Positions 1 to 64,000 are shown, counted from the stretch's first letter. The stretch is 64,000 nucleotides of DNA from Candidatus Levyibacteriota bacterium (GCA_963716145.1 OY970292.1:746169-810168), one strand, 5' to 3'. Numbers and translations: made by a program. The notes: generated by a model from the sequence alone, not told the origin.

Positions 1-313
1 TTTTGTTGGGTTATACCAGGCATTCAAATTATTAAACTTTATTGATGCCAATAAAGCCTTTTCCCAAGGTGCTGTTAATACACTCAAGAATATGAAATTT
101 GCCTCTCTCAGTCTTATCGGTTTTATTGTATTAGCAGTGTTTTACATCCGTTTCGTTGCGAGTGGTGATGATCCAGCAGGTCCGACGGCGCTTGGAATTA
201 TTATCAACTTTCGCTTCTATCGTAATTGCAACCGCTGCTGCTGTTTTTCAAAAACTTCTCAAAATGCGGTAGACATAAAATCAGAAAATGATTTAACAGT
301 ATAAGGCAGGAAT

Positions 314-523
314 ATGGCAATAATAATCAACATTGATGTGATGCTGGCAAAGCGAAAAATGAGCGTCACTGAACTCACAGAGAAAGTTGGTATAACCATG
401 GCCAATCTTTCCATCTTGAAAAATGGAAAGGCAAAGGCAATCCGCTTTTCAACTCTGGAGGCGATTTGCAAAGCTTTAGATTGTCAGCCCGGAGACATTC
501 TGGAATATGAAAACAAAAAGTAA
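314..523 (+). CDS. XRE-family (Cro/C1-type) HTH transcriptional regulator, YozG-like, 69 aa
   Basis: ORF track; HTH segment 'MSVTELTEKVGITMANLSILKNGK' is typical of short XRE regulators. Confidence 0.8.
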   Translation: MAIIINIDVMLAKRKMSVTELTEKVGITMANLSILKNGKAKAIRFSTLEAICKALDCQPGDILEYENKK

Positions 524-818
524 TAGCATTATGCAACACAAAGACATTGCCAGCGTTTTCGTCGTGACAACTGGCATTTTGATGATACCCTTGGTAGCTA
601 TGCAGTTTACCAGTGAAGTGGATTGGAAGCTGTTTGACTTCATCGTCATCGGCACGCTCCTGATCGGCACCGGGCTCTTAATTGTGCTGGCAGGCAAAAA
701 GATAAAAAGCACCAACCACCGAGTAGCTGCCATTATTGCGCTCTTGGTAACACTTCTTCTCATTTGGATACATCTCGCGGTTGGAATTGTCGACACCTGG
801 CCGCTTGCCGGATCGTAA
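507..818 (+). CDS. small polytopic membrane protein, likely partner of the upstream XRE regulator; true start probably downstream of the 17-bp overlap
   Basis: ORF track; three predicted hydrophobic helices; overlaps and shares strand with the XRE gene. Confidence 0.4.
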   Translation: MKTKSNSIMQHKDIASVFVVTTGILMIPLVAMQFTSEVDWKLFDFIVIGTLLIGTGLLIVLAGKKIKSTNHRVAAIIALLVTLLLIWIHLAVGIVDTWPLAGS

Positions 819-994
819 CTGGTCGCCAAGAAAGACATACCCGAGAATACTTTTGAAAATGCTTGCTCAGCCTCATGGAAATGACTAGACCCTACTTTAT
901 GAAATTATGAAAATAAGCTAATTGAGTTTGGAAAAAACAGGCAAAATTTATTTGGCTGCAGCTATATTCGCCAGCTTTTCGGATTGCTTCAAGA

Positions 995-1465
995 TCAAGT
1001 TTTTTCATTGGCAGGAAGACTTTCAGTTACTGCCTCCGCTTTTTCAGGGTCGCGCATCATTTCATCCAAAATTCTTGGTGCTATTTGCCATGTGACACCG
1101 AATTTGTCTGTACACCATCCGCATTGTTCAGCTTCAGGAACTGCTGAAAGTTTTTCCCAGAAGAAATCAATTTCTTCTTGTGTTTCGCACTCCACAATAT
1201 ATGAAGTTGCGCCGTTAAGTTTGAATTGATCAACAGGACCACCATTAAGAGCCATGAAGCTTATTCCATCAAGCTCGTATTCAGCTGTCATAACAGATCC
1301 TTCAGGTCTTCCGGAAACTTCTTCACTTGCTTTAGGAGTTTTTGTGATGTCTCCAATTTTTGCCTGATGATCACCAGGGGCTGAATTGAAAGTATCTATG
1401 TAGTAGTTTGCTGCCTCTTCTCCGTCATTGTTGGCAAACCAGATGCATGTAATTAGTTTACTCAT
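995..1465 (-). CDS. VOC/glyoxalase-superfamily protein, PhnB/YjdN-like ('3-demethylubiquinone-9 3-methyltransferase' domain family)
   Basis: motifs 'CIWF..EEAANYY', 'ALNGGP', 'CETQEEIDFFWEKL', 'CGWCTDKFGVTWQI' match this family. Confidence 0.7.
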   Translation of the reverse strand: MSKLITCIWFANNDGEEAANYYIDTFNSAPGDHQAKIGDITKTPKASEEVSGRPEGSVMTAEYELDGISFMALNGGPVDQFKLNGATSYIVECETQEEIDFFWEKLSAVPEAEQCGWCTDKFGVTWQIAPRILDEMMRDPEKAEAVTESLPANEKT

Positions 1466-1466
1466 T

Positions 1467-1895
1467 TTATTTATCAGGAGAAAATTCTATTATCCACTCA
1501 ATACCGTATTTATCTCGAAACATACCCGCATATGAGCCCCACGGACTATCTCCCATAGGTCCTTCTACTTCTCCGCCAGCCGAAAGGCCAGTAAATAATC
1601 TGTCCGCCTCTTCTTTACTTTCCGTATTTACCAAAATCTTGCTTCTGTTTTCGTTCTCATTTACTCGTCCCAGAACTTCCGGAACATCATTGGCTATCAA
1701 CATAGTACCTGTACCGATAGGTAAAGCAATATGCATTATTTTATTTTCTTCTTTTTCTGGCACAGGGAATTCAGCGCTCGCAATGTCTTTGAAACGTACT
1801 ACTTTCGCAAACTCTCCGCCGAATACTGATTTATAAAACGTAAATGCTTCTTCTGCATTACCGTTGAAGTTAATCCAAGGATTTATTGTTGCCAT
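1467..1895 (-). CDS. VOC/glyoxalase-superfamily protein, PhnB-like, tandem paralog of the previous gene
   Basis: 'NGNAEEAFTFYKSVFG', 'MHIAL..G..LIAND', 'FRDKYGIEWII' pattern; adjacent, same strand. Confidence 0.65.
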   Translation of the reverse strand: MATINPWINFNGNAEEAFTFYKSVFGGEFAKVVRFKDIASAEFPVPEKEENKIMHIALPIGTGTMLIANDVPEVLGRVNENENRSKILVNTESKEEADRLFTGLSAGGEVEGPMGDSPWGSYAGMFRDKYGIEWIIEFSPDK

Positions 1896-2071
1896 ACAGC
1901 AATAATAGCAAATTAAAGTAATTTGTAAAGAGCTTTTATTTGGCTCCGCCTAATGGACGAAGTCAGAACCTACTATGTTAATATGTAGTTATTTGAATTA
2001 AGCTTGCAATGAATTCTTGCTTATATTGATAAGTGAGTTTAAATAATAGTATAGTATAGTATAGTATATAT

Positions 2072-2461
2072 ATGGCTAATGATCCCAAAAAAAATGAGTC
2101 GTTTTTCAAACATCTTTCCAAGCATCCAATAGATACATTTTTTGAGATATTTGTTTTTTTAGCCTTTACTCCCCTTTATACAAAAGTTACTCCCTGGATT
2201 TCAATTCCCTTAGCATTTATACAAGATATTGTTATCTTGGTCATTATGCTATTACTATTTAATGCAGATTCGGTGCACACTGGGGTTCGTATAAGCTTAT
2301 CAGCAGGTGGAATTTTGGGAGCAATACTAGCAATCGGTATTATTTCTCAATTAATAGAATTTGTTTATTCTAATCTAACTATTTGTATAGTAGGCTTATT
2401 GGTATTTTATATCTATGTTTTTGCAACAAACAAAAGACCTCGATTTGAATGGATTGATTAA
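2072..2461 (+). CDS. hypothetical integral membrane protein (AT-rich island cargo)
   Basis: ORF track; about 33% GC; hydrophobic helices; preceded by (tatag)x4 tandem repeat at 2049-2070. Confidence 0.4.
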   Translation: MANDPKKNESFFKHLSKHPIDTFFEIFVFLAFTPLYTKVTPWISIPLAFIQDIVILVIMLLLFNADSVHTGVRISLSAGGILGAILAIGIISQLIEFVYSNLTICIVGLLVFYIYVFATNKRPRFEWID

Positions 2462-2552
2462 GCATAGTATGTTCCGCCTGATAGACGACTTTTAATCTAT
2501 GTAAAATATTAAATTTATTTTTCAAATAGGTTTAATGTATTTAACATAACTA

Positions 2553-3281
2553 CTATTTATGAATTTCAAAACCATTAACAGTAAGAATTTTATATTTTCT
2601 ATCAAGTGGAACCCGTTTAGAGATTGTTTTGTTTAGTATCTTGCCAACTGTAACATTCTGGAGTTCTCTACGAAAATCATCTAAAAAAGCACTTATTTCG
2701 GTTGTATTTAGCCAATAAGTGTTAATTAATTTAATTAATTCTTTATCGTTTAATTTCATTGTTTTTCCAAAAAACTCTGGAAAGATTTGCTCAGTTAAAT
2801 TCATATGCTTATCATTTACCCTTGTTCTAAATTCATTTAGGAAGATTCCACGCATTTTTTTTAAAGAATCAAATATAATTTCATGATTTTCGTATGACTG
2901 CACAAAATTTACATATGCGGTTTGTAGATCTGAATACCTGTCCGAAACCTCATTCCATTTATCTAATCTGTGCTTTGTTTGATTATTCCCGTTTACCAAT
3001 GGATTGTTTTGGCTAATTATAAAATAAATCAACCATTGAATAGTTGTACTATAGTTTGAAAACGCTGTTGAAAATTCAAAAAGTTTATTTTGAAAATCAC
3101 TCCATCCTTCATAGATAATCTTGTGTTCAAATTGCTTAGACATTTGCCTAAAAGCTGTTTTAACGGCAATAAATGCGGCAATTAAAGTTACAGATGCACC
3201 AATTAAAACTCCTAGGAGTTGAGCTTCATTAGCATGGAGTGATTTAGTCCACTCGTGTAAACCTAGTATAGCTTCATACAT
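2553..3281 (-). CDS. hypothetical protein with N-terminal TM anchor (AT-rich island cargo)
   Basis: ORF track; about 30% GC; no recognisable motifs. Confidence 0.4.
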   Translation of the reverse strand: MYEAILGLHEWTKSLHANEAQLLGVLIGASVTLIAAFIAVKTAFRQMSKQFEHKIIYEGWSDFQNKLFEFSTAFSNYSTTIQWLIYFIISQNNPLVNGNNQTKHRLDKWNEVSDRYSDLQTAYVNFVQSYENHEIIFDSLKKMRGIFLNEFRTRVNDKHMNLTEQIFPEFFGKTMKLNDKELIKLINTYWLNTTEISAFLDDFRRELQNVTVGKILNKTISKRVPLDRKYKILTVNGFEIHK

Positions 3282-3432
3282 TTGAATGGATTATATCAAA
3301 AGATAAGCCATATTGCTCCCCAAGCCGTTGATTAATATAACTATAGATTTTGATAGCATAACTAACACAATCCAAGACGTACTATATATTGGAGAATTAA
3401 GAAAGAGATGGAAGGAGATTAAGCTTCTTATC

Positions 3433-4239
3433 TCAAGGGGTTAACTGTTTCAATTCATTTTCAATATACTTGATTTGTGCCATAAACGATTCTACATACC
3501 ATAAGGCTTCTCCCTCTTTTGGTTCAGGACTGTTTCCTGCATGGGCAACACCCCAAACATCTCCTCTATAAGCAACAAGATTTTCAATTAGCTTTACTTG
3601 TATTGGGTGTAAATTAATTTTTTTAGACAGCATTTTAAATGCAGATTCAAAAGTATTCTGAGTTGTAGTTTTTTTACAATAATCCTCAAAAACAATGCAC
3701 ATATCCTTTACCACATCCTTAGGTTTTTTAGATCTTGTAATCAAGCCATCCACTAGATCTCTAAAAACTTGCTGCGTCTTACTTGCAAAAGCTAATGTTT
3801 TATCTGTATCTGTTATGGTTTTTGCAGTTTCATCTTCTATTTTTAGATCAACATGTCCATCTGAGCTGAATTCATATACAGATCCTGAGTTGTTAAAAGC
3901 AAGACATATATCTCTAAAGAGTCTTAGTCTCTTAGTGCTATCCAAATCTCGTTTTGCTCTATCATAGTAAATTTCTATAAAATCGAAGATTTGATCATAA
4001 GTTGTTTTAGTTTCATCACGAAAATCCTCGATTCCTATTATATTGCCAAAATGCATTTGTAGATCTTTACTGAATGCTACATTATGTATCCAGTTAGTGT
4101 TGCCTATGCTGAAATTATATTCGTTTCCACTATAAGGATGTCCATAAAGTTGTAGTATTCTATTTCTCAGGCTTTTTGATGCATCACCGTATCCTGAGTA
4201 TTCTTTTTTTAGGCTATTTCGTTTTGAAAAAGTTTGCAT
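3433..4239 (-). CDS. hypothetical protein (AT-rich island cargo), 268 aa
   Basis: ORF track; about 32% GC; sits immediately next to the tRNA-derived repeat block. Confidence 0.4.
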   Translation of the reverse strand: MQTFSKRNSLKKEYSGYGDASKSLRNRILQLYGHPYSGNEYNFSIGNTNWIHNVAFSKDLQMHFGNIIGIEDFRDETKTTYDQIFDFIEIYYDRAKRDLDSTKRLRLFRDICLAFNNSGSVYEFSSDGHVDLKIEDETAKTITDTDKTLAFASKTQQVFRDLVDGLITRSKKPKDVVKDMCIVFEDYCKKTTTQNTFESAFKMLSKKINLHPIQVKLIENLVAYRGDVWGVAHAGNSPEPKEGEALWYVESFMAQIKYIENELKQLTP

Positions 4240-4280
4240 GTATAATTTAAATTCGAAGTAAATCCGAAGAAATCCATAGG

Positions 4281-4461
4281 TGCTCCGCGACTAGGATTTT
4301 CCTTCGGCTTCGCTCAGGATAAACTGTTTAATTTTGGGAAGTTTCGCTCCGCGACTAGGATTTCCGCCAAAGGGCGGATAAACTCCCCTCAGGACCCTGT
4401 CAGCCTACTGGCTGATTGAAGTTAACAGCTTCCTGTCCGCCAGCTGGCGGACTATCGCGAA
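4281..4461 (-). repeat. block of degenerate tRNA-Asn-derived repeats: two tandem copies of the tRNA 3' end (T-stem plus acceptor, 'gctccgcgactaggattt'), each preceded by a different hairpin, plus a 5'-half pseudo-copy (acceptor-TAG-16-nt palindrome-anticodon arm 'ttgaagttaacagcttcctg')
   Basis: direct comparison with the intact tRNA at 4478-4552; the palindrome 'tccgccagctggcgga' replaces the D-arm. Confidence 0.7.
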
Positions 4462-4477
4462 TAATATTCTAAAGATT

Positions 4478-4552
4478 TGGCTCCGCGACTAGGATTCGAA
4501 CCTAGGACCTTGAAGTTAACAGCTTCCTGCTCTACCGCTGAGCTATCGCGGA
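4478..4552 (-). tRNA. tRNA-Asn (anticodon GTT), CCA encoded
   Basis: hand-folded cloverleaf: acceptor TCCGCGA/TCGCGGA, D-arm GCTC-AGCGGTA-GAGC, anticodon arm GGAAG-CTGTTAA-CTTCA, T-arm CTAGG-TTCGAAT-CCTAG, discriminator G then CCA. Confidence 0.85.
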
Positions 4553-4561
4553 GCCAAATCT

Positions 4562-4807
4562 TTACTTTGGAATATATTTTTTTATGAATTCTCTTCCCCG
4601 GTAACTTTTTAATTGTCTTTCTCGGATCAATGCTGATCTGCGATCAACAACTTCTTCTTTATAAATCAGAACCCATTCCCCATCAATCTTTGCCGTAAAA
4701 TGATTTCCTCTTTTTTTATTATGTTCAGTTAGCCTTGATTCTATATTTGCTGTTTGCCCAATGTAAATTTTGTCTTTTAAACCGTTGTGTAAAGCGTATA
4801 CCCACAT
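4562..4807 (-). CDS. GIY-YIG nuclease family protein (YhbQ/UPF0213-like, 81 aa)
   Basis: 'KIYIGQTANIESRLTEHN' GIY-YIG core with conserved Arg and Glu-His; flanked by tRNA-Asn and the tRNA-derived repeats. Confidence 0.8.
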   Translation of the reverse strand: MWVYALHNGLKDKIYIGQTANIESRLTEHNKKRGNHFTAKIDGEWVLIYKEEVVDRRSALIRERQLKSYRGREFIKKYIPK

Positions 4808-4818
4808 TGAATAATTAT

Positions 4819-4856
4819 ACAGCTTCCTGTCCGCCAGCTGGCGGACTATCGCGGAA
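4819..4856 (-). repeat. truncated tRNA-Asn 5'-half pseudo-copy: acceptor TCCGCGA, TAG, palindromic hairpin, anticodon stem up to 'CTGT'. It is a 35-bp near-perfect direct repeat of 4425-4459
   Basis: sequence identity to 4425-4459 and to the 5' half of the real tRNA; it breaks exactly in the anticodon loop, where the GIY-YIG gene begins. Confidence 0.7.
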
Positions 4857-4959
4857 TATTTTTACGGTATCTGGTATTTTATCACGAAGCCTTATACAAA
4901 TCTATATATAAAAATAGAGTTGAAAAACTTACCCGCTTTCTGCTACTCTTATATGTCCT

Positions 4960-6345
4960 ATGCTCCCCAAATCAATTTGTTTTGTAGATCTTGAAACAAC
5001 AGGAACAAGTGCTTCTTATAACCGCGTAATTGAAATTGGAATTCTTAAAACAATTGATGGAAAAATCGTCAAAAAATACAAAACACTTATTAATCCTCAA
5101 ACTCATATTGATCCTTTTATAGAGCAATTGACAGGAATAAGGCCAGCTGATTTGGAGAACGCTCCTTTATTTGAGGATGTTAAAGATGAAATAGCTGAAA
5201 TTTTGGCTGATTCTGTTTTCGTAGCTCACAATGTCAGATTTGATTATGGATTTCTGCGCAATGAATTCAAAAGATGCGGTACAAGACTAAGTCTTAAACA
5301 TTTCTGTACAGTCAAGCTTTCACGCATTCTTTTTCCTGATCTGAAAAGACACAATTTGGACGCAGTAATTGAAAAGTTTGGTATAAAATGTGAGAACCGC
5401 CACCGAGCAATGGACGATGCCAAAGTGCTTTATGAGTTTTATAAAAAATCCCAAAAGCTAGTTGATAGCGAAGTATTTGAACGAGCTGTAAATATAGCGC
5501 TAAAGAGGCCCAGTATTCCTCTTAACATCAGTCAAGACGTCTTGGACAATCTCCCCGAGTCATCCGGTGTTTATGTGTTTTATGGAGAAGGTGATTCTAT
5601 CCTTTACATCGGAAAAAGTATCAATATCCACGACCGTGTTTTGTCGCACTTTTCAAACGACCATGTCTCTTCAACTGATATGAAAATATCAAAAGAAATA
5701 ACCCACATTGAGACAATTGTGACCTCCGGAGAATTGGGAGCATTGCTTCTGGAATCAACGATGATCAAAAAGCATCAGCCGTTTTTCAACCGCCGCCTCC
5801 GAGCGTCACGGAAAATGACAATTCTTATGAAATGTGTTGATCAAAACGGCTACAATTCCACCGAAATCAAAGAACTTGAGGCTATATCTGTTACTGATAT
5901 AGATAACATAATCGGAGTTTTCAAAAATCCCAAGCAGGTAAAAGATTTTCTCTATATTCTGGCTAAGAATTACCGGCTTTGCCCAAAATTGTTAAGACTT
6001 GAGAAAACGAAAAGCTATTGTTTTTATTATCAGCTTAACCAGTGTGATGGCGCCTGTAAAAATGATGAGCTTAACCTGAAATACAATCTGCGCTTTGATG
6101 AAGCTTTTTACAAGCACAAGATAAGGCCATGGAAGTTTGAGGGCCCGATAATAATTAAAGAAAATAACCATGCTAAAGACGGATTTGTGGTGGATAAATG
6201 GTGTCTTCTCGGCAAAATCAATGCTGACACGGGCTTTGAAGATTTATCAAAAGAATATATATTTGATCTTGATACATACAAAATCCTGAGCAGATTCATA
6301 ACAAAACGCGATAAATCCCTGACAATCAATATGCTGAAAAATTAA
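4960..6345 (+). CDS. DnaQ-like DEDDh 3'-5' exonuclease fused to a UvrC/Cho-type GIY-YIG nuclease domain (Cho-like excinuclease or PolIII epsilon-like)
   Basis: Exo I 'FVDLETTG', Exo II 'HNVRFDYGFL', Exo III 'HRAMDDA'; GIY-YIG 'GVYVFYG..ILYIGKS...R..SHF'. Confidence 0.75.
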   Translation: MLPKSICFVDLETTGTSASYNRVIEIGILKTIDGKIVKKYKTLINPQTHIDPFIEQLTGIRPADLENAPLFEDVKDEIAEILADSVFVAHNVRFDYGFLRNEFKRCGTRLSLKHFCTVKLSRILFPDLKRHNLDAVIEKFGIKCENRHRAMDDAKVLYEFYKKSQKLVDSEVFERAVNIALKRPSIPLNISQDVLDNLPESSGVYVFYGEGDSILYIGKSINIHDRVLSHFSNDHVSSTDMKISKEITHIETIVTSGELGALLLESTMIKKHQPFFNRRLRASRKMTILMKCVDQNGYNSTEIKELEAISVTDIDNIIGVFKNPKQVKDFLYILAKNYRLCPKLLRLEKTKSYCFYYQLNQCDGACKNDELNLKYNLRFDEAFYKHKIRPWKFEGPIIIKENNHAKDGFVVDKWCLLGKINADTGFEDLSKEYIFDLDTYKILSRFITKRDKSLTINMLKN

Positions 6346-6350
6346 ACCTC

Positions 6351-6941
6351 ATGTATAATATGTCCATGAAGGAAATTCTGGGATTTACGACAATCATACT
6401 TGCTATAACTGGACTTATTCCTTACTTTCTGGATATTCTCAAAGGTAAGACCAAACCACATCTTTACTCCTGGATACTTTGGACCGTGACATCAATTTTG
6501 GTTTTTGTTGGGCAAATCCAAAAAGGGGCTGGAGCGGGGGCATGGAACACAGGTATAGTCGGATGCTTATCGCTTTTCATCACAGTCCTGACATTTAAAA
6601 AAGGCGCCAAAGATATAACCAAGTCAGATAAATTGATGTTTGCAATTGCCCTATTGTCAATAATACCCTGGCTTTTAACCAAAGACCCGACACTGTCAAT
6701 TATAATTTTGACTGGAATTAATCTTTCAGCGGTTGTTCTCACAATGAGAAAAACCCTCAAACATCCTGGTAGCGAAAGCTTAATTCTGTATTCAACAAAT
6801 ATTATCAGGCACTTTTTGGCAATAATTGCGTTATCAAACTACAATCTCGCAACATACATTTTCCCGAGCTCACTTTTTATAGCAAATATATTAATGGTTT
6901 TTACTATTTTGAAGCCATCTTACTTTTTTAAGCGAAGCTAA
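6351..6941 (+). CDS. polytopic membrane protein of unknown function, 196 aa; paralog of 57856..58446
   Basis: shared 'L..IKGK.KP...W.LW' and 'KHPGSESL.LYS' / 'SHPETESYLVYF' segments, same length. Confidence 0.5.
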   Translation: MYNMSMKEILGFTTIILAITGLIPYFLDILKGKTKPHLYSWILWTVTSILVFVGQIQKGAGAGAWNTGIVGCLSLFITVLTFKKGAKDITKSDKLMFAIALLSIIPWLLTKDPTLSIIILTGINLSAVVLTMRKTLKHPGSESLILYSTNIIRHFLAIIALSNYNLATYIFPSSLFIANILMVFTILKPSYFFKRS

Positions 6942-7075
6942 TTCTTGCATTTTCCTTACTTTCCTTTTATTTGTTTATATTAAAGAAAAACTAATATATT
7001 AGCATATGGAAACGCAATTATTACTCTTAACATCAGGTGCTGTGGGCTTTTTTGTCTTCATGAAAACCCAATTCC

Positions 7076-8071
7076 TCAATTAGTAAATTCTTGAGAGTAC
7101 ATTTTCCCGTATACTCCCCCATCAATTACTCCTACTCCTATTTTGCCGAAATTTGGACTGAGGATATTTTTTCTGTGTCCCGGACTATTCATAAGTCCCT
7201 GCATGGCAAGCTCTGTTGATGGTGCAAGTGCCAGATTTTCTCCCGCGAAATTAAACTCAATACCCGCTTTCTCCATTCGGTCAAAAGGCGAGACTCCCTC
7301 CGGGGTATAGTGGCTAAAATAGCCTCTAGCAAACATATCATCTGAATGAGCTCTTGCAACCGTGCGAAGTTCGTCATCAAAAGAAAGCAGCTTAACTCCT
7401 GCTTTTTCTCTTTCCTTATTTACAGCTTGAAACATCTCCCGCTCTGCTTGGGAATCCTCTGTGCCCTTTTGAACTTTGAAGTGAAGATTTACCTGACTCT
7501 TGCTTTGAGGCTCAACTGTCATAAAGTTGAGTGTTTCGCTCAATGCTCCGCCAAATACATCATTGAGCTTTTTTTCAAAAAAAGATGTATTTGTTATGAG
7601 CCGGGAGCCGATTCGTGAGTCTGTTACCAAATTTTTAACAAGGGGGGACGAGGGCAAGGACACAATTACTGAAAGCAAAAAAGACAAGACTATAAAAGCC
7701 GAGACTGCGCCTGGCACAAGGCCCAAAAAGTGGTCAATTTTTTTAAATATTTTGTAAATAACAAATGTTGGAGGTATGGAAGGAATCCTGTTAAGCAATT
7801 TCCTAAAAATAATACTTAGCAGTACTTCAGCAACTAAGGCTGTCAAGAAAAATCCTGCCGCATTTGCAAAACCCAAAGGCATAGAAAAAGAATTTATCAG
7901 AAGGGAAGCAACCAAACCATAAAATTTAAGAGCAATTATAAATGAGAGAACAAAGCTTGCCAAATCCAAAAAGGCCAGAGTAAAACCTAAAACATATCCT
8001 TCATGGGCATAAAACAGAATAACTACTACAGTAATAATATCCAGTAGATTTATGCCAAAATTTCCCATCAT
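7076..8071 (-). CDS. fusion protein: N-terminal CvpA-family membrane domain plus C-terminal CAP/SCP (YkwD-like) domain
   Basis: N-terminal multi-TM CvpA-like region; C-terminal 'GYFSHYTPEG...SPGHRKNILSPNFGKIGVGV' CAP signature. Confidence 0.65.
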   Translation of the reverse strand: MMGNFGINLLDIITVVVILFYAHEGYVLGFTLAFLDLASFVLSFIIALKFYGLVASLLINSFSMPLGFANAAGFFLTALVAEVLLSIIFRKLLNRIPSIPPTFVIYKIFKKIDHFLGLVPGAVSAFIVLSFLLSVIVSLPSSPLVKNLVTDSRIGSRLITNTSFFEKKLNDVFGGALSETLNFMTVEPQSKSQVNLHFKVQKGTEDSQAEREMFQAVNKEREKAGVKLLSFDDELRTVARAHSDDMFARGYFSHYTPEGVSPFDRMEKAGIEFNFAGENLALAPSTELAMQGLMNSPGHRKNILSPNFGKIGVGVIDGGVYGKMYSQEFTN

Positions 8072-8120
8072 AATGTATATTATAAAGCAAATTGATCTAT
8101 GCTAAAATAGAAAGACGAAG

Positions 8121-10355
8121 ATGATGGTCAAACGATATAACAAAATAGTAAAAAAAGCAAAAAAGTTTTCCAAAACACGCCGTGTTCTTTTTATCTTTAT
8201 CTGCATCGTGTCAGCGTTGCTGGTAGCTTTTGGCCTGCTATATATTTTCCTTCTACGGGATCTTCCCTCACCTACCAAACTCACGAATACCACCGGCTCT
8301 TACTCAACCCAAATCTACGATAGGCATGGGACATTGCTTTACACTATTTACGCAGACCGCAATCAAAGCTTTATCCCGCTTGAAAAGATTCCAAAAAATC
8401 TCCAGCTCGCCACAATTGCCGTTGAGGATAAAGATTTTTACCGCCATGGAGCAGTGGACTTCCGCGGAATTGCCAGAGCGCTCTATTCAATTGCCGTTCA
8501 TAAACAGCTGCAAGGAGGCTCAACCCTTACCCAGCAATTGGTTAAAACCAGTCTCCTCACGCCTGAGAGGACAGTAACCAGAAAAATAAAAGAGGTGATT
8601 TTGGCATTTGCGACCGAGGCGCTTTACCCTAAAAACAAAATTCTTGAAATGTATTTGAATCAGGTTCCATATGGAGGAACATCGTACGGTGTTGAAGCAG
8701 CTTCTCTTGCATTTTTTGGCAAACCTGTTAAAGACTTAAGTCTTGCTCAGCAGGCATTTTTGGCCGGACTTCCCGAAGCGCCAAGCACTTTCTCCCCTTT
8801 GGGTTCGCATCCTGAGCTTGGAAAAAAACGTCAGGAGGAAATTTTGCAGAAAATGTATGAGCAGAATTACATTACCAAACAAGAAAGAGACAAGGCTTTG
8901 GCAGAAACGCTTCATTTTCAAAAAATCACCAACCCTATAAAAGCTCCGCATTTTGTGTTTTATGTCAAGGATCTATTGGTTAAAAAATATGGCGAAGATG
9001 CAGTAACGCGGGGAGGCTTGAAAGTTCAAACTAGTTTGGATCTTGACACTCAAAAATATGTCGAAGCAACTGTTTCCGCGCAGCTTGAAGATCTTGGATC
9101 ACACAATGTGGGCAACGGAGGAGCAGTTGTTACCAATCCCGCAACAGGGGAAATTCTGGCGATGACAGGCGGGAAAGATTATTTTGGTACTTCTGAACCT
9201 GAGGGATGTATAGTTGGAAAAACCTGCGTATTTGAACCAAATGTAAATGTAACAATCGCCCAGCAGGAACCCGGTTCATCAATAAAACCGATCAATTACG
9301 CGGTAGGACTTATGAAAGGCTACTCGGCAGCAACACCTTTTATTGACGCGCCAATTTGCTTCCCAATTCCAGGTGATAAACCATTTTGTCCGCGCAATTA
9401 TGATGGCCGTTTCCATGGTATTGTCTCGATGAGAACGGCACTTGGAAGTTCTTTTAATATACCGGCAGTTGAAATGTTAAAACTTAATACAGTAGACAGC
9501 ATGATAGAAACCGCACGGACGATGGGATTAAAACTTAATGATCCCAGGGGATATGGGTTATCTCTAACTCTTGGAGGTGGTGGAGTTACGATGCTTGAAA
9601 TGTCAACTGCTTTTGGGGTCTTTGCCAATCAGGGATACCGCGTCGACCTACACCCGATTCTCAAAATTACAGACAGAGACGGAAAAGTGATTGAAAATTA
9701 CAAACCTCCAAGCAGTCCTATTTTTGGCAAGAAAGTAATTCCTTCTGAAGTGGCTTTTATAATTTCAGACATCTTAAGCGATAATAACGCGCGTATTCCG
9801 GCATTTGGTGCGAATTCTCAGCTGAAAATTGACGGCAAACATGTTTCAGTCAAAACAGGAACCACCAATGATTACAAAGATAACTGGACCATTGGATACA
9901 CTCCGTCTTACTTGGTTGCCGTGTGGGTAGGAAATAATGATAATACTCCAATGTCAGGAGTTGTTTCGGGAGTAACCGGCGCGGCACCGATCTGGCATGA
10001 CCTGATGAGCCATCTTCTAGAGAATAAAAAATCCGAAATACCACAAAAGCCGCCAAATGTTTACGCCAAATATGCCTGCCTCACAACAGGAACAGCATCA
10101 ACAAGCGACAATAACAGCAAATGCGCGACACGTTTTGAATACTTTATTAGAGGCGCAGAAACCAAAAATCCAATGAGTGTCAAAAAAGAGAAAGTCTTTG
10201 TTGACAAAACAACCAACGAGCAGGCAAAGCCAGGACAAACAGAAAATGTTGAAGAGCGGGAGATGGATGTGATGATTGATGTGATAGGCAATAAATATTG
10301 CCTGGGCTGCGCTCATCCTGGATCGCCTACCCCGACTCCGGTTATACCGCACTAA
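8121..10355 (+). CDS. mrcA: class A penicillin-binding protein (PBP1A; transglycosylase plus transpeptidase)
   Basis: GT51 motif 'EDKDFYRHGAVD', 'RGGSTLTQQ'; transpeptidase 'SSIKP', 'KTGTTND'; N-terminal TM. Confidence 0.85.
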   Translation: MMVKRYNKIVKKAKKFSKTRRVLFIFICIVSALLVAFGLLYIFLLRDLPSPTKLTNTTGSYSTQIYDRHGTLLYTIYADRNQSFIPLEKIPKNLQLATIAVEDKDFYRHGAVDFRGIARALYSIAVHKQLQGGSTLTQQLVKTSLLTPERTVTRKIKEVILAFATEALYPKNKILEMYLNQVPYGGTSYGVEAASLAFFGKPVKDLSLAQQAFLAGLPEAPSTFSPLGSHPELGKKRQEEILQKMYEQNYITKQERDKALAETLHFQKITNPIKAPHFVFYVKDLLVKKYGEDAVTRGGLKVQTSLDLDTQKYVEATVSAQLEDLGSHNVGNGGAVVTNPATGEILAMTGGKDYFGTSEPEGCIVGKTCVFEPNVNVTIAQQEPGSSIKPINYAVGLMKGYSAATPFIDAPICFPIPGDKPFCPRNYDGRFHGIVSMRTALGSSFNIPAVEMLKLNTVDSMIETARTMGLKLNDPRGYGLSLTLGGGGVTMLEMSTAFGVFANQGYRVDLHPILKITDRDGKVIENYKPPSSPIFGKKVIPSEVAFIISDILSDNNARIPAFGANSQLKIDGKHVSVKTGTTNDYKDNWTIGYTPSYLVAVWVGNNDNTPMSGVVSGVTGAAPIWHDLMSHLLENKKSEIPQKPPNVYAKYACLTTGTASTSDNNSKCATRFEYFIRGAETKNPMSVKKEKVFVDKTTNEQAKPGQTENVEEREMDVMIDVIGNKYCLGCAHPGSPTPTPVIPH

Positions 10356-10361
10356 TTTAAT

Positions 10362-10586
10362 ATGGAAAACGGAAGTTATAATAAAATATCAGGGAAAAAA
10401 ACTCTTATTTTAGTTGTAGCGCTTATTACTACAATTTTATTTCTTTCTATTTATTCTGTCTTCCTGGTATTTAGAAAATCAGCGGTAATTACAACCTCTT
10501 CCTCTTTTGAAAAGCCTGCCGCAACGACCCAACCTTCCCCCACACCCCTAACAATACCTACCTCTATCGAAAGGTTCGGGGACTAA
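10362..10586 (+). CDS. small membrane-anchored hypothetical protein
   Basis: ORF track; one hydrophobic helix, Ser/Thr/Pro-rich tail. Confidence 0.3.
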   Translation: MENGSYNKISGKKTLILVVALITTILFLSIYSVFLVFRKSAVITTSSSFEKPAATTQPSPTPLTIPTSIERFGD

Positions 10587-10609
10587 AATAGATTTAATCC
10601 GAGCTATTT

Positions 10610-11251
10610 TTAAATTTTTAGAGCATTTTCGAGAAGTTTGAATTGCTCCGCTGGAGATTTTTCTGAATCAAATAGAAAACTTGTTGCTACGAAGCGGGTT
10701 GCGCCAAGATTTTTGGCAATCTGAATCGTTCTGTCGCTTATTCCCCCATCCACTTCAATCGGAGCATCGGTAATCTCTTTTAGATCTTTTAACTTTACCA
10801 TCGCGTCTTCATTGAACGCTTGTCCCGAGAATCCAGCTTGAACCCCCATTACAAGAATCGCGTCCAGATCAGGAAGAGGCACTTTGATCGCATCAATCCC
10901 TGTATGCAAATCAACCGCCAGTCCGGCATCGCCCAAAAGCTGAGCCTGCGCAACAAATTCCGCTTGATCGGACATCTTCTCAATTTGCCCGATAAATCTT
11001 CTAAACCCTGCGTCAGCAAAAGATTTTAAATACTTGACCGGCTCCTCTACCATAAGATGAACCTCAAAAATAAAGTCTTTTGCGTATTTCGCAAATGGAG
11101 CGGGGTCTGAAAATGTTTTATTCTTGGCAAACTTACCATCAATCACATCAATGTGAATTGAACGGGCCAAACCTTTAACTGCGAGTAGCTTTTTTTCAAT
11201 TGATGCAAATTCTTTATCTTCTGTGCCAGGACTTGGTATTATTTCAAACAT
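10610..11251 (-). CDS. rpe: ribulose-phosphate 3-epimerase
   Basis: 'SIHIDVIDGKF' metal-binding motif, TIM-barrel length; adjacent to rpiB. Confidence 0.75.
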   Translation of the reverse strand: MFEIIPSPGTEDKEFASIEKKLLAVKGLARSIHIDVIDGKFAKNKTFSDPAPFAKYAKDFIFEVHLMVEEPVKYLKSFADAGFRRFIGQIEKMSDQAEFVAQAQLLGDAGLAVDLHTGIDAIKVPLPDLDAILVMGVQAGFSGQAFNEDAMVKLKDLKEITDAPIEVDGGISDRTIQIAKNLGATRFVATSFLFDSEKSPAEQFKLLENALKI

Positions 11252-11344
11252 AATAATTAAATTTTCAATTTGAAATTTGAAATGAAATCAAAATTTTTAA
11301 AGTTTTAAACATTAAATAATTAAAAATTCATTGAAAATTGAAAA
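11252..11344. repeat. AT-rich intergenic element, diverged member of the family at 33691-33805 and 49160-49264
   Basis: shares 'aaatttttaaa..ttttaaacatt', 'attcattgaaaattgaaaattaaaaatt' blocks with the other copies; lies immediately upstream of the rpe start codon. Confidence 0.45.
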
Positions 11345-11851
11345 TTAAAAATTGTTTTCTATCTTCTTTATCTTCTCCACTCTTCTCACATGTCTCTCGG
11401 CTGTCGCGTCAGGAGTAGCAAGCCAAGCATCTATCGCCTTCATAACGTCTTCTTCCTTTAGGAACCTAAACCCTAGCGATAGCATGTTGGCATCATTATG
11501 CTCACGAGTTAAACGAAGCATTTCTAACGGATCCGAACTCATTCTTCCTGTTATATCAGCAGCGTGAACCGGGACGGCAGGCGTATAAAATAACGCGCAG
11601 CGTACACCTTTGAATTTATTGGCAACCATCGCCTCCCCTTGTCCTGATCCGCCAAAAATTATCCCGCGTGAATCCGGATCTTTTGAAACTCTTTCAGCTG
11701 CTTTACTTATGAAATCAGGATAATCATCATCTTTGTCATATTCATATGCTCCGCAATCTTCAACTGCGTAGCCTTTCTGAGTGAGGAATTTTTTAATCTT
11801 TTCTTTTAACTCGAGGCCCGTATGATCTGTAGCAAGATAAACTTTCATCAA
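11345..11851 (-). CDS. rpiB: ribose-5-phosphate isomerase B
   Basis: 'MKVYLATDHTGLELK', 'GIIFGGSGQGEAMVANK' RpiB/LacAB signature. Confidence 0.85.
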   Translation of the reverse strand: MMKVYLATDHTGLELKEKIKKFLTQKGYAVEDCGAYEYDKDDDYPDFISKAAERVSKDPDSRGIIFGGSGQGEAMVANKFKGVRCALFYTPAVPVHAADITGRMSSDPLEMLRLTREHNDANMLSLGFRFLKEEDVMKAIDAWLATPDATAERHVRRVEKIKKIENNF

Positions 11852-11889
11852 CTACTAAAGTAGCAGAAACGGGGAGCAAACTCAATGTT

Positions 11890-12516
11890 TTATTTTCCGA
11901 CAATTACTGTGGCGTCTGTGGTAATAGAATCATCTACGGTTGTTGTAATTGCGCTTCCTGATGCTTGAGATGCCAAATCCTTTTTTAAAAGAGCTCCATA
12001 GTCACTTTTTGCTTTCTTAACTTTGACAGTAATATCTGTGTAATTAAAACTGTCAGCATTTCCGGTTAAACTAACCACATAGCCCAAACCGCTGAGATAT
12101 GTCGAGTATTTCTTTCCTGCTCCGACAACGCCTGATCCGTTAAGAACTGCAACGCTTAACTTGCTTCTATCTAGCTTGGAACTGCTAGCGCTTGGGGTAG
12201 GTGTCAACTTGACTGAAGGAGTAATTGAACCTGAGGGTGTTGAAGTAGGTGCTTCTGTTGGCTCTTCAGTCGGAGCTATTGTTGGAATAATTACAGCTTT
12301 TTGTTCAGTCTTTTTACTATTACCCAAAAAGTACAAACCTCCAACCGCTCCAGCAATCAGAAGGACTACAATCAAAAAAATACCGGCTGCTTTGCCTCTA
12401 TTAGTTGATTTCTCGGTATAAGCCGGGAAATCTGAAAACGGAACTTCATCCTTCATATAGTATCTATTCTGCATATAATTATTACTTAGGGGGCAGAACA
12501 AATCCGATTCTAGCAT
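11890..12516 (-). CDS. membrane-anchored LytR_C (LytR/CpsA/Psr C-terminal) domain protein with Thr/Pro-rich linker
   Basis: TM helix, 'PTEEPTEAPTSTP' linker, C-terminal 'LSVAVLNGSGVVGAGKKYSTYLSGLGY' LytR_C-like. Confidence 0.55.
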   Translation of the reverse strand: MLESDLFCPLSNNYMQNRYYMKDEVPFSDFPAYTEKSTNRGKAAGIFLIVVLLIAGAVGGLYFLGNSKKTEQKAVIIPTIAPTEEPTEAPTSTPSGSITPSVKLTPTPSASSSKLDRSKLSVAVLNGSGVVGAGKKYSTYLSGLGYVVSLTGNADSFNYTDITVKVKKAKSDYGALLKKDLASQASGSAITTTVDDSITTDATVIVGK

Positions 12517-12565
12517 ATTTTGTTTGATTTGAAAACCCTATTGTCAAAAATGCTATAATGGCATT

Positions 12566-14266
12566 ATGCCCAAAAAAATACTAGCTATTCTGTTGTCCTC
12601 TATTTTACTCGCGGTTTCTTTATTTTTCATGATAAACCCGCCTATCACGAGAGCTGATGATCTTGACGACATAAACAAGCAACTTGCACAACTTAACGAC
12701 GATTTGAATAAATCAATAGCAGCGACCAAACCAGTTGAATCCCAACTCAAGAGCATGCAGGCCCAAATTGTCAGCATAAAAAATCAAATTCCGGTGATTG
12801 AACGGGATATTGCTAGCAAGAAAAATGCAATTGATGAAGGTTATAAAAGGCTCGCAGATAAAGAAAAAATCATATCAGCAACAATACGGGATTTTTACAT
12901 CAAATCTTACAATGACTCCCCTCTTCTTATCTTTTTCACTCTTGATAACGCATCTGATGCAACCCAGGCTCTTGCATATCAGCACGCAAAAACCAAACAA
13001 GATAAGGCAATTATTACCAATATTGCGCTTTCAATAACCGACCTTGAAAAGAAAAAGGCAGAACTCGTTTATGAACAAAAATCACTTGTTACCGCCAAGG
13101 CGAGTCTGGACGAACAATCGGCAAAGCTTGACAAGATTGTCGCAGGAGCCAAAGGCTTCCAAAGTGAATTGTCCGGTAAAATAGCAGCTCTTTCGGCAAG
13201 ACAAAATGAGATTATAAACGCAAGATCCGGAAATGCTACCTTTACAATTGGCGGAGGGGGCGAGCTTGCTGATGAATATCTCGCCTCCAAAAAAGGTTTT
13301 AGTGAATCAGCTCCTGCAGGCTCATTTGGTGTATTTTCATTTGGTGCTTATACCCACAGAAAAGGTATGAGCCAGTACGGAGCGCGAGGACGTGCGCAGA
13401 GTGGCCAGGATTTTAAGACTATTCTTAAAGCATATTATGGAAAGGAACCGGCAGGAAAAGATACAGGAGGAACAATTAAAGTCGCGGGATTCGGAGAAAT
13501 GGACTTTGAAACTACTTATCTTTATGGAATTGCCGAGATGCCCTCAAGCTGGCATCCGGAAGCATTAAAAGCCCAGGCTGTTGCTGCCAGAACTTATGCC
13601 TACCGTTATAAAACTGAGGGAAAAGAAATCTGTACAACCGAAGCTTGCCAAGTATTTAACAAAGGAAAATCCGATAGCCCACCTGACGCATGGAAAAACG
13701 CTGTTAATGATACCAAAGGTCAGGTTATTGAAGACGTAACCACATACTATGCGTCAACTCACGGAGGCTATGCAGCCCCGGTTGGTTGGGATACAACAGA
13801 TGGATCGGGTGGAAGCAGTTTTATTGACAAAGCTTATGACAAAACTGGCGGTTCTCCATGGTTGTATAAAGCTTGGTGGAGACAGGGCTATAGCACATCA
13901 GGAGCAACCTGCGGTAGATCAGCTCCCTGGCTCAACTCACAGGAAATGGCAGACATAGTTAATGCAGCGATTGCTCTTAGAACAGACGGCATTGACACAT
14001 CAAGAATCACTCCTGTTACAACATCCTGCTGGGGAGGCAACCCGTACAGCATGGATGAGCTGAAAAATCTTGTTTCAGGAAAAGGTGGAATCTCCTCAGC
14101 TGACAGTGTTTCCGTTTCACAAGGCAACGGCTCAACCGGAAATGTTACAATAAACGGAGTTAGTTTTAGTGGAACTGATTTCAAACGTGCATTTAACTTA
14201 AGAGCACCGGGCTATGTATCTATTCCGCAAAGCGGCTTTGCATTTTTCAATATCGAGCACAAATAA
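12566..14266 (+). CDS. SpoIID/LytB-domain protein with N-terminal signal/TM and coiled-coil region
   Basis: 'ETTYLYGIAEMPSSWHPEALKAQAVAARTYA' SpoIID/LytB core; N-terminal heptad-rich segment. Confidence 0.7.
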   Translation: MPKKILAILLSSILLAVSLFFMINPPITRADDLDDINKQLAQLNDDLNKSIAATKPVESQLKSMQAQIVSIKNQIPVIERDIASKKNAIDEGYKRLADKEKIISATIRDFYIKSYNDSPLLIFFTLDNASDATQALAYQHAKTKQDKAIITNIALSITDLEKKKAELVYEQKSLVTAKASLDEQSAKLDKIVAGAKGFQSELSGKIAALSARQNEIINARSGNATFTIGGGGELADEYLASKKGFSESAPAGSFGVFSFGAYTHRKGMSQYGARGRAQSGQDFKTILKAYYGKEPAGKDTGGTIKVAGFGEMDFETTYLYGIAEMPSSWHPEALKAQAVAARTYAYRYKTEGKEICTTEACQVFNKGKSDSPPDAWKNAVNDTKGQVIEDVTTYYASTHGGYAAPVGWDTTDGSGGSSFIDKAYDKTGGSPWLYKAWWRQGYSTSGATCGRSAPWLNSQEMADIVNAAIALRTDGIDTSRITPVTTSCWGGNPYSMDELKNLVSGKGGISSADSVSVSQGNGSTGNVTINGVSFSGTDFKRAFNLRAPGYVSIPQSGFAFFNIEHK

Positions 14267-14268
14267 AT

Positions 14269-14940
14269 ATGCCTGATATATTTATAAGACCAAAGAAAAA
14301 ATCAATTGAAAGAAAACCTGCCGCAATAAAAACTCCAGAGAAGCAATATGTTCCTGTACCTACTCACGTAGACAAAACAAAAGTTAAAAGTGATTCTCTC
14401 AGCATGTTTGCAACTTTTCTAAAATACCCACAAGGAATCGAACTATCAGGGCAGGATGATGACGAAAAAACTATTATTTTTTTAAGAGCTGATTTTTTCA
14501 CCAATTTTTCCTGGATTTTCAGTACAATTCTCTTTGCTCTCCTACCTCTTTTCCTGCCTTTGCTCCTGAACCTGACAAATCTCTCTGTAGATTTTTTGCC
14601 ACTGCGCCTGATTATACTCATCATCAGCTTCTACTATCTAATTCTTATTGGCTATGCTTTTGCCAATTTTGTAACCTGGTTTTATACAATCGGCATTGCG
14701 ACCGATAAAAAAGCTTTTGATATCGACTTCAACAATCTCTCATCAATTGACGTGTCAACAGTAAATTTGCAGGACGCGAGTGACGCAAAATACTCACAGC
14801 TCGGATTTTTTCAGTCATTTTTTGATTATGGAGATGTAACAATTACAATTGAAGCAACAAAAGAAAAACTTGTATTTGAGAAGGTGCCAAAACCCGCTCT
14901 TGTCGCGGATATTGTAGGCGACATGATTGGGGGAGAATAA
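14269..14940 (+). CDS. membrane protein, possibly bPH_2 (YdbS/YdbT-like bacterial PH) domain
   Basis: two central TM helices followed by a beta-rich C-terminal domain; weak resemblance only. Confidence 0.35.
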   Translation: MPDIFIRPKKKSIERKPAAIKTPEKQYVPVPTHVDKTKVKSDSLSMFATFLKYPQGIELSGQDDDEKTIIFLRADFFTNFSWIFSTILFALLPLFLPLLLNLTNLSVDFLPLRLIILIISFYYLILIGYAFANFVTWFYTIGIATDKKAFDIDFNNLSSIDVSTVNLQDASDAKYSQLGFFQSFFDYGDVTITIEATKEKLVFEKVPKPALVADIVGDMIGGE

Positions 14941-15193
14941 GAACTTTTTAAAAATTATGGATATTTTTCCGGTTTTACCAAACATTAATATAGTTTTGAT
15001 TTCTAAAATTTTCTTTCTGGTTCTTCTTGGCCTTTATATAATCTTTATTTTCATGCTTACCACTAAAATTCGCTCCTTTGACAAAATCGTTACCCTATCA
15101 GGAAGAGTAGGCAGCGGATTTATCAAATCTTTTGGCTTCTTCTACCTCCTTCTGCTCCTCTCGCTTTTTGCTCTAGCTCTTGTTATAGTATAG
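14927..15193 (+). CDS. small membrane protein
   Basis: ORF track; two hydrophobic helices. Confidence 0.3.
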   Translation: MGENKNFLKIMDIFPVLPNINIVLISKIFFLVLLGLYIIFIFMLTTKIRSFDKIVTLSGRVGSGFIKSFGFFYLLLLLSLFALALVIV

Positions 15194-15195
15194 AT

Positions 15196-17085
15196 ATGGT
15201 CAGCCTGTCATTTGCCAAACTGGTTGCTACACCCACGGACACTTCATGGTCTCAAGTTTATAATGCCGGCAATCTTTTTGCATCCCTCTCTTTATCAAAA
15301 ACGGAAACTGAGGAAGAGGTCTTTCTGCATTCCATAGGAAAAGAGATGTTCGCCAATTTAGAGGCGGAATTTTTCACTCTTGAGGACAAAAGTCTGCAAA
15401 GTATCAAAGATGCTATTGCCAATAGCACGCATATCATTCCCTCAGGTGTTTCTGCCAATTTAAGCCTGGCTTACTTTAAAGGCAACATTCTCTACCTGTT
15501 TATCTATGGGGCAGGCACAGTTACTATAAAGCGGGGTGGAAAAGTCGGAACTTTGCTTGAAGAAAAGTCTACAGAAAATACGGAAATAGTTTCATCTTCT
15601 GGATTTTTAGAACAAAATGATACCATTGTTCTCCAAACTCCACAATTTGCAAAAGATATGCCCATGGAAACAATCTCCTCAGCGCTTGATTTAAGCCTAC
15701 CAAACGATATTGCTGAGGCACTCTCCCCCGCGATGCATGAGAAGGATGACGGCTCGCCTCGCGTCGAAGCGGGTGGACAGGCAGCAATTATAATAGAATA
15801 TAAGGAGGCTAGTCCTCAGCAAGAAAAGCAATCATCCGAAATTGAAACCCCGGATAAATCTTTCTCGGAAATCGAAGAAATCCCAAATAAAGAGCAGACA
15901 GATATTGCTGAAAAGTCTATTCATGAAAACCTCGGAGAAATCGAAGAAATCACTGTTGAAAAAGACGAATTAGACGTAATTATTGCTGAGAACATATCAT
16001 CAACTCATTCTAAAAAACCATCTTTTTTTTCAAGACTAAGACTCTCTTCCATATTTACCTCATTCAAGCCCGCGTTCCAAGGAAATAAAAACACAATTCA
16101 GCTCAATCACAGAAAAAAACTTTTCTTAAGTATAGCCGTTATAATACTTATTCTTCTTGTTGTGAGTATCTCACTCACCAAGAAAAAGCAGGATGATAGC
16201 AAAACCCAGGCGCTCTTCAACTCTGTCTATACCCCGGCATTTGCGGATTATGAAAAGGGACTGGGTATTGAGAGCATAAATAAAGATTTTGCACGAAGTG
16301 ATTTCCAAAAAGCGCAAAAAAAATTAACAGAGAATAAAGATAAATTCAAAAAAGGCTCAACTGAAGAAAAACAGATATCAGAGTTGCTTTCCAAAGTAAA
16401 CTCAGAACTGGGAGGAACAACAAGTGCCACAAAAATTACGCCAAAAGCGGTAACTTTAAGTGATGCAGACTTGCTGAGTGTGGAAAAAGATAATTCTGGC
16501 GGCATTGCTTACACTGTAAATAAAGACTCTGTTGATTATTTGACAGAGAAAGCTGTTGTTTCGGTTGATAAGGCGGGTAAAACAAAAGACATTATAGAAA
16601 ATGATAATGATTGGGAAAAGGGCGTTGGGTTGGCTGCATATCAGGGCAACATTTATATTCTGGATACAAAAAACGGTGTTCTTAAATTTACTGCCGGTTC
16701 AGATGGATTTGGCCAGACTAGCTACCTCAAAGAAAAACCAGACTTGAGTAATGCTTCCTCAATAGCGATTGACGGTTCTGTCTGGATTTTATTAAAGGAT
16801 GGAAATATATTGAAATATACCAGAGGCGTGTCTGATGGACTCAAAGTAAAAGGATTGGATAAGCAAATGTCCGGAGCAAGCAGAATATTTACCAATATTG
16901 ATACGGAAAATCTCTATGTTCTGGATCCTGGGAACTCAAGAATTGTAAAGTTCAATAAAGACGGTAATTTCCAAACTCAATACAGCGCGGATATTTTAAA
17001 GAGTGCCAAGGACCTGGAAGTCAGTGAAAAAGACGGCAAAATCCTCGTGCTATCAAATGGTAAAACCTGGGAAATACCACTCTAA
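15196..17085 (+). CDS. hypothetical single-pass membrane protein with C-terminal beta-propeller-like (NHL-like) repeats
   Basis: TM near residue 310; repeated 'G.IYILD..NG.L.KF' / 'LYVLDPGNSRIVKF' segments. Confidence 0.45.
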   Translation: MVSLSFAKLVATPTDTSWSQVYNAGNLFASLSLSKTETEEEVFLHSIGKEMFANLEAEFFTLEDKSLQSIKDAIANSTHIIPSGVSANLSLAYFKGNILYLFIYGAGTVTIKRGGKVGTLLEEKSTENTEIVSSSGFLEQNDTIVLQTPQFAKDMPMETISSALDLSLPNDIAEALSPAMHEKDDGSPRVEAGGQAAIIIEYKEASPQQEKQSSEIETPDKSFSEIEEIPNKEQTDIAEKSIHENLGEIEEITVEKDELDVIIAENISSTHSKKPSFFSRLRLSSIFTSFKPAFQGNKNTIQLNHRKKLFLSIAVIILILLVVSISLTKKKQDDSKTQALFNSVYTPAFADYEKGLGIESINKDFARSDFQKAQKKLTENKDKFKKGSTEEKQISELLSKVNSELGGTTSATKITPKAVTLSDADLLSVEKDNSGGIAYTVNKDSVDYLTEKAVVSVDKAGKTKDIIENDNDWEKGVGLAAYQGNIYILDTKNGVLKFTAGSDGFGQTSYLKEKPDLSNASSIAIDGSVWILLKDGNILKYTRGVSDGLKVKGLDKQMSGASRIFTNIDTENLYVLDPGNSRIVKFNKDGNFQTQYSADILKSAKDLEVSEKDGKILVLSNGKTWEIPL

Positions 17086-17093
17086 TGCTTGAC

Positions 17094-17888
17094 TTACCTT
17101 CGAGAAGATCGGTACTTTTCTCCAACTCCATGAACAGTTTTTCCCGGATATGCACCTCTTACGGCATCGTAAACAACTCCTGCTGTTCTTCCACGCAAAA
17201 CTAAATCAACAAAGATGCCTATTTCTCTTTTTGAGCTAAATACCTGCTGACCGTCTTCGGTTTTTGGTAATACTACACGTTTACTTCCCATATTGGGTGC
17301 TGCTGGTTTCAACTCAAAACACTCTCGTCGTACATTCTGAACAACAAATTGTCTATGCAATTCTGCGCGATGATAGTCTGTGCTCAACGGAGCAATAATT
17401 CCCACTTTAGACGACAAAAGCTCATTTATAGACAGAGGGATTTCATTTCTCTTGATATAACTGTGAGTTAACCCTGCTTCCCAGTCACGATCAAGTGATT
17501 TTGCATCACTTGTTAAACCATCAACAGATTCGCCTTCATTCCTGTTCCAATAAGTAGTTGTAGGATATTTTGCGTATTTAATACGCAACTCTTTAATAAT
17601 AAGATCCAGCTGTTCTCGTTGATCCTGCTGAGAATCTACTGAAATAGCTGCAACTATCAATTGAGCCGTTACAATTGCCAATCTTTCAGAATCTCTCAAT
17701 ACACCTTGCTCTTCTGCTTCTCTCTCCGGCGTAGTAATCTCCTCTCCCTTTTCTGCTGCAACTAGAGCAGCCGATCTCATACATCGGGTCAACCATACTG
17801 CATGGCCTACTCTCCCCGTATCCTCTTTGGAAAGCAAGGTTTCTTTCATAATAGGTGCGATTATAACAATAAAATCAGTAATAATCAA
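17094..17888 (-). CDS. hypothetical protein; elevated GC (about 50%) relative to the locus; lies directly downstream of the ssrA 3' end
   Basis: ORF track; GC counted by hand in 17701-17800 = 51%; Arg/Ala/Val-rich; true start may be the internal Met (MKETLL). Confidence 0.4.
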   Translation of the reverse strand: MIITDFIVIIAPIMKETLLSKEDTGRVGHAVWLTRCMRSAALVAAEKGEEITTPEREAEEQGVLRDSERLAIVTAQLIVAAISVDSQQDQREQLDLIIKELRIKYAKYPTTTYWNRNEGESVDGLTSDAKSLDRDWEAGLTHSYIKRNEIPLSINELLSSKVGIIAPLSTDYHRAELHRQFVVQNVRRECFELKPAAPNMGSKRVVLPKTEDGQQVFSSKREIGIFVDLVLRGRTAGVVYDAVRGAYPGKTVHGVGEKYRSSRR

Positions 17889-17910
17889 TCTTATAGGACA
17901 ATAAACACCA

Positions 17911-17935
17911 AAAAGCCTCCGATTAAGGAGGCTTT
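17911..17935 (-). terminator. Rho-independent terminator hairpin (GCCTCC-ttaatc-GGAGGC followed by a T-run on the minus strand), just 3' of the tmRNA
   Basis: perfect 6-bp GC-rich stem 'aaaagcctccgattaaggaggcttt'. Confidence 0.6.
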
Positions 17936-17940
17936 ATTTG

Positions 17941-18304
17941 TGGAGATGTCGATGAGTGACATCGAGTCCGAGTAAACTATCTCTGAACATCTACAAGCTT
18001 AGTCAATTTATTAAATTCAATTTTATCCTTTCCAATTGACAGGAAAATAAAATCTAGGTTTGATAAATTCAATAAAAAGTAAAACCAAACTTCTTATTTT
18101 CTTCCCAACTGTATTTATGCTCATACAGTCCCGTTGAGAAAGACTTATATGAACAGCTTTAACTCAATTAAGCTTACGCGAAATTGTAGTTATAAGCGTA
18201 ACGACTTTCATCGTTAGCATTTATATTTTGATCGGTTTTACGGCTTTGATCATTGCCGGCTTGCAGTTTTTAAGGTACTTTTCCCGTCGAATCAATTCAT
18301 CCCC
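17941..18304 (-). ncRNA. ssrA: tmRNA (SsrA), about 364 nt, standard one-piece; predicted tag peptide ANDESRYAYNYNFA
   Basis: 5' 'GGGGATGAATTGATTCGACGGG' matches the tmRNA consensus; 3' acceptor 'CATCTCC-A' pairs with the 5' GGGGATG including the G3.U wobble; resume codon GCT followed by AAC GAT GAA... TAA; adjacent to smpB. Confidence 0.8.
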
Positions 18305-18364
18305 TTTTACCCGCCGTAGCTTTATGCGAAGGAGGGCTACATTCTCAGTAAAAGCGAATATTGA

Positions 18365-18802
18365 TTAGTTATTTTTTAAAAGTTCTTCTTGTTCCCGGTC
18401 AAGATCTTTTTTCTTGATTGCTTGCCGCTTCTCAAATTTCTTTTTTGATTTACCCAACGCTATCTCAAGCTTGATTAATCTATTGGAAGTATACCACGAA
18501 ACAGGCACGATTGTCAAGTCCGCGCCCTCGATTTTGGACTTTATGGAGATGATTTCCTTCTTATGCATCAGCAGTTTGCGGGTGCGCCCGGGGTCATAAT
18601 TTTCAGGTCTGCCAAACTCATATGGGAAGATCTTGGAATTGATCAAATAGGCCTCACTTCCGACAATTTTGACAAAACTGCCTGTCAGATCAGCATGACC
18701 AAGCCTGATAGCCTTGACTTCCGAACCCAAAAGATTTATCCCGGCCTCAAATTTCTCCCGCACTTCAAAATCAAAATACGCCTTTTTATTTGTAATTTTC
18801 AT
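18365..18802 (-). CDS. smpB: SsrA-binding protein SmpB
   Basis: 'KKAYFDFEV.EKFEAGI.L.GSEVKAIR' SmpB signature. Confidence 0.9.
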   Translation of the reverse strand: MKITNKKAYFDFEVREKFEAGINLLGSEVKAIRLGHADLTGSFVKIVGSEAYLINSKIFPYEFGRPENYDPGRTRKLLMHKKEIISIKSKIEGADLTIVPVSWYTSNRLIKLEIALGKSKKKFEKRQAIKKKDLDREQEELLKNN

Positions 18803-18858
18803 ACCTACATAATACTACGCATCAAGCAAATTTACAAAAAGCTCTTGATACCTTTAAT

Positions 18859-19554
18859 TTATTGTCCGTGGGCGAGGATCAGGCCATAAACCTTTTCTAC
18901 TCCCCCTTTTTTCAGCACTTTCGCGGCTTCTTTCAGAGTCGCGCCTGATGTAACAACATCATCAACCAGAAAAACCTGCCCATAATTCCTAATTTCTGAT
19001 TCATAATTCCTAATCCTAAAAGCCCCTTTGATATTCTCCTCCCTCTCTTCTTTCTTAAGACCCACTTGCGTTTTGGTATCCCTGATTCTTTCAAGACAAT
19101 CCAACACCTGGATATTTAATCTTTTACCCAGGCCTTTTGCCAGAATTTGCGATTGATTGTATCCACGCTTTCGCATTTTAGATTTGTACAGTGGGATTGG
19201 AATTAAAACCGACTCACTGACCAGTACTTTATGTAGCGCTTCTTTCTGAATAATTCCTTCATAAAATAAATCATCTAAAACAGTCTTCAAATCCGTAAGA
19301 TTTGGATTGTATTTGAATTTATAGACAAGTTTTTTAACTACGCCCTTGTAAACTAAACTTGAGAAAACTCCATCGGGTGTATATTTGCCGCGGCAGACAG
19401 GATGAGTCAATCCTCCGATTGATGCTCTCTGGCAGACTATACAAACGCCACTATCATGAAATGCGATATAGGAAAAACAATTGGTACAAATATATGAGCC
19501 TATTTTGCCGCAATTTACACAGCGCTTGGGAAAAATAAAGTCAAGGATAGACAC
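18859..19554 (-). CDS. comF: ComF-family protein (ComFC-like phosphoribosyltransferase)
   Basis: N-terminal Cys4 zinc ribbon 'CVNCG...CTNC', C-terminal PRTase motif 'VFLVDDVVTSGATL'. Confidence 0.75.
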   Translation of the reverse strand: MSILDFIFPKRCVNCGKIGSYICTNCFSYIAFHDSGVCIVCQRASIGGLTHPVCRGKYTPDGVFSSLVYKGVVKKLVYKFKYNPNLTDLKTVLDDLFYEGIIQKEALHKVLVSESVLIPIPLYKSKMRKRGYNQSQILAKGLGKRLNIQVLDCLERIRDTKTQVGLKKEEREENIKGAFRIRNYESEIRNYGQVFLVDDVVTSGATLKEAAKVLKKGGVEKVYGLILAHGQ

Positions 19555-19585
19555 ATAAAAAGTGTAGCAGAAAGAGGCTAAGGAA

Positions 19586-19594
19586 TGGTATAAT
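19586..19594 (+). promoter_or_regulatory. extended -10 element (TGgTATAAT), 8 nt upstream of tRNA-Ser
   Basis: sequence 'tggtataat' ending 8 nt before the mature tRNA 5' end. Confidence 0.5.
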
Positions 19595-19602
19595 GGCTCT
19601 CT

Positions 19603-19690
19603 GGAGGGATGTCTGAGTGGTTTAAGGTAACTCCTTGCTAAGGAGTCGTGGGGGTAAACCCTACCGCAGGTTCGAATCCTGTTCCCTCCG
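19603..19690 (+). tRNA. tRNA-Ser (anticodon GCT), class II with long variable arm
   Basis: acceptor GGAGGGA/TCCCTCC, anticodon arm ACTCC-TTGCTAA-GGAGT, T-loop TTCGAAT, discriminator G. Confidence 0.85.
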
Positions 19691-19746
19691 CTTCAAATTA
19701 CAATTCATATATATAAATTGCTATTAGTTTTTGCTAACATTAGATT

Positions 19747-20187
19747 ATGGAAAAAGATCAACCATTTTTAGAAAAATGGATTCTGCCGAGATTTGATATT
19801 GACGGCTTAAATACTGTTGAATGGGGCGAATGGACTTCTGGTATCTGGGAAACAGCGTTTATTCAAGTTAAGATCAATGGTATCCAGTACATTCTTGCCC
19901 AAGACTCATCAGGACAAGTCTTCCCAAGAGGAGAGCCAAAAGATTGGCTACGTAAGTATCTCTTTGAAATTGAACTACGGGAGAGAAGGAAACTACCTTT
20001 CCAGCCCACAGATGCAGTAAGAACAAGGCGGGAAACAACGATTGGTAATTATTCAACCAATTACGGCGTAAAATTAACTGATGAGGATTTATTTCCACTT
20101 GAATATAATGCTCAACCAAACAGAAAAAAGAAATTTAAAAATTATGAAAGTCCTTACATGGATTGGTTTATGTTATTTAAGCAGTAG
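19747..20187 (+). CDS. hypothetical protein, 146 aa, located between two Ser-type tRNA genes
   Basis: ORF track only. Confidence 0.35.
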   Translation: MEKDQPFLEKWILPRFDIDGLNTVEWGEWTSGIWETAFIQVKINGIQYILAQDSSGQVFPRGEPKDWLRKYLFEIELRERRKLPFQPTDAVRTRRETTIGNYSTNYGVKLTDEDLFPLEYNAQPNRKKKFKNYESPYMDWFMLFKQ

Positions 20188-20293
20188 CTTACTATAGCTA
20201 TTCTTTATGCAGAAGTCGTCCTCAGGCTTGTAAACTCATATTTTAACCGCAATCCTGCTATAATTAGCGTGTAAAATTCCCTAGGAATTTTAT

Positions 20294-20378
20294 GGAGGAG
20301 TCGCATAGTGGTCTAGTGCAGCGGTTTACTAAACCGCCATACCGCAAGGTATCGGGAGTCCGAATCTCCCCTCCTCCG
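20294..20378 (+). tRNA. class II tRNA, tRNA-Ser(GCU) paralog with anticodon loop TTACTAA (apparent anticodon ACU, A34) and T-loop TCCGAAT (C55); possibly a pseudo- or atypical tRNA
   Basis: hand fold: acceptor GGAGGAG/CTCCTCC, D-arm GCAT-AGTGGTCTA-GTGC, anticodon stem GCGGT/ACCGC, variable-arm hairpin ATACC-GCAA-GGTAT, T-stem GGGAG/CTCCC; the anticodon loop differs from the upstream tRNA-Ser by a single G-to-A change at position 34. Confidence 0.6.
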
Positions 20379-20418
20379 CTCTTATATTAATAATCCTCTT
20401 TCTGCTACACTAATTAAA

Positions 20419-21432
20419 ATGCTCAACTGGATTAAAAGACACAAGCTTCTTATACTTCTTCTCATAATTGTATACACCTACTACTTTATCGCTTATTACC
20501 AACCTCGCCACACAGCAATTAACCAACAGCAAGTTCAGGGCGTCAAAACAAACATCTCTCTTATCATTGAGCCGGAGGATGACCGCACGCTGCTGGACGC
20601 GATCTACAGCGCCACTCGTGAGATCCATGTGGTTGTTTATCTGCTTTCCGATAAAGAAATCATCGATGCTCTAATTGCCAAAGACGCGGAGGGGCTTGAT
20701 GTAAAAGTAATGCTTGAGGAGCACACATTTGGAGGGGCGGGGCTCAATAAAAAATCAAGAAAAGTGCTTGCTGACGGAGGTGTTGAGGTGACATGGTCAA
20801 ATCCTGTTTTTGCCCTAACCCATCAAAAAACCATAATCATAGATGACACCCACGTTTTTATATTAAATCAGAATCTAACCGCGTCAGCATTTGACAAAAA
20901 CAGAGAGTTTAATATCGCTGACTATAACTTACAAGACACATTGGAAATTGAAAAGATGTTTGAGGCGGATTGGGACAGAACATCCTTCACTCCGGCTGAA
21001 TCTAATCTGGTCATAAGTCCTTACAATTCACGTGCCAAATTGTCTACCCTTTTGAATGATGCTGTGGACGAAATTGATATTGAGGCTGAGGTGCTAACTG
21101 ACAAAGATATAATTAATCTTTTGAAAAATAAAGCCAAAACTGCCAAAATAATGGTAATTATTCCAAGCTTTTCAAAAATTTCAGCCAATGAAAAATCAGC
21201 CAGGGAGCTTGAGGATTCAGGTGTCGACGTGAGAACTATTTCCTCCCCTTACATCCACGCCAAACTATTGGTGACAGATGACGCAAAAGCATATGTCGGG
21301 TCAATCAATTTTACAACTCAAAGCATGGATGAGAACCGTGAGCTTGGAATCATCCTCTCAGAAACTGAAGTTATCCAAAGATTAACTGAAAGCTTTGACT
21401 CTGATTGGGAGAAAGCAGTCGACTATCAGTAG
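20419..21432 (+). CDS. phospholipase D-family protein with two HKD motifs (cardiolipin synthase or NucT-like), N-terminal TM
   Basis: 'THQKTIIIDD' and 'IHAKLLVTDD...GSINFT' HKD motifs. Confidence 0.75.
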   Translation: MLNWIKRHKLLILLLIIVYTYYFIAYYQPRHTAINQQQVQGVKTNISLIIEPEDDRTLLDAIYSATREIHVVVYLLSDKEIIDALIAKDAEGLDVKVMLEEHTFGGAGLNKKSRKVLADGGVEVTWSNPVFALTHQKTIIIDDTHVFILNQNLTASAFDKNREFNIADYNLQDTLEIEKMFEADWDRTSFTPAESNLVISPYNSRAKLSTLLNDAVDEIDIEAEVLTDKDIINLLKNKAKTAKIMVIIPSFSKISANEKSARELEDSGVDVRTISSPYIHAKLLVTDDAKAYVGSINFTTQSMDENRELGIILSETEVIQRLTESFDSDWEKAVDYQ

Positions 21433-21433
21433 C

Positions 21434-22024
21434 TTACTTAAACTCAACACCCACTGGGAGTTCGAACATGGAGTTATCCGGAGTCCAGGGTTTGCATTTG
21501 AAATCCATTTTTGCCCTGAACTGCTCTCCCTGCTGAATTTGCTGAGGAGTCAGATCTTTCGACATCGCATTCATCTTTTCCTTGTCAAACTTGAATCCCA
21601 TTGTCGTTTCACCGACTTTAACCCAGCTATAAGCAGTCTCATCCTTATAAATTGCGCTTGCCTCCATGCTCATGCCAGATGTATTTCCCGACATCATACT
21701 TCTCCCCTTACTGCCGGTTGTATAAAGCTTACCTGTGCCAAATGGATTTGGGGCTTCCCCACTGCTGGGCAATACAAAATCGCATTCTAAATTCTGTCCT
21801 TTTCTAACAATATCAGTATATGTACCGCTAATATCGCCTGTTGGGACTGCCTCTTTGGTCATTGCGTCTGTTGAATGCTCTGTTGCTGTTGAAGGGGTTG
21901 TTGAAGTTGAAGAAGGAGAACGCCTCATCATGACAAATGCCCCTACGCCAATAAGAAATACAGCCGCGATAATTATAATTAGCACTCCCGAAACTCCTTT
22001 TTGATTAAACAAGCTCTTTTTCAT
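21434..22024 (-). CDS. hypothetical membrane-anchored secreted protein
   Basis: N-terminal TM, Ser/Thr-rich linker. Confidence 0.4.
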   Translation of the reverse strand: MKKSLFNQKGVSGVLIIIIAAVFLIGVGAFVMMRRSPSSTSTTPSTATEHSTDAMTKEAVPTGDISGTYTDIVRKGQNLECDFVLPSSGEAPNPFGTGKLYTTGSKGRSMMSGNTSGMSMEASAIYKDETAYSWVKVGETTMGFKFDKEKMNAMSKDLTPQQIQQGEQFRAKMDFKCKPWTPDNSMFELPVGVEFK

Positions 22025-22095
22025 ATAATTACCCAGATAATATCATATTTTTTGAAAAAATTGCAACAGGTAATTTTTTGTACTAAAATAGTTTT

Positions 22096-22677
22096 ATGAA
22101 CTCAGGAATCAGATACTGGATCCCGCTTGCTGTGACCATCACAGCGCTTTGCGGATTAATTTATTTAAGCGGGCAGCAAAACCTGAGAATGGGCGCGAAT
22201 GATCCCCAAATACAAATGTCTGAGGATATTGCAACTCGTCTTAGCATAAATCCCACCCTTCCAAATCTCACTTCATCAAATAAAATAGATATTTCAAAAA
22301 GCCTCAGTCCTTTCATAATTATCTACAACGACAAAAACAAGCCCGTTCTCTCAACCGCCCAGCTTGATGGAAACACACCCCTCCTCCCACCCGGCGTTCT
22401 TGCCAATGCCAGCAACAATAGACAAAACAGGGTCACCTGGGAACCAAAAAAGGGCGTCAGAAGTGCTGCTGTCATAACCAGATACAGTGGTAGTAAGGGT
22501 TCAGGATATGTGCTTGTTGGCCGCTCTCTTCGGGAAGTTGAAATACGTGAAGATACGTTACTAAAAATTGTCGGGCTTGCCTGGATCGTTACACTTATTG
22601 CCTCCCTAATCGCCAAGGTAATTTTTATCCCAAAACAAAAGAAGAATCCTTCGACTAAGCTCAGGACAAAAAAATGA
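22096..22677 (+). CDS. hypothetical membrane-anchored protein
   Basis: ORF track; N- and C-terminal hydrophobic segments. Confidence 0.35.
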   Translation: MNSGIRYWIPLAVTITALCGLIYLSGQQNLRMGANDPQIQMSEDIATRLSINPTLPNLTSSNKIDISKSLSPFIIIYNDKNKPVLSTAQLDGNTPLLPPGVLANASNNRQNRVTWEPKKGVRSAAVITRYSGSKGSGYVLVGRSLREVEIREDTLLKIVGLAWIVTLIASLIAKVIFIPKQKKNPSTKLRTKK

Positions 22678-23009
22678 AAATACTAATAAATTGGTTAGTC
22701 AGCGCTCTTGTTATCTTAACCGCATCTTATATTCTACCGGGTGTACATATTGCAAATTTCACAGCCGCGCTTGTAACAGCGGTTGTTTTGGGAATTATTA
22801 ATGCTCTCATCAAACCTATATTTCTCATTTTGACACTTCCTATAACAATTATCACTTTAGGGTTATTTACCCTTGTTATAAATGCTCTTATGATTCTTTT
22901 GGCAAGTTCAATTGTGCCGGGTTTTAAAGTAGACGGATTTTGGTGGGCGTTTATTTTCAGTATAGTTTTATCATTAATCAATTCTTTTGTTAATACTTTT
23001 AATGATTAA
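22674..23009 (+). CDS. DUF360 / phage holin family 4-like small membrane protein (YvlD-like)
   Basis: 'ILPGVHI..F..AL..A.VLGIINALIKPI..ILTLPITIITLGLFTLVINALMILL.S..VPGF.VDGFW' matches the YvlD/DUF360 pattern. Confidence 0.6.
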   Translation: MKILINWLVSALVILTASYILPGVHIANFTAALVTAVVLGIINALIKPIFLILTLPITIITLGLFTLVINALMILLASSIVPGFKVDGFWWAFIFSIVLSLINSFVNTFND

Positions 23010-24252
23010 AAAGCCGCAAAGTATTCAGGCAATCTACCTGTATTTGGTACTAGGAAACACGCTGGCAGCATCATTTATCTGGGGAATTAATACAATTTTC
23101 CTACTCAATGCTGGCTTAAGTAATTTCCAGGCCTTTCTTGCCAATGCTTTTTTTACGGTAGGGCAGGTTTTGTTTGAGGTGCCAACAGGTGTAATAGCTG
23201 ATACTTACGGTAGGCGTACTTCATATCTCTTAGGCTGCATCACTCTTTCTCTTTCAACAGTACTCTATTTACTTATGTGGATGATTCATGGGCCTTTTTG
23301 GGGATGGGCAGTATCCTCAGTTCTTCTGGGACTGGGTTTTACCTTTTTCTCAGGGGCTCTTGAAGCTTGGCTGGTTGACGCGCTTAAAGCAACTAATTTT
23401 AAAGGAAGCCTTGAAAGTGTATTTGCAAAAGGTCAGATGGTAGGAGGTGGAGCAATGCTGACAGGCTCAATAGCCGGAGGCCTAATAGCCCAATTCAGCA
23501 ATCTTGGTGTTCCATATATTTTAAGAACCGCTGTTCTAATGATCAATTTTGCCACAGCCTTTTTTCTGATGCGCGACTTGGGATTCACTGCCAAAAAACC
23601 AAAAAATCCGCTAATGGAAATGAAAAAAATTCTAACTCACTCTATAAATCATGGCTTGAAAAAGGCACCGGTCAGATGGGTTATGCTTGCCGGTCCTTTT
23701 GCGGCAGGAGTTGGGTTTTATGTATTTTATGCTCTGCAACCGTTCCTGCTCAAATTATACGGCAATGAGAAAGCTTACTGGATTGCAGGACTGATCGCGG
23801 CTCTTGTTGCATCTGCGCAAATCGTAGGCGGTATTACTGCTCCCTATTTAAGAAAAGTGTTCAAAAAAAGAACCAGCGCGCTTATACTGGGTACTTTAAT
23901 GACGACTATTCTTCTTTTCTTAGTATCCCTTGCAAGTAACTTTTGGGTCGTACTCCTACTAATTTTTCTCTGGGGGCTTATTTTTGCAGCCATTATGCCA
24001 ATCCGTCAGGCTTACCTCAATGGCTTAATCCCCTCTGAGCAAAGAGCAACAGTACTTTCCTTTGACTCTATGCTTGGCTCAACTGGCGGTGCTGTAATTC
24101 AACCTCTTTTAGGTAAAGCCGCTGATGTTTGGAATTACTCAACCTCTTATCTGATAGCCTCAATAATCCAGGCAGGTGCCATACCTTTTATTTATCTAGC
24201 CAAACGGGAAAACGCAAAATCGGATGCTATTGAAAAGAAAAAAACTGATTAA
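22987..24252 (+). CDS. MFS transporter (12 TM)
   Basis: 12 hydrophobic helices, '[10 protein letters not shown]' MFS loop 2-3 motif. Confidence 0.7.
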
Positions 24253-25334
24253 ACCAAGTAATCGCGAAGTTTGTTGCCACGGCTTGGGTGGCGGAGTTTG
24301 CGAAGAGCTTTTGCTTCAATCTGTCTTATTCTTTCACGTGTGACCTGAAACATCCGTCCTACCTCTTCCAAAGTCTTTGGACGTCCGTCGTCCAATCCGA
24401 ATCTTTCTTTCAAAACCCTTCTTTCTCTGTCTGATAAGGTTCCCAGTACTTGATCGACCTGCTCTTTCAAAAGTTCACGAGATGCACTGTCAAAAAGAGT
24501 AGGCGCACTGGAATCACTAATAAAATCGCCTAATCTTGAATCTTCTTCGTCCCCAACCGGTGCTTCAAGGGATGCCGGGTTTTGCGAGATTTTGATGATC
24601 TCAAGCGCTTTATCAGGCTCAATTCCTAGAACTTTTGCAACCTCCTCAGGTGTTGGTTCGCGACCCAATTCTTGCATCAGCTTTCTTTGACTTCTTAAAA
24701 ACCGATTGATATTCTCAACCATGTGAACCGGAATACGGATTGTGCGGGCCTGGTCTGCAATAGCGCGGGTTACACTTTGTCTAATCCACCATGTTGCATA
24801 TGTACTAAACTTGTAGCCCCGTCTCCAGTCGTATTTCTCAACCGCTCGGATCAATCCCTGATTTCCTTCCTGAATAAGATCAAGAAGTGTTAGACCACGA
24901 CCAATGTATTTCTTGGCAATAGAAACGACCAGACGCAAATTGGAGTTTATTAGCTTTTTCTTAGCAGCTGCTTCGCTCTTTTCAACTCTTTTGGCCAAAT
25001 CAATTTCCTGATCAAAAGTCAAAAGAGGAATTCTTCCAATCTCTTTAAGATACATGCGTACAGGATCAGAAACTGATCCTTCTGTCAGAACTGTAAGTGC
25101 TTCAAGCTCTTTTGCGAGATCTTCAATAGGTTTTTGCGCGTCAGCCTGCTGAACAACAGACTCAAACACATCAACATTTTTCTGCATGAGCTTGTCATAA
25201 AGACTGTCAAGTTCTTCTATATGATCTTCAGGCTTAGCATAAATTGCCAGAATTTCGTCCTGAGTGATATAGCCGCGCTTTTTGGCTTGAGTTACAACTT
25301 CGGATATGACTGGGGGTAGCTTCTGCGATGGCAT
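24249..25334 (-). CDS. rpoD: RNA polymerase sigma-70 factor RpoD
   Basis: region 2 '[33 protein letters not shown]', region 4 '[27 protein letters not shown]'. Confidence 0.9.
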
Positions 25335-25373
25335 AGGGTTCTATTTTAACACATTTTGCCCTTATTTGGAAGA

Positions 25374-27149
25374 TTAAAGATGGGACGCAAGGTCTGAGTA
25401 CTGTTTTTGCAGTTCTTCCAAATCTTTCTTAGGCGCACCGGATTCAGCAGAGGCGGCCTCGCCCTGCTTTATCTCCTCAGCCAGCTTTTTCATCTTTTCC
25501 TGAATATAGACTATTTTCAATTTCTGAGCTGCTTTCTGGACTTCTTTAAGCAGATGCTCCTCGTCCTCAAACTGAGGGAGAGGGAAAAGGGCACTTGTGT
25601 CAAATGCCGGAATCAGCTCAGTTGGAAGCTGGCCTGCAAATTTCTTACCGTCGAAATGCTCAGTATTCTCAAAGTGCAAAAGCAAGTGGTCCATAATTTT
25701 GTGGTAGGCCCGTTCTTTGGACATAGAATCAGACAAAATTGCAACCGCTTTTTGAATTGCGGTTTTTGGCTTTTCACTCTGAACAATCAAAGCGAGCAGA
25801 TATTCCTCAAGTATCTCTTCTTTTGAACGCTTTGCTTTGGCAATATCAGTTGTTTTGGGTTTGGTTTCCTTACGGACCAAGCGGTCTATTTCTTTGGAAA
25901 TACTTTCATACGAGGTATCAAGTGCATCCGCGATCTTTTTGAGATAGTGCTCTTTTATAATTTCGTTACTGATTTGAGCGACAAAAGGCAGCATCAAGTC
26001 AGCAACTTTTTTCTTTCCCTCAGCTGTATTTGTATCCTCAGCTGCGAGCGATTTTGTCAGCAGATAATCATAGACTGCTATATCTTCATTTACAGCTTTT
26101 TTAAAAAGTGCCGGGTTTTCTTTGAGAGCTTCGTCGGGATCTGTTCCCCCAGGTACCTCAATCACGGTTGGCGATAAACCTTTTTTCTCAACAACTACCA
26201 AGCTTCTCTTTATCGCCTCCTGGCCTGCTTTGTCCCCATCAAAACAAAAAGTAATCTTCTGCGTGAATCTTGCCAGTAAATTTACTTGGGATTCAGTCAG
26301 GGCAGTTCCTTTAACAGCGATCACCTGGGCAACGCCGTTTTGGAAACACGACAACACATCAAATTCCCCTTCAACTATTATCGCTTGTCCCTCACGCCGT
26401 ATCGCGTCTTTGGTGACATTCAGTCCGTAAATTTGATCTCCTTTGTGATAGATAAGCGTCTCACGTGTATTTATATATTTTGAAGTTGTATCAGAGTTAT
26501 CCAGAATCCGCCCTGCAAATCCAACCACATTGTCCCTATGATCTATGAGCGGGAACATCAACCTACCTCTGAAAAAATCCACAACATCGCGGCCTCTCTG
26601 ATATGCCAAACCTGCATCAATCACTTCTTCTTTATCAAATTTCTTTTTTCCGATTAAATATTTGACTAAACTATCGCCAGTCGGTGGGGAAAAACCCAGT
26701 TTAAATGTCTCAATCACTTTTGGATCAATTCCCCGGTTTTTTAGGTAACTAAGTGCTTTTTTCCCAGCCGAGTGCTTGGTCACCACATAATGATAATACT
26801 CTTTTGCCAGAGAATTAATCTGATATAAACGCTCTTTTTTCGATGACTCACCGCTTGAATAATTTTGGGAAACCAGCTCCACCCCGGCCCGCTTTGCCAA
26901 GATACGAAGAGCTTCAGGAAAATCCACCCTCTCATAATCCATCAGGAATTGATATACATCCCCGCCCTTATTGCACCCTCCAAAACAGTGCCAGATCTGC
27001 CGTTCAGGCGAGATAACAAATGAAGGGGTTTTCTCGCTGTGGAACGGGCATAATGCTTTGAAATTGCGCCCTGCCTTTTTGAGAGTCATGTATTCTGAAA
27101 GAAGAGCGACAATATCTATTTTTTCCCGTATTTGAGCAACCTGATCCAT
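25374..27149 (-). CDS. dnaG: DNA primase DnaG
   Basis: zinc ribbon 'CPFHSEKTPSF..W.CFGC', TOPRIM 'IVEGEFDVLS','DGDKAGQEA'. Confidence 0.9.
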   Translation of the reverse strand: MDQVAQIREKIDIVALLSEYMTLKKAGRNFKALCPFHSEKTPSFVISPERQIWHCFGGCNKGGDVYQFLMDYERVDFPEALRILAKRAGVELVSQNYSSGESSKKERLYQINSLAKEYYHYVVTKHSAGKKALSYLKNRGIDPKVIETFKLGFSPPTGDSLVKYLIGKKKFDKEEVIDAGLAYQRGRDVVDFFRGRLMFPLIDHRDNVVGFAGRILDNSDTTSKYINTRETLIYHKGDQIYGLNVTKDAIRREGQAIIVEGEFDVLSCFQNGVAQVIAVKGTALTESQVNLLARFTQKITFCFDGDKAGQEAIKRSLVVVEKKGLSPTVIEVPGGTDPDEALKENPALFKKAVNEDIAVYDYLLTKSLAAEDTNTAEGKKKVADLMLPFVAQISNEIIKEHYLKKIADALDTSYESISKEIDRLVRKETKPKTTDIAKAKRSKEEILEEYLLALIVQSEKPKTAIQKAVAILSDSMSKERAYHKIMDHLLLHFENTEHFDGKKFAGQLPTELIPAFDTSALFPLPQFEDEEHLLKEVQKAAQKLKIVYIQEKMKKLAEEIKQGEAASAESGAPKKDLEELQKQYSDLASHL

Positions 27150-27201
27150 TTGGGGCTATTGTATACCACGCGAGCTAAGATTTGCAATTGTGTTTGAAAA
27201 A

Positions 27202-27948
27202 CTATGCAGCAAAAGAAACGCGATTTCCGACTTCTACTCTCCGTCCTGCTGTAACGGATCCATATCTTGCTGGTTTTGCTCCCAAAAATTCAGGGACAAT
27301 TGGATTCAGCTTAAGGTGAGTATAATAGGCACCAGATTGTGGCCCGTCAGGAATTTTATAGACATTTTTGGAAAGACGCAATGACGGTGCGTGATCGTGA
27401 TCAACATCGCCCACCTGTGAACCCGGAAGAAGAAGAAATCGACGATCTAAAATACCTCGGTCTTTCACGTATAACCCTAAACCGTCAAATATCGTTCCTG
27501 CTCTTTCGTCAGGAGCTAAACTTGCCCGAACCTCAGCTGGGGTTAATCCCAAAGTTGCACTGCCGTCACTAACCCAAGTTGCATATGTCCGTGGCGTGAC
27601 GAACCCCGATGGATCCCTTTCCCAATCTCTGGTTAAATCTGGTCCCCAATTATCAGCCCGAATACCCACAATATCATGCATTCGGGCTATAGTCAGTCCT
27701 CTTTCCGGGTCCGCTGTTTGCACGATCACAGGTATGTCAAATCTTCCCCTATATCCTTCTGGCTGAGCAAAAAAATGGGGCAGCCCATCCATATATTCTT
27801 GCCTTTCCATGCCAAGCGGTTCGGCGTAAAGATCAGCTAGCGTGTTTGCATCGACCTCCCAAATCCGATCAAGATCAGTAGCCGTTGGAGCTTCCGAGGT
27901 AAATATAGCGGCTTGTTGATCAGGTTTATCCTGCTCTCCTCTTGCCAT
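27202..27948 (-). CDS. hypothetical protein, GC-rich (about 48%), Arg/Asp/Pro-rich; immediately upstream of dnaG on the same strand
   Basis: ORF track; composition contrasts with neighbours; no motif recognised ('GDVDHDH' only). Confidence 0.4.
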   Translation of the reverse strand: MARGEQDKPDQQAAIFTSEAPTATDLDRIWEVDANTLADLYAEPLGMERQEYMDGLPHFFAQPEGYRGRFDIPVIVQTADPERGLTIARMHDIVGIRADNWGPDLTRDWERDPSGFVTPRTYATWVSDGSATLGLTPAEVRASLAPDERAGTIFDGLGLYVKDRGILDRRFLLLPGSQVGDVDHDHAPSLRLSKNVYKIPDGPQSGAYYTHLKLNPIVPEFLGAKPARYGSVTAGRRVEVGNRVSFAA

Positions 27949-28048
27949 AAGGGAATGTTATCATCGTAAAAGTTATCTGTCAATAAACCGATTGAGATTG
28001 TTAATAAAACATATCGCTAAATTCAAAAAAGTGCTAAAATAGGCGGAC

Positions 28049-28513
28049 ATGACTAAACTTTCATCAGACATAACAATTGAACAGTTGACTGCGTTTTCCA
28101 CAGAAGACGCGGAGGCGATAAGGCAGCTTGTTGCCCAACTCGGTTCAACTTTTCATCCTTTAACTGATACTGATCTTAAGGGTATGCTTTCCTCCCCTAC
28201 TCTCCACCTTTTTACAGCACGTGATTCAAAAACAAACCAGATTATAGGCATGGGGACGCTGGCTATTTACCGTATTCCATATCTCAAGAAAGCTTATCTT
28301 GATGACTTTATTATTTCCGATGAATATCAGGGCCAGGGAATAGGATCAATGCTTATGGAATCTGTGATTGAAAAAGCGAAAATCGAAGGAGTAGCGTATA
28401 TGGAATTTACCTCCAATCCCACTCGTGTTGGAGCCAATAACTTTTATCAAAAAATGGGATTTGAGAAGCGGGAGACCAATGTTTACAGACTGACCTTTGA
28501 TCATGCAGAATAA
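28049..28513 (+). CDS. GNAT-family N-acetyltransferase
   Basis: 'YQGQGIGSMLMESVIEKAK' acetyl-CoA binding motif A. Confidence 0.75.
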   Translation: MTKLSSDITIEQLTAFSTEDAEAIRQLVAQLGSTFHPLTDTDLKGMLSSPTLHLFTARDSKTNQIIGMGTLAIYRIPYLKKAYLDDFIISDEYQGQGIGSMLMESVIEKAKIEGVAYMEFTSNPTRVGANNFYQKMGFEKRETNVYRLTFDHAE

Positions 28514-29165
28514 ACTTGTCTTATTTGACATTGACCACACAATTTTTAATGCAACTTTGTACCGCAATAATTTATATGCAAATCTTGCCAAAGAAATAGG
28601 GTCCGATGTTAAGAAATTTTCTGAAACCGCAACAAAAAAATATGAGCAGCTCAGAAAAACCACCTATTTCTTCACTCCTGATCTTTTTCTTAAAACTATC
28701 CTTGCCCAATCGGAAAAAGCAACAGATCTCAAGAAAATTGAGGCTGTTTTTTGGAATAAAGAGCTTTACGAATCATGCGTATATCCTGATGTCAAAAAAG
28801 TTTTTGCGGATCTTGTTAAGAAAGGAATTCAAATCGGAATATTTTCAACCGGAGATCTTGCTCATCAAAAGATAAAAATTGAGAGCCTTAAGGAATATCT
28901 TTCAGAAAACCATATTTACATCTCCCAGGATAAATTTAAAATCATAAAAGGTACACTTGATGGATATAAAAAATATCAAATTTATCTGATTGATGACTAT
29001 CCGCAAATTTTGGAAAGCGCCAAGATGCATAACAAAAATGTTTTTACGGTGTTTATCAAAAGAGAAGAAAGCTATCGGGGCCTGCTGATTCCTGACAATT
29101 TTGAGCCTGATGCAACTATTAACAATTTGGATCAATTAACTGATATAATCAGGACCGAGAAATAA
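28497..29165 (+). CDS. HAD-superfamily hydrolase
   Basis: N-terminal 'LVLFDIDHTIF' DxD motif I; 'IGIFSTGD' motif. Confidence 0.6.
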   Translation: MIMQNKLVLFDIDHTIFNATLYRNNLYANLAKEIGSDVKKFSETATKKYEQLRKTTYFFTPDLFLKTILAQSEKATDLKKIEAVFWNKELYESCVYPDVKKVFADLVKKGIQIGIFSTGDLAHQKIKIESLKEYLSENHIYISQDKFKIIKGTLDGYKKYQIYLIDDYPQILESAKMHNKNVFTVFIKREESYRGLLIPDNFEPDATINNLDQLTDIIRTEK

Positions 29166-29237
29166 CTTATAACCTATGACTAATAACATCGCTTTTGTTA
29201 TCAGTTATATGTTATTCGTTATCTGTTCGAAAAATTT

Positions 29238-31010
29238 ATGTGTGGAATATTCGGTTATATTGGGAACAAAGACGCTGCGAAAGTTGTCGCGACCGGTCTG
29301 AAACGGCTTGAGTACAGGGGTTACGACTCCTGGGGAATCGCTGTTGTTGATAAAGAGATCCACATTTCCAAAACAGTTGGGGCAATCGGAGACTTCGCAA
29401 AAGACATAGATCTTCCAAAAGCTTTTATCAGCATCGGCCACACCAGGTGGGCCACTCACGGAGGCGTTACTGAGACCAATGCCCACCCGCACTATTCAAC
29501 TGATAAATCTTTTGCCCTTGCCCAGAATGGAATTGTTGAGAATTACACTGAACTAAAAGAAAACTTAATAAAAAAGGGCTATAAATTTGAGAGCGAAACA
29601 GACACAGAGGTAATTGTCAGGCTAATTGAAGATAAATTAAAGACAGAAAAGGATTTAATGAAAGCCGTAAGAGCTGCTTTTTTACAACTCACTGGCAGGA
29701 ACACAATAATTTTAATATCAAAAACCGGACAAGTTATAGCCGCCAGAAATGGTTCTCCGCTAGTCATAGGCAAGAATTTTGAAACTGATGAAATTTTTAT
29801 CTCGTCAGACACTCTCTCCTTTGCCCCTTTTGCCAAAAAAATGATAGTTGTTGAAAATGGCCAGATGATCGATATTCAGAATAAAGAAATCTTAATTTCT
29901 GACCTCAAAACAGGCAACAATCTGGATTATAGATTTGAAGATATCGGATTTCAGGCTGAGAAAATAGACAAAGAAGGCTTTGACCACTTTATGCTTAAGG
30001 AGATCCATGAAAGTTCTTATGTGATTGAACAGCTAATCAATCAAGATAAATCTCTTTATGAAAAACTTGCGGAGGATATAAAACAGGCTGAAAATATCTA
30101 TACTATTGGCTCGGGAACTGCGGGAATAGCTGCTGCGCAAATTGCTTTTTATCTCAGATCAATCGGCAAGATTAAGGCAATTAGCCTGATAGGTGCCGAT
30201 TGCACAGAGTATCTTCATCTATTTAAAAAAGGAGATGTGATAATCGCGCCTTCCCAATCCGGTGAGACAGCTGACGTATTGGAAATTCTGGAAAAATGCA
30301 AAGAAAAAGGTTTAAAAATTGCCTCGCTTGTAAATATGCCCGGCTCCTCAATGAGCAGACTTTCCGATTATAAATTTATGATGATGGCAGGACCTGAAAT
30401 TTGCGTCATGTCAACCAAAGCTTTTACTTCACAAATTGCCTGGGGCTATTTACTTAGCAAGGTAGTTGAAGGGAAATATGAGCAAGGAGTTAAAAATCTT
30501 AAAAATTTGAGCGTAGAACTGAACAAGTGGTTATCGGATAAAGATAATCACGAAAGTATCAAGAAACTTGCGGCAAGTTTAATAAAGAAAAAGGACATAT
30601 TCCTGCTCGGAAAACACCAGAATTTCCAAATCATAAGAGAAGGAATGGTCAAACTAATTGAAGGGGCTTACAAACATGCACATGCCCTGCCGGCGGGTGA
30701 TTTGAAACATTATGTAATTACTTTAATCGAAAAAGGAATTCCTGTAATTGTTGCTGTTTCTGAAGACGAAGTTAAAACCGATCTGATTAACGCAGTTCAC
30801 GAAGTCAAAGCAAGAGGAGCACATGTTATAGCCATAGCCCCAAAACCTCATCCGGATTACGACACTTTTATCAAAGTACCGGATGCCGGTGAACCGACAG
30901 CTATTATTAATGTAATTCCGCTGCAGCTTCTTGCATACTATTTGGCTCTACAATTAGGCAATAATGTCGACAAACCCAGAAATATTGCTAAATCTGTTAC
31001 AGTGAAATAA
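29238..31010 (+). CDS. glmS: glutamine--fructose-6-phosphate aminotransferase (isomerizing)
   Basis: 'MCGIFGYIG' Ntn Cys, two SIS domains, length 590 aa. Confidence 0.9.
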   Translation: MCGIFGYIGNKDAAKVVATGLKRLEYRGYDSWGIAVVDKEIHISKTVGAIGDFAKDIDLPKAFISIGHTRWATHGGVTETNAHPHYSTDKSFALAQNGIVENYTELKENLIKKGYKFESETDTEVIVRLIEDKLKTEKDLMKAVRAAFLQLTGRNTIILISKTGQVIAARNGSPLVIGKNFETDEIFISSDTLSFAPFAKKMIVVENGQMIDIQNKEILISDLKTGNNLDYRFEDIGFQAEKIDKEGFDHFMLKEIHESSYVIEQLINQDKSLYEKLAEDIKQAENIYTIGSGTAGIAAAQIAFYLRSIGKIKAISLIGADCTEYLHLFKKGDVIIAPSQSGETADVLEILEKCKEKGLKIASLVNMPGSSMSRLSDYKFMMMAGPEICVMSTKAFTSQIAWGYLLSKVVEGKYEQGVKNLKNLSVELNKWLSDKDNHESIKKLAASLIKKKDIFLLGKHQNFQIIREGMVKLIEGAYKHAHALPAGDLKHYVITLIEKGIPVIVAVSEDEVKTDLINAVHEVKARGAHVIAIAPKPHPDYDTFIKVPDAGEPTAIINVIPLQLLAYYLALQLGNNVDKPRNIAKSVTVK

Positions 31011-31097
31011 TCGCAATTATTTCATCCTGAGCCTGTCGAAGGATCTCAAGGATCTATTGCAAGATTCTTCACAAAAGATTAGAATGGCAAAACTAAT

Positions 31098-32105
31098 ATG
31101 AATAACTTGAATAGCAAACCAAAGATCGTTGTCATCGGCGGCGGGACAGGCAGTTTTGCCGCTCTTTCAGGGCTTAAAATACATCCTGTTAGCTTATCGG
31201 CAATTGTCACGATGAGCGACTCCGGAGGGAGCAATAAACGCATCAGGGATGAGTTCGGACTTTTACCAACCTCTGACATCCGCCAATGCTTGGTCGCGCT
31301 TTCTGATGAAGTTGGACACAGAGGACTTCTCCGCCAGCTTTTTATGTATAGATTCAACAAAGGCGAGGGCATCTCGGGTATGACCTTTGGCAACCTCTTC
31401 ATGGCGGCTTTATCAGATATTTTGGGCTCCCAGGAAGAAGCAGTCCGGCAAACGGGAAAGGTTCTTCGTATACGAGGCACAGTAATACCTGTGTCTTTTA
31501 CTGACACCAATCTCTTTGCCGAATATGAAGACGGAAAAATTGTCAACGAGGAACATCTTATCGACGAACCAATACCCGGAAGTATTGATTCAAAAATTAA
31601 AAAGGTGTATCTAAAGCCTAAGGCCAAAGTTAATCCTGAGGCCGTAAAAGCTATTCTAAAAGCAGATTATATCGTAATCGGACCCGGAGACTTATATACA
31701 AGCATTATTCCCAACCTTTTAGTGGATGGCTTAAGTACTGCGCTTGCTAAAACAAAAGCAAAAAAAGTTTATGTGCTGAACCTAATGACAAAATATGGAC
31801 AAACAACTGACTGCAAGGCTTCAGATCACATTACAATTCTGGAAAAATACATCGGAAAAAATCTACTTGATGCTGTTTTGGTTAACACCCAAAAGCCCAG
31901 CAAAATGGCCTTGGAATGGTATAAAGATTTTGAAGAATATCCTGTGGTAGATGACCTAAACAAATTAAAATCAACCCAGATAATCAGAGCGCGCTTACTT
32001 AAAGACGCAATTATTGGAAAAGACAGCTCAGATCATCTCAAGCGGAGCATCATCCGCCATGACCCTGAAAAACTGGCAAGCGAAATAATGAAGCTTCTAA
32101 ACTAA
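31098..32105 (+). CDS. YvcK/CofD-family protein (UPF0052, gluconeogenesis factor-like)
   Basis: 'KIVVIGGGTGSFAALSGLK', 'VTMSDSGGSNKRIRDEFG' signature. Confidence 0.75.
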   Translation: MNNLNSKPKIVVIGGGTGSFAALSGLKIHPVSLSAIVTMSDSGGSNKRIRDEFGLLPTSDIRQCLVALSDEVGHRGLLRQLFMYRFNKGEGISGMTFGNLFMAALSDILGSQEEAVRQTGKVLRIRGTVIPVSFTDTNLFAEYEDGKIVNEEHLIDEPIPGSIDSKIKKVYLKPKAKVNPEAVKAILKADYIVIGPGDLYTSIIPNLLVDGLSTALAKTKAKKVYVLNLMTKYGQTTDCKASDHITILEKYIGKNLLDAVLVNTQKPSKMALEWYKDFEEYPVVDDLNKLKSTQIIRARLLKDAIIGKDSSDHLKRSIIRHDPEKLASEIMKLLN

Positions 32106-32306
32106 CAAAAAAGCCTGCTTTTGACAGACTTTTTTGTTGATTTATATAGATTTCTTGCTTTTACACTTTCTATCTATACTCTTCGCTTTTACCGTGTCCC
32201 TCAAAATTAAGATTCTAGAACACTTAACCTTTTGGCAAGTTAAACTGTTGCAACAGCCAACACTTATAGCGTAATACCTTTTGGGGCTAATTGTCAATAT
32301 AGTTGA

Positions 32307-33683
32307 TTATTCAACTAAGCTGCATGCGATTTTAATTCCCTCTGAATATGTTGGATATGCATGGATCATTTCTGAGAGCTCTTTGGCTGTGACATCACAC
32401 TTTATAGCTAAGGCGATTTCATGAATCAGCTCCCCTGCCCGGGGCGCTACAATCGAACCGCCGATTATAACACCGCTTTTATCGGTAATTACTTTCACAA
32501 ATCCGTCAAAATCATTGGCGGTATTGGCCCGCCCCAGAATACCGATTGCCATGATGCCTTTTTTAATCTTGATGCCCTTTTCGATTGCTTCTTTTTCTGA
32601 AATTCCAACTGAGGCTACTTCAGGAGTTATAAAAACACAACGCGGCACGACCGTATAATCTACCCGCTTTTTCTTTTTGGAGAAGGCATTGTGAGCTGCA
32701 ATATAGCTTTGGTAATTACCGCTGTGAGTGAAAAGATAAGGACCCACAACATCTCCTGCCGCAAAAACATGAGGATTTGTTGTCTGAAGTTCTCTAGTTA
32801 CTTTTAACTGCCTCTTTTCTATTTTGATATCGGCTTTCTCAGGAGCGAAATTAAGGAGCAGCACCTTACCCGTCGCGATCAAAATTTCATCAAACTCGCC
32901 AAAATACTGATTCTCCCCTTTTTGGAAATGAACTACTTTTTTATCATGCTTTTTTTCAACTTTTATTACACCTGTTTCGGTAAGAACCGTAATACCCTTA
33001 TTTTCGAATAATGCTTTAACCAAATCGCTTACTTCCGCGTCTTCTTTGCTTAGCAGTTTCTCAGACCTATTCACAATAGTTACTTTTGTGCCAAAACTTG
33101 CGAAAATCTGAGCAAATTCGCAGCCAATTGCTCCTCCTCCAAAAATCAAAAGCGATGCAGGCAGCTTCTCAAGATCCACTGCTTCTTTATAGGTAATATA
33201 CCCCACGTCTGGCAATCCTGTTATAGGCGGAATAAAAGTCTCTGAACCTGTGGCAATAATAAATTTGGAGGCTGAGTATATCTTGCCCCCTGCTTCAACC
33301 TCATGGGACGAAACAAAAGCTGCTTTATGCCGTATTACCTCAATACCGTCTTTGTGGAATGCGGCTGCCCCATGTGACGCACCGGTTCTTGAGACAACCA
33401 GATCCTTCCATTTTTTAACCAAATGGTGATTTACCGGTACATGAGTTGCCTCAATACCGTACATTTTTGCTGATTTTACTGTTTCTAGAACATGACCCGC
33501 GTGAAGAAGAGCTTTGGTGGGAACGCAGGCAAAATTAGGGCACTCACCGCCTATTGCCCCTGCTTCAAAAAGCGCGACTGTTTTCCCCAGCTCCCGTGCC
33601 GTATGCGCGGCTACAGATCCCCCAGCGCCTGAGCCTATGATGATAAGGTCATAATCATATTTTTTCTTCTTAAAGGGCAGCAT
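32307..33683 (-). CDS. class I pyridine nucleotide-disulfide oxidoreductase, dihydrolipoyl dehydrogenase (Lpd) family
   Basis: FAD 'IIIGSGAGGSVAA', redox-active 'GGECPNFACVPTK', NAD 'LLIFGGGAIGCEFA', C-terminal dimerisation 'HAYPTYSE'. Confidence 0.8.
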   Translation of the reverse strand: MLPFKKKKYDYDLIIIGSGAGGSVAAHTARELGKTVALFEAGAIGGECPNFACVPTKALLHAGHVLETVKSAKMYGIEATHVPVNHHLVKKWKDLVVSRTGASHGAAAFHKDGIEVIRHKAAFVSSHEVEAGGKIYSASKFIIATGSETFIPPITGLPDVGYITYKEAVDLEKLPASLLIFGGGAIGCEFAQIFASFGTKVTIVNRSEKLLSKEDAEVSDLVKALFENKGITVLTETGVIKVEKKHDKKVVHFQKGENQYFGEFDEILIATGKVLLLNFAPEKADIKIEKRQLKVTRELQTTNPHVFAAGDVVGPYLFTHSGNYQSYIAAHNAFSKKKKRVDYTVVPRCVFITPEVASVGISEKEAIEKGIKIKKGIMAIGILGRANTANDFDGFVKVITDKSGVIIGGSIVAPRAGELIHEIALAIKCDVTAKELSEMIHAYPTYSEGIKIACSLVE

Positions 33684-33690
33684 AAAATTA

Positions 33691-33805
33691 GTATATCAGA
33701 ATTTTCAATTTTTAATTATCAATTTTCATTGAATTTTAAATGACGAAATTTTTAAACATTGAAACATTGTAGTTTGATTGAAAATTTTAAATTGTAAATT
33801 AAAAA
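33691..33805. repeat. AT-rich ~100-bp intergenic element, copy A (about 80% identical to 49160-49264)
   Basis: shared blocks 'tcaatttttaatt', 'tcaattttcattgaatttt', 'cattgta.tttgattgaaaatt'; directly upstream of the lpd start codon and contains TGATATACT 7 nt before the ATG. Confidence 0.6.
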
Positions 33806-33806
33806 T

Positions 33807-34076
33807 TTAGGAGATATCCCTGTGAGTATCGTACATATAAGCAACGTCTTTATTATATTTTTTCAAACTCTCCGTAACGTGCTTATGTATCGAATGGGCT
33901 GATACTTCATGCGCGTCTTTAAACCCCTCTGTTACTTCGTGTGCTACCATATTGGAAATTAGCTCTGATTCCTCATCAGACATCCGAAGCGTCATACACG
34001 CGGCAAATACACTGGCATAGACTTTCCGCTCGTCGTACCGCTCCTTGTGCCCTTTTCTTTTGACTATGTGTTCCAT
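33807..34076 (-). CDS. stand-alone ATP-cone domain protein (89 aa)
   Basis: 'IVKRKGHKERYDERKVYASVFAAC' ATP-cone N-terminal pattern; no zinc ribbon or RNR domain attached. Confidence 0.55.
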   Translation of the reverse strand: MEHIVKRKGHKERYDERKVYASVFAACMTLRMSDEESELISNMVAHEVTEGFKDAHEVSAHSIHKHVTESLKKYNKDVAYMYDTHRDIS

Positions 34077-34146
34077 ACTTTGATTATAGCTAATGGCGTA
34101 TAGCTTATCGCTTATAGAATTTCCATATGCAATTTGCCATAAGCTA

Positions 34147-34851
34147 TTAGCCGAAATTTATCGTCCCATTGGCGATTAAGATCAAAAGCCAGCCAAGCGC
34201 AATAAGCATATAACCGATTGCAAACCTCATATATCCTTTGTTGCTCTGTTTCCATTTCTTAATTTTATCTACTTTCATTCCACCTGCCACTAGCAACAAA
34301 ATAACGACTAAAGGCAAGACGAAAACAACATTGTAGAGAATTAAGAGCATGAATGCTTGAAAATTAAAGTTGAGTGACAGGAGTGTAATTATTGCAAGAT
34401 ACGGAGCTCCCGTACATGGAAGTTCAACTGCTGCTATAAAACAGCCAAGAAGAATCACGCCGGTTGTGGTTACATTTTTTGAGTAGTCATGAATTTTTTG
34501 GGCAAAATAAGGCGGGATTTGGAGTGAAAAACCCTGCCCGTACCAGAAAAAGTCTTTTATTTCCAAAAGCCCGGCAAGAACTACAAAGAAGCCTACGATC
34601 AAAGCCAAATATTCGGCTACAAAAAGTGGGACACTTTGCAGGAAGTAGATCAAGCCAAGTCCCGCGAGAAGATAGGTGAAAAAAATTGCCCCTATATAGA
34701 GTCCCCCAAGGTACAAAAGCTTGCCGACCGATCCTTTACCTCCGAGGACAACAGATACCATTAAAATCAAAACGCCGATCGCGCAGGGATTTATAGAATC
34801 AATTGCAGCTGATATCAGAACAACCGATAACGTTGGCAGGTCAATATTCAT
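34147..34851 (-). CDS. ccdA: CcdA/DsbD-family transmembrane thiol-disulfide electron transporter
   Basis: 6 TM helices, Cys in TM1 'INPCAIGVL' and TM4 'VELPCTGAPYL'. Confidence 0.7.
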   Translation of the reverse strand: MNIDLPTLSVVLISAAIDSINPCAIGVLILMVSVVLGGKGSVGKLLYLGGLYIGAIFFTYLLAGLGLIYFLQSVPLFVAEYLALIVGFFVVLAGLLEIKDFFWYGQGFSLQIPPYFAQKIHDYSKNVTTTGVILLGCFIAAVELPCTGAPYLAIITLLSLNFNFQAFMLLILYNVVFVLPLVVILLLVAGGMKVDKIKKWKQSNKGYMRFAIGYMLIALGWLLILIANGTINFG

Positions 34852-34937
34852 AATTTCAAATTTCTAATTTCCAATTTCAAATCAACAAATACCATTTGAG
34901 ATTTGATATTTGTAATTGGTATTTATTGGAAATTACC

Positions 34938-35663
34938 CTAGTGGTGCCCTCCTTTCACCTTTCCGGTTTTTTCAGAAACTTTATAACTCCTGCAAAGCTT
35001 GTCAGTTTTATCTTTGGGAGAATCAAACTCAACAATAATACAATCTCCCTGCGGGACAACTGAGAAAGGCGAGATAACATAATTTGCGGGATCTGCTATT
35101 TTTTGCTGGGAGTAATGATTATCTTTGTCAGTTTTATAAACAAACATTTGAACTTCACTCATGGTCTGCCCGGGACAATTTGTGCCATTCTTAACCGAAA
35201 GATTGCTATTATTTGTGGGCAAACTAAACGACCCGCTTGATAATTGTCCACCTACTACTTGGAAAAATTTGCCCACACTCGCATCCGTTGGCGCGAAAAC
35301 CACACCTTCAAGATGAATCCTCTTATCATTGTGTTCGTGAAGTGTCGGAGTTCCGATCTTATTGCTCAATCCTTTGGGATCTTTCAGGTCTACTTCTTTC
35401 CCGCAAGCCCAGACTTCAAAATCCGCGTGCCAGTGAACAGGTCCTCCGCTTGATGAAACAACATTTAGATAAACAGTTGAGGCGGACATCACAATTGTCG
35501 GGATTAAAGCCGAAACCAAGATTGATAAAAATAGGATTTTTTTATTATCCGGACTTAACTTTTTTGCTTTTAACGCAACTAGAGCGAGTACTATCAAAAA
35601 GATTGACCCAAATAAGAGAAGATAAAGAGAGTACGTGTTTAAGACTTGTTCTAAGTTTTCCAT
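34938..35663 (-). CDS. membrane-anchored extracytoplasmic protein with His-rich motifs (HWHADFEVWACGKE, HEHNDKRIH, C-terminal GGHH), putative metal-binding
   Basis: N-terminal TMs; histidine and cysteine clusters; no family recognised. Confidence 0.35.
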   Translation of the reverse strand: MENLEQVLNTYSLYLLLFGSIFLIVLALVALKAKKLSPDNKKILFLSILVSALIPTIVMSASTVYLNVVSSSGGPVHWHADFEVWACGKEVDLKDPKGLSNKIGTPTLHEHNDKRIHLEGVVFAPTDASVGKFFQVVGGQLSSGSFSLPTNNSNLSVKNGTNCPGQTMSEVQMFVYKTDKDNHYSQQKIADPANYVISPFSVVPQGDCIIVEFDSPKDKTDKLCRSYKVSEKTGKVKGGHH

Positions 35664-35712
35664 AGCACTTCTATAATAACGATAGCTTATCTATAAATTT
35701 TATTCAATAGAT

Positions 35713-38376
35713 TTATGCCTCCCCCGGGGAAAGCCTGTCAATTTGCGGCTGGATAAATTTATAAAACAACCCAAGCAATCCGGCTACAGCCAATATGTAA
35801 ATCCAATCGAGTAAATCAACCCTTACCAGACCAAAAAGATTGGAAAGAAAAGGGGTATAAATAATAAACATCTGAAGTGTAATTGTTATTCCTATTGAAA
35901 TAAAAAGCCATTTATTGGAAAAAAACGGAGTTCTGTAATTTGATCTGATCAAATATATATTGACGAGCTCAAAAACAACAATCGCTAAAAATGCCGCGCT
36001 TTGTGCTCTCTCAATTCCAAATGGCAAATCAATTACAAATATACCTATTACAGCTGCTGAGAGCAAAACTCCAAACGTTACCATTTCTACCCACAGTTCG
36101 CGATTTACAATATCCGCCTGAAACACTTTGGGCTTATAACGCATAATTCCTTTCTCTGCTTCATCCATTCCCAATGCTATTGCCGGAACACCGTCAGTCA
36201 CGACGTTGATCCACAAAAGCATGGTTGCAGTTAACACCAATTCCTGAAGCACAATCACTCCGACAAAGACTATTATGACTTCTCCGATATTGCAGGAGAG
36301 CAGGTATCTGATAAATTTGCGGATATTGTGAAATATTCCCCGTCCCTCCTCAATCGCTGAGACAATACTCGAAAATTTGTCATCCAAGAGAACCATGTCC
36401 GATGATTCCTTGGCTACATCGGTTCCGGTTATCCCCATCGCGATTCCTATGTCTGCGGCTTTAAGAGCAGGCGCATCATTGACACCGTCTCCTGTCATCG
36501 CGACAATATGTCCTTTTTTCTTAAGCGCGTTAACAATTCTCATCTTAACGCTGGGATTAACTCTGGCGTAAATACTAACTGTCTCAACAATTTTGCTGAA
36601 TTGTTCATCGCTCATCTTTTCCAACTCCGCTCCGGTTAAAACCTGCCCCTCTATTCCAACTTCATGGGCAACTGCCTTGGCAGTCTCCCCATTATCTCCT
36701 GTAATCATAACCACGCGGATGCCCGACCTTCTGCATTCCTCAATCAAAGGCTTGACCTCAACTCTTGGCGGATCGATCATCCCCTGAATACCAAGAAAAG
36801 TTAAACCTGATTCGATCTTAGACTTATCTTTCTTTTGCTTCTCATATTCCGAAAACGATAATTCTTTATAGGCAAATCCGAGATTACGAAGCGCTTGCTC
36901 GGATAGCTCTTTATTTGTTTCGAGCGCTTTTTTCTTCTCAGCCGGATTAGTAGCGCAGTGCTCCAAAACAAACTCAGGTGCCCCTTTCATATAGACAACA
37001 TGTTTACCATCCTTTTTAATTACAACTGACATAATTTTCCGCTCGGAACTGAACGGAATCTCAGAAACCCGTTCTCCTGCTTGCTTCAAGCCCATCTTTG
37101 CGGCGCTTACTAAAAGAGCTGCTTCTGTCGGATCTCCAAGAACCTTTCCCTCAGTAATCGAAGCATTGTTGCAGTAAACTCCTGTCTCTAAAAGTTTTGC
37201 AAATATTGCCGGATTGATCTTTTTGTTATCCAAGCTAAACTCTCCAGTTGTCTCATAACCGGTTCCCGCTATATCATAAATTTTCCCTCCAAAAAAGATT
37301 TTACGCACAGTCATCTCGCCTTTGGTGAAAGTACCTGTTTTGTCAGAGCAGATTACATCAGTTGATCCGAGTGTCTCAACTGAATTAAGCTTTCTGACTA
37401 AGGCATTTTTACGAAGCATTCTCTGTGTCCCAAGAGCAAGTGATATTGTCACAACAGCAGGTAATCCTTCAGGAATCGCTGCAACAGCAAGAGCAACTGC
37501 TGCAATAAAGGACTGGATAACTTTACTTAATAATGGCAATTGAGAAAAATCCCGTGCAAAAAAGAATATAAAAGCAAAAACAAAAACGCATATTCCGACA
37601 ATCACTAACCCTATTATTTTCCCTATTTTCTCAAGCCGGATTTGAATTGGAGTCTGTTCCTCCTCAGTATTTGCTACGTCCTGTGCTATTTTGCCGATTT
37701 CTGTTGTGTCTCCAGTTGCGACAACTATTCCAATTGCCCGGCCGGAGGCAATGTTGGTCCCGGCGAAAAGCATATTTGTTTGATCGGCAATTTGTTTACT
37801 GCCCGTAAGTTCCTCGGAAACTTTTGAAACCGGTGCAGATTCACCAGTTAATGAAGCTTCGTTTACCATCAGGCTGAATACTTCCAGAAGCCTTATGTCA
37901 GCCGGCACTTTTGTCCCCTCCTCAATTACTACAATATCCCCGGGTACCAAATCCGAGACATCAATTTCATACTCACGTCCCGCTCTTCGTACTTTTGCTT
38001 TAAACGCCAGAAGTTTTTTGAGAGATTCTATAGCTTTTTCAGCCTTAAATTCCTGCACAAATCCAAGAATTGTAATCATAAAAACAATTCCCAGGATTAA
38101 TCCTGCTTCAACCAAATCCGATGGGTCTTTTTCTCCAAATTGATAAATAAATAGAATTAGAAAGGCCGAAATAATAAGAATGATTGTCAAGGTATTTTTG
38201 AACTGCTCAAAATACATTGACCATGCCGATTGTTTTTTCTTAGCGGTTAATTTATTGGAGCCGAATTTTGTGAGGAGGTTTTTGGCGCTATCCTCAGACA
38301 GTCCTTTATCACTTGTTTTAAACAAGCTAAACAATTTGTCTTTTGTTAATGAGTACAACTGGGCAGAATCAGGCAT
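35713..38376 (-). CDS. P-type cation-transporting ATPase, P2-type (Ca2+/Mg2+-like)
   Basis: 'CSDKTGTFT' phosphorylation site, 'PEGLPAVVTISLALG' TM4 motif of the P2 subfamily, 'ITGDN','GDGVNDAPALK'. Confidence 0.85.
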   Translation of the reverse strand: MPDSAQLYSLTKDKLFSLFKTSDKGLSEDSAKNLLTKFGSNKLTAKKKQSAWSMYFEQFKNTLTIILIISAFLILFIYQFGEKDPSDLVEAGLILGIVFMITILGFVQEFKAEKAIESLKKLLAFKAKVRRAGREYEIDVSDLVPGDIVVIEEGTKVPADIRLLEVFSLMVNEASLTGESAPVSKVSEELTGSKQIADQTNMLFAGTNIASGRAIGIVVATGDTTEIGKIAQDVANTEEEQTPIQIRLEKIGKIIGLVIVGICVFVFAFIFFFARDFSQLPLLSKVIQSFIAAVALAVAAIPEGLPAVVTISLALGTQRMLRKNALVRKLNSVETLGSTDVICSDKTGTFTKGEMTVRKIFFGGKIYDIAGTGYETTGEFSLDNKKINPAIFAKLLETGVYCNNASITEGKVLGDPTEAALLVSAAKMGLKQAGERVSEIPFSSERKIMSVVIKKDGKHVVYMKGAPEFVLEHCATNPAEKKKALETNKELSEQALRNLGFAYKELSFSEYEKQKKDKSKIESGLTFLGIQGMIDPPRVEVKPLIEECRRSGIRVVMITGDNGETAKAVAHEVGIEGQVLTGAELEKMSDEQFSKIVETVSIYARVNPSVKMRIVNALKKKGHIVAMTGDGVNDAPALKAADIGIAMGITGTDVAKESSDMVLLDDKFSSIVSAIEEGRGIFHNIRKFIRYLLSCNIGEVIIVFVGVIVLQELVLTATMLLWINVVTDGVPAIALGMDEAEKGIMRYKPKVFQADIVNRELWVEMVTFGVLLSAAVIGIFVIDLPFGIERAQSAAFLAIVVFELVNIYLIRSNYRTPFFSNKWLFISIGITITLQMFIIYTPFLSNLFGLVRVDLLDWIYILAVAGLLGLFYKFIQPQIDRLSPGEA

Positions 38377-38442
38377 TACTTTAACTATACCTAATACTCA
38401 CCTCAGTTGACAATCGGAACAAATCTATTGTAAGTTATATTT

Positions 38443-38625
38443 ATGGGTATTTTTGGATTGGGTCCACAAACTTCAGATGAGGGGCATGTTTGCGCTCATT
38501 GCGGCAAAAAGATAAAAGCGGGTGAGCATTTCACAAAAGAAGGAAAAAAATATTGTTGCGAGAAATGCTGTGGAAGTGTTGATAAAAGTGCCAAGAAAAA
38601 AGCCAAATCCTGCGAATTCTGCTAA
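38443..38625 (+). CDS. small Cys-rich TRASH/YHS-like metal-binding protein (60 aa), divergent from the P-type ATPase
   Basis: 'CAHCGKKIKAGEHFTKEGKKYCCEKCC' fits the C-x2-C-x(n)-F-x(n)-Y-C-S-x2-C TRASH pattern; also C-terminal CEFC. Confidence 0.5.
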   Translation: MGIFGLGPQTSDEGHVCAHCGKKIKAGEHFTKEGKKYCCEKCCGSVDKSAKKKAKSCEFC

Positions 38626-38629
38626 GACC

Positions 38630-40183
38630 TCAATATTTCTTTATCGGATCTGATTTTCCGGCAACTTCAATCATTAGATCTGCATCAAATATCTGGTTTA
38701 CGTTTATGGTTGTTTCATACTGGTCATCTCTTTCACTATACGAAACGATAATTGTATCTCCTAAGGTCACCCTCTCATCATTGTAATATTGAGTTCTAGA
38801 TTGGTTAAACTCCTCAGCAGGATTGCTCTCAAAATTTACGGTAAATATACGGCCTGAACTTGATTTAATCTTTACAGATTTATCGTTTATTTCCGTCAAA
38901 ACACCTGCAATTTGCTTCATAATCCGTTTATCATGTGTTTTATTTTCCAGAGTTTTTAAATCTAGTGGCGGCATCGGGGTAAATAATGGATTTTGCGCAG
39001 TTTCTCCGCCACCACTTGGGAAAAAATCAATGCTTCCCGTAAAGCTACAGCGATCCTGTGGATTACCATGACAGGTTGAAATACGCGTTACATAAGACGT
39101 CAAATGCGGATCATACCATTTAATATCAGGATTTACAGGTAAAATAACAACAGCAAGTATTTCCTGCTCTTTTAATTTTTCACTGGAGCTATACCCTCCT
39201 TGCTTCGGGGTAACGTTTATCATGATACTGGTGTTTAGAGTTATAGTCATAATGTTGGCGCCATCCTTCAACTCTTCAGTCGAGACCAGGGTGTGTCCTT
39301 TGTAGACTTTAACCGCAGGAGCAAGCTTTATTTTTGTGCTGGATGAAGGTGTATTATACATGTCAAGTAATTCCAATTGTTCGTTTTGACGTTTAGCAAC
39401 TTTATATACACTGACGGGGGTAATATATTGGATGATAGCACCCTCTTTGCCGTTTTCCGGTGATGGTTCTTTTATTTTCTCACTAAACTGGCGTCTAAGT
39501 TGATTGAAGAACTCTTCTGCCTCATCATAATTGCATGTGGCGGCGATAACTTTTTTTGCATCTTCATTGTTTATTTTTGCATTTTTCTTTAATTCGTAAC
39601 GACTAGTCATAGTAGGATTTCCAGATGTGCAGTCAGTATCAAATTCGATTCTGCCTGTTTGATTAATATGTTCTTTCAGAATTTGCAGCTTCTTCTGCTC
39701 TTCTTTCTGCGCATAACTGTAGCCTGAGAAACCTAAAATTGTGACTACCAAAAGAATGTTGGCAACAAGTAATCGTGGGGTCATTTTTAAAACTTTCATA
39801 GTAAATGTTTTTCTATTAGTTATACGGGTCTGAAAAAGAAAAGTTTCAAACTTTTTCCACAAGAACCACAAAGTACCGCTGAACAAAACTGTAAACAACT
39901 GAACTTTGGGCAACGACTCAACCAATGCTTCCAGATATAAAAAGCTTTGGCTTCTGACAAAAGTGTATTTATAAAAAACTAATTTAATCAGATAATCCAA
40001 GTCATTATTTAGCCATTTGGCAATTAATAAAATACTAGATATCACAAATAGGACAGCAACTATGCGTTGGGCCATCCTTATCCTTTTGGTTTGAGTAATC
40101 ATTTCCAAACTATCGTTTGCTAATCCCTTCCTGAGAGGGACAATAACCGGGTTTTCCTGTAATAATCGATCAAACTTATCCAT
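38630..40183 (-). CDS. putative membrane-anchored anti-sigma factor or partner of the ECF sigma (8-bp overlap), 517 aa
   Basis: operon position, TM segments after a cytoplasmic N-terminus; no conserved motif. Confidence 0.4.
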   Translation of the reverse strand: MDKFDRLLQENPVIVPLRKGLANDSLEMITQTKRIRMAQRIVAVLFVISSILLIAKWLNNDLDYLIKLVFYKYTFVRSQSFLYLEALVESLPKVQLFTVLFSGTLWFLWKKFETFLFQTRITNRKTFTMKVLKMTPRLLVANILLVVTILGFSGYSYAQKEEQKKLQILKEHINQTGRIEFDTDCTSGNPTMTSRYELKKNAKINNEDAKKVIAATCNYDEAEEFFNQLRRQFSEKIKEPSPENGKEGAIIQYITPVSVYKVAKRQNEQLELLDMYNTPSSSTKIKLAPAVKVYKGHTLVSTEELKDGANIMTITLNTSIMINVTPKQGGYSSSEKLKEQEILAVVILPVNPDIKWYDPHLTSYVTRISTCHGNPQDRCSFTGSIDFFPSGGGETAQNPLFTPMPPLDLKTLENKTHDKRIMKQIAGVLTEINDKSVKIKSSSGRIFTVNFESNPAEEFNQSRTQYYNDERVTLGDTIIVSYSERDDQYETTINVNQIFDADLMIEVAGKSDPIKKY

Positions 40184-40697
40184 TTAATTCCTCCTTTAAT
40201 TGCTCTTTTGCGCGCTTTAGCCAAGTCCTCACTGTGTTAACCGGCGTATTCATGATTTCCGAAATTTCCTCATATTTTTGATCCTGCCAGTAGTACAAAC
40301 TAATTACCGTTTGATATTTAAGCGGAAGCTTTCTAACTGCCTTATGCACTTCATTTGCAGTTTCTTTCTTCATCGCTTGCTCCTGCGGTGTAGGTGAATT
40401 GCTGACTGGTTCTGGAATGCCATCAAGTGATATATGCCGCCGTTTTCTCAGAAAATCAAGACAAAGATTGGTTGCAATTTTGTAAATCCAGGTTGAGAAG
40501 CGGTAATTCTCCTGATACTTTTTAAGATTAAGATACGCTTTTATGGACGCTTCCTGCGTCAGATCGTTGGCGGTTTCTTGATCGTAAACCATAGCAAAGC
40601 AGTGACGGACAAGTCCCGGCTGATACCTCTCAAGAAGCAACCTGTATTTATCGTCATCTCCTGCCAGGATCTGCCTGATTATCTCTTTTTCATCCAT
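40176..40697 (-). CDS. ECF-type RNA polymerase sigma factor (sigma-70 family regions 2 and 4). The ORF-track start at 40853 is likely wrong; the start is at Met53 'MDEKEIIRQI'
   Basis: region 2 'NDLTQEASIKAYLNLKKY','FSTWIYKIATNLCLDFLRKRR'; region 4 'YQTVISLYYWQDQKYEEISEIMNTPVNTVRTWLKRAKEQL'. Confidence 0.75.
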   Translation of the reverse strand: MDEKEIIRQILAGDDDKYRLLLERYQPGLVRHCFAMVYDQETANDLTQEASIKAYLNLKKYQENYRFSTWIYKIATNLCLDFLRKRRHISLDGIPEPVSNSPTPQEQAMKKETANEVHKAVRKLPLKYQTVISLYYWQDQKYEEISEIMNTPVNTVRTWLKRAKEQLKEELNG

Positions 40698-40790
40698 GTA
40701 TGCCTCTATTATACGATGGCGCTTATGAAAAAGTTTCAGTTTTGTCCCTTTTTTCCTCCTTCTGTGTTTACTGTTATAGAATAGATATCT

Positions 40791-41294
40791 ATGAAGCCGA
40801 ACTTTGAAACGACCGTCAAGCGGTACGTAAAACTGGTATATTTTTTTGCCCACCGCTGGTCTACGGGTCCAAAAGCGGAGATTGATGACATTGTCCAGGA
40901 AACTTTTTATAAAGCATTACAAAAATATGATTCATTTAAATTTTCAACTGAAAGCGGTCTAAAAGCATGGCTACTTACAATTTGCAGAAATCATATTTAC
41001 AAGACTGGAAGAAGAAAAAAAGAAATACTTTTGGAGCCAGAGGAGATGGAGCAAATACCGGATGGGAAAGACACTGACTCAATGCTTGAGGAACTTATCA
41101 AAAAAGAGCAGATCTCAATTATTTATGACTTTCTTGAAAAACGGCCATTTATTGAGCGGGAATTGGTCAGACTCTATACATACGAGGAGCTTAAATTTAA
41201 AGAAATTGCGATAGTTCTCGATTGCTCAGAAGACGCAGCAAAGAAAAGGTTTTATAGAATAATTGAAAAAATGAAAAAAGAAGCAAAAATATGA
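40791..41294 (+). CDS. ECF-type RNA polymerase sigma factor (second, divergent)
   Basis: 'DDIVQETFYKALQKYDSF','KAWLLTICRNHIYKTGRRKK', region 4 'YEELKFKEIAIVLDCSEDAAKKRFYRII'. Confidence 0.75.
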   Translation: MKPNFETTVKRYVKLVYFFAHRWSTGPKAEIDDIVQETFYKALQKYDSFKFSTESGLKAWLLTICRNHIYKTGRRKKEILLEPEEMEQIPDGKDTDSMLEELIKKEQISIIYDFLEKRPFIERELVRLYTYEELKFKEIAIVLDCSEDAAKKRFYRIIEKMKKEAKI

Positions 41295-42295
41295 AATTAA
41301 GAAACGTACTTACAAGTTATTTCGAACACTCAGATCTGTCAGTTGGCGCAAAAACCGACTTCGAAAACTTGGAGAAAAACATTTTGGCAAGAGTTGTGCC
41401 AAAAAAGAAGAGAAGATTCTTTCCTGTCCCCCTAGTTTCTTTCTTTGCTCTTTTACTAGTTCTCCTAGGAGGATTTTTATATGTTAACTCTCATATCCAA
41501 CCAGTTTCGGCACAAGAGGTTATTGATAAAACTACGGAGGCTTTAAAAAATATTGAGCGCATACATTACAAAATTTATTATGGAGGTAAGCAATATGAAA
41601 AACCTCTAACCGATGAGGAGGTTGCTAAGATAGGCGGCCAGGGAACACGGCCAAAAAATAAAACCTATGAATTTTGGTATGATTTCAAAAATAGTATTAC
41701 CCGTGTGGAAATTCCCGAATATTCGGATGTATTATCCGGAAAAACTGTCCTAATAGAGAAAAAGATCGATTACAGAGACTCCTCTCTGCTTTACACTTAT
41801 AGAGCAGATGAACATAGTAAAGAAGGTTTATTTCAAGATTATCAAGGCATACGAACTTTTGCCTACCAGCAGGAAAGTGTCTTTAAAATAAATGGTCCGA
41901 GTGATCCACGTAAAAAGTTCGAGGAATTACTTGCTTCTTTTAAGAAAAATGACGGAACTAAACTTGAGACAGTAAACGAAAATGGGAAAGACTATTACCA
42001 GCTGATTCTTCAATTGCCCTACGATGAAAAAAATCCTCTTATGCAGATAACCGGCTATACTCTTTTTCTTGAAAAAGAGACGTATAAACCATACAAGGAG
42101 ATTCAATCTTATGATAATGGAAAAGGCACAATAGAGCTAACTTATCAGGAGGTTGATTCGGACTTTGATGATTCGATCTTTGGACCTGTCCCACCAAAAG
42201 GATATACGATCGCGCAAAACCTAAAGGTGAAATTTGCCAACAGATTTGAGAAAGCAGGCCCATATTCCTGTCCGCTTGTTGGAGAGACCCAATGA
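41291..42295 (+). CDS. putative anti-sigma factor or membrane-anchored partner (4-bp overlap with the sigma gene)
   Basis: cytoplasmic N-terminus, single TM (FFPVPLVSFFALLLVLLGGFLYV), large extracytoplasmic domain. Confidence 0.4.
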   Translation: MKLRNVLTSYFEHSDLSVGAKTDFENLEKNILARVVPKKKRRFFPVPLVSFFALLLVLLGGFLYVNSHIQPVSAQEVIDKTTEALKNIERIHYKIYYGGKQYEKPLTDEEVAKIGGQGTRPKNKTYEFWYDFKNSITRVEIPEYSDVLSGKTVLIEKKIDYRDSSLLYTYRADEHSKEGLFQDYQGIRTFAYQQESVFKINGPSDPRKKFEELLASFKKNDGTKLETVNENGKDYYQLILQLPYDEKNPLMQITGYTLFLEKETYKPYKEIQSYDNGKGTIELTYQEVDSDFDDSIFGPVPPKGYTIAQNLKVKFANRFEKAGPYSCPLVGETQ

Positions 42296-42669
42296 TAGAT
42301 CCGAAAGCTGAGGACAATCATACTGGCTGCGCAGACGGAGTATATGGAACATACACTCCCGACATTGAATTGCTTAACGACAAAGGCCTTATGTTTTCAC
42401 CTGGAAATATGCCTGTAGTAGGTCTGAGTTTCAAACTCTATAAATCCAAACAAACTTTTGCAACCGAGGAAGAAGCAAAACAAGCAAACGCGGCAGATCA
42501 CGTGGAGTTAAAATCTGCAAATGGTGAATTGGTTTATCCTGAAACAGAAAAGCCTGTTCCCAACACTTTTAGAAAGTTCAAACTTGAGATGGTTGATTCC
42601 AAAACAGGTGAAAAAATTGATGAAATCGAGACGATTCAGGAGATAATATTAACCGAAGTAAAAGGATGA
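42292..42669 (+). CDS. hypothetical protein, cotranscribed with the sigma/anti-sigma pair
   Basis: ORF track; 4-bp overlap. Confidence 0.35.
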   Translation: MIDPKAEDNHTGCADGVYGTYTPDIELLNDKGLMFSPGNMPVVGLSFKLYKSKQTFATEEEAKQANAADHVELKSANGELVYPETEKPVPNTFRKFKLEMVDSKTGEKIDEIETIQEIILTEVKG

Positions 42670-42710
42670 ATTTGTTTGCATTTAGAATCTTTTCTTGAAA
42701 TACTGTAAAT

Positions 42711-43745
42711 ATGGATAAAACAACGGAAACACCAGGTACACAACCAGCTTCTTCCACTCAACCAAGTAAGCCTTACGGCAGGAATTGGAAAAAGTTAATT
42801 TTAATTTACTTAATTATCGGAGCTATTCTTTATGGTGGGATATATTATTTTGTGTTATCAAAACAAAATTCTAAGCCTTACTCCACCCCAGTTTCCAAAT
42901 CTATCTCTTCCCCCACTCCCGACCCAACTGCTGATTGGAAAACGTATACAAATAACAAATTCAACTACTCGATCAGGTATCCTTCAGCAACATTTTTCAA
43001 TTGCAGCAAAGATGGTTTTGAGCTATTCAAGGGAGTTGATGAAAGCACCTGTACTGCCGGAGAAACACCGACTGATTTTTACATACAAACAGTTGGCAAC
43101 TCTACCAACTACAAAGAAAGTAATGAATGCGTTACGGTTAATAAGCAACATATTAAACTAGCAAGTGGCATCTCAGCGACAAAATATACCTATGCACGCA
43201 CCGCTATGGAAGGACCGTGTCAAAAATATAACGGTTATCCTAAGTCAGCTCACTACGAAATCCTTATTGCAAATACCTTATTGGATATCTACATATTTGA
43301 AAAGGAAGACCTGATCAAGAATCAAATTCTCCAAACCTTTAAATTCACCGATCAAGCAGCTAGCCAAAGTTCTACTAAATATCTTTCTGTAGATGCTTGG
43401 AAGGTAAGGTTGCCAATTGGTGCCAATCTTGCCAATTTAGATACGCTGCCTCCGGAAAAATCTATATATTCCTCAACCGCAACAGATCAGATGGTTAAGG
43501 TTTTGGCCCCAGATCTTGATGCTGGCTGGCTATGCTCCGGTAGTACAGGAGCTACTATTGGAAGTATCTCTCGTTCAGAAAGCGATATAAGATCCGGGCC
43601 TTACAAACCCCTCGCAACTAAAAAGATTGGTAACTATATTTACGGCTATGAAGCAACTCCAACCAGCAATTGCACAAGTGATCCTAAATACCAAGAACTG
43701 GTAAAAGAATTCACATCAGCATTTAGCTCAATTGAAAGTTATTAA
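42711..43745 (+). CDS. hypothetical membrane-anchored secreted protein, Cys-containing
   Basis: N-terminal TM, several Cys pairs. Confidence 0.4.
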   Translation: MDKTTETPGTQPASSTQPSKPYGRNWKKLILIYLIIGAILYGGIYYFVLSKQNSKPYSTPVSKSISSPTPDPTADWKTYTNNKFNYSIRYPSATFFNCSKDGFELFKGVDESTCTAGETPTDFYIQTVGNSTNYKESNECVTVNKQHIKLASGISATKYTYARTAMEGPCQKYNGYPKSAHYEILIANTLLDIYIFEKEDLIKNQILQTFKFTDQAASQSSTKYLSVDAWKVRLPIGANLANLDTLPPEKSIYSSTATDQMVKVLAPDLDAGWLCSGSTGATIGSISRSESDIRSGPYKPLATKKIGNYIYGYEATPTSNCTSDPKYQELVKEFTSAFSSIESY

Positions 43746-43814
43746 AATAATTGTAAAGCAGACAAGAACCCCCAATATGTATTAAGGATTAATAAAACCT
43801 GCTATTATATTTTT

Positions 43815-45347
43815 ATGCTAGCGAAAGTTATGTCTGCTGCAGTTGTTGGCTTGGATGCTGTGCCTATTGAGGTTGAGATCGATATCGCCGCACAAGGTCT
43901 GCCAAATTTTTTTATTGTCGGATTACCAGATAAAGCAGTAGATGAGGCCAAAGAACGGGTCAGATCTGCGATTAAGAACACTGGGGCAGACTTTCCTGCC
44001 AAAAGGATAACTGTGAATCTCGCACCCGCAGATCTTCCCAAAGAAGGCGCTTCATACGATCTGCCTATTGCCTTAGGAATACTCATCGCATCAGGCCAGA
44101 TTGATGCAGATATTTCAAACTTTCTATTCTCAGGAGAACTATCACTGGACGGCAGGGTCAGATCAATCAATGGCGCGCTTCCTCTGGCCATAACCGCAAA
44201 GGAGAAGAAAATAAGCAGTATCTTTCTGCCGGTTGATAATGCAGCTGAGGCTGGAATAGTTCAGGGACTTGATGTTTATCCGGTGGCGACACTTAAACAG
44301 CTTTTCTTACATCTTACGGGAGGCACGCCGATTGTAAAGCAAAAACCTGTGAAGTTCTCCACAAAAACCTCCGCGGAGGTTTTTGATTACGATATGAAGG
44401 AAATAAAAGGCCAGCAACAGACCAAAAGGGCACTCGAAATAGCAGCAGCTGGTGCGCATAATATTCTTCTCAAAGGCCCGCCCGGAGCCGGAAAGACATT
44501 GCTCGCGCGCACGTTCCCATCTATTCTTCCGAGCCTGACGTTTGAGGAAATGATCGAGGTAACCAAAATTTACAGTATCGCTGGGCTTTTGGGAAAAGAG
44601 CCGATGATAAATAAACGCCCCTTCCGATCGCCTCATCATTCAACATCTCTGATCGGGCTTATCGGAGGGGGTGCTAATCCCAAACCAGGGGAAGTCACTC
44701 TCGCCCACCGCGGAGTGCTTTTTCTTGATGAATTTCCTGAATTCCCTAGATTTGTTCTTGAATCTCTCAGACAGCCGATTGAGGATAACATCGTTTCCAT
44801 CTCCCGCGCCAAGGGCAAAACCACTTTTCCAGCCCAATGCATGCTGGTGGCCGCCCAAAACCCGTGCATGTGTGGATATCTTGGGGATAAGTACCATGAA
44901 TGCACCTGCGCTCCATCCCAAATCCTCAAATATCAGAAGAAGGTTTCCGGCCCGCTTCTGGACAGAATAGATATCCATATCGATGTTCCGGCTGTAAAAG
45001 TCCACAAGCTAACTGAGGAAGATTTGGGCGTTGAAGACTCGGCCAAAATCCGCAAAAGAGTGCAAAAAGCCCGTGATCTCCAGCTAAAACGCTATAAGGG
45101 AAGTAAAATTGGCTCAAATGCCGAGCTGAATAATAAAAGTATCAAAGTCTATTGCATATTGTCTGAAGAATGTCTCCAGCTCTTGCGCCTAGCAGTAAGT
45201 AAGATGCATTTGTCAGGAAGATCGTACTACAGAACGATCAAACTCGCCCGTACAATAGCTGATCTGGAAAATGTGGATACCATAGCCCCAAATCACATCG
45301 CGGAGGCTCTCCAATACCGCCCAAAAGTTGAAAACACCTTAACATAA
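43815..45347 (+). CDS. comM: YifB/ComM-family Mg-chelatase-like AAA+ ATPase
   Basis: N-terminal 'MLAKVMSAAVVGLDAVPIEVEIDI..GLP.F.IVGLPD', Walker A 'GPPGAGKT', C-terminal chelatase domain. Confidence 0.85.
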   Translation: MLAKVMSAAVVGLDAVPIEVEIDIAAQGLPNFFIVGLPDKAVDEAKERVRSAIKNTGADFPAKRITVNLAPADLPKEGASYDLPIALGILIASGQIDADISNFLFSGELSLDGRVRSINGALPLAITAKEKKISSIFLPVDNAAEAGIVQGLDVYPVATLKQLFLHLTGGTPIVKQKPVKFSTKTSAEVFDYDMKEIKGQQQTKRALEIAAAGAHNILLKGPPGAGKTLLARTFPSILPSLTFEEMIEVTKIYSIAGLLGKEPMINKRPFRSPHHSTSLIGLIGGGANPKPGEVTLAHRGVLFLDEFPEFPRFVLESLRQPIEDNIVSISRAKGKTTFPAQCMLVAAQNPCMCGYLGDKYHECTCAPSQILKYQKKVSGPLLDRIDIHIDVPAVKVHKLTEEDLGVEDSAKIRKRVQKARDLQLKRYKGSKIGSNAELNNKSIKVYCILSEECLQLLRLAVSKMHLSGRSYYRTIKLARTIADLENVDTIAPNHIAEALQYRPKVENTLT

Positions 45348-45408
45348 GCTACTTATTTTTTACCTCCTACTTTCCTCTTAACTATTTTTTACTTCTTTAT
45401 CTTAAAAC

Positions 45409-45437
45409 TTGACAATTTTATGCATATGTGTTAGAAT
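45409..45437 (+). promoter_or_regulatory. near-consensus sigma70 promoter: TTGACA - 17 nt - TAGAAT
   Basis: -35 at 45409-45414, 17-nt spacer, -10 at 45432-45437; about 34 nt upstream of the ATG at 45471. Confidence 0.6.
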
Positions 45438-45470
45438 TAGTTATTAATTGTTAAATTGAGTAATAATTTT

Positions 45471-47213
45471 ATGAACCAAACTACCTTACTTTCTACGGAT
45501 GCAGCATGCAAACTTCTTGGAGTTACTAGACAAACGCTTTATAAATTGCTTGAAAAGGGAGAGATTCCTGGAAAAAAAGTTGGGGGTAGCTATAAATTTG
45601 TACAGCAGCAGCTTCTTGACTACATGAATAACAACTCAAAGCAAAATGAATATAAAGAATGGGAACTAAAGGGAGATTTTGCCACAGAAGGAATTAAAAA
45701 AATGGCAAAAAGAACTTTTCAAGAACTTGCCTCAAACTTAGAAGAATTAATAGCAAACGCTTACGATGCTGATGCTACTGAAGTACAAGTAACCATCGAC
45801 CAAGATAAGAAAACATTAAGTATCACAGATGATGGCAGCGGAATGGATGAAAAATCACTTTCCTCTTATGTAATTTATGGAGAAAGTCAGAAAGATACTA
45901 ACTACAGATCTCCCAAGTTTAAGCGAGCACCCATAGGGGAATATGGAATGGGCGGCAAGCTGGCCATCACAAATATCTGCAATCTTTGTAAAATCATAAC
46001 CAGAAAGCAGGGCAAAGAACACATATTTAGCATGAATAGAGCAGATCTCGATAAGGCAAAATTTGTTAGCGATATTACAAGCAAAGTACTAACAAAAAAT
46101 TGCTCCCCCACTCTTAACGGTACATCAATACATATGGAAAAATTATTTTCTAAAACTATAGACAGTGAGAGATTATTAGAAAGATTTTCTACTAAAATGC
46201 CAAAGAGTCAGAATTTTAAAATAACTGTAATAATCATAAAAGACAATGAGAGGAAAGAAATTGAAGTAAAAGAACCAGAATTTGAATATGAAGAAAAATT
46301 TGATTTTAGTGAAAAATTGAACTTAATAGGAGATGCCAGAATGACCATTTATTTCACAAAAGAACCCATTTCCCCTACCAAACAAGGGGTGTGGACTAGG
46401 GTAAACGGAAGAATTGTTAACGAAAAAGCAGAATGGTTTGACTTATTTAGAGCGACATCTGGAACTAGATATCGATATAGGCTGTTTGGTTATGGTGAAG
46501 CTAATGGTTTAAAAGATTTTGTTACTTTTTCCAAAAACGATTTTATTGATTGCCCGGAATATAGAGAATATTGGAATTTTGGTCACAAAAATATTTTAAA
46601 AGTTCAAAACAGCTTACTTAAAAGGGATGACGATGCAAAAAAAGTCCGAGACAGAACTATTGTAAAATCAGTAGAAGATGAAATCAATAAGATAGTCTCA
46701 AGGCTTGATACTCCTTCTATTTTGGGCGGCCTAGAATCAAAAATTAAGAAAGAGTTTACAAAGGAAATAGAAAATGCTCCCGAAACAGCTTACCCAAATT
46801 TTGAAGCGGTTGAAAAAGAAGCGGAGAAAATAGCAAATGATGTAAAAAGAGGGAAAGACAGAAGAGAACGCAGAAATCAAAGTCTTACCTCTAGTGAAAA
46901 AGTAAATTTTTCAGGTAAAAACTATTCTATAATTACCGTCAATTTATCAGAAAAGGGTGATCTAGTAAAGTTTGTGAAGGAAAAAAATTTGATAGAAATT
47001 AACGAAAGACATCCACTTTACAACAAATCTTCAAGCGATAATAACCTAGAAAGTTTTATTATGAATATTGCATTTACTGAAATTGCTCTGGATTACAGTG
47101 ATGGAAACTTTTTGAGTTTTGATAGTGTATTTAATGCCTTAGCAAGAATTGCTTCTGAGAAGGTTACAGTAAGTCAAATTACAGAACAAACCATTCGAGA
47201 TACTACCAATTAA
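45471..47213 (+). CDS. excisionase-type HTH (HTH_17-like) fused to a GHKL/MORC-like ATPase (HATPase_c_3-like), with a long C-terminal region of unknown function (alternative TTG start at 45456)
   Basis: N-terminal 'LLGVTRQTLYKLLEKGEIPGKKVGGSYKF'; GHKL N-box 'LEELIANAYDADATEV', G1 'DDGSGMD', G2 'GEYGMGGKLA'; about 32-35% GC. Confidence 0.6.
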   Translation: MNQTTLLSTDAACKLLGVTRQTLYKLLEKGEIPGKKVGGSYKFVQQQLLDYMNNNSKQNEYKEWELKGDFATEGIKKMAKRTFQELASNLEELIANAYDADATEVQVTIDQDKKTLSITDDGSGMDEKSLSSYVIYGESQKDTNYRSPKFKRAPIGEYGMGGKLAITNICNLCKIITRKQGKEHIFSMNRADLDKAKFVSDITSKVLTKNCSPTLNGTSIHMEKLFSKTIDSERLLERFSTKMPKSQNFKITVIIIKDNERKEIEVKEPEFEYEEKFDFSEKLNLIGDARMTIYFTKEPISPTKQGVWTRVNGRIVNEKAEWFDLFRATSGTRYRYRLFGYGEANGLKDFVTFSKNDFIDCPEYREYWNFGHKNILKVQNSLLKRDDDAKKVRDRTIVKSVEDEINKIVSRLDTPSILGGLESKIKKEFTKEIENAPETAYPNFEAVEKEAEKIANDVKRGKDRRERRNQSLTSSEKVNFSGKNYSIITVNLSEKGDLVKFVKEKNLIEINERHPLYNKSSSDNNLESFIMNIAFTEIALDYSDGNFLSFDSVFNALARIASEKVTVSQITEQTIRDTTN

Positions 47214-48076
47214 TGATGCAATTAGAATTGCCACTTCAGCAGAAAAAAAGGAAAAAATATAAATCGAGACAATCGGTAAAATACACTCCAAGCAAAGATC
47301 AGACTAGTAAATTACTAATGATAGAAGAGCTCTATTATCAAAAAGGTACCTTGCAAAAGACTGCTGACCATTTAGGACTAACAAAACAAAGAGTAAGTCA
47401 GCTATTAAATAAGGGTAAAAAATACAAACTTTACACATATGAGTTGGCTAGAAAAAGAAATTTGAAAAATCTAGCGGAGAAAATTGGAAGAGAAAACTTA
47501 ATAAGAGAAATAAAAAATGAAATAATAATACCTAAGATATGTAAAAAATTGGGTATAGATATTGTAGACTTCCATAAATTAATTAAGCATTTTGAACTTG
47601 ACTATCAAGACTATAATTTAAGCGCAAGACAGAGAAGATATATAAGAATGTATATGAACATAGTTGATGAGCTAGGACATCATCCCTCTACAACAGAGAT
47701 GAACACTAGAACAAAATGGAGAGGTGTGTGGTCTGGTTTATCCAGACACTGGAACAGCATGGAAAAATTCAGAAGGGAGTTTGGAATTGAACAACCACCG
47801 AGATTTATTCATCCCAATACAATAGTGGGTTTTAGGGAACATAAAATTAAAGTTAAACAAAAAAAGGCAACAAATATAGATAAAATTAGAGAACTCCTCC
47901 AAAATTATAGTATCCCAGTAAACATAGAGATGATTGCTAGTAATTTCACTTGCGCTCGAGGTACAATAAATAACTATCTCACAACACTCATATCTACAGG
48001 AGAGATAATTAAAATCAGAGAAGGCAAACGTGTAAAATATACGCTTAAAAAAACGCACATTAACTCAAGTATATAA
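47213..48076 (+). CDS. DNA-binding protein with a sigma-70 region-4-like HTH plus a C-terminal winged-helix-like segment; overlaps the stop of the upstream gene
   Basis: 'TLQKTADHLGLTKQRVSQLLNKG' HTH; C-terminal 'GTINNYLTTLISTGEIIKIREGKRVKYTL'; stop-start overlap TAATG; AT-rich. Confidence 0.5.
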   Translation: MMQLELPLQQKKRKKYKSRQSVKYTPSKDQTSKLLMIEELYYQKGTLQKTADHLGLTKQRVSQLLNKGKKYKLYTYELARKRNLKNLAEKIGRENLIREIKNEIIIPKICKKLGIDIVDFHKLIKHFELDYQDYNLSARQRRYIRMYMNIVDELGHHPSTTEMNTRTKWRGVWSGLSRHWNSMEKFRREFGIEQPPRFIHPNTIVGFREHKIKVKQKKATNIDKIRELLQNYSIPVNIEMIASNFTCARGTINNYLTTLISTGEIIKIREGKRVKYTLKKTHINSSI

Positions 48077-48086
48077 CCCTAGATTC

Positions 48087-48105
48087 AGCTTTTAAAGAAA
48101 AAGCT
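48087..48105. terminator. hairpin (agctttt-aaaga-aaaagct) between the convergent 47213..48076 gene and ruvB
   Basis: 7-bp stem, AT-rich; weak T-tract afterwards. Confidence 0.35.
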
Positions 48106-48113
48106 ATAAGATT

Positions 48114-49148
48114 TTATATCAGCTTCTGCTGTTTGCCACCCTTTTCTTCAGGATGAGTTGCACCTATGTGTTCGTAGGCGGCTTTTGTGGCGATTCTGCC
48201 TCTTGGAGACCGCTTGATAAAACCTAACTGCAATAGATACGGCTCGACCACGTCTTCAAGCGTGCCTGAATCCTCAGATATTGTTGATGCAATTGTCTCA
48301 ACCCCCACCGGTCCACCGCTATGCTTCTCAATTATTGATCTTAAGAACTTTATATCCAGCGGATCTAGGCCTTTCTCGTCCACCTCAAGCATCTCAAGAG
48401 CTTTTTTTGAAGCATCAAGGTCAATATGCCCTTTTCCTTTAACCTGCGCGTAGTCCCTGACTCTTTTAAGAATCTTGAGGGCAATCCTGGGCGTGCCCCG
48501 TGCGCGAAGGGCAATTTCCTTAATACTTTGCGCGTCAATTGCAATCTTGAGCTTATTGGCGGCTTCCTGAATGATCTTTCCAAGCTCCGAAGGCGTATAA
48601 AAGTTAAGCCTGTGTGTTACCCCAAATCTGTCCCTCAGTGGCGCTGAGAGCAGTCCTGCACGGGTTGTGGCACCAATGATAGTAAACTGCGGCAAATCAA
48701 GCCTTACGGTTCTTGCTGAAGGACCTTTGCCAAGAACTATATCAAGAGCATAGTCCTCCATCGCGGGATACAAGGTCTCCTCAACTGTTGTATTTAGCCT
48801 GTGGATTTCGTCAATAAATAATATGTCGCCCTTTTCCAGATTTGTCAGAATTGAAGCCAGATCACCTGATCGCTCAAGAGCAGGACCTGATGTGACACGA
48901 ATATTGGCCTTCATTTTACGGGCTATAATGTGAGAAAGAGTTGTCTTACCAAGTCCCGGAGGACCATATAGAAGAATGTGCTCAATTGCTTCTTTTCGCT
49001 TTCCGGCAGCCTCAATCGCGATTTGAAGCGAAGCCTTAATATTCTCCTGCCCATGAAAATCCTCCCAAGACGAAGCTCGCAGAGAGACAAAAAGTTTCTC
49101 TTCCTCTGGAGTAATTTCTTCTTTTGTTTGTAACTTTACTTTACTCAT
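48114..49148 (-). CDS. ruvB: Holliday junction ATP-dependent DNA helicase RuvB
   Basis: '[18 protein letters not shown]', '[10 protein letters not shown]', sensor '[17 protein letters not shown]'. Confidence 0.9.
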
Positions 49149-49159
49149 GTTGCTGCTCG

Positions 49160-49264
49160 CTCAATTTTTAATTTTCAGTTCTCAATTTTCATTGAATTTT
49201 CAATGTTTAAAAATTGTTTCATTGTAATTTGATTGAAAATTGTAAATTTTAAATTGAAAATTTG
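49160..49264. repeat. AT-rich ~100-bp intergenic element, copy B (homolog of 33691-33805), between ruvA stop and ruvB start
   Basis: 15-mer 'ttttcattgaatttt' and further blocks shared with copy A; hand alignment about 80% identity. Confidence 0.6.
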
Positions 49265-49265
49265 T

Positions 49266-49841
49266 TCACTTTCCCAAGTACTTCAGCGCCAATCTTATCT
49301 TCTCCTCAACTGTCTCGCCTTTTCCTTGCAAGGCACGGATTGCATCTTGTGACTCAGAAACGCTAAACCCAAATACTTTTAATGCAGCAATAACTTCATT
49401 ATTATCCTGCCCGTCAGCTGATAAATCCAAATCTTCCCCTCCGCCGATCTTATTTTTCAATTCAATTATGATCTTCTGAGCGTTTTTCTTGCCAAGTCTG
49501 GGAACTGAGGTGAAAAAGGTCACATCCGCCCCAATAATTGCCTGGATTATCTCAGATCTATTACCGACTGAAAAAATTCCCGATGCAGTTCTACAGCCGA
49601 CCCCATTTACGCTTATAAGGTATTCAAATAACTTCAGGTCTGAATGGTCTGAAAAACCATATAATTCAAGCAGGTCCTCACGGACATGAGTGTGGGTAAA
49701 AAGCTTTATTTCCTCACCAAGTCCTGTTATTTTGGCAAGAACTGTAACAGGCACCAAAACTTTGTATCCAACGCCATTCACATCAACAATCAAGTATGGA
49801 TCTTCCCGATATTCAATAGTCCCTTTGAGCGTGCCTATCAT
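49266..49841 (-). CDS. ruvA: Holliday junction DNA helicase RuvA
   Basis: 'MIGTLKGTI..DVNGVGYKV', HhH motifs 'VNGVGCRTASGI'. Confidence 0.9.
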   Translation of the reverse strand: MIGTLKGTIEYREDPYLIVDVNGVGYKVLVPVTVLAKITGLGEEIKLFTHTHVREDLLELYGFSDHSDLKLFEYLISVNGVGCRTASGIFSVGNRSEIIQAIIGADVTFFTSVPRLGKKNAQKIIIELKNKIGGGEDLDLSADGQDNNEVIAALKVFGFSVSESQDAIRALQGKGETVEEKIRLALKYLGK

Positions 49842-49851
49842 ACTGCTTATA

Positions 49852-50436
49852 TTACCACAAAAACGGAATAAACATCTTTGTCCGTTTCATATATTTTTTA
49901 TAGGAGTCTCCAAAATGATCCATAAGGAGTTTTTCTTCAAGAATCGCCTGATAATATGCACCTAGAGCAAGAAAAAAAACTAAACCAATCAGGTAACTTT
50001 TCGCAACTAGCTCACCACCGACAAAAGCTATTATCAATCCTGTGTAAATAGGATGCCGGATATACCTATAAACTCCCGACGTAACCAATTCCTGCTTTTG
50101 TTTTACCTGATACTCAAAAGCATGAGCCCAATTTGAACCTAAGGTTTTCCGCGCTGAAATTGCGATCCCAGCGCCAATAGCTACTAATGCCAAACCAATA
50201 ATCTGCACCGTAATTGAAGCATTTTGCATTCTTAACAGAGGTAGGCCCAGTAACTGAAGAATCAGCGTTGCCTCTGCAAAACGCAGGAGAATTTTTCTGA
50301 TATTAGCTTCGTGGAAAAAGGTTAGGTTTCTTATTTTTGGTTTTTCCCGATCTGCGCGTCTTTCGGTTATTAGCCAATATGTCGACCACAAAAGGAAAAC
50401 TGCCAAAGTTATAGCCCTTAAAACCAAATCAGTCAT
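49852..50436 (-). CDS. isoprenylcysteine carboxyl methyltransferase (ICMT)/phospholipid methyltransferase-family membrane protein
   Basis: 'GVYRYIRHPIYTGLIIAFVGGEL' ICMT C-terminal motif; 4-5 TM. Confidence 0.7.
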   Translation of the reverse strand: MTDLVLRAITLAVFLLWSTYWLITERRADREKPKIRNLTFFHEANIRKILLRFAEATLILQLLGLPLLRMQNASITVQIIGLALVAIGAGIAISARKTLGSNWAHAFEYQVKQKQELVTSGVYRYIRHPIYTGLIIAFVGGELVAKSYLIGLVFFLALGAYYQAILEEKLLMDHFGDSYKKYMKRTKMFIPFLW

Positions 50437-50450
50437 TTTACATTTTTATT

Positions 50451-50756
50451 TTATGAAAAAACATGAGACAGGAATGATGCTAATACTATCAATTGCCAAG
50501 AAGCAATAAATGCACATAAACCAAATATCAATAGCAGTAAACCAAAGATTATTTTCTCCCAGCCGCGGAGGCGAAATGAGACAGGATCATAGGCTCCAGG
50601 TATGAATGCTTTAATGAAAGGATGTAACAGCCAATACTTTGTGTTGCGTGAGGTAATCGTAACCTCTTTTTTTAAAAATATACGAACCCCTGTAAAAACC
50701 AATGCTATTCCCCCAAGAACAAAAATGATTATCGGAATAATTAACAAGGTAACCAT
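50451..50756 (-). CDS. small membrane protein (3 TM), hypothetical
   Basis: ORF track; hydrophobic. Confidence 0.35.
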   Translation of the reverse strand: MVTLLIIPIIIFVLGGIALVFTGVRIFLKKEVTITSRNTKYWLLHPFIKAFIPGAYDPVSFRLRGWEKIIFGLLLLIFGLCAFIASWQLIVLASFLSHVFS

Positions 50757-50795
50757 CTAACATATTTACTATACCAGATTAAATATCTAAAAATA

Positions 50796-51287
50796 TCATG
50801 AAAATGGAGCGCTTTTTAGTTTATATGAAAATGCGTGGGTTATCGCGATTGCCAGGGCGTCTGTGGTGTCATCGAGTTTAGGGATACTATCCAATTTGAG
50901 AAGTGTTTTTACCATCTGGGCAACTTGTCTCTTTTCAGCTCTACCATATCCTGTAACTGCAATTTTCACCTGAAGCGGAGTATAAACGGCAAGAGGAAGC
51001 TTTTTCTTGGCAACTGCAAGCATGATAACTCCCCTTGCCTGGCCTACTACGAAGGCTGTTTTGGAATTGGTGTTAAAAAATAAATCTTCAATCCCGACCG
51101 CATCAGGTTGATATTCCTCAATCAATTTAACTATCTCTTCATAGAGCTGATTGAGTCTCTCTCCCATTTCTGTTTTGGCATCAGTCTCTATACACCCGTA
51201 ACTTTGAACTTTGAACTTTGAACTTTGAACTTCCACGACTCCCCACCCTGTTCTTCCAATTCCAGGATCAATTCCCAATATACGCAT
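50796..51287 (-). CDS. ruvC: crossover junction endodeoxyribonuclease RuvC
   Basis: 'MRILGIDPGIGRTGWGVVE', 'DAVGIEDLFF', 'DALAIAITHA' catalytic residues. Confidence 0.9.
   Translation of the reverse strand: MRILGIDPGIGRTGWGVVEVQSSKFKVQSYGCIETDAKTEMGERLNQLYEEIVKLIEEYQPDAVGIEDLFFNTNSKTAFVVGQARGVIMLAVAKKKLPLAVYTPLQVKIAVTGYGRAEKRQVAQMVKTLLKLDSIPKLDDTTDALAIAITHAFSYKLKSAPFS
51200..51233. repeat. heptanucleotide tandem repeat (aactttg)x4 plus a partial copy, inside the ruvC coding sequence
   Basis: direct reading of the sequence; encodes 'SSKFKVQS' in RuvC. Confidence 0.8.
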
Positions 51288-51375
51288 GGATTTATTATAA
51301 CACCACTTTTAAAAACTTGAGGCAAACAAACCTTAATTAATACTGATATAATATATTTAGAATAAACCTAAACTT

Positions 51376-52047
51376 ATGGCGGTTAACAGAAAGATTATTG
51401 CAACACCTTTTCTTTTGATAAGAGGCGTGTTTAGAAAAACAAGATGGGATAATTTCATGGGAGGATTAATCTTTGGTGCAATCTTTAGCTTAGCCGTAAA
51501 CATAATAACAGTGCAGGTTCAAGAATCCATAAATCAACAACTATACTTAGAAGCGCTTGAAAATGAAATAGGGATTCACCTTCTACACTCAGTACAAAAT
51601 ACTGATAAAAATAAGAGAATAATTGATAACTCAACGCCTCCAAACTTCTACGAACAACCCTTCATTTACCAGACTAGGGTTTGGAACAATAGCGATGGTC
51701 TTAGATATCTAGTCAAACTCAACCCAGAAGTACAGCTAGCAATATCCGCATATTATGAATATATTGTGCAGCCCGCAAACGGCATTTCGATAAGAAATTA
51801 TGAGTTAATGGATGAGAAATCGAAGAATTGTTATTGGGATTTTGAAATACTTGCAAATAACGTGAAAGATCAATGTGTCGCAGATTATCGCTCATATTTA
51901 AACGTAGTAAATCTAGGCAACTTACAAATTGGTGAACAAAGTGGGGATCTCTTAAAAATTTTCCACCCAACGCAGGACAGATTAAATGATCCAATAATGA
52001 GACTGCTTATAGGTAATAAATCAGTAAAATTTCTTCAACATCAATAA
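51376..52047 (+). CDS. hypothetical protein with N-terminal TM (AT-rich insertion, about 33% GC)
   Basis: ORF track; composition. Confidence 0.35.
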   Translation: MAVNRKIIATPFLLIRGVFRKTRWDNFMGGLIFGAIFSLAVNIITVQVQESINQQLYLEALENEIGIHLLHSVQNTDKNKRIIDNSTPPNFYEQPFIYQTRVWNNSDGLRYLVKLNPEVQLAISAYYEYIVQPANGISIRNYELMDEKSKNCYWDFEILANNVKDQCVADYRSYLNVVNLGNLQIGEQSGDLLKIFHPTQDRLNDPIMRLLIGNKSVKFLQHQ

Positions 52048-52049
52048 TT

Positions 52050-52481
52050 TTGCCTGAAATATCTATTTTGCCTCAAACATTCTATATGCGCCTACTGTAT
52101 GCTTATATTATGGAGTATAAAGCCAGCAAGGTATGGGAAGCCAAAATGAAACAAGTTAAAACTCACATAAATTTTAGGAGGCATCTTCTCAATCTCATAG
52201 ATAAAATCTCAACATGCGAAGATGCAGCCGAAGGCATGAGGGAGATTGGATATTTTCGTCAAGATGTATCCTTTTTTCAAACACTTCATCATGCAGAATT
52301 GTTTATTTATACCTACGAATTTTTGTCTGTTATGCAAGATTGGTTATTGGTGAGACCTACTTATTGGAACGTGTCCTCAGAAAAGATAGTAATACCTGAG
52401 TTGAAAAAAATTGAGAAAAAGAACAGACACCTATATGCAAATATTGATACAGAAATTAATAAATGCTTATCCCTTGGATAA
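52050..52481 (+). CDS. hypothetical protein (AT-rich insertion)
   Basis: ORF track; composition. Confidence 0.35.
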   Translation: MPEISILPQTFYMRLLYAYIMEYKASKVWEAKMKQVKTHINFRRHLLNLIDKISTCEDAAEGMREIGYFRQDVSFFQTLHHAELFIYTYEFLSVMQDWLLVRPTYWNVSSEKIVIPELKKIEKKNRHLYANIDTEINKCLSLG

Positions 52482-52535
52482 AGCGCAAAATACTACATTT
52501 GTATTTAAAGGATAAATATTGTAGAATACATAGAT

Positions 52536-53255
52536 ATGAAAAGGCCAGTTCTGAAAGCTGAAGCGCGAAAAATCCTGGGTAAAAAGATAAAAACACTTAG
52601 ACGTCAAGGGATTCTCCCTGGAAATGTCTATGGAAAAGGTCTTTCATCAGTTGCCCTTCAGGTACAATTAGCTGATTTTGAAAAAGTCCACAAGGAAGTT
52701 GGAGACACAGGGCTTATTGAGCTTGAGCTTAACGGCAAAACTCATCCTGTACTAGTAAAAAATCTCCAGATGAACTACAAATCCTCAACCCCGCTTCACG
52801 CAGACTTTTACCAGGTAAATATGAAAGAAAAAGTCAAAGCTATGGTTCCACTCATAATAGTTGGCGAAGCAAAAGCTGTGGCTGACAAGCTTGGGCTTCT
52901 TCTTCAAACAATCTCAGAGGTTGAGATTGAGGCGCTTCCGGATCACTTGGCAGAAAATATTGAGGTAAACGTTGAACATTTGGCTGCAATTGATGATCAT
53001 ATTCTGGTTGAAGCTCTTAAAGCTCCAGAAGGCGTTGCCATTCTTACTGATCATACGCAAACTGTTGTTAAGATCGCAGAACTCGTCGCACCTGAGCCTG
53101 AGCCAGAACCTGAAGCACCTGCTGAGGGAGAAGAAGGCGCACCAGTTGAAGGCGCTGAGGGAGAAGCTCCAAAAGAAGGCGATGCTTCGGCAGGCTCAGC
53201 ACAAGGAGCACCAGCTGAGGGAGAAGCCAAACCTGAAGAAGGCAAAAAGGAATAA
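52536..53255 (+). CDS. rplY: 50S ribosomal protein L25 / general stress protein Ctc, with an acidic Ala/Glu/Pro-rich C-terminal extension
   Basis: 'KAEARKILGKK..RRQGILPGNVYG' L25 N-terminus, Ctc-type C-domain; upstream TGtTAGAAT extended -10 at about 52517-52525. Confidence 0.8.
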   Translation: MKRPVLKAEARKILGKKIKTLRRQGILPGNVYGKGLSSVALQVQLADFEKVHKEVGDTGLIELELNGKTHPVLVKNLQMNYKSSTPLHADFYQVNMKEKVKAMVPLIIVGEAKAVADKLGLLLQTISEVEIEALPDHLAENIEVNVEHLAAIDDHILVEALKAPEGVAILTDHTQTVVKIAELVAPEPEPEPEAPAEGEEGAPVEGAEGEAPKEGDASAGSAQGAPAEGEAKPEEGKKE

Positions 53256-53663
53256 TTACAGCCCCACTTTTGCCCCTAGAACTCGTCCGTCTTTGAAATT
53301 AGGATCAATTTCCAAGGCTTTTTTAATATAAATTTTTGACTCCTCCATGTCCCCCAATTTATAATTCAGTGCGGCAATTTTGAAGTAGACATCGCGATAG
53401 TTTTTATACTCTCCAAGCTTCCCCTTCCATTGGTTTAATTCCTGCACTGTTTTTTCACGCTCCTGCCTAAGCAGCTTCTCTTTCTGAAGATTTTGATACA
53501 GGGCTATGCTCTGGAAAACTATGGCTACTAAAACAACTGCTGAGGCTAGACTGCACAAGATTAATTTCCATGATTCGGTAATAAATCGGTATATCTTCGG
53601 GAAAAGAGAAGCTTTCTGTTCTTGGGATGGAGATTGTTTTTTGATTATGCGCTTTGCGGCCAT
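53256..53663 (-). CDS. membrane-anchored TPR-like repeat protein
   Basis: TM helix plus 'YIKKALEIDPNFKDG' TPR-like segment. Confidence 0.4.
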   Translation of the reverse strand: MAAKRIIKKQSPSQEQKASLFPKIYRFITESWKLILCSLASAVVLVAIVFQSIALYQNLQKEKLLRQEREKTVQELNQWKGKLGEYKNYRDVYFKIAALNYKLGDMEESKIYIKKALEIDPNFKDGRVLGAKVGL

Positions 53664-55537
53664 GCTTCTATCATAATGGATTTTCCATGATTTGGCATCT
53701 TTTGATAAATTTCCTCTGTCACAAAAGGCATGAATGGGTGAAGAAGCTTGAGGGATGTTACATAAACCTGAAGCAGAACAGACAAGGCAATATCCTTATC
53801 CTCCCTGTTTTTTACACTCTCAATATACTTATCAGCAACTGTGTGCCACATGAATTGATAAATTACCTCAGCTGCGTCTGCAAAGCGGAATTTTTCAAGC
53901 TCCCTATCAACTGTCTTAATCAGAGACTCTAATTGTTTGATAATCTCTTTATCCTCACTTGTCATTTTCTTTTTATCCAACTTTTCAAACTCAGGAACGT
54001 CCTTTCCCCATTCATCACGCATCAGCAGAATAAATCTTCCCATGTTCCAAATTTTATTCGCAAAATGCTTATAAGCAATTACCCGGTCTTTGGGGAAAGA
54101 AAAATCCTTTCCGTTTGAGGTGCCCGCAATAAGCCCCATCCGCAGAGCGTCTACACCGTACTGATCAAGATATTCTTCCGGATTTATTACATTTCCCAGA
54201 CTTTTACTCATTTTCCGCCCGTCCAAAGCCCTGACCATGCCATGCAAATAGACATCTTCAAATGGTACCTCTCCGGTCAAGTAAATCCCAAACATTATCA
54301 TTCTGGATACCCAAAGTTTTATAATCTCCCATCCTGTTTCCATAACGCTTGTAGGATAAAAATATTTAAAATCCTCTGAATCTGGGTATCCAAGTGTCAC
54401 AAGCGGCCATTGGCCACTGGAAAACCAAGTGTCAAACGTGTCTGTTTCCACAAGATATTTTTTCCCTTTTTGCTTATCCTCTTCAAAAAGCCATTCGGCA
54501 TCAGAATCAGCAATTACGCGCTGCAGTCCAGCTGTAATCTCTTCAAAAGTAACTCCTTTATCCAAAAACTGCTGCAAATTGCCATGATGATACTCGGCCT
54601 TTTTATCAAGAAACCAAACGGTAAATTGCTTTGGATTTGCTACTTCATACCAGACCGGAATTTGAATCCCCCAAACATTTTGCCTGGAAATTGGCCAATC
54701 CCGCATCTCCTCCATCCAGCGGACATAAGTGATCTCCTGCCACTTTGGAAAGATTTTAACTTTGCCTTTTTTCACTGCCTCCAGAGCCGGTTTTTTAAAG
54801 GATTTGTGCGAAGCATCCACTTTTACAAACCAATTGGGCAGAACCATTGGCTCTATGTCATGCCCTGCCTTACAAACCGTGACCGTATGTAAATACGCTT
54901 TATCAATTTTTTCGAGTAAACCCCGTTCCTCCAAATCCTCAGCTACTTTTTTGCGGGCAATTGCAACACTTAACCCTGCATAATTGCCTGCTTTTTCATT
55001 CAGTTTTCCGTCCAATCCTATTACCGGACGGACTTCAAGATTATGCCTCAAACCCGCTTCGTAATCATTTTTGTCATGCGCCGGCGTAACCTTAACAACT
55101 CCTGTTCCAAATTTTGGATCAACAAAATCATCAGCAATAACTTTCAGTCTAAATTTACCATTTAAGCCTTCCACTTCTATATCTTTTCCAATCCATTCTT
55201 TATATCTTTTGTCTTTTGGATTTACGGCAACTGCTGTGTCACCAAATTTTGTCTCAGGACGTACTGTAGCCAAAACAAAAGGTCCATAGTTAAGATAATA
55301 AAGCGGGTCTGTTCTTTCAACATGTTTTAACTCAACATCAGAGTAAGTAGTTCCGCATTTAGTACAGTAATTAACCATGTAATTACCTCTGTAAAGTAAT
55401 TTATCTTTACTCAGTTTTTTAAAAGTCCCATGAACTGTTTTAATAACTTCAGGATCCAGCGTAAACCGGTAGCGGCTCCAATCCACACTTGCCCCCATCC
55501 GGCGGATCTGATCCTCAATATTATGCTTGTTTTCCAT
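53645..55537 (-). CDS. valS: valyl-tRNA synthetase, C-terminal 630-aa portion (gene interrupted by a frameshift; the same frame reads back to about 55690)
   Basis: 'KMSKSLGNVINP' KMSKS motif, editing and anticodon-binding regions; the upstream continuation in this frame reads 'PTLWVPGTDHAGTETQ'. Confidence 0.8.
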   Translation of the reverse strand: MENKHNIEDQIRRMGASVDWSRYRFTLDPEVIKTVHGTFKKLSKDKLLYRGNYMVNYCTKCGTTYSDVELKHVERTDPLYYLNYGPFVLATVRPETKFGDTAVAVNPKDKRYKEWIGKDIEVEGLNGKFRLKVIADDFVDPKFGTGVVKVTPAHDKNDYEAGLRHNLEVRPVIGLDGKLNEKAGNYAGLSVAIARKKVAEDLEERGLLEKIDKAYLHTVTVCKAGHDIEPMVLPNWFVKVDASHKSFKKPALEAVKKGKVKIFPKWQEITYVRWMEEMRDWPISRQNVWGIQIPVWYEVANPKQFTVWFLDKKAEYHHGNLQQFLDKGVTFEEITAGLQRVIADSDAEWLFEEDKQKGKKYLVETDTFDTWFSSGQWPLVTLGYPDSEDFKYFYPTSVMETGWEIIKLWVSRMIMFGIYLTGEVPFEDVYLHGMVRALDGRKMSKSLGNVINPEEYLDQYGVDALRMGLIAGTSNGKDFSFPKDRVIAYKHFANKIWNMGRFILLMRDEWGKDVPEFEKLDKKKMTSEDKEIIKQLESLIKTVDRELEKFRFADAAEVIYQFMWHTVADKYIESVKNREDKDIALSVLLQVYVTSLKLLHPFMPFVTEEIYQKMPNHGKSIMIEAWPQSA

Positions 55538-55605
55538 AACAAATTTCCAAATTTCCTGATATAATTCCTCCCTACTGTAATTAAATCTGGATTTGCCTTG
55601 TTTTT

Positions 55606-55905
55606 TTAGCTCTTTTTCAAATGTAATTTGCGTTTCGGTTCCCGCGTGGTCAGTTCCCGGTACCCAAAGAGTGGGTTCCCTTTCATCCTGTGCCAGCGTA
55701 TAAGAAGATCCTCAATCGCGATCATCAAAACATTTCCCGTATGCATTTTTCCTGAGGCGTTTGGAGGAGGAAGAACTATTGTAAAAGGTTTTTTCTTTGG
55801 GTCTATTTTGGGCTTAAAATATTCGCCTTTTTCCCAAAACTTATAAAGCTCTCCCTCAGCTTTTTTATGATCGTATGCTTTGTCCACTGAGCACAATTCT
55901 AACAC
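55606..55905 (-). CDS. valS: valyl-tRNA synthetase, N-terminal fragment (99 aa) in a different frame; HIGH motif appears as HTGN
   Basis: 'PPPNASGKMHTGNVLMIAIEDLLIRWHRMKG' matches the ValRS N-terminus; the frame is lost right after 'RMKG' at the homopolymer run around 55665-55672. Confidence 0.75.
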   Translation of the reverse strand: MLELCSVDKAYDHKKAEGELYKFWEKGEYFKPKIDPKKKPFTIVLPPPNASGKMHTGNVLMIAIEDLLIRWHRMKGNPLFGYRELTTREPKRKLHLKKS

Positions 55906-55966
55906 AGCAGGCTTGTGCTATCAATCGCTTTTATCCCTCTTCATTTTTGAGAAGGTTGCGAGTATA

Positions 55967-57277
55967 ATGCAAATCATGAAATATAAAAAGAAAAAGCTTG
56001 TTGCGGTAAGCCGAAAGGTCAATCAAAATAAGCGTCTTACACCATCAGAGATTAATTATCTGCTTTCTTTTGAAAAGAAAGAAAAAGACAGAACGCCTCT
56101 TAGGTTGTTAAAAGCTCTCGCTCTTCCGCTTTCTCTGTTTGTCAATTTTTTATTCGCCGTTTACCCTGATTACTTTTCAAACTTTACCTCACATTTACCA
56201 AGTTGGACCAATCTACAACCACGATTTCTGGCTGGAGCTGATTATCTCTGGGACTTTATAGGTGAGCCTGTCAAAAAAGCAAATATCGTTTATCATCTTC
56301 CCAATATTGTCCTGTACTCTTTTGGGGTTGTGGGTATTAAAAAATTGCTGGACGCGGTAAATCACAGAAGCTGGCTTGAAAATGTGTTGTCTGCTCAGAA
56401 AATACTTCAAGAAAATGTTGAAAAAGGCAGTTTATGGCTTCAAATGAAACAAGGACAATCGCTGCTTTTTGTAGGCAAGGGGGATTTTATCGGAGCACAA
56501 TTTGCCTTAAATCATAAACCTGACCAAACAGTTACTATTTCAGAAAACAAACCATTCTTTACCTCAATTTGGAATCACTATGATATTGACACTTTATATA
56601 AGGATTTGGAGCAAGTAATTATTCAGTCAAGCGGCGAAAATATAGGAGAATATGTCTTTTTTCCGGTAAAAGATGACCAGATATTTTTGCCCGGACCAAA
56701 AGACTATGATCTTTCTCCGCACAAATTGGATATATTGGTTCAGGATATACGGACTATTGAGAAAGAGCAAAAATGGAAAGACAGACGGATCATAGTAATT
56801 GGCGATAAATCCCACAAAAGCTTTGTCCAATCAGAAGATCAAAATGGTGTTATCAAAAAAAGCGGAGACACTATCTCACTTTTAACAATCAGTGCCAAAT
56901 ATAAAAATGTGAACCTGATTGACCCCACTGATGTAGTTCTTAGAGAGATTATCAGAATTGCTCATGGACGAAAAATTGTTTTCAGGGCAACTAAAGAAGG
57001 ACTTGCTGAGTACAAAAAAAGGTTTTACGATAGGCTAAAAGAACTGGGATATAAACAACTAAAAAAGCGGAAAGGGGTTCTGACGATTGGCTACGACCTG
57101 TTTGAGGATATGACAGAACAGCAAACACTCTCAAGAAAAATTGATGACTATTATCCGGTGGTGTTATCCAAAAACGTACATGACGCCTTGATCCGCAATG
57201 GTTACAAAAAAGAAAACTTTCTCTATGTCCCGGATCTTGTTTTAAAGACTCTAACTCATGCAGCAAGCCAACAATAG
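55967..57277 (+). CDS. hypothetical protein (about 436 aa from the internal Met; the ORF-track start at 55880 overlaps valS)
   Basis: ORF track; one TM region near the N-terminus; no motif recognised. Confidence 0.4.
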   Translation: MQIMKYKKKKLVAVSRKVNQNKRLTPSEINYLLSFEKKEKDRTPLRLLKALALPLSLFVNFLFAVYPDYFSNFTSHLPSWTNLQPRFLAGADYLWDFIGEPVKKANIVYHLPNIVLYSFGVVGIKKLLDAVNHRSWLENVLSAQKILQENVEKGSLWLQMKQGQSLLFVGKGDFIGAQFALNHKPDQTVTISENKPFFTSIWNHYDIDTLYKDLEQVIIQSSGENIGEYVFFPVKDDQIFLPGPKDYDLSPHKLDILVQDIRTIEKEQKWKDRRIIVIGDKSHKSFVQSEDQNGVIKKSGDTISLLTISAKYKNVNLIDPTDVVLREIIRIAHGRKIVFRATKEGLAEYKKRFYDRLKELGYKQLKKRKGVLTIGYDLFEDMTEQQTLSRKIDDYYPVVLSKNVHDALIRNGYKKENFLYVPDLVLKTLTHAASQQ

Positions 57278-57316
57278 CTCGTCCCGTTAGATTACATATA
57301 TAATTGTCTAACCGGG

Positions 57317-57859
57317 ATGGAAATTACTAAGACATTTTACGCGAAAAACCGCTTACAATGGAGAACGTGGCTCGAGAAAAACCACGACAAAAAGAATGAT
57401 GTTTGGCTGATTTATTACAGAAAAGCCTCGGGAAAACCCAGAATCTCCTACAACGATGCTGTTGAAGAAGCGCTTTGTTTTGGCTGGATCGACAGCCAGG
57501 CCAAAGGAATTGATGAAGAAAGATTTGCCCAGAGATTTTCTCCAAGAAGAGCTAAAAGCAACTGGTCAACTCTCAATCTTGAACGGATGAAGCAATTAGT
57601 TAAACAGGGCCTCATGACACCAGCAGGACTTACCTATTATCCGGTAGAAACTAAATTTAAAATCCCGGCAGATATCCTGAAAGAACTTAAAAAAGACAAA
57701 GAAACTTGGGATAATTTCCGAAAATTTGATGAGTCATATCAAGCAATACGAATCGGCTTTATCGACGGAGCTCGTAACAGACCTGAAGAATTTCAAAAGA
57801 GATTAAAATACTTTCTGAAGATAACAAAATTGGATAAAAAATTCGGAATGGTTGCTTAA
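57317..57859 (+). CDS. YdeI/OmpD-associated family protein (bacteriocin-protection-like)
   Basis: 'NRLQWRTWLEKNH....VWLIYYRKASGKPRISYNDAVEEALCFGWIDSQ' matches the YdeI-family N-terminus. Confidence 0.55.
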   Translation: MEITKTFYAKNRLQWRTWLEKNHDKKNDVWLIYYRKASGKPRISYNDAVEEALCFGWIDSQAKGIDEERFAQRFSPRRAKSNWSTLNLERMKQLVKQGLMTPAGLTYYPVETKFKIPADILKELKKDKETWDNFRKFDESYQAIRIGFIDGARNRPEEFQKRLKYFLKITKLDKKFGMVA

Positions 57860-58446
57860 ATTTTTATCTTTTTCCCAATTTTGAACCTAACAAGGACTGT
57901 AAGGAGAAGACAGGCCAGAAAAACATATATAGAAAACGCAATATTTGCAAAATCCCACACCTCAATTGTCAAGATTCCCATACCTATTCCAATAGTATTT
58001 AGGAAATAAACCAAATATGATTCGGTCTCCGGATGAGAAAAAGCTTTTCTGTATGTTGGGATACCAACAAAAATATTGGCAATAATACTGAAAAGTATTG
58101 CTACGTTCCCATTTTTTGAAAAATACCACAAGACAAGCCCTATTACCGAACAAGCTCCGCATGCTAAGTCAAATTTGGTTAATTTCCACTCTGCTTTTTT
58201 ATTAAAATAAGTTGCAAAAAAAACAAAAAATGGAATTATGCCGGTTGCGAGAGTAAGTAGAGAGATTGAGCCAACTCCTTTGCTAATTTGCGCCACATAA
58301 ATAATAATCGGCATAATTCCCCACAATAACCATGTGACTCTATTTGGTTTTACCTTTCCTTTAATAGTGTCTATGAGGTAGCTGAAATCTCCAATAAAAA
58401 TTGTGAGTATTCCGAGCGTTAGAAGTACAATATTGAGCATTATCAA
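57856..58446 (-). CDS. polytopic membrane protein of unknown function, 196 aa; paralog of 6351..6941
   Basis: shared 'IKGKVKPNRVTWLLW' and 'SHPETESYLVYF' segments with the 6351 gene product. Confidence 0.5.
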   Translation of the reverse strand: MIMLNIVLLTLGILTIFIGDFSYLIDTIKGKVKPNRVTWLLWGIMPIIIYVAQISKGVGSISLLTLATGIIPFFVFFATYFNKKAEWKLTKFDLACGACSVIGLVLWYFSKNGNVAILFSIIANIFVGIPTYRKAFSHPETESYLVYFLNTIGIGMGILTIEVWDFANIAFSIYVFLACLLLTVLVRFKIGKKIKI

Positions 58447-58460
58447 AGTATAACACGCTA

Positions 58461-59177
58461 TTAAACTTTCTTCATATAAAACTCCCGCTGGGGTTTGGGG
58501 AATTTTTCAATCGCGTATCTCAACATTGTGCGCGGCATTTTTTGGTAGTGTTTATCCAAAAACCTTAACTCTGATTGTAAATCCCTATTCCCCACTTCCC
58601 TAAGCATCCAACCAGCTGCCTTATGAATCAAATCGTGTTGATCATTCAAAAGAATTTCCGCAATTTTAAGCGTATCATCATATTGATTTCTTCTGATAAA
58701 TCCCTGTGTGGCAATGATCGCAATTCTTTTCTCCCAAATATTTTCTGATCTTGCTAGTTTGTAAAGAATGCTTTTATCACGATCACCCAAATACTCGCCC
58801 AAAATATATCCCGCACTGGAATCAACAAGATCCCAATTGTTAACCCGCTTTGTATTCTTCAAATAAAAATCAACTATTTCTTTCTTTTCTTTTTCAGATG
58901 CTTTTTTATATTTGATAACCAATATAAAAAGCGCGACAAGACGGAATTCATGGATTTTATTTTTGAGAAGCGTCTGAACATCGCTCAGTGACAAATCCGT
59001 ATATTTCCGGGCAATTATCCGCTGCTTAGGAACGTTAATCCCCAAAAACTCATCCCCTTCTCCGTACTGCCCTTTTCCTGTTTTGAAAAATCCCAGCAAA
59101 AACTCCGCCCTCAGCGGATCACCAAAACCGAGAAGTTCTTTTATGATGTTTGCAAGAAGTGGAGCATCCTTCTTCAT
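58461..59177 (-). CDS. DNA alkylation repair protein (AlkD/AlkC-like HEAT-repeat glycosylase family)
   Basis: 'NNWDLVDSSAGYILGEYL', 'IHEFRLVALFIL' HEAT-like helices typical of the family. Confidence 0.65.
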   Translation of the reverse strand: MKKDAPLLANIIKELLGFGDPLRAEFLLGFFKTGKGQYGEGDEFLGINVPKQRIIARKYTDLSLSDVQTLLKNKIHEFRLVALFILVIKYKKASEKEKKEIVDFYLKNTKRVNNWDLVDSSAGYILGEYLGDRDKSILYKLARSENIWEKRIAIIATQGFIRRNQYDDTLKIAEILLNDQHDLIHKAAGWMLREVGNRDLQSELRFLDKHYQKMPRTMLRYAIEKFPKPQREFYMKKV

Positions 59178-59188
59178 TAGCGGAAATC

Positions 59189-60154
59189 TTATCTCTTAAA
59201 AAGAGAGTTCATCCTCTGCAGCATATTATTCCTATTGTAATTCGGACCTGCAGGAGCTGTTGTTGGTTGTGATGATTTTGTGGGAATTGGCGTGGATCCA
59301 GAAGGAAAGGTTGGCTGGGAAGTGGAATTTGCTCCCATATCTTGCTGTACTCCATTTGGAACATCTGTGATCGACGAACCGGAACAGCCAATCGGATTGC
59401 CTAAGTGATTATTGCGTGACGAAGGAGAAATAGCGCCATTGGCAACAGGTATACCAAAAATGACCGAGGAATGTATAAGATTATTGCAACTGGTAAATGC
59501 AGAAAAATTCTCAGTCCACATTACTGATGATTTTCCAAGGCCGCCCCAACTTTGCGGTACTTTAATTTGGCCAATAAAAGTCTCACTATTTGTACCCGTG
59601 TCTTTAACCCAAGATCCCCACCAAGTACCGCCGGAATCAGCTGAGATCTTACTGATCCGCAATTTGTAGGCGTGATTTGCTACCCATTCATAAGCAACGC
59701 TACAGCTTTGACCAACTCCTTCTCCGCCAAACTTACCACAGGCCGGACCTTGCGATACCGTTGTATTCCAAAGCGAAAATATAGCAAGTTTTCCGCGACT
59801 TCCATCTGCCCGTCTGGTTCCCTGAGACTGTAAGCCAGAATAACCTCCCTCCCCATTATTAAAACGGTATTGATGTGACCAAAAGTAACCGGCAGGCGTC
59901 GGGTCGGTGAGTACAGTTACCTGCCATTCAAAGCTATTAAATCCCGCCGATGAACTTGGCCAATTCCAATCAGTATAGGTGCCTGTTGGATGGCTTGAAC
60001 TGGGCCCTACGGCTCTTTGCCTTATGTCTTGTTTTTGAGAGGCAATAAACGTTGGTATTACTACAACTAAAAGTGCCATAAAACCAAGCGAAATGTACTT
60101 GGAGTATTTATAAATTGCTTTTTGAGTATTTCCTGATTTCTTTTGATAACTCAT
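59189..60154 (-). CDS. hypothetical secreted/membrane-anchored protein, Gly/Ser/Trp-rich beta-type domain
   Basis: N-terminal TM; no motif recognised. Confidence 0.4.
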   Translation of the reverse strand: MSYQKKSGNTQKAIYKYSKYISLGFMALLVVVIPTFIASQKQDIRQRAVGPSSSHPTGTYTDWNWPSSSAGFNSFEWQVTVLTDPTPAGYFWSHQYRFNNGEGGYSGLQSQGTRRADGSRGKLAIFSLWNTTVSQGPACGKFGGEGVGQSCSVAYEWVANHAYKLRISKISADSGGTWWGSWVKDTGTNSETFIGQIKVPQSWGGLGKSSVMWTENFSAFTSCNNLIHSSVIFGIPVANGAISPSSRNNHLGNPIGCSGSSITDVPNGVQQDMGANSTSQPTFPSGSTPIPTKSSQPTTAPAGPNYNRNNMLQRMNSLFKR

Positions 60155-60246
60155 AAGTCACCCTTACTTACTATACTTTGGATAAAATTCGCTTGTCAAG
60201 TTATGCTAACTACTAAACGCTGGTAGATTTTTATGATATACTAATT

Positions 60247-61416
60247 TTGCCCATGAAGTTTGTTGATGAAATTGAAATTAAAAATAAAACTGTTTTACTG
60301 CGTGTTGATTTCAATGTCTCGCTGAACGCCAACCTCACCATAGCTGATGACATAAGAATTCGTCAGTCTCTTCCGACAATTGAGCACCTCCTAAAACACA
60401 AAAATAAAATTATCATACTCGCTCATCTGAATAACCCCGTCGGTCGTGATCCCGATGACTCGCTAATCCGGGTCAAGAATAGGCTTGCGCAATATCTACA
60501 CACTAAAAAAATAACTTTCGTTGAGGATTTTCAGAAAAATCCGCATACCGCAGCGTTAAAACCTGGTGAAATTCTACTGTTTGAGAATATCCGCTATTAT
60601 CCGGGTGAGAAAGCAAATGATCCGGAATTTGCCAAACAACTCTCATCCCTTGCTGATATTTTTGTCAACGACGCGTTCGGCGTAAGTCACCGCAAAGATG
60701 CATCGGTTGTGGGCCTTCCCAAACTTCTCCCTTCATACGGAGGCTTACTTCTTAAAAGAGAAATTACAATGATTGGCAAAATCATGAAAAATCCCAAAAG
60801 ACCATTTGTTGCCATCATCGGAGGTAAAAAAATCACAACAAAAATTAAATTTATTGACAAGCTTGCCGGTATGGCAGACTTCTTGCTTCTTGGGGGAGGC
60901 CTTGCGAATACTTTTGTAGCTGCAGAAGGGCACGGATTGGGCAATAGTCATATGCTTCCTGAGGATGTTGTGGTGGCAAAACACATTCTTTCTCTTGCCA
61001 GAAAAGAACATACCCGCTTTGTACTGCCAAAAGACGCTGTTGTAGGAGATGAGCTTGATAGCAAAACAAGTGAGGTTAAAAAAATTAATGCTATCGATAA
61101 AAATGACCATATCCTGGATATCGGTCCTGAGACCCAAGCTGAATTCGGGAAATTGATTGAGGAGGCGCGTACTATTGTTTGGAATGGACCGGTCGGCTAC
61201 ACCGAGAATCCGGTTTTCAATCGGGGAACTGATTTTCTATTTTACGCGATTGCCGAAAACGAGGAGGCTCTATCAATCGTTGGCGGAGGCGACACGCTTG
61301 CGGCGATTTCCAAACAAGAATATCTTAGTAAGATTACCTGGATCTCAACTGGAGGAGGCGCAATGCTTGAATTTATAGAAAATGGCACGCTCCCCGGCAT
61401 CGAAGCCCTCAAGTAA
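60247..61416 (+). CDS. pgk: phosphoglycerate kinase
   Basis: 'VLLRVDFNVSL', 'IGGKKITTKIKFIDKL', 'GGGDTLAAI'. Confidence 0.9.
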   Translation: MPMKFVDEIEIKNKTVLLRVDFNVSLNANLTIADDIRIRQSLPTIEHLLKHKNKIIILAHLNNPVGRDPDDSLIRVKNRLAQYLHTKKITFVEDFQKNPHTAALKPGEILLFENIRYYPGEKANDPEFAKQLSSLADIFVNDAFGVSHRKDASVVGLPKLLPSYGGLLLKREITMIGKIMKNPKRPFVAIIGGKKITTKIKFIDKLAGMADFLLLGGGLANTFVAAEGHGLGNSHMLPEDVVVAKHILSLARKEHTRFVLPKDAVVGDELDSKTSEVKKINAIDKNDHILDIGPETQAEFGKLIEEARTIVWNGPVGYTENPVFNRGTDFLFYAIAENEEALSIVGGGDTLAAISKQEYLSKITWISTGGGAMLEFIENGTLPGIEALK

Positions 61417-61472
61417 TATTTAACATTTGGCCTTTCGCGTTAACTTTCGGCTTTTCTGCTATAATTGATTTT

Positions 61473-62174
61473 ATGGAAATTCTTACTTTTGTTCTTCATC
61501 TTGATGAACATCTTGCCAACATCGTTAATCAGTTTGGCACGCTTACCTACGCTATTTTGTTTTTAATAATCTTTGCCGAGACAGGATTTGTGATTGCTCC
61601 TTTTCTGCCCGGAGACTCGCTTTTATTTACTGTCGGCACGCTTGCCGCCCGGGACATTCTTAACATCTGGGCAATATACTTCTCGCTTTTAGCTGCTGCG
61701 ATTCTCGGAGACACAGTCAATTATTGGATCGGGCATAAAATGGGGCCACGGGTTTTTTCTCAAAAGAACTCAAGAATTTTCAACAGAAAGTATATTGATA
61801 AAACGGAAAAGTTTTATGAGAAATACGGAGGTAAAACAATTATTCTAGCGCGCTTCCTGCCGATCATTAGAACCTTTGCCCCTTTTGTCGCGGGAGTTGG
61901 AAAAATGCATTACCAAACATTTCTTATGTACAACGTCATCGGAGGATTTATCTGGGTGACTCTTTTTGTTTGGGCAGGATATCTTTTCGGGGGCATAAAA
62001 ATTATTAAAGAAAATTTTGAACTCGCCGTTGTTGGAATAATTTTATTTTCTCTTCTACCGGTTGTATTTGAGTATTTCAAACATAGAAAAAATTCTGCAA
62101 AGGAAAAAGCTACGAAAGATCATTCAACGTATAAGGATCTTGAAAAAACTTTTAAAAAGGATGGCTTGCAATAG
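61473..62174 (+). CDS. dedA: DedA/SNARE-associated family membrane protein
   Basis: 'FAETGFVIAPFLPGDSLLFTVG', 'KTIILARFLPIIRTFAPFVAG' DedA core. Confidence 0.8.
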   Translation: MEILTFVLHLDEHLANIVNQFGTLTYAILFLIIFAETGFVIAPFLPGDSLLFTVGTLAARDILNIWAIYFSLLAAAILGDTVNYWIGHKMGPRVFSQKNSRIFNRKYIDKTEKFYEKYGGKTIILARFLPIIRTFAPFVAGVGKMHYQTFLMYNVIGGFIWVTLFVWAGYLFGGIKIIKENFELAVVGIILFSLLPVVFEYFKHRKNSAKEKATKDHSTYKDLEKTFKKDGLQ

Positions 62175-62180
62175 CAAATT

Positions 62181-63035
62181 ATGGCAAAATTAAAAAAACG
62201 GCTTAAGGAATCTTCTGCTCAACAAATCCTTCCCCTTACCCTAACGGTAGTCACCGCAGTAGTACTCATTTTGTTTATTTATTTTGAAATAATCATACTC
62301 AACAAATTCACTCCAACCGATATTTTAACCAAAGTACTGTGGAGCGATGTAGTAATAGGGCTTACGATTTATCTTAAGACCTCTGTAGATTTCGCAATTT
62401 TTATTGGCAATCTAATGGCCGCGTATCCAGGATGGAAAAATAGAATATCAATTGAGATTGGAACAGCTTTTGGAAATGCACTGGGCACGATCATTATCCT
62501 TGCAATCTGGGACTTCTTCAAAGAGATAAAAATCCTACTTGCAGCGATGATTTTCATAGCAGCTCTTGTTCTTCTCAAGCTGGCTGAGGAAAGCCTCTCT
62601 CATGTCAATGATCAGGAAGTTGGAGCGCGTCAGCGCTTGAAATCAATTGCAAACAGGATTGAATCGACCTTGTCTCCAATCAACAAGTTCCTGAACGGTG
62701 GGCTCAAATATATTATGCCAAACCTCTCAATGAAGCCAAAACCCAATCTCACTCTGTGGGGACTACTTGGGATGTCCTTCACAATTCCCTTTATTCTCGG
62801 GCTTGATGATTTCGCAGGCTATGTTCCTGTTTTTGATATTGTAAATGTATTTGGTTTCTCAATCGGTGTAATTATGGGCCACATGATTTTAAACATCTTT
62901 CTTTTTATCTCTCCGAAGAACACAATTAAGGTTGTTAAAAATCCAATTGTCTCAATCATCGGAAGTATCGCATTCATCGGTCTTGCCTTCTGGGGATTCT
63001 ACGAGGTCTACAGAATTCTATTCCTGCACCACTAA
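62181..63035 (+). CDS. hypothetical polytopic membrane protein
   Basis: ORF track; 7-8 hydrophobic helices. Confidence 0.4.
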   Translation: MAKLKKRLKESSAQQILPLTLTVVTAVVLILFIYFEIIILNKFTPTDILTKVLWSDVVIGLTIYLKTSVDFAIFIGNLMAAYPGWKNRISIEIGTAFGNALGTIIILAIWDFFKEIKILLAAMIFIAALVLLKLAEESLSHVNDQEVGARQRLKSIANRIESTLSPINKFLNGGLKYIMPNLSMKPKPNLTLWGLLGMSFTIPFILGLDDFAGYVPVFDIVNVFGFSIGVIMGHMILNIFLFISPKNTIKVVKNPIVSIIGSIAFIGLAFWGFYEVYRILFLHH

Positions 63036-63998
63036 TTACTTCTGTGAAAATTGGACTTTGATGTTTTTGTCCTCATTCAATTTTGATTCATATCTTACCT
63101 TTCCACCTAGGTCAACAAAATCCCGGTTCAAACCAATCGGCACAAATTTAGACGGGTAAGAAAGAGTCAGCGAATAAGGATCACTATCTGTTCCCGGCTG
63201 CTTGAGGACTCTTAAGTCATAAGAAAAGGCAGGGAGTGCTGTACTTATAATTTGGGGAGTAATATAAGTTATTGAAACTTTCTTAGTTGTCTGCACAGGA
63301 ACTATCAGAAAAAAAGCTACTACTTCTTTTCCGCTAATCTCTGTTGTTTCAATTTCAAGCTCCTTGGGAGGGACAAAACCCGTTTGGCCAAATATGGAAG
63401 GATTTGTAATCGCACTGGTAATCGGAGTCTCGCGTCCGTCGATCCTAACTGATTTAAGATCGGCTCCATTTGGCAGAATAAAACGGAGGTAGTTTTTATA
63501 ATCTCCCCCGAATACACTGGTTTTTGTACTGGTGTTCTCATAGCTAATCGTCGCTGTCTCCTCCACTCCTCCGCTTTCTGAGATACTAACGTTTTGAGCA
63601 ATTGAGCGCTTCAGATAATAATTTCCTTTATTAGCACCTATGTTCGCGTCCACTGTCCCCAAAAAGTCAGAGACTGAATTCTCCTTTTTGGGCCTGGCGT
63701 CATAAAAAGTGCCTGACAGATTGTTAATGGTAAAAACTTTCTGAATCCCGGGATCTACGAAAGCAAAAAGCAGGTGCTTTTCTTTTATCGATTTCTGCAT
63801 CTGCTTTGAAAGGCTTAGGTAGGACAAGTCCTTTTTTTCAGAAAGACGGATCGACATACTGTTAAGTAACGACCTCAGAAAATCTTTTTTCTGGGTTGAT
63901 CCCGGAAAAAAATTATCCTCCGCATGTTTTTGCGTCAGTAGATAAAAATTCTCGGCATTTACCTCTTCCTTGTAATCCTCAACCCGCACACTACCCAA
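63036..63998 (-). CDS. hypothetical protein, 5' end probably truncated by the window edge (the ORF-track 'M' is a TTG at 63996-63998)
   Basis: ORF open to the end of the window. Confidence 0.35.
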   Translation of the reverse strand: MGSVRVEDYKEEVNAENFYLLTQKHAEDNFFPGSTQKKDFLRSLLNSMSIRLSEKKDLSYLSLSKQMQKSIKEKHLLFAFVDPGIQKVFTINNLSGTFYDARPKKENSVSDFLGTVDANIGANKGNYYLKRSIAQNVSISESGGVEETATISYENTSTKTSVFGGDYKNYLRFILPNGADLKSVRIDGRETPITSAITNPSIFGQTGFVPPKELEIETTEISGKEVVAFFLIVPVQTTKKVSITYITPQIISTALPAFSYDLRVLKQPGTDSDPYSLTLSYPSKFVPIGLNRDFVDLGGKVRYESKLNEDKNIKVQFSQK

Positions 63999-64000
63999 AA

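Follow-up and report, generated by a model that had tools for sequence, protein, structure and literature searches.

A dispersed family of heptamer-array palindromes in Patescibacteria, probably derived from an element of the rRNA intervening sequence type

Three AT-rich elements (A, B and C), located at gene junctions of a 64,000-nt stretch of DNA from a Candidatus Levyibacteriota bacterium (the window), belong to one sequence family of imperfect palindromes, whose arms are arrays of 7-nt units. Members of this family occupy sites that are empty in related genomes, enclose, in their longer form, a gene for a four-helix-bundle protein, and lie within 16S and 23S rRNA genes. A, B and C are probably ORF-less, MITE-like derivatives of a selfish element of the rRNA intervening sequence (IVS) type, spread across the Patescibacteria; we also infer that the arms pair, that a protein binds them and that host genes tolerate their presence. 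Most likely, the element is neutral or parasitic, rather than a regulatory device of the host.

Elements of the window and their architecture

Homologues of its RuvB assign the window to the Patescibacteria (CPR). Over most of its length the window has a GC content of 37-44%, and its co-directional minus-strand genes are separated by very AT-rich gaps of 93-123 nt. The elements, with a GC content of 11-21%, were described in the initial annotation as filling such gaps entirely, and this was confirmed: A, B and C occupy the space from the stop codon of one minus-strand gene to the start codon of the next. The proposed gene names (ATP-cone/lpd-like, ruvA/ruvB, rpiB/rpe) agree with the Pfam matches, and the elements do end close to the ATG, at 14-16 nt for A and B and at 8 nt for C. 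The first bases of A overlap the stop codon of the ATP-cone gene, while the last two codons of rpiB and its stop (..AAT TTT TAA) are provided by C. All features are listed in Table 1.

Table 1. Repeat elements, junction palindromes and related features, in coordinates of the whole 64,000-nt window.
Feature	Position	Strand	Context and remarks
Element A	33698-33808	-	ORF-less; ATP-cone gene / lpd-like gene junction; polarity as flanking genes
Element A, right array	33698-33741	-	Conserved; contains the 28-nt motif (33707-33734); TRF period 7 at 33700-33728
Element A, left array	~33766-33808	-	TRF period 7 at 33777-33807
Extended -10 box TGATATACT of lpd-like gene	33690-33698	-	6 nt before the ATG (33681-33683); outside the arrays
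Element B	49161-49262	-	ORF-less; ruvA / ruvB junction; polarity as genes; 28-nt motif at 49170-49197
Element C	11258-11355	+	ORF-less; rpiB / rpe junction; inverted relative to genes, A and B; 28-nt motif at 11326-11353 (+)
Element D	34850-34937	+	241-aa gene / ccdA-like gene junction; heptamer palindrome, TTCAAAT x5
Junction palindrome	34077-34146		ccdA-like gene / ATP-cone gene; heptamer TTATAGC x4.9; lag-7 z=5.9
Junction palindrome	29166-29237		HAD hydrolase / GlmS-like genes, both on plus strand; TGTTATC heptamers x4.6

The homology of A and B, already recognized in the initial annotation, is firmly supported by a local alignment score of 114, compared to 25 +/- 5 in dinucleotide shuffles (z=18); the repeat families D1-D3 show 77-85% identity. 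Two more diverged relatives had also been indicated. One of them, C, is a true member (z=6-7 against A and B in local alignments evaluated by dinucleotide-preserving shuffles; profile E=1e-13), whereas the other, D, does not reach significance in pairwise comparisons with A, B and C (z<=3.8), and its nhmmer match, obtained with filters off, has an E value of 0.0025 and covers model positions 3-48, only its left half resembling the left array of the family. As judged from these alignments, D would be at best a distant relative. E values against the family profile are 4.5e-18 for A (model positions 4-114), 6.7e-17 for B and 1e-13 to 2e-12 for C, with figures of 1e-13 to 1e-19 overall for the membership of the three elements. 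A 28-nt motif, ATTCAWTRAAAATTGANAAYTRAAAATT, has one match in each of them and none elsewhere in the window, with up to 3 mismatches accepted; no match is expected by chance, and 0 were found in 100 shuffles of the window. The strand of this motif (Table 1) and the profile scores (46.9 bits on the plus strand against 23.0 on the minus) indicate that C is inverted with respect to A and B, contrary to the initial annotation, in which a common orientation was given for all.

Every element is an imperfect palindrome, and its arms are made of heptamers; both features had been overlooked. TRF reports a period of 7, and autocorrelation of A, B and C at lag 7 gives z=4.0-4.6, with no signal at 10-11 nt; this periodicity speaks against intrinsically curved DNA, one of the explanations suggested initially. 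The left array, AATTTnC repeated 4-5 times, is followed by a short loop and by the right array, CATTGAAA-ATTCAWT-(GAAAATT)x4. An alignment of 62 full-length copies (A2), from which both the consensus and the nhmmer profile were derived, reads AATTTTC AATTTnC AATTTnC AATTTTC AATCAAT..CAATG on the left side, continues with a variable loop, and reads TTTGAAAATTA..CATTGAAA ATTCAWT GAAAATT GAnAAyT GAAAATT GAAAATT on the right side. In B, the arms (49163-49205 and 49220-49262) are 43 nt long and 77% complementary, and the element thus has complementary termini.

The ability of the arms to form a secondary structure was evaluated on single sequences and on the alignment. Pairing of the arms yields -14 to -24 kcal/mol, and z-scores of the MFE in the gene sense, relative to shuffles, are only -1.4 to -1.9. 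An explicit 35-pair structure, joining both arrays, has 78.1% of its cells paired over the 62 copies, compared to 78.6% with shuffled partners; the covariation score of the same structure is below the shuffle mean, in a test weakened by the right array being fixed by the search pattern. Positions 6-7 of the left heptamers are unpaired in 30-70% of the copies, and no long helix is predicted by RNAalifold. A selected hairpin was rejected, given the lack of an RNAalifold helix and of covariation and the weak single-sequence z-scores: the symmetry resides in the sequence, not in a selected structure.

Palindromes made of other heptamers are found at further junctions of the window. D (self-inverse z=8.3, lag-7 z=6.4) precedes a ccdA-like gene, whose sole Pfam match, PF11139 (SfLAP), is below cut-off. 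In L003 D is absent, the 241-aa and ccdA-like genes overlap, and an SD-like GAAAGGAGG precedes the ccdA ATG; in the window, D stands between this motif and the ATG. The palindrome at 34077-34146, whose gene-proximal unit makes a -10 box (AGCTATAAT), 6 nt before the ATP-cone ATG, likewise has no counterpart in L003, where 3 nt separate the two genes. Together with the palindrome at 29166-29237, these sequences have the architecture in common with A, B and C, though not, demonstrably, the sequence family.

The initial annotation had drawn attention to a TGATATACT box ahead of the lpd ATG as part of the element. The box is present, but it lies outside the element. At the orthologous site of L003, TGATACACT-TTAATT-ATG is found, with the same distance, beside an unrelated palindrome. 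As it falls outside the palindrome and has this counterpart in L003, the box is taken, by sequence comparison, to belong to the gene and not to the repeat, and to be ancestral. The leaderless or short-leader transcript deduced from it was correctly foreseen, but is not specific to the element, leaderless starts being a trait of the whole genome: an SD-like motif is found in only 4 of the 70 genes of the window, and in many genes read, including some which abut the previous gene, an extended -10 box (TGnTAnnnT) ends 5-8 nt before the ATG, a pattern to which the lpd box conforms. A similar geometry characterizes the GeneMarkS-2 'group C' leaderless pattern in other bacteria (PMC6028130). No TAnnnT box is found in B and C at the usual distance from the ATG.

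Distribution of the family and insertion at empty sites

A relaxed version of the 28-nt motif, with 23 specified bases, matched more than 116 stretches (a lower bound) in contigs representing one genome per species. Among the matches listed, nearly all are from Patescibacteria of many classes, including genomes with 50-55% GC; the lineages are Levyi-, Roizman-, Moran-, Nealson-, Uhr-, Falkow-, Sung-, Wildermuth-, Lipton- and Zambryskibacteria, Paceibacterota and Saccharibacteria. Identical 28-mers are present in many phylum-level lineages, and the non-periodic features ATTCAWT, CATTGAAA and CAATG are conserved across classes. The same relaxed motif gave 0 matches in 2.9 million viral contigs, on which ground a phage origin was discarded. 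A few matched records carry other taxon labels, which are doubtful: contig L032, labelled 'Pacearchaeota', holds a bacterial hrcA-grpE-dnaK-dnaJ cluster, and a RuvB labelled 'Xanthomonadales' is 96% identical to the RuvB of the window.

Copies were then counted with the A2 profile by nhmmer, which identified 152 distinct copies in 1.04 Mb of CPR DNA sampled, 30 of them outside the search pattern. Where both neighbouring genes were called, 66 of 72 copies (92%) sit between co-directional genes; relative to the flanking genes the two orientations are in the ratio 43:23, 65% of the copies being co-directional with the genes. About 75% of the co-oriented copies have a start codon 0-16 nt downstream, with no preferred distance and mostly without an SD, and some copies are inside rRNA genes. 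Copies inside one genome may be up to 96% (L016) or 91% (L042) identical. A, B and C are 71-78% identical among themselves, and their nearest copies in other MAGs reach 83-86% (Saccharimonadales L044, 86%; Moranbacteria L034, 86%; unclassified L031, 83%), two of these MAGs being labelled as other classes.

The 136 adjacent ORFs examined are functionally unrelated and distribute over 133 Pfam families. Downstream genes are often of highly expressed kinds (L7/L12 four times, S7, EF, GroES, ATP synthase). One hrcA-grpE-hsp20-dnaK-dnaJ cluster has five copies; a regulon, suggested by this heat-shock cluster, was dismissed in view of the spread of the adjacent ORFs over so many families. In a search of Rfam 15, the window yielded only tmRNA and tRNAs at the gathering threshold, and nothing was found at the L016 and L042 elements at E<=1. 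Integron attC sites, which are also imperfect palindromes among co-directional genes, were put aside on reasoning alone, since the flanks are conserved housekeeping genes in conserved order. DNA uptake sequences were put aside as well, the density of about 1 per 20 kb being far too low and the element too long.

Empty and filled versions of the same junction are available for C and B. In L124 (Rpe 82% identical) and L126 (76%), rpiB and rpe overlap by 8 nt in an element-free sequence (..AAAAATGTTTGA.., also written ..GAAAAAAATGTTTGAAATA..), whereas the window and L127 share the same insertion of about 100 nt, directly 5' of the rpe ATG. Upon insertion the C-terminus of rpiB changes from EKNV* to ENNF*, the new stop being supplied by the element. 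Similarly, a single nucleotide separates ruvA from ruvB in L006, compared to 117 nt in the window and L001; the L001 copy is orthologous to B and 95% identical to it. The same junction contains, in L003, a B-type element whose loop encloses a small GC-rich hairpin, in L002 a palindrome of a different heptamer and, in L004, an IVP gene (PF05635 family) alone between inverted CGAAA-type heptamer arrays.

Terminal inverted repeats, dispersed copies and insertion polymorphism are therefore all found, as in MITEs. A fixed-length target-site duplication is not: no consistent duplication is seen in the flanks of 119 copies, and an 'AT' repeat, possible at the clean rpiB/rpe site, is trivial in AT-rich DNA. 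The longer relatives with the same ends encode a four-helix-bundle protein and no transposase, and transposase families are absent among the 25 most frequent Pfam families listed for the 136 adjacent ORFs. A transposase enclosed between paired copies was also considered and rejected, as the intervals hold other genes, namely small membrane-like ORFs (by reading) in L042, with groES-groEL beyond the right-hand copy, and dcd-tmk-dcd in L016. Among the three explanations offered in the initial annotation, a small MITE-like element thus came closest: the dispersed copies, their presence or absence at given sites and the ORF-bearing relatives agree with it, but the partner is PF05635 rather than a transposase, and a consistent target-site duplication was not seen.

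Copies with a cargo gene and copies in rRNA genes

Four adjacent ORFs match PF05635 ('23S rRNA intervening sequence protein'), and they are located inside the elements, not beside them. Their layout is constant (L059, L097, L122, L039): the left array, an ATG at its inner edge, the ORF, its stop and the right array. A wider search added L075 and, marginally, L024 to the ORF-bearing copies of the family, the ORF being present in only about 6 of the 152 copies. Around the PF05635 genes of L070, L009 and L099 there are arrays of short repeats, inverted or in tandem, whose units have other sequences. All cargo ORFs tested match TIGR02436 'four helix bundle protein' (S23p/IVP, Avd-like), and a solved relative of one cargo protein, 2rld, has five chains in its entry. 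No catalytic activity is known for the cargo protein. Next to the cargo genes whose surroundings were read, neither a reverse transcriptase nor a template or variable repeat was seen.

The full-length form measures about 450-500 bp, and its arms consist of five or six AT-rich heptamers each. After in silico removal of the ORF, keeping four codons and the stop, L075, L039, L097 and L059 fit the miniature profile end to end, with E values ranging from 9e-19 to 8e-13. The short copies, in turn, retain the sequence 'CAATG nnn CAA TTT', corresponding to the M-x-Q-F start of the cargo protein; in the loop of B this start is preserved as ATG-AAA-CAA-TTT.

Family copies are also found within rRNA genes, in metagenome-assembled genomes, in which mis-assembly is in principle possible. 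In the 16S gene of L103, model positions 453-466 (13 nt) have given way to an insertion of 165 nt containing a family copy (2462-2579), which is 89% identical to the intergenic copy of L072. The 5' part of the 23S gene of L024 carries three insertions: two of them, at about model positions 139-143 and 284-288, include family copies (at 997-1125 and 703-821), and the third, after model position 583, is made of AAAGTTC/AACTTTA heptamers, a unit which recurs in the ruvA-ruvB palindrome of L002 and in the lpd palindrome of L003. Since members of the family lie in 16S and 23S genes, the heptamer-array palindromes are both intergenic elements and intervening sequences of rRNA genes. The typical IVS location, at the apex of an rRNA helix, does not apply to A, B and C, which are placed between protein-coding genes.

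Origin of the family and comparison with known systems

In the origin considered here as probable, the full-length element is a PF05635/TIGR02436 gene between inverted arrays, (AATTTnC)n on the left and CATTGAAA-ATTCAWT-(GAAAATT)n on the right, and loss of the ORF would leave the left array, 'CAATG nnn CAA TTT' and the right array, which is the form observed in the window. Insertion would take place in either orientation, wherever a self-complementary insert is tolerated, that is at stop/start junctions (or overlaps) and in the apical loops of rRNA helices. In transcripts, the two arrays may undergo weak pairing, and RNase III might cleave them as it does classical IVSs. In all copies the arrays are candidate binding sites for a pentameric cargo protein, which would act in trans on those that have no ORF. 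Tolerance may depend on most genes seemingly possessing a -10 box of their own, at 5-8 nt from the ATG, although B and C have no clear one; if the genes are leaderless, splitting a translationally coupled pair would be less likely to silence the downstream gene.

Several observations were counted against a selfish nature of the element. No DNA-moving enzyme is associated with it, the flanks of the copies are free of a consistent target-site duplication, and the ORF is rare. The right array is very strongly conserved over deep lineages and most copies follow the direction of the genes, which could reflect a function for the host; moreover, highly expressed genes are frequent downstream, and a single hrcA-dnaK cluster contains five copies.

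A more specific proposal, put forward only tentatively and somewhat doubtful at present, is that the pentameric S23p/IVP protein recognises the arrays, one heptamer for each subunit, and that protein and arrays together make up a new kind of mobile element. It would spread into rRNA helix loops and stop/start junctions across the Patescibacteria, possibly making use of an RNA intermediate and of a borrowed reverse transcriptase, in the way Avd is associated with one in DGRs. If true, this would explain both the origin of rRNA intervening sequences and the role of S23p.

The main alternative, also advanced in the initial annotation, is a lineage-specific internal promoter or UP module, in which the AT-rich array would give the -35, UP and -10 sequences of a leaderless or short-leader mRNA. 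It is kept alive by the absence of SD motifs and by genes such as rpe and ccdA, which were not killed by insertions that removed them from translational coupling. It also agrees with the leaderless type of the genome, with its many -10 boxes shortly before the ATG, with the start codons that closely follow most co-oriented copies, and with the spacing of pure (TTGAAAA)n, in which TTGAAA and GAAAAT are exactly 17 nt apart; such a pair is reported by the scan for B, not on the coding strand of ruvB but on the other one. Consensus promoter sites are, however, no commoner in the elements than in shuffles, the spacing to the ATG shows no peak between 0 and 16 nt, and the copies occur in both orientations, inside 16S and 23S rRNA genes and around the cargo ORF. 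The lpd -10 box is ancestral and external to the element, B and C have no TAnnnT box where it would be expected, and orthologous genes of close relatives manage without any element. A promoter function is thus considered unlikely. Even less probable is a structured RNA selected by the host in operon transcripts, be it an RNase III or processing hairpin, a REP-like mRNA stabiliser, a thermosensor or a terminator. RNase III cleaves classical IVSs (PMC4990558), the prevalence of copies between co-directional genes recalls REP and ERIC, the arms are able to pair over 78% of the cells, and five copies sit within one heat-shock cluster. These features contrast with covariation at or below that of shuffles, with the lack of a consensus helix, with the modest gene-sense z-scores and with the frequent unpaired positions of the left heptamers; element scans revealed no terminator-like sites, Rfam gave no match, and the downstream genes have no function in common.

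A classical non-autonomous DNA transposon, be it a MITE dependent on a DDE transposase or an element of the REP/RAYT type, would account for terminal inverted repeats, copy number, insertion polymorphism and near-identical copies within a genome. This origin is regarded as very improbable, as neither a transposase nor a RAYT gene adjoins the copies or appears among the adjacent ORFs examined, the only recurrent cargo is the four-helix-bundle gene, no consistent target-site duplication was seen, and the arms are heptamer arrays of 40-45 nt, unlike the 20-40-nt hairpins of REPs. Finally, the similarity might be one of composition, without any real family, in AT-rich, low-complexity spacers shaped by local replication slippage: GC is as low as 11-21%, tandem heptamers are of the kind that slippage can produce, and palindromes of unrelated heptamers exist at other junctions. 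The score of A against B relative to dinucleotide shuffles, the conservation of non-periodic ATTCAWT, CATTGAAA and CAATG across classes, and the presence of identical 28-mers in many phylum-level lineages, against none in the viral contigs, make this explanation hardly credible. The derivation from an IVS-type selfish element is the one retained for the comparisons which follow.

Correia/NEMIS elements of Neisseria and ERIC/IRU of enterobacteria are imperfect palindromes of 100-150 bp, which occur in transcribed gaps, in both orientations and in many copies, with insertion polymorphism. The present family is like them in being made of imperfect palindromes in gene gaps, in the two orientations, the number of copies and the polymorphism, and differs from them in the lack of a TA or other consistent duplication, in its arms of 7-nt repeats and in having a longer relative which codes for a four-helix-bundle protein; no sequence similarity to them was found, nor a match in Rfam. 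The STRR sequences of heterocystous cyanobacteria are also tandem 7-nt repeats in non-coding gaps, but the sequences of the units are different, and we know of no STRR with an inverted two-array architecture or a cargo gene. In diversity-generating retroelements (DGRs), Avd acts together with the reverse transcriptase. The cargo protein is a member of PF05635, which resembles Avd (PMC10053308), and its relative 2rld has five chains; unlike in DGRs, no reverse transcriptase, template or variable repeat was seen beside the cargo genes read, and the L004 gene stands alone at the ruvA-ruvB junction.

The closest likeness is with the rRNA IVSs of Salmonella, Leptospira and Coxiella, which have self-complementary ends and are either about 100 nt long and ORF-less or about 450 nt long with a PF05635 ORF. 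IVSs have been known since about 1990, and their origin, spread and mobility, as well as the role of S23p/IVP, are described as open or unresolved questions (PMC4990558). The 23S IVS of Coxiella is described as selfish; RNase III cuts the inverted repeats at its ends, its loop contains the S23p ORF, and tandem heptamers, whose number varies between strains, are found just before the ORF, while the S23p of X. campestris is a homopentameric toroid (PMC4990558). An excess of heptamers in bacteria has also been mentioned elsewhere (PMC4692102). In the present family, too, tandem heptamers adjoin the ORF start, as in Coxiella (PMC4990558), the occurrence among relatives is sporadic, and members are found in helix loops of the 16S of L103 and the 23S of L024. 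Unlike IVSs, the copies of the window and most others are placed between protein-coding genes, and the family is dispersed over many classes, with several copies in each genome from which more than one was sampled. Moreover, the near-perfect 28-bp stem of the Coxiella IVS contrasts with the poorly pairing heptamer-array arms described here.

A full-text literature search, combining Patescibacteria with MITEs, palindromes, inverted repeats and leaderless promoters, retrieved no description of these elements. IVSs, S23p and the heptamers of Coxiella are already known; what appears to be new is a dispersed family, in many lineages of Patescibacteria, which joins rRNA IVSs, IVP-bearing copies and ORF-less intergenic copies. 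In practical terms, ATG and TTG triplets of the elements, just upstream of the true starts, lengthen the called ORFs; in very compact genomes, the elements alter C-termini, as in rpiB, and part translationally coupled genes. The 7-nt arrays offer a defined candidate binding site for the IVP protein. One sequence family is thus met in three states, within 16S and 23S genes, with the IVP gene between its arms, and without an ORF between ordinary genes, and the IVS, so far a curiosity of rRNA, becomes a repeat family that is dispersed, has been active recently and has a candidate protein acting in trans.

Gene starts in the window

Among all gene starts of the window, an SD-like motif was found in only 4 of the 70 ORFs. 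When the upstream sequences were read by eye, an extended -10 box (TGnTAnnnT) was recognized in many ORFs, with its end 5-8 nt upstream of the start codon, and is present at this distance even in genes abutting the preceding one. The genome looks almost wholly "leaderless", and the occurrence of these -10 boxes implies a promoter for most genes, located within the 3' end of the upstream gene.

Coordinates of the described features
Feature	Sequence	Position	Strand	Remarks
Heat-shock genes preceded by element copies	L032	1679-4474		hrcA, grpE, DUF3467, hsp20, dnaK
ORF called too long	L127	3001-3693
Double hairpin GTCCCGATGATAGTTTTCATTCGGGATCCCGACAAGTCGGGA	L003	9875-9916
PhdYeFM/ParE pair	L001	11740-12267		toxin-antitoxin
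-10 box, example gene starts	window	12540-12565, 22075-22095, 61450-61472
tRNA-Asn	window	4478-4552	-	in region 4240-4960
GIY-YIG gene	window	4562-4807		81 aa
Low-GC DNA	window	2001-4000		31% GC
tRNA-Ser	window	20294-20379		anticodon ACT (unusual); ARAGORN call
Box TCTGCTACACT, inverted copies	window	19556-19586, 20386-20416
AACTTTG x4.7	window	51200-51232		perfect heptamer repeat, RuvC coding region
TAATTCC x5.4	window	18983-19019		period-7 array, ORF 18859-19554

Element copies and called start codons

In L032, a contig with a heat-shock cluster, a copy of the element is found upstream of each of five successive genes. The record is labelled 'Pacearchaeota archaeon', whereas the operon is bacterial.

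The arrays contain no stop codons on the strand reading AATTTTC, and ORFs called too long, reaching into the element, were found in L127, which shares the rpiB/rpe insertion of the window, and at several other loci. Since ATG and TTG triplets occur in the arrays, the rpe gene of L127 is called with its start within the element, at a length of 230 aa. Such calls are one origin of misassigned start codons in annotated Patescibacteria genomes.

Nested within the loop of the ruvA-ruvB element of the relative L003 is a small, GC-rich double hairpin, which appears to be a second miniature insertion, unrelated to that element. Just downstream of ruvB, the window and its near relative L001 differ by the PhdYeFM/ParE pair and other genes, and therefore gene content turns over fast around conserved housekeeping genes.

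tRNA loci

Two further copies flank the tRNA-Asn within the same region. The one after it is tRNA-like and carries additional hairpins; the one before it, the third, is partial (..CGCGATAGTCCGCCAGCTGGCGGACAGGAAGCTGT, then ATAAT..), ends in the anticodon loop and continues directly into the GIY-YIG gene. It looks as if a GIY-YIG endonuclease had inserted here and, in doing so, duplicated a portion of tRNA-Asn. An AbiJ-like ORF, under the Pfam cut-off, and low-GC DNA adjoin the locus.

The predicted tRNA-Ser is absent from Rfam matches at gathering score; inverted copies of a promoter-like box lie on both its sides.

Heptamer arrays within coding regions

The ORF containing the TAATTCC array codes for double zinc ribbon and phosphoribosyltransferase domains. 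The AACTTTG repeat encodes ..EVQSSKFKVQS.. in the window RuvC, the corresponding site of L001 RuvC reading ..EVQSANLKVQS.., and its unit is the same that builds the palindromes, resembling rRNA intervening sequences, of L002 and L003 and of the 23S gene of contig L024.

Follow-up and report, generated by a model that had tools for sequence, protein, structure and literature searches.

ParaMORC ATPases were placed in restriction-modification (R-M) systems by Iyer, Abhiman and Aravind in 2008 (PMC2292703). An N-terminal GHKL ATPase is also found in the mobile conflict systems Shedu type I-D/paraMORC3 (VcSduA), MZA (MzaB) and Tiamat (TmtA), and in VcSduA the ATPase activity is needed for defence (PMC12137116). 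MORC2 and MORC-1 provide precedent for clamping and compaction of DNA, and eukaryotic MORCs silence transposons through compaction (PMC12216690, PMC8277788).

Here we describe a two-gene operon in a 64-kb stretch of the genome of a Candidatus Levyibacteriota bacterium (the window, meaning all 64,000 nucleotides analysed). Gene 1 of this operon resembles the paraMORC/MORC ATPases of R-M systems in its N-terminal HATPase_c_3 domain, intact ATP motifs, S5/transducer domain and family-specific C-terminal extension, and both families are sporadic and laterally mobile. In contrast to them, gene 1 adds an N-terminal HTH_17 domain and a coiled coil followed by a basic linker, and the pair comes without a linked methylase, helicase or nuclease, has a conserved phased GTTAA operator, and includes an obligate multi-HTH partner, which is not described in the passages of that paper covered here. 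With VcSduA, MzaB and TmtA, gene 1 shares the N-terminal GHKL ATPase and, if the role proposed below is right, membership of a mobile conflict system; MzaB and TmtA give weak HMM matches to gene 1, in the GHKL domain only.

A low-GC operon between comM and ruvB

The operon (positions 45409-48076; all features below lie on the + strand) is located between intact comM and ruvB genes, the flanks that had been named at first, which are identified by Pfam matches to Mg_chelatase/ChlI (E 7e-93) and RuvB_N (E 2e-76). The segment 45348-48113 has a GC content of 32.4%, compared with 39.4% for the 64-kb window (sd 2.2% among same-size windows); gene 1 and gene 2 have 33.6% and 31.5%, and comM and ruvB 46.9% and 45.8%. 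The first-pass annotation had called this the most AT-rich segment of the window. The low GC content stands, but it is not unique, since a stretch at ~1400-4400 is equally AT-rich (32.3% GC).

The same annotation had drawn an analogy with AbaR-type insertion into comM. However, comM is intact (510 aa, its three Pfam domains all present), and the module adjoins the gene without interrupting it, so the analogy is inapplicable. On the other side, ruvB is convergent with the operon and belongs to a normal ruvC...ruvA-ruvB arrangement, with ruvA and ruvC beyond ruvB. No recombinase, att-like repeats or element ends were found within the 64-kb window.

A promoter overlapped by phased direct repeats

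Gene 1 is preceded by a sigma70-type promoter (45409-45437), found by reading the sequence and by a scan, which consists of TTGACA, a 17-nt spacer and TAGAAT with an extended -10 TG. It matches the consensus at 11 of 12 positions, in keeping with its early description as near-perfect, and is the sole site in the region above 9/12. Similar TTGACA promoters are found upstream of gene 1 at other loci (L003, L004, L085, L088 and L089).

The promoter is overlapped by a putative operator (45430-45459), overlooked at first, which is composed of three direct repeats, GTTAGAATTA, GTTATTAATT and GTTAAATTGA, in exact 10-bp phasing. The GTTA(A) repeats start at 45430, 45440 and 45450, the first overlapping the -10 hexamer, and neither strand of the 64-kb window has another such GTTA triplet (0.18 in shuffles). 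Upstream of gene 1, 16 of 23 distinct loci carry such a phased array, with 2-5 repeats over or downstream of the -10. These 23 loci contain 26 phased pairs; shuffled sequences give 0.38 ± 0.63, and windows drawn at random from the loci themselves 0.43 ± 0.79. The histogram of repeat spacing across loci peaks at 10.

The array was not found upstream of gene2-like genes whose neighbouring ATPase is without HTH_17, and the presence of HTH_17 in the ATPase correlates with the GTTAA array. From this correlation we infer that HTH_17 may be the domain that binds the array. BldC, another HTH_17 protein, binds head-to-tail on direct repeats (PMC5859096), where the repeat unit is 9 bp (AATTxxxxC), whereas the unit of the binding predicted here is 10 bp with a GTTAA core. 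Furthermore, the HTH_17 proteins BldC, Xis and RdfS are ~60-70 aa long, whereas HTH_17 of gene 1 is fused to a 520-aa ATPase. The initial suggestion of an Xis-like remnant is unlikely as stated, because the domain is conserved as the N-terminus of the ATPase and is tied to the operator array. We likewise rejected an Xis or recombination directionality factor, given that HTH_17 is the N-terminus of a 580-aa ATPase and that no recombinase lies near the module in the window.

Gene 1 encodes an HTH_17-GHKL-S5 protein

Gene 1 (45471-47213) encodes a MORC/paraMORC-like ATPase with the order HTH_17-GHKL-S5-coiled coil-CTD. The protein is 580 aa long if started at the ATG at 45471, or 585 aa from the TTG at 45456, and not 581 aa as first reported. 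The proposed fusion of HTH_17 to a GHKL ATPase, expected to be of the HATPase_c_3 type, was borne out: the excisionase/MerR/BldC-type winged HTH (45486-45635) scores 43.6 bits (cut-off 27), and the ATP-binding domain (45732-46124; PF13589, E 6e-21) scores 75.3 bits (cut-off 25), which places it in the GHKL superfamily. The motifs quoted for it are present and invariant in 19 homologues (N-box E92/N96/D99, G1 D120-G122-G124 and G2 G156-G162/K163), and align with ELVDNARDADAT / DDGAGMD of MORC2. The GHKL domain is directly followed by an S5/transducer-like beta domain with an invariant SKNDF motif after it (46215-46502), where K355, a candidate sensor lysine, is invariant among the 19 aligned homologues. 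Judged by these motifs, the GHKL+S5 ATPase of gene 1 is catalytically intact, and its closest fold is MORC.

The ~350 aa beyond the GHKL domain had been described as having no recognisable domain. It is true that Pfam gives no match in gene 1 beyond GHKL, but the AF2 model divides this region into four parts: the S5/transducer-like beta domain comes first, then a long coiled coil, next a basic linker that is disordered, and at the C-terminus a small alpha/beta domain. The S5 domain, the coiled coil and the C-terminal domain had thereby gone unnoticed. The long helix/coiled coil and the linker (46554-46910), delimited by AF2 secondary structure, pLDDT and alignment, correspond to residues 362-434 and to the disordered, highly basic residues 435-480 (KRGKDRRERRNQS), respectively. 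The C-terminal domain (residues 486-579; 46926-47207) contains the invariant residues E509, N511, H514, Y517 and D541 (motif IEINExHPLY) and is probably a dimerisation or interaction domain; its HMM recovers only its own family among 1.84 billion representatives.

Like the eukaryotic chromatin-compacting ATPases MORC2/MORC3 (and SMCHD1), gene 1 has a coiled coil and additional DNA-binding regions after its ATPase module. However, identity to these proteins is only 16-21%, gene 1 is without CW or chromo-like reader domains, and, unlike the eukaryotic MORCs, it is bacterial, horizontally mobile and encoded in an operon with a dedicated DNA-binding partner. No nuclease, methylase, TIR, HEPN or other effector domain was found in gene 1 or gene 2, and no nuclease motif is conserved in the alignments of either family. 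Gene 1 could not be assigned to any of paraMORC1-5, because its C-terminal region holds no DUF4263/RE-fold, TIR, HxH or Ymh domain.

Gene 2 combines several DNA-binding modules

Gene 2 (47213-48076) encodes a 287-aa multi-HTH DNA-binding partner and is coupled to gene 1 by a TAATG overlap. In its AF2 model (pLDDT 84.6) the protein is all-helical with a C-terminal winged helix (47870-48058). A sigma70 region-4-like HTH at residues 37-68 (47321-47416; PF04545, 25.8 bits, cut-off 24.1) was matched in 10 of 10 members of the family. Length, overlap and both of these HTHs had been read correctly from the outset. Gene 2 was rejected as a sigma-70 factor, as no match to region 2 or 3 was seen in any of the 10 members.

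The centre of the protein holds a module similar to homing-endonuclease-associated repeats (LGHHPSTTEM...W...R.W.S..KFRREFGIE; 47660-47791), also absent from the earlier reading, with weak profile matches to PF18780 HNH_repeat (E 0.009) and LAGLIDADG_3 (E 0.004, a sub-threshold fragment). This module is the most conserved block of the gene 2 family, in which G155, H157, T160, T161, W169, W180, F186, R187 and G191 are invariant. A homing endonuclease was rejected too: the repeat is non-catalytic, there is no invariant acidic residue, and the fold is all-HTH. As a whole, gene 2 is built from DNA-binding modules only and evolves much faster than gene 1, its homologues being only 27-42% identical across phyla versus 45-73% for gene 1 (~107 clusters of full-length homologues), and its N-terminal extensions vary, including RNA_pol_A_CTD.

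Restriction relatives and a sibling operon

Among annotated sequence families, BbrUII/HgiDII comes closest to the GHKL and middle region of gene 1, and the best NCBIfam match is NF050001 restrict_BbrUII (E 1e-25), at 90.4 bits against a cut-off of 550 and over only model positions 21-198 of 659, the GHKL part. Distant relatives of gene 1, 25-35% identical over residues ~65-460, are GHKL-Ymh proteins related to the BbrUII/HgiDII restriction enzymes; they adjoin Dcm in 34 of 37 loci and Vsr in 21 of 37. The kinship with HgiDII/BbrUII-type enzymes had not been noted before. As with the paraMORCs of R-M operons, Dcm, Vsr, methylase and HKD/SNF2 genes adjoin sequence-detectable relatives of gene 1. 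Unlike BbrUII/HgiDII and GHKL-Ymh, gene 1 is without the Ymh/HEPN-like C-terminal domain (TIGR02391) and without Dcm/Vsr neighbours, and its gains over BbrUII/HgiDII are HTH_17, a C-terminal domain of another kind and the multi-HTH partner.

PADLOC-DB v2 gave no match to named anti-phage systems (Gabija, Septu, Lamassu, BREX, MZA, Tiamat, MADS and Shedu among them). The matches of gene 1 were partial and confined to GHKL or HTH domains, the best being two REase_II models (GHKL part), with TmtA over residues 76-149 and mad1 over the HTH, and gene 2 had no significant match. The first-pass view that the pair is no named defence system is thus upheld, and nothing on this gene pair was found in the literature.

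The two REase_II models, the NF050001 match and the Dcm and Vsr genes beside distant relatives could be explained if the pair were an orphan BbrUII/HgiDII type II restriction endonuclease, or a type IV-like enzyme, for which gene 2 would be the controller (C) protein. We consider this very improbable: the score is far below the cut-off and confined to GHKL, the Hypoth_Ymh domain of the R-M-linked relatives and a conserved nuclease motif are both missing, and no methyltransferase adjoins the pair in the window, where its neighbours are comM and ruvB.

A profile search with gene 2 found 12 'type B' operons, a sibling arrangement that had been missed, in which a gene2-like gene is followed by a different HATPase_c_3 ATPase and then by a 295-aa protein, in which no effector domain was found. 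The GHKL+S5 part that the type B ATPase has in common with gene 1 is recognisable at profile level only (hhalign E 3.6e-5). In two of the 12 (L128 and L136) the operon comes after a type IIG-like methylase and an HKD-SNF2 helicase, and the surroundings of type B and orphan loci also contain SLFN_AlbA_2 and DNA methylases.

Type I R-M, AbiE and PDC matches occur near some of the type A loci, to which the window belongs. No R-M components (methylase, SF-II helicase, nuclease) lie directly beside the pair in the window or at other type A loci, the methyltransferases at the latter being occasional separate R-M systems a few kb off. Of the type A neighbourhoods surveyed, only about one in four contains a recognised defence gene, and most flanks are housekeeping. 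The idea of a candidate defence system keeps its circumstantial context, but is weakened by this low proportion and by the missing effector domain.

A mobile accessory gene pair

In other genomes, where a search for the pair had been advised, gene 2 directly follows gene 1 in 29 of 29 related loci, which come from CPR bacteria, Omnitrophota, Planctomycetota, Margulisiibacteriota and other phyla; in L001, L003, L085 and L086 the two frames overlap or nearly abut, as in the window. Close homologues (51-71% identity) were found in only 8 of 185,579 species representatives, which belong to unrelated groups such as CPR, Omnitrophota and Planctomycetota, and the flanks differ at every surveyed locus. 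Together with the low GC content, this indicates that the pair is a real horizontally mobile two-gene operon, accessory and not core, as the first reading had supposed.

A housekeeping function in the lineage, be it repair by a MutL-like ATPase, signalling by a two-component kinase or work alongside the neighbouring ruvABC genes, might be suspected from ruvB next to the pair in the window and from a RuvB-like AAA+ gene next to it in L085 and L086. It is effectively refuted by the rarity of the pair, by its changing flanks, by a GC content ~7 points below the genome and ~14 points below both flanking genes, and by the ordinary, convergent arrangement of the window ruvB. Nor does gene 1 belong to a housekeeping ATPase family: MutL reaches 31.9 bits against a cut-off of 180 (TIGR00585/PRK00095), in the N-box region only and with no MutL_C match, and histidine-kinase matches are marginal and far below cut-off, with no DHp/His box.

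The pair is found directly downstream of a large serine recombinase in L003, L004 and L166, and L089 has it within an island of integrase and resolvase genes; the recombinases of L004 and L089 come with a separate small HTH_17 gene of their own. In L085 and L086, both 99-kb contigs of phage-like character, the pair lies in an early-gene-like region ahead of the RuvB-like AAA+ gene. These settings would be explained if the pair were a maintenance or regulation module of the mobile element that carries it, serving MORC-like silencing, superinfection exclusion or a partition-like function. Such a role would also fit two proteins that are purely DNA-binding and ATPase with no effector, phased direct repeats upstream of an NTPase-adaptor operon, and the transposon silencing by eukaryotic MORCs. 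However, many copies, the window included, are solitary between housekeeping genes with no element genes nearby, which is hard to reconcile with an element-serving function, and no close homologues were found in 72,556 plasmids (PLSDB), 50,697 phages or IMG/VR. We regard this explanation as possible but doubtful.

In its partition version, the repeats would be a centromere or operator, gene 1 the NTPase and gene 2 the adaptor. ParMRC and TubZRC share this order, with promoter-overlapping direct repeats, an NTPase gene, a gene for a DNA-binding adaptor and an expected autoregulation. In contrast to them, the NTPase here is a GHKL clamp and not an actin, tubulin or Walker-type filament former, the window locus is chromosomal with only 3 repeats, many of the copies are chromosomal and solitary, and no homologues were found on PLSDB plasmids. 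Moreover, integrated elements have no need for partition, and so few repeats at the -10 fit a simple operator.

The compact, translationally coupled operon with its strong promoter and operator array also recalls autoregulated type II toxin-antitoxin (TA) loci, the cassette is solitary in streamlined genomes, and AbiE and VapC/MazE-type genes are neighbours at some loci. One protein might thus be toxic (for example, gene 1 clamping the chromosome) and be restrained by the other or by autorepression, in an addiction cassette that would amount to selfish persistence after horizontal transfer. This is improbable, as both proteins greatly exceed the usual size of type II TA proteins, neither is like a known toxin, and of the two it is gene 1 that evolves slowly and under strong constraint. 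In an independent assembly of the same population gene 2 is frameshifted beside an intact gene 1, which, if the frameshift is real, argues against gene 2 as an essential antitoxin.

Discussion

We tentatively favour the reading that the pair is an autoregulated mobile offshoot of restriction-associated paraMORC/MORC GHKL ATPases, devoid of nuclease and methylase, for which we infer a role in conflict or defence. The pair belongs to no named system and is probably a conflict or defence module.

In such an offshoot, HTH_17 would, in the manner of BldC and Xis, bind head-to-tail along the GTTAA array and repress the operon, and gene 2 would serve as a variable DNA-recognition or sensor subunit. 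The gene 1 dimer may be held together at its C-terminal and coiled-coil end, while the GHKL heads would close on ATP and clamp or loop DNA, like those of MORC, MutL and Topo VI-B; by analogy, the ATP-driven dimerisation, DNA clamping and compaction of MORC2/MORC3 offer a plausible template. The result would be defence against, or exclusion of, foreign DNA, by entrapment, silencing or recruitment of an unlinked nuclease and not by a nuclease of its own.

A bolder proposal, which we think unlikely, is that the pair and its type B sibling form a nuclease-free bacterial MORC system, in which the multi-HTH adaptor would direct an ATP-driven clamp to foreign or mobile DNA and thereby entrap, compact or silence it. 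If true, this would be a prokaryotic counterpart, and possibly an antecedent, of the silencing of transposons by eukaryotic MORCs, and the nuclease-free clamp would represent a new, effector-less mode of defence or exclusion.

The comM-ruvB operon

The module lies between comM (43815-45347, plus strand; Mg_chelatase E 7e-93) and ruvB (48114-49148, minus strand; RuvB_N E 2e-76), beyond which window ORF and Pfam annotation places ruvA and ruvC, so the core-gene flanks named in the first-pass annotation stand. It consists of gene 1 (45471-47213, plus strand), whose product is identical in NCBI and ENA, and gene 2 (47213-48076, plus strand; 287 aa), whose ATG has one base in common with the gene 1 stop codon (TAATG). 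This translational overlap had been read correctly, as had the near-perfect sigma70 promoter (TTGACA-17-TAGAAT, 45409-45437, plus strand; 11 of 12 positions matched, extended -10 TG); the length of gene 1 had been put at 581 aa and is 580 aa counted from the ATG at 45471. The GC content of 45348-48113 is 32.4%, compared with 39.4% for the window (s.d. 2.2% in equal-size windows), 46.9% for comM and 45.8% for ruvB. The low GC of the segment was thus borne out, but not its standing as the single most AT-rich part of the window, since it ties with about 1400-4400. The stretch 2000-4400, second lowest in GC (0.29-0.33), holds two ORFs of unknown function (2553-3281 and 3433-4239, minus strand) directly beside a tRNA-Asn gene (4478-4552, minus strand), and resembles a further small accessory island sited at a tRNA. 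Elsewhere in the window, about 600 nt separate two tRNA-Ser genes (19603-19691 and 20294-20379), the second with the unusual anticodon ACT according to ARAGORN.

Around the module in the window we found no terminator and no recombinase, and no meaningful direct or inverted repeats border 45350-48110; element ends at the module were therefore dismissed. The earlier suggestion that comM had served as an AbaR/Tn6022-like insertion target does not hold either, because comM is intact and the module is downstream of it. Among the fetched loci, the comM-ruvB flanks recur only in L084, which comes from the same population through an independent Logan assembly. L084 lacks a single nucleotide (GG to G, following an A5 run, at about 6473 in L084 and about 47345 in the window) and is otherwise identical to the window. 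The deletion breaks gene 2 into 53-aa and 241-aa ORFs; it may be real, giving a gene-2-null variant, or an error of assembly.

Gene 1 is an intact GHKL+S5 ATPase

Pfam recognises HTH_17 (43.6 bits) and HATPase_c_3 (75.3 bits) in gene 1, and the ATP-binding motifs (E92, N96 and D99; D120-G122-G124; G156-G162) are invariant in an alignment of 19 homologues, which upholds the proposed fusion of an HTH_17 domain to a GHKL ATPase with N-box, G1 and G2. A second invariant block of the same alignment, QGIWTKVNGRIVNEK.EWF...SG.RYR.R.YG...A.GLK...TFSKNDF, includes K355. In the AlphaFold2 model (pLDDT 73.5), a winged HTH (residues 1-55) is followed by the GHKL domain (62-245), a beta-rich domain (249-344), a single very long helix (362-434), a disordered, very basic linker (435-480) and a small alpha/beta C-terminal domain (CTD; 486-579). 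Values in the comparison table for gene 1 were 21.1 for MORC3 (275 aligned residues), 19.9 for MORC2, 19.7 for SMCHD1, 17.4 for TRAP1, and 16.8 for both the MutL N-terminal domain and Topo VI-B. Gene 1 is an intact GHKL+S5 ATPase with additional DNA-binding parts.

We likened the operon to MORC/paraMORC; it has the defining features of GHKL and GHKL+S5 proteins. It belongs neither with MutL nor with histidine kinases, for which scores were below cut-offs or defining domains were missing; a housekeeping function is largely excluded and the least probable role of all. Membership tests also failed for excisionases, sigma factors and homing endonucleases, and for Shedu/paraMORC3, MZA and Tiamat. 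Every PADLOC system failed on cut-offs or missing defining domains, and the operon, as first supposed, matches no named defence system in that collection. The literature on bacterial MORC, paraMORC and HATPase_c_3 in defence returned nothing on the gene 1/gene 2 pair, and in the searchable literature we did not find the HTH_17-GHKL-S5-coiled coil-CTD architecture, the multi-HTH partner, the GTTAA operator or the sibling operon described below.

Gene 2 is an obligate, fast-evolving partner

Full-length homologues of gene 1 form about 107 clusters at 45-73% identity, and a close copy is found in only 8 of 185,579 species representatives (Amesbacteria, Roizmanbacteria, Peregrinibacteria, Omnitrophota, Planctomycetota, MAGs labelled Eubacteriales and Gammaproteobacteria, and one unclassified MAG); metagenomic copies extend to Margulisiibacteriota and others. 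When the pair was searched for in other genomes, a gene 2 homologue proved to lie directly downstream of gene 1 in 9 of 9 and later in 29 of 29 loci with room for one, making it a conserved partner. The two frames overlap or nearly abut in L001, L003, L085 and L086 (four of the compared loci), as they do in the window.

Sigma70_r4 is present in all ten gene 2 family members examined, four of which add an N-terminal RNA_pol_A_CTD. The top-conserved block of the alignment, LGHHPSTTEM...W...R.WGS.DKFR.EFGIE, weakly matches the Pfam 'homing endonuclease associated repeat'. Where the two genes were compared locus by locus, identity is 56-73% for gene 1 but only 27-42% for gene 2, whose length also varies, between 242 and 553 aa. 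Protein searches by word index, with gene 2 as query, gave only 3 and 7 matches; the family was recovered through a DNA-pattern scan of metagenomes (66 loci). Gene 2 is an obligate, fast-evolving multi-HTH partner of gene 1.

A phased GTTAA array as candidate operator

The 30 nt from 45430 read GTTAGAATTA GTTATTAATT GTTAAATTGA, three direct repeats exactly 10 bp apart, the first of which overlaps the -10 element; with both strands scanned, this triplet of repeats is unique in the window. An array of 2-5 such units (consensus WWNWGTTAAWWW) is situated between promoter and start codon in 16 of 23 distinct loci of the gene 1-gene 2 operon (type A), from different phyla. Across type A loci we observed 26 GTTA pairs spaced 9-11 bp, compared with 0.38 +/- 0.63 expected from shuffles (maximum 4 in 1000) and 0.43 +/- 0.79 from windows drawn at random in those loci. 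In the histogram of spacings, 22 counts fall at 10 bp exactly; the motif on the opposite strand gave 2 pairs. Judged from this pattern, the conserved array is a candidate operator belonging to a self-contained operon. It is absent 5' of gene2-like genes whose adjacent ATPase is without HTH_17, and gene 2 is therefore disfavoured as its binder. Upstream of the -35, two copies of TATTTTTTAC(C/T)TC (45354-45366 and 45383-45395, 29 nt apart) could serve as an UP-like element or a second binding element, or may have arisen by chance, the DNA being AT-rich.

Relatives of both genes in restriction-modification-like settings

The next-nearest relatives of gene 1 form a large, widespread family of GHKL proteins about 550 aa long (L014-L083; for example L015 9986-11638). 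They carry a Hypoth_Ymh domain (TIGR02391) at the C-terminus and match gene 1 at 25-35% identity across residues about 65-460. A C5 DNA methyltransferase adjoins the GHKL-Ymh gene in 34 of 37 loci, almost always preceding it, and Vsr is nearby in 21 of the 37, a context that fits the paraMORC theme in restriction-modification (R-M; Iyer et al. 2008, PMC2292703). With the BbrUII/HgiDII restriction-enzyme model these relatives score 248 bits and gene 1 scores 90 bits, against a cut-off of 550. Gene 1 is thus not a HgiDII/BbrUII enzyme, and the reading of the operon as an orphan restriction enzyme is highly improbable and largely excluded.

Among the 66 metagenome loci found with the gene 2 profile, about 25 are type A, 12 belong to a sibling operon with a different GHKL ATPase (type B), and a few gene2-like genes are without a GHKL neighbour. 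Type B consists, in order, of a gene2-like gene, a 553-563-aa HATPase_c_3 protein without HTH_17 and a conserved 295-aa basic helical protein in which no known domain was recognised (L128 8437-12333; L136 6092-9092, cut off by the contig end ahead of the third gene; also L131, L133, L135, L138, L139, L140, L142, L158, L159 and L165). Its ATPase has only profile-level kinship to gene 1, across GHKL+S5 (hhalign E 3.6e-5). PADLOC did not recognise the type B operon. Its 295-aa protein resembles neither gene 1 nor gene 2 at profile level, and a hidden nuclease there was rejected, as it has no Pfam or PADLOC match and no evident nuclease motif. A type IIG-like methylase and an HKD(PLD)-SNF2 helicase precede the type B genes in L128 and L136, and SLFN_AlbA_2 (four times) and recurring DNA methylases lie near type B or orphan loci. 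That the multi-HTH protein partners two unrelated GHKL+S5 lineages is strong evidence for functional coupling, and the wider context of this partnership is R-M-like.

The operon is horizontally mobile

The flanks of type A vary at every locus, being housekeeping genes in L087, L088, L167 and the window. In L003 (5064-7262), L166 (7187-9350) and L004 (5603-7796) a divergent module with a large serine recombinase is directly upstream; L003 and L166 have in common the recombinase, a ~60-aa ORF and a short DprA-like protein, the last replaced in L004 by a small HTH_17 protein. This set may be a minimal integrative element carrying the pair. A Trypsin_2 protease lies downstream in L003 and L004, and the L089 pair is set in an integrase/resolvase island. 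L085 and L086, each about 99 kb long, are phage-like contigs crowded with small uncharacterised ORFs; the gene immediately after the pair there is divergent and encodes a RuvB-like AAA+ protein (RuvB_N with a RuvB winged helix; L085 12665-13780; L086 12636-13766). In the window it is host ruvB that adjoins the pair, convergently oriented, and the resemblance may be coincidence.

Among 110 further flanking ORFs from 16 loci, defence or mobile-element genes comprised one type I R-M system, AbiEi/AbiEii, tyrosine integrases, a type II methylase and PDC candidates. All others were ordinary, apart from DUF2130, which turned up four times no more than 5 kb from the pair, with no fixed distance or orientation (L006 5613-6743, L007 6744-7838 and other type A loci). 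Close homologues were absent from GenBank phages, PLSDB plasmids and IMG/VR, which gave only distant GHKL matches. The operon is horizontally mobile. A regulatory, silencing or partition-like role serving mobile elements is possible, if rather unlikely; that it is an addiction cassette is distinctly unlikely.

Discussion

Proteins of the GHKL+S5 type, among them MutL, Topo VI-B, Hsp90 and MORC, are dimeric and close their N-terminal domains on ATP. By analogy with these families, gene 1 would have the parts for an ATP-closing DNA clamp, namely the coiled coil and CTD (a candidate for distal dimerisation), the basic linker and the HTH, and gene 2 would provide target recognition. Since no nuclease or methylase is present, the output would be either non-nucleolytic (entrapment or silencing) or reliant on unlinked factors; MORC-1 and MORC2 entrap and compact DNA (PMC12216690, PMC8277788). 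We tentatively favour a role in conflict or defence, because of the R-M kinship, the type B context, the carriage by recombinase elements and phage-like contigs, and the solitary persistence in small genomes.

Bacterial MORC/paraMORC ATPases have reportedly been predicted since 2008 to act in restriction-like systems. We know of almost none that has been studied, and to our knowledge the origin of eukaryotic MORC-type silencing is unresolved. The locus defines a two-gene MORC-like version that is compact, self-contained and strongly conserved, and is a testable candidate for what such bacterial ATPases do, with a function that we infer. Because it combines an intact ATPase, a dedicated putative DNA-targeting partner, no nuclease and a recognisable candidate operator, the operon is a minimal system in which to ask what effect a prokaryotic MORC-like clamp has on DNA. 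That gene2-like multi-HTH proteins go with two unrelated families of GHKL ATPase suggests a broader partnership, as yet undescribed. Should the operon confer protection from phages or plasmids, it would count as a new, non-cutting defence system, notable for occurring in CPR bacteria and other uncultured phyla with small genomes; if it does not, it would be a clean case of an autoregulated selfish cassette travelling with serine-recombinase elements.
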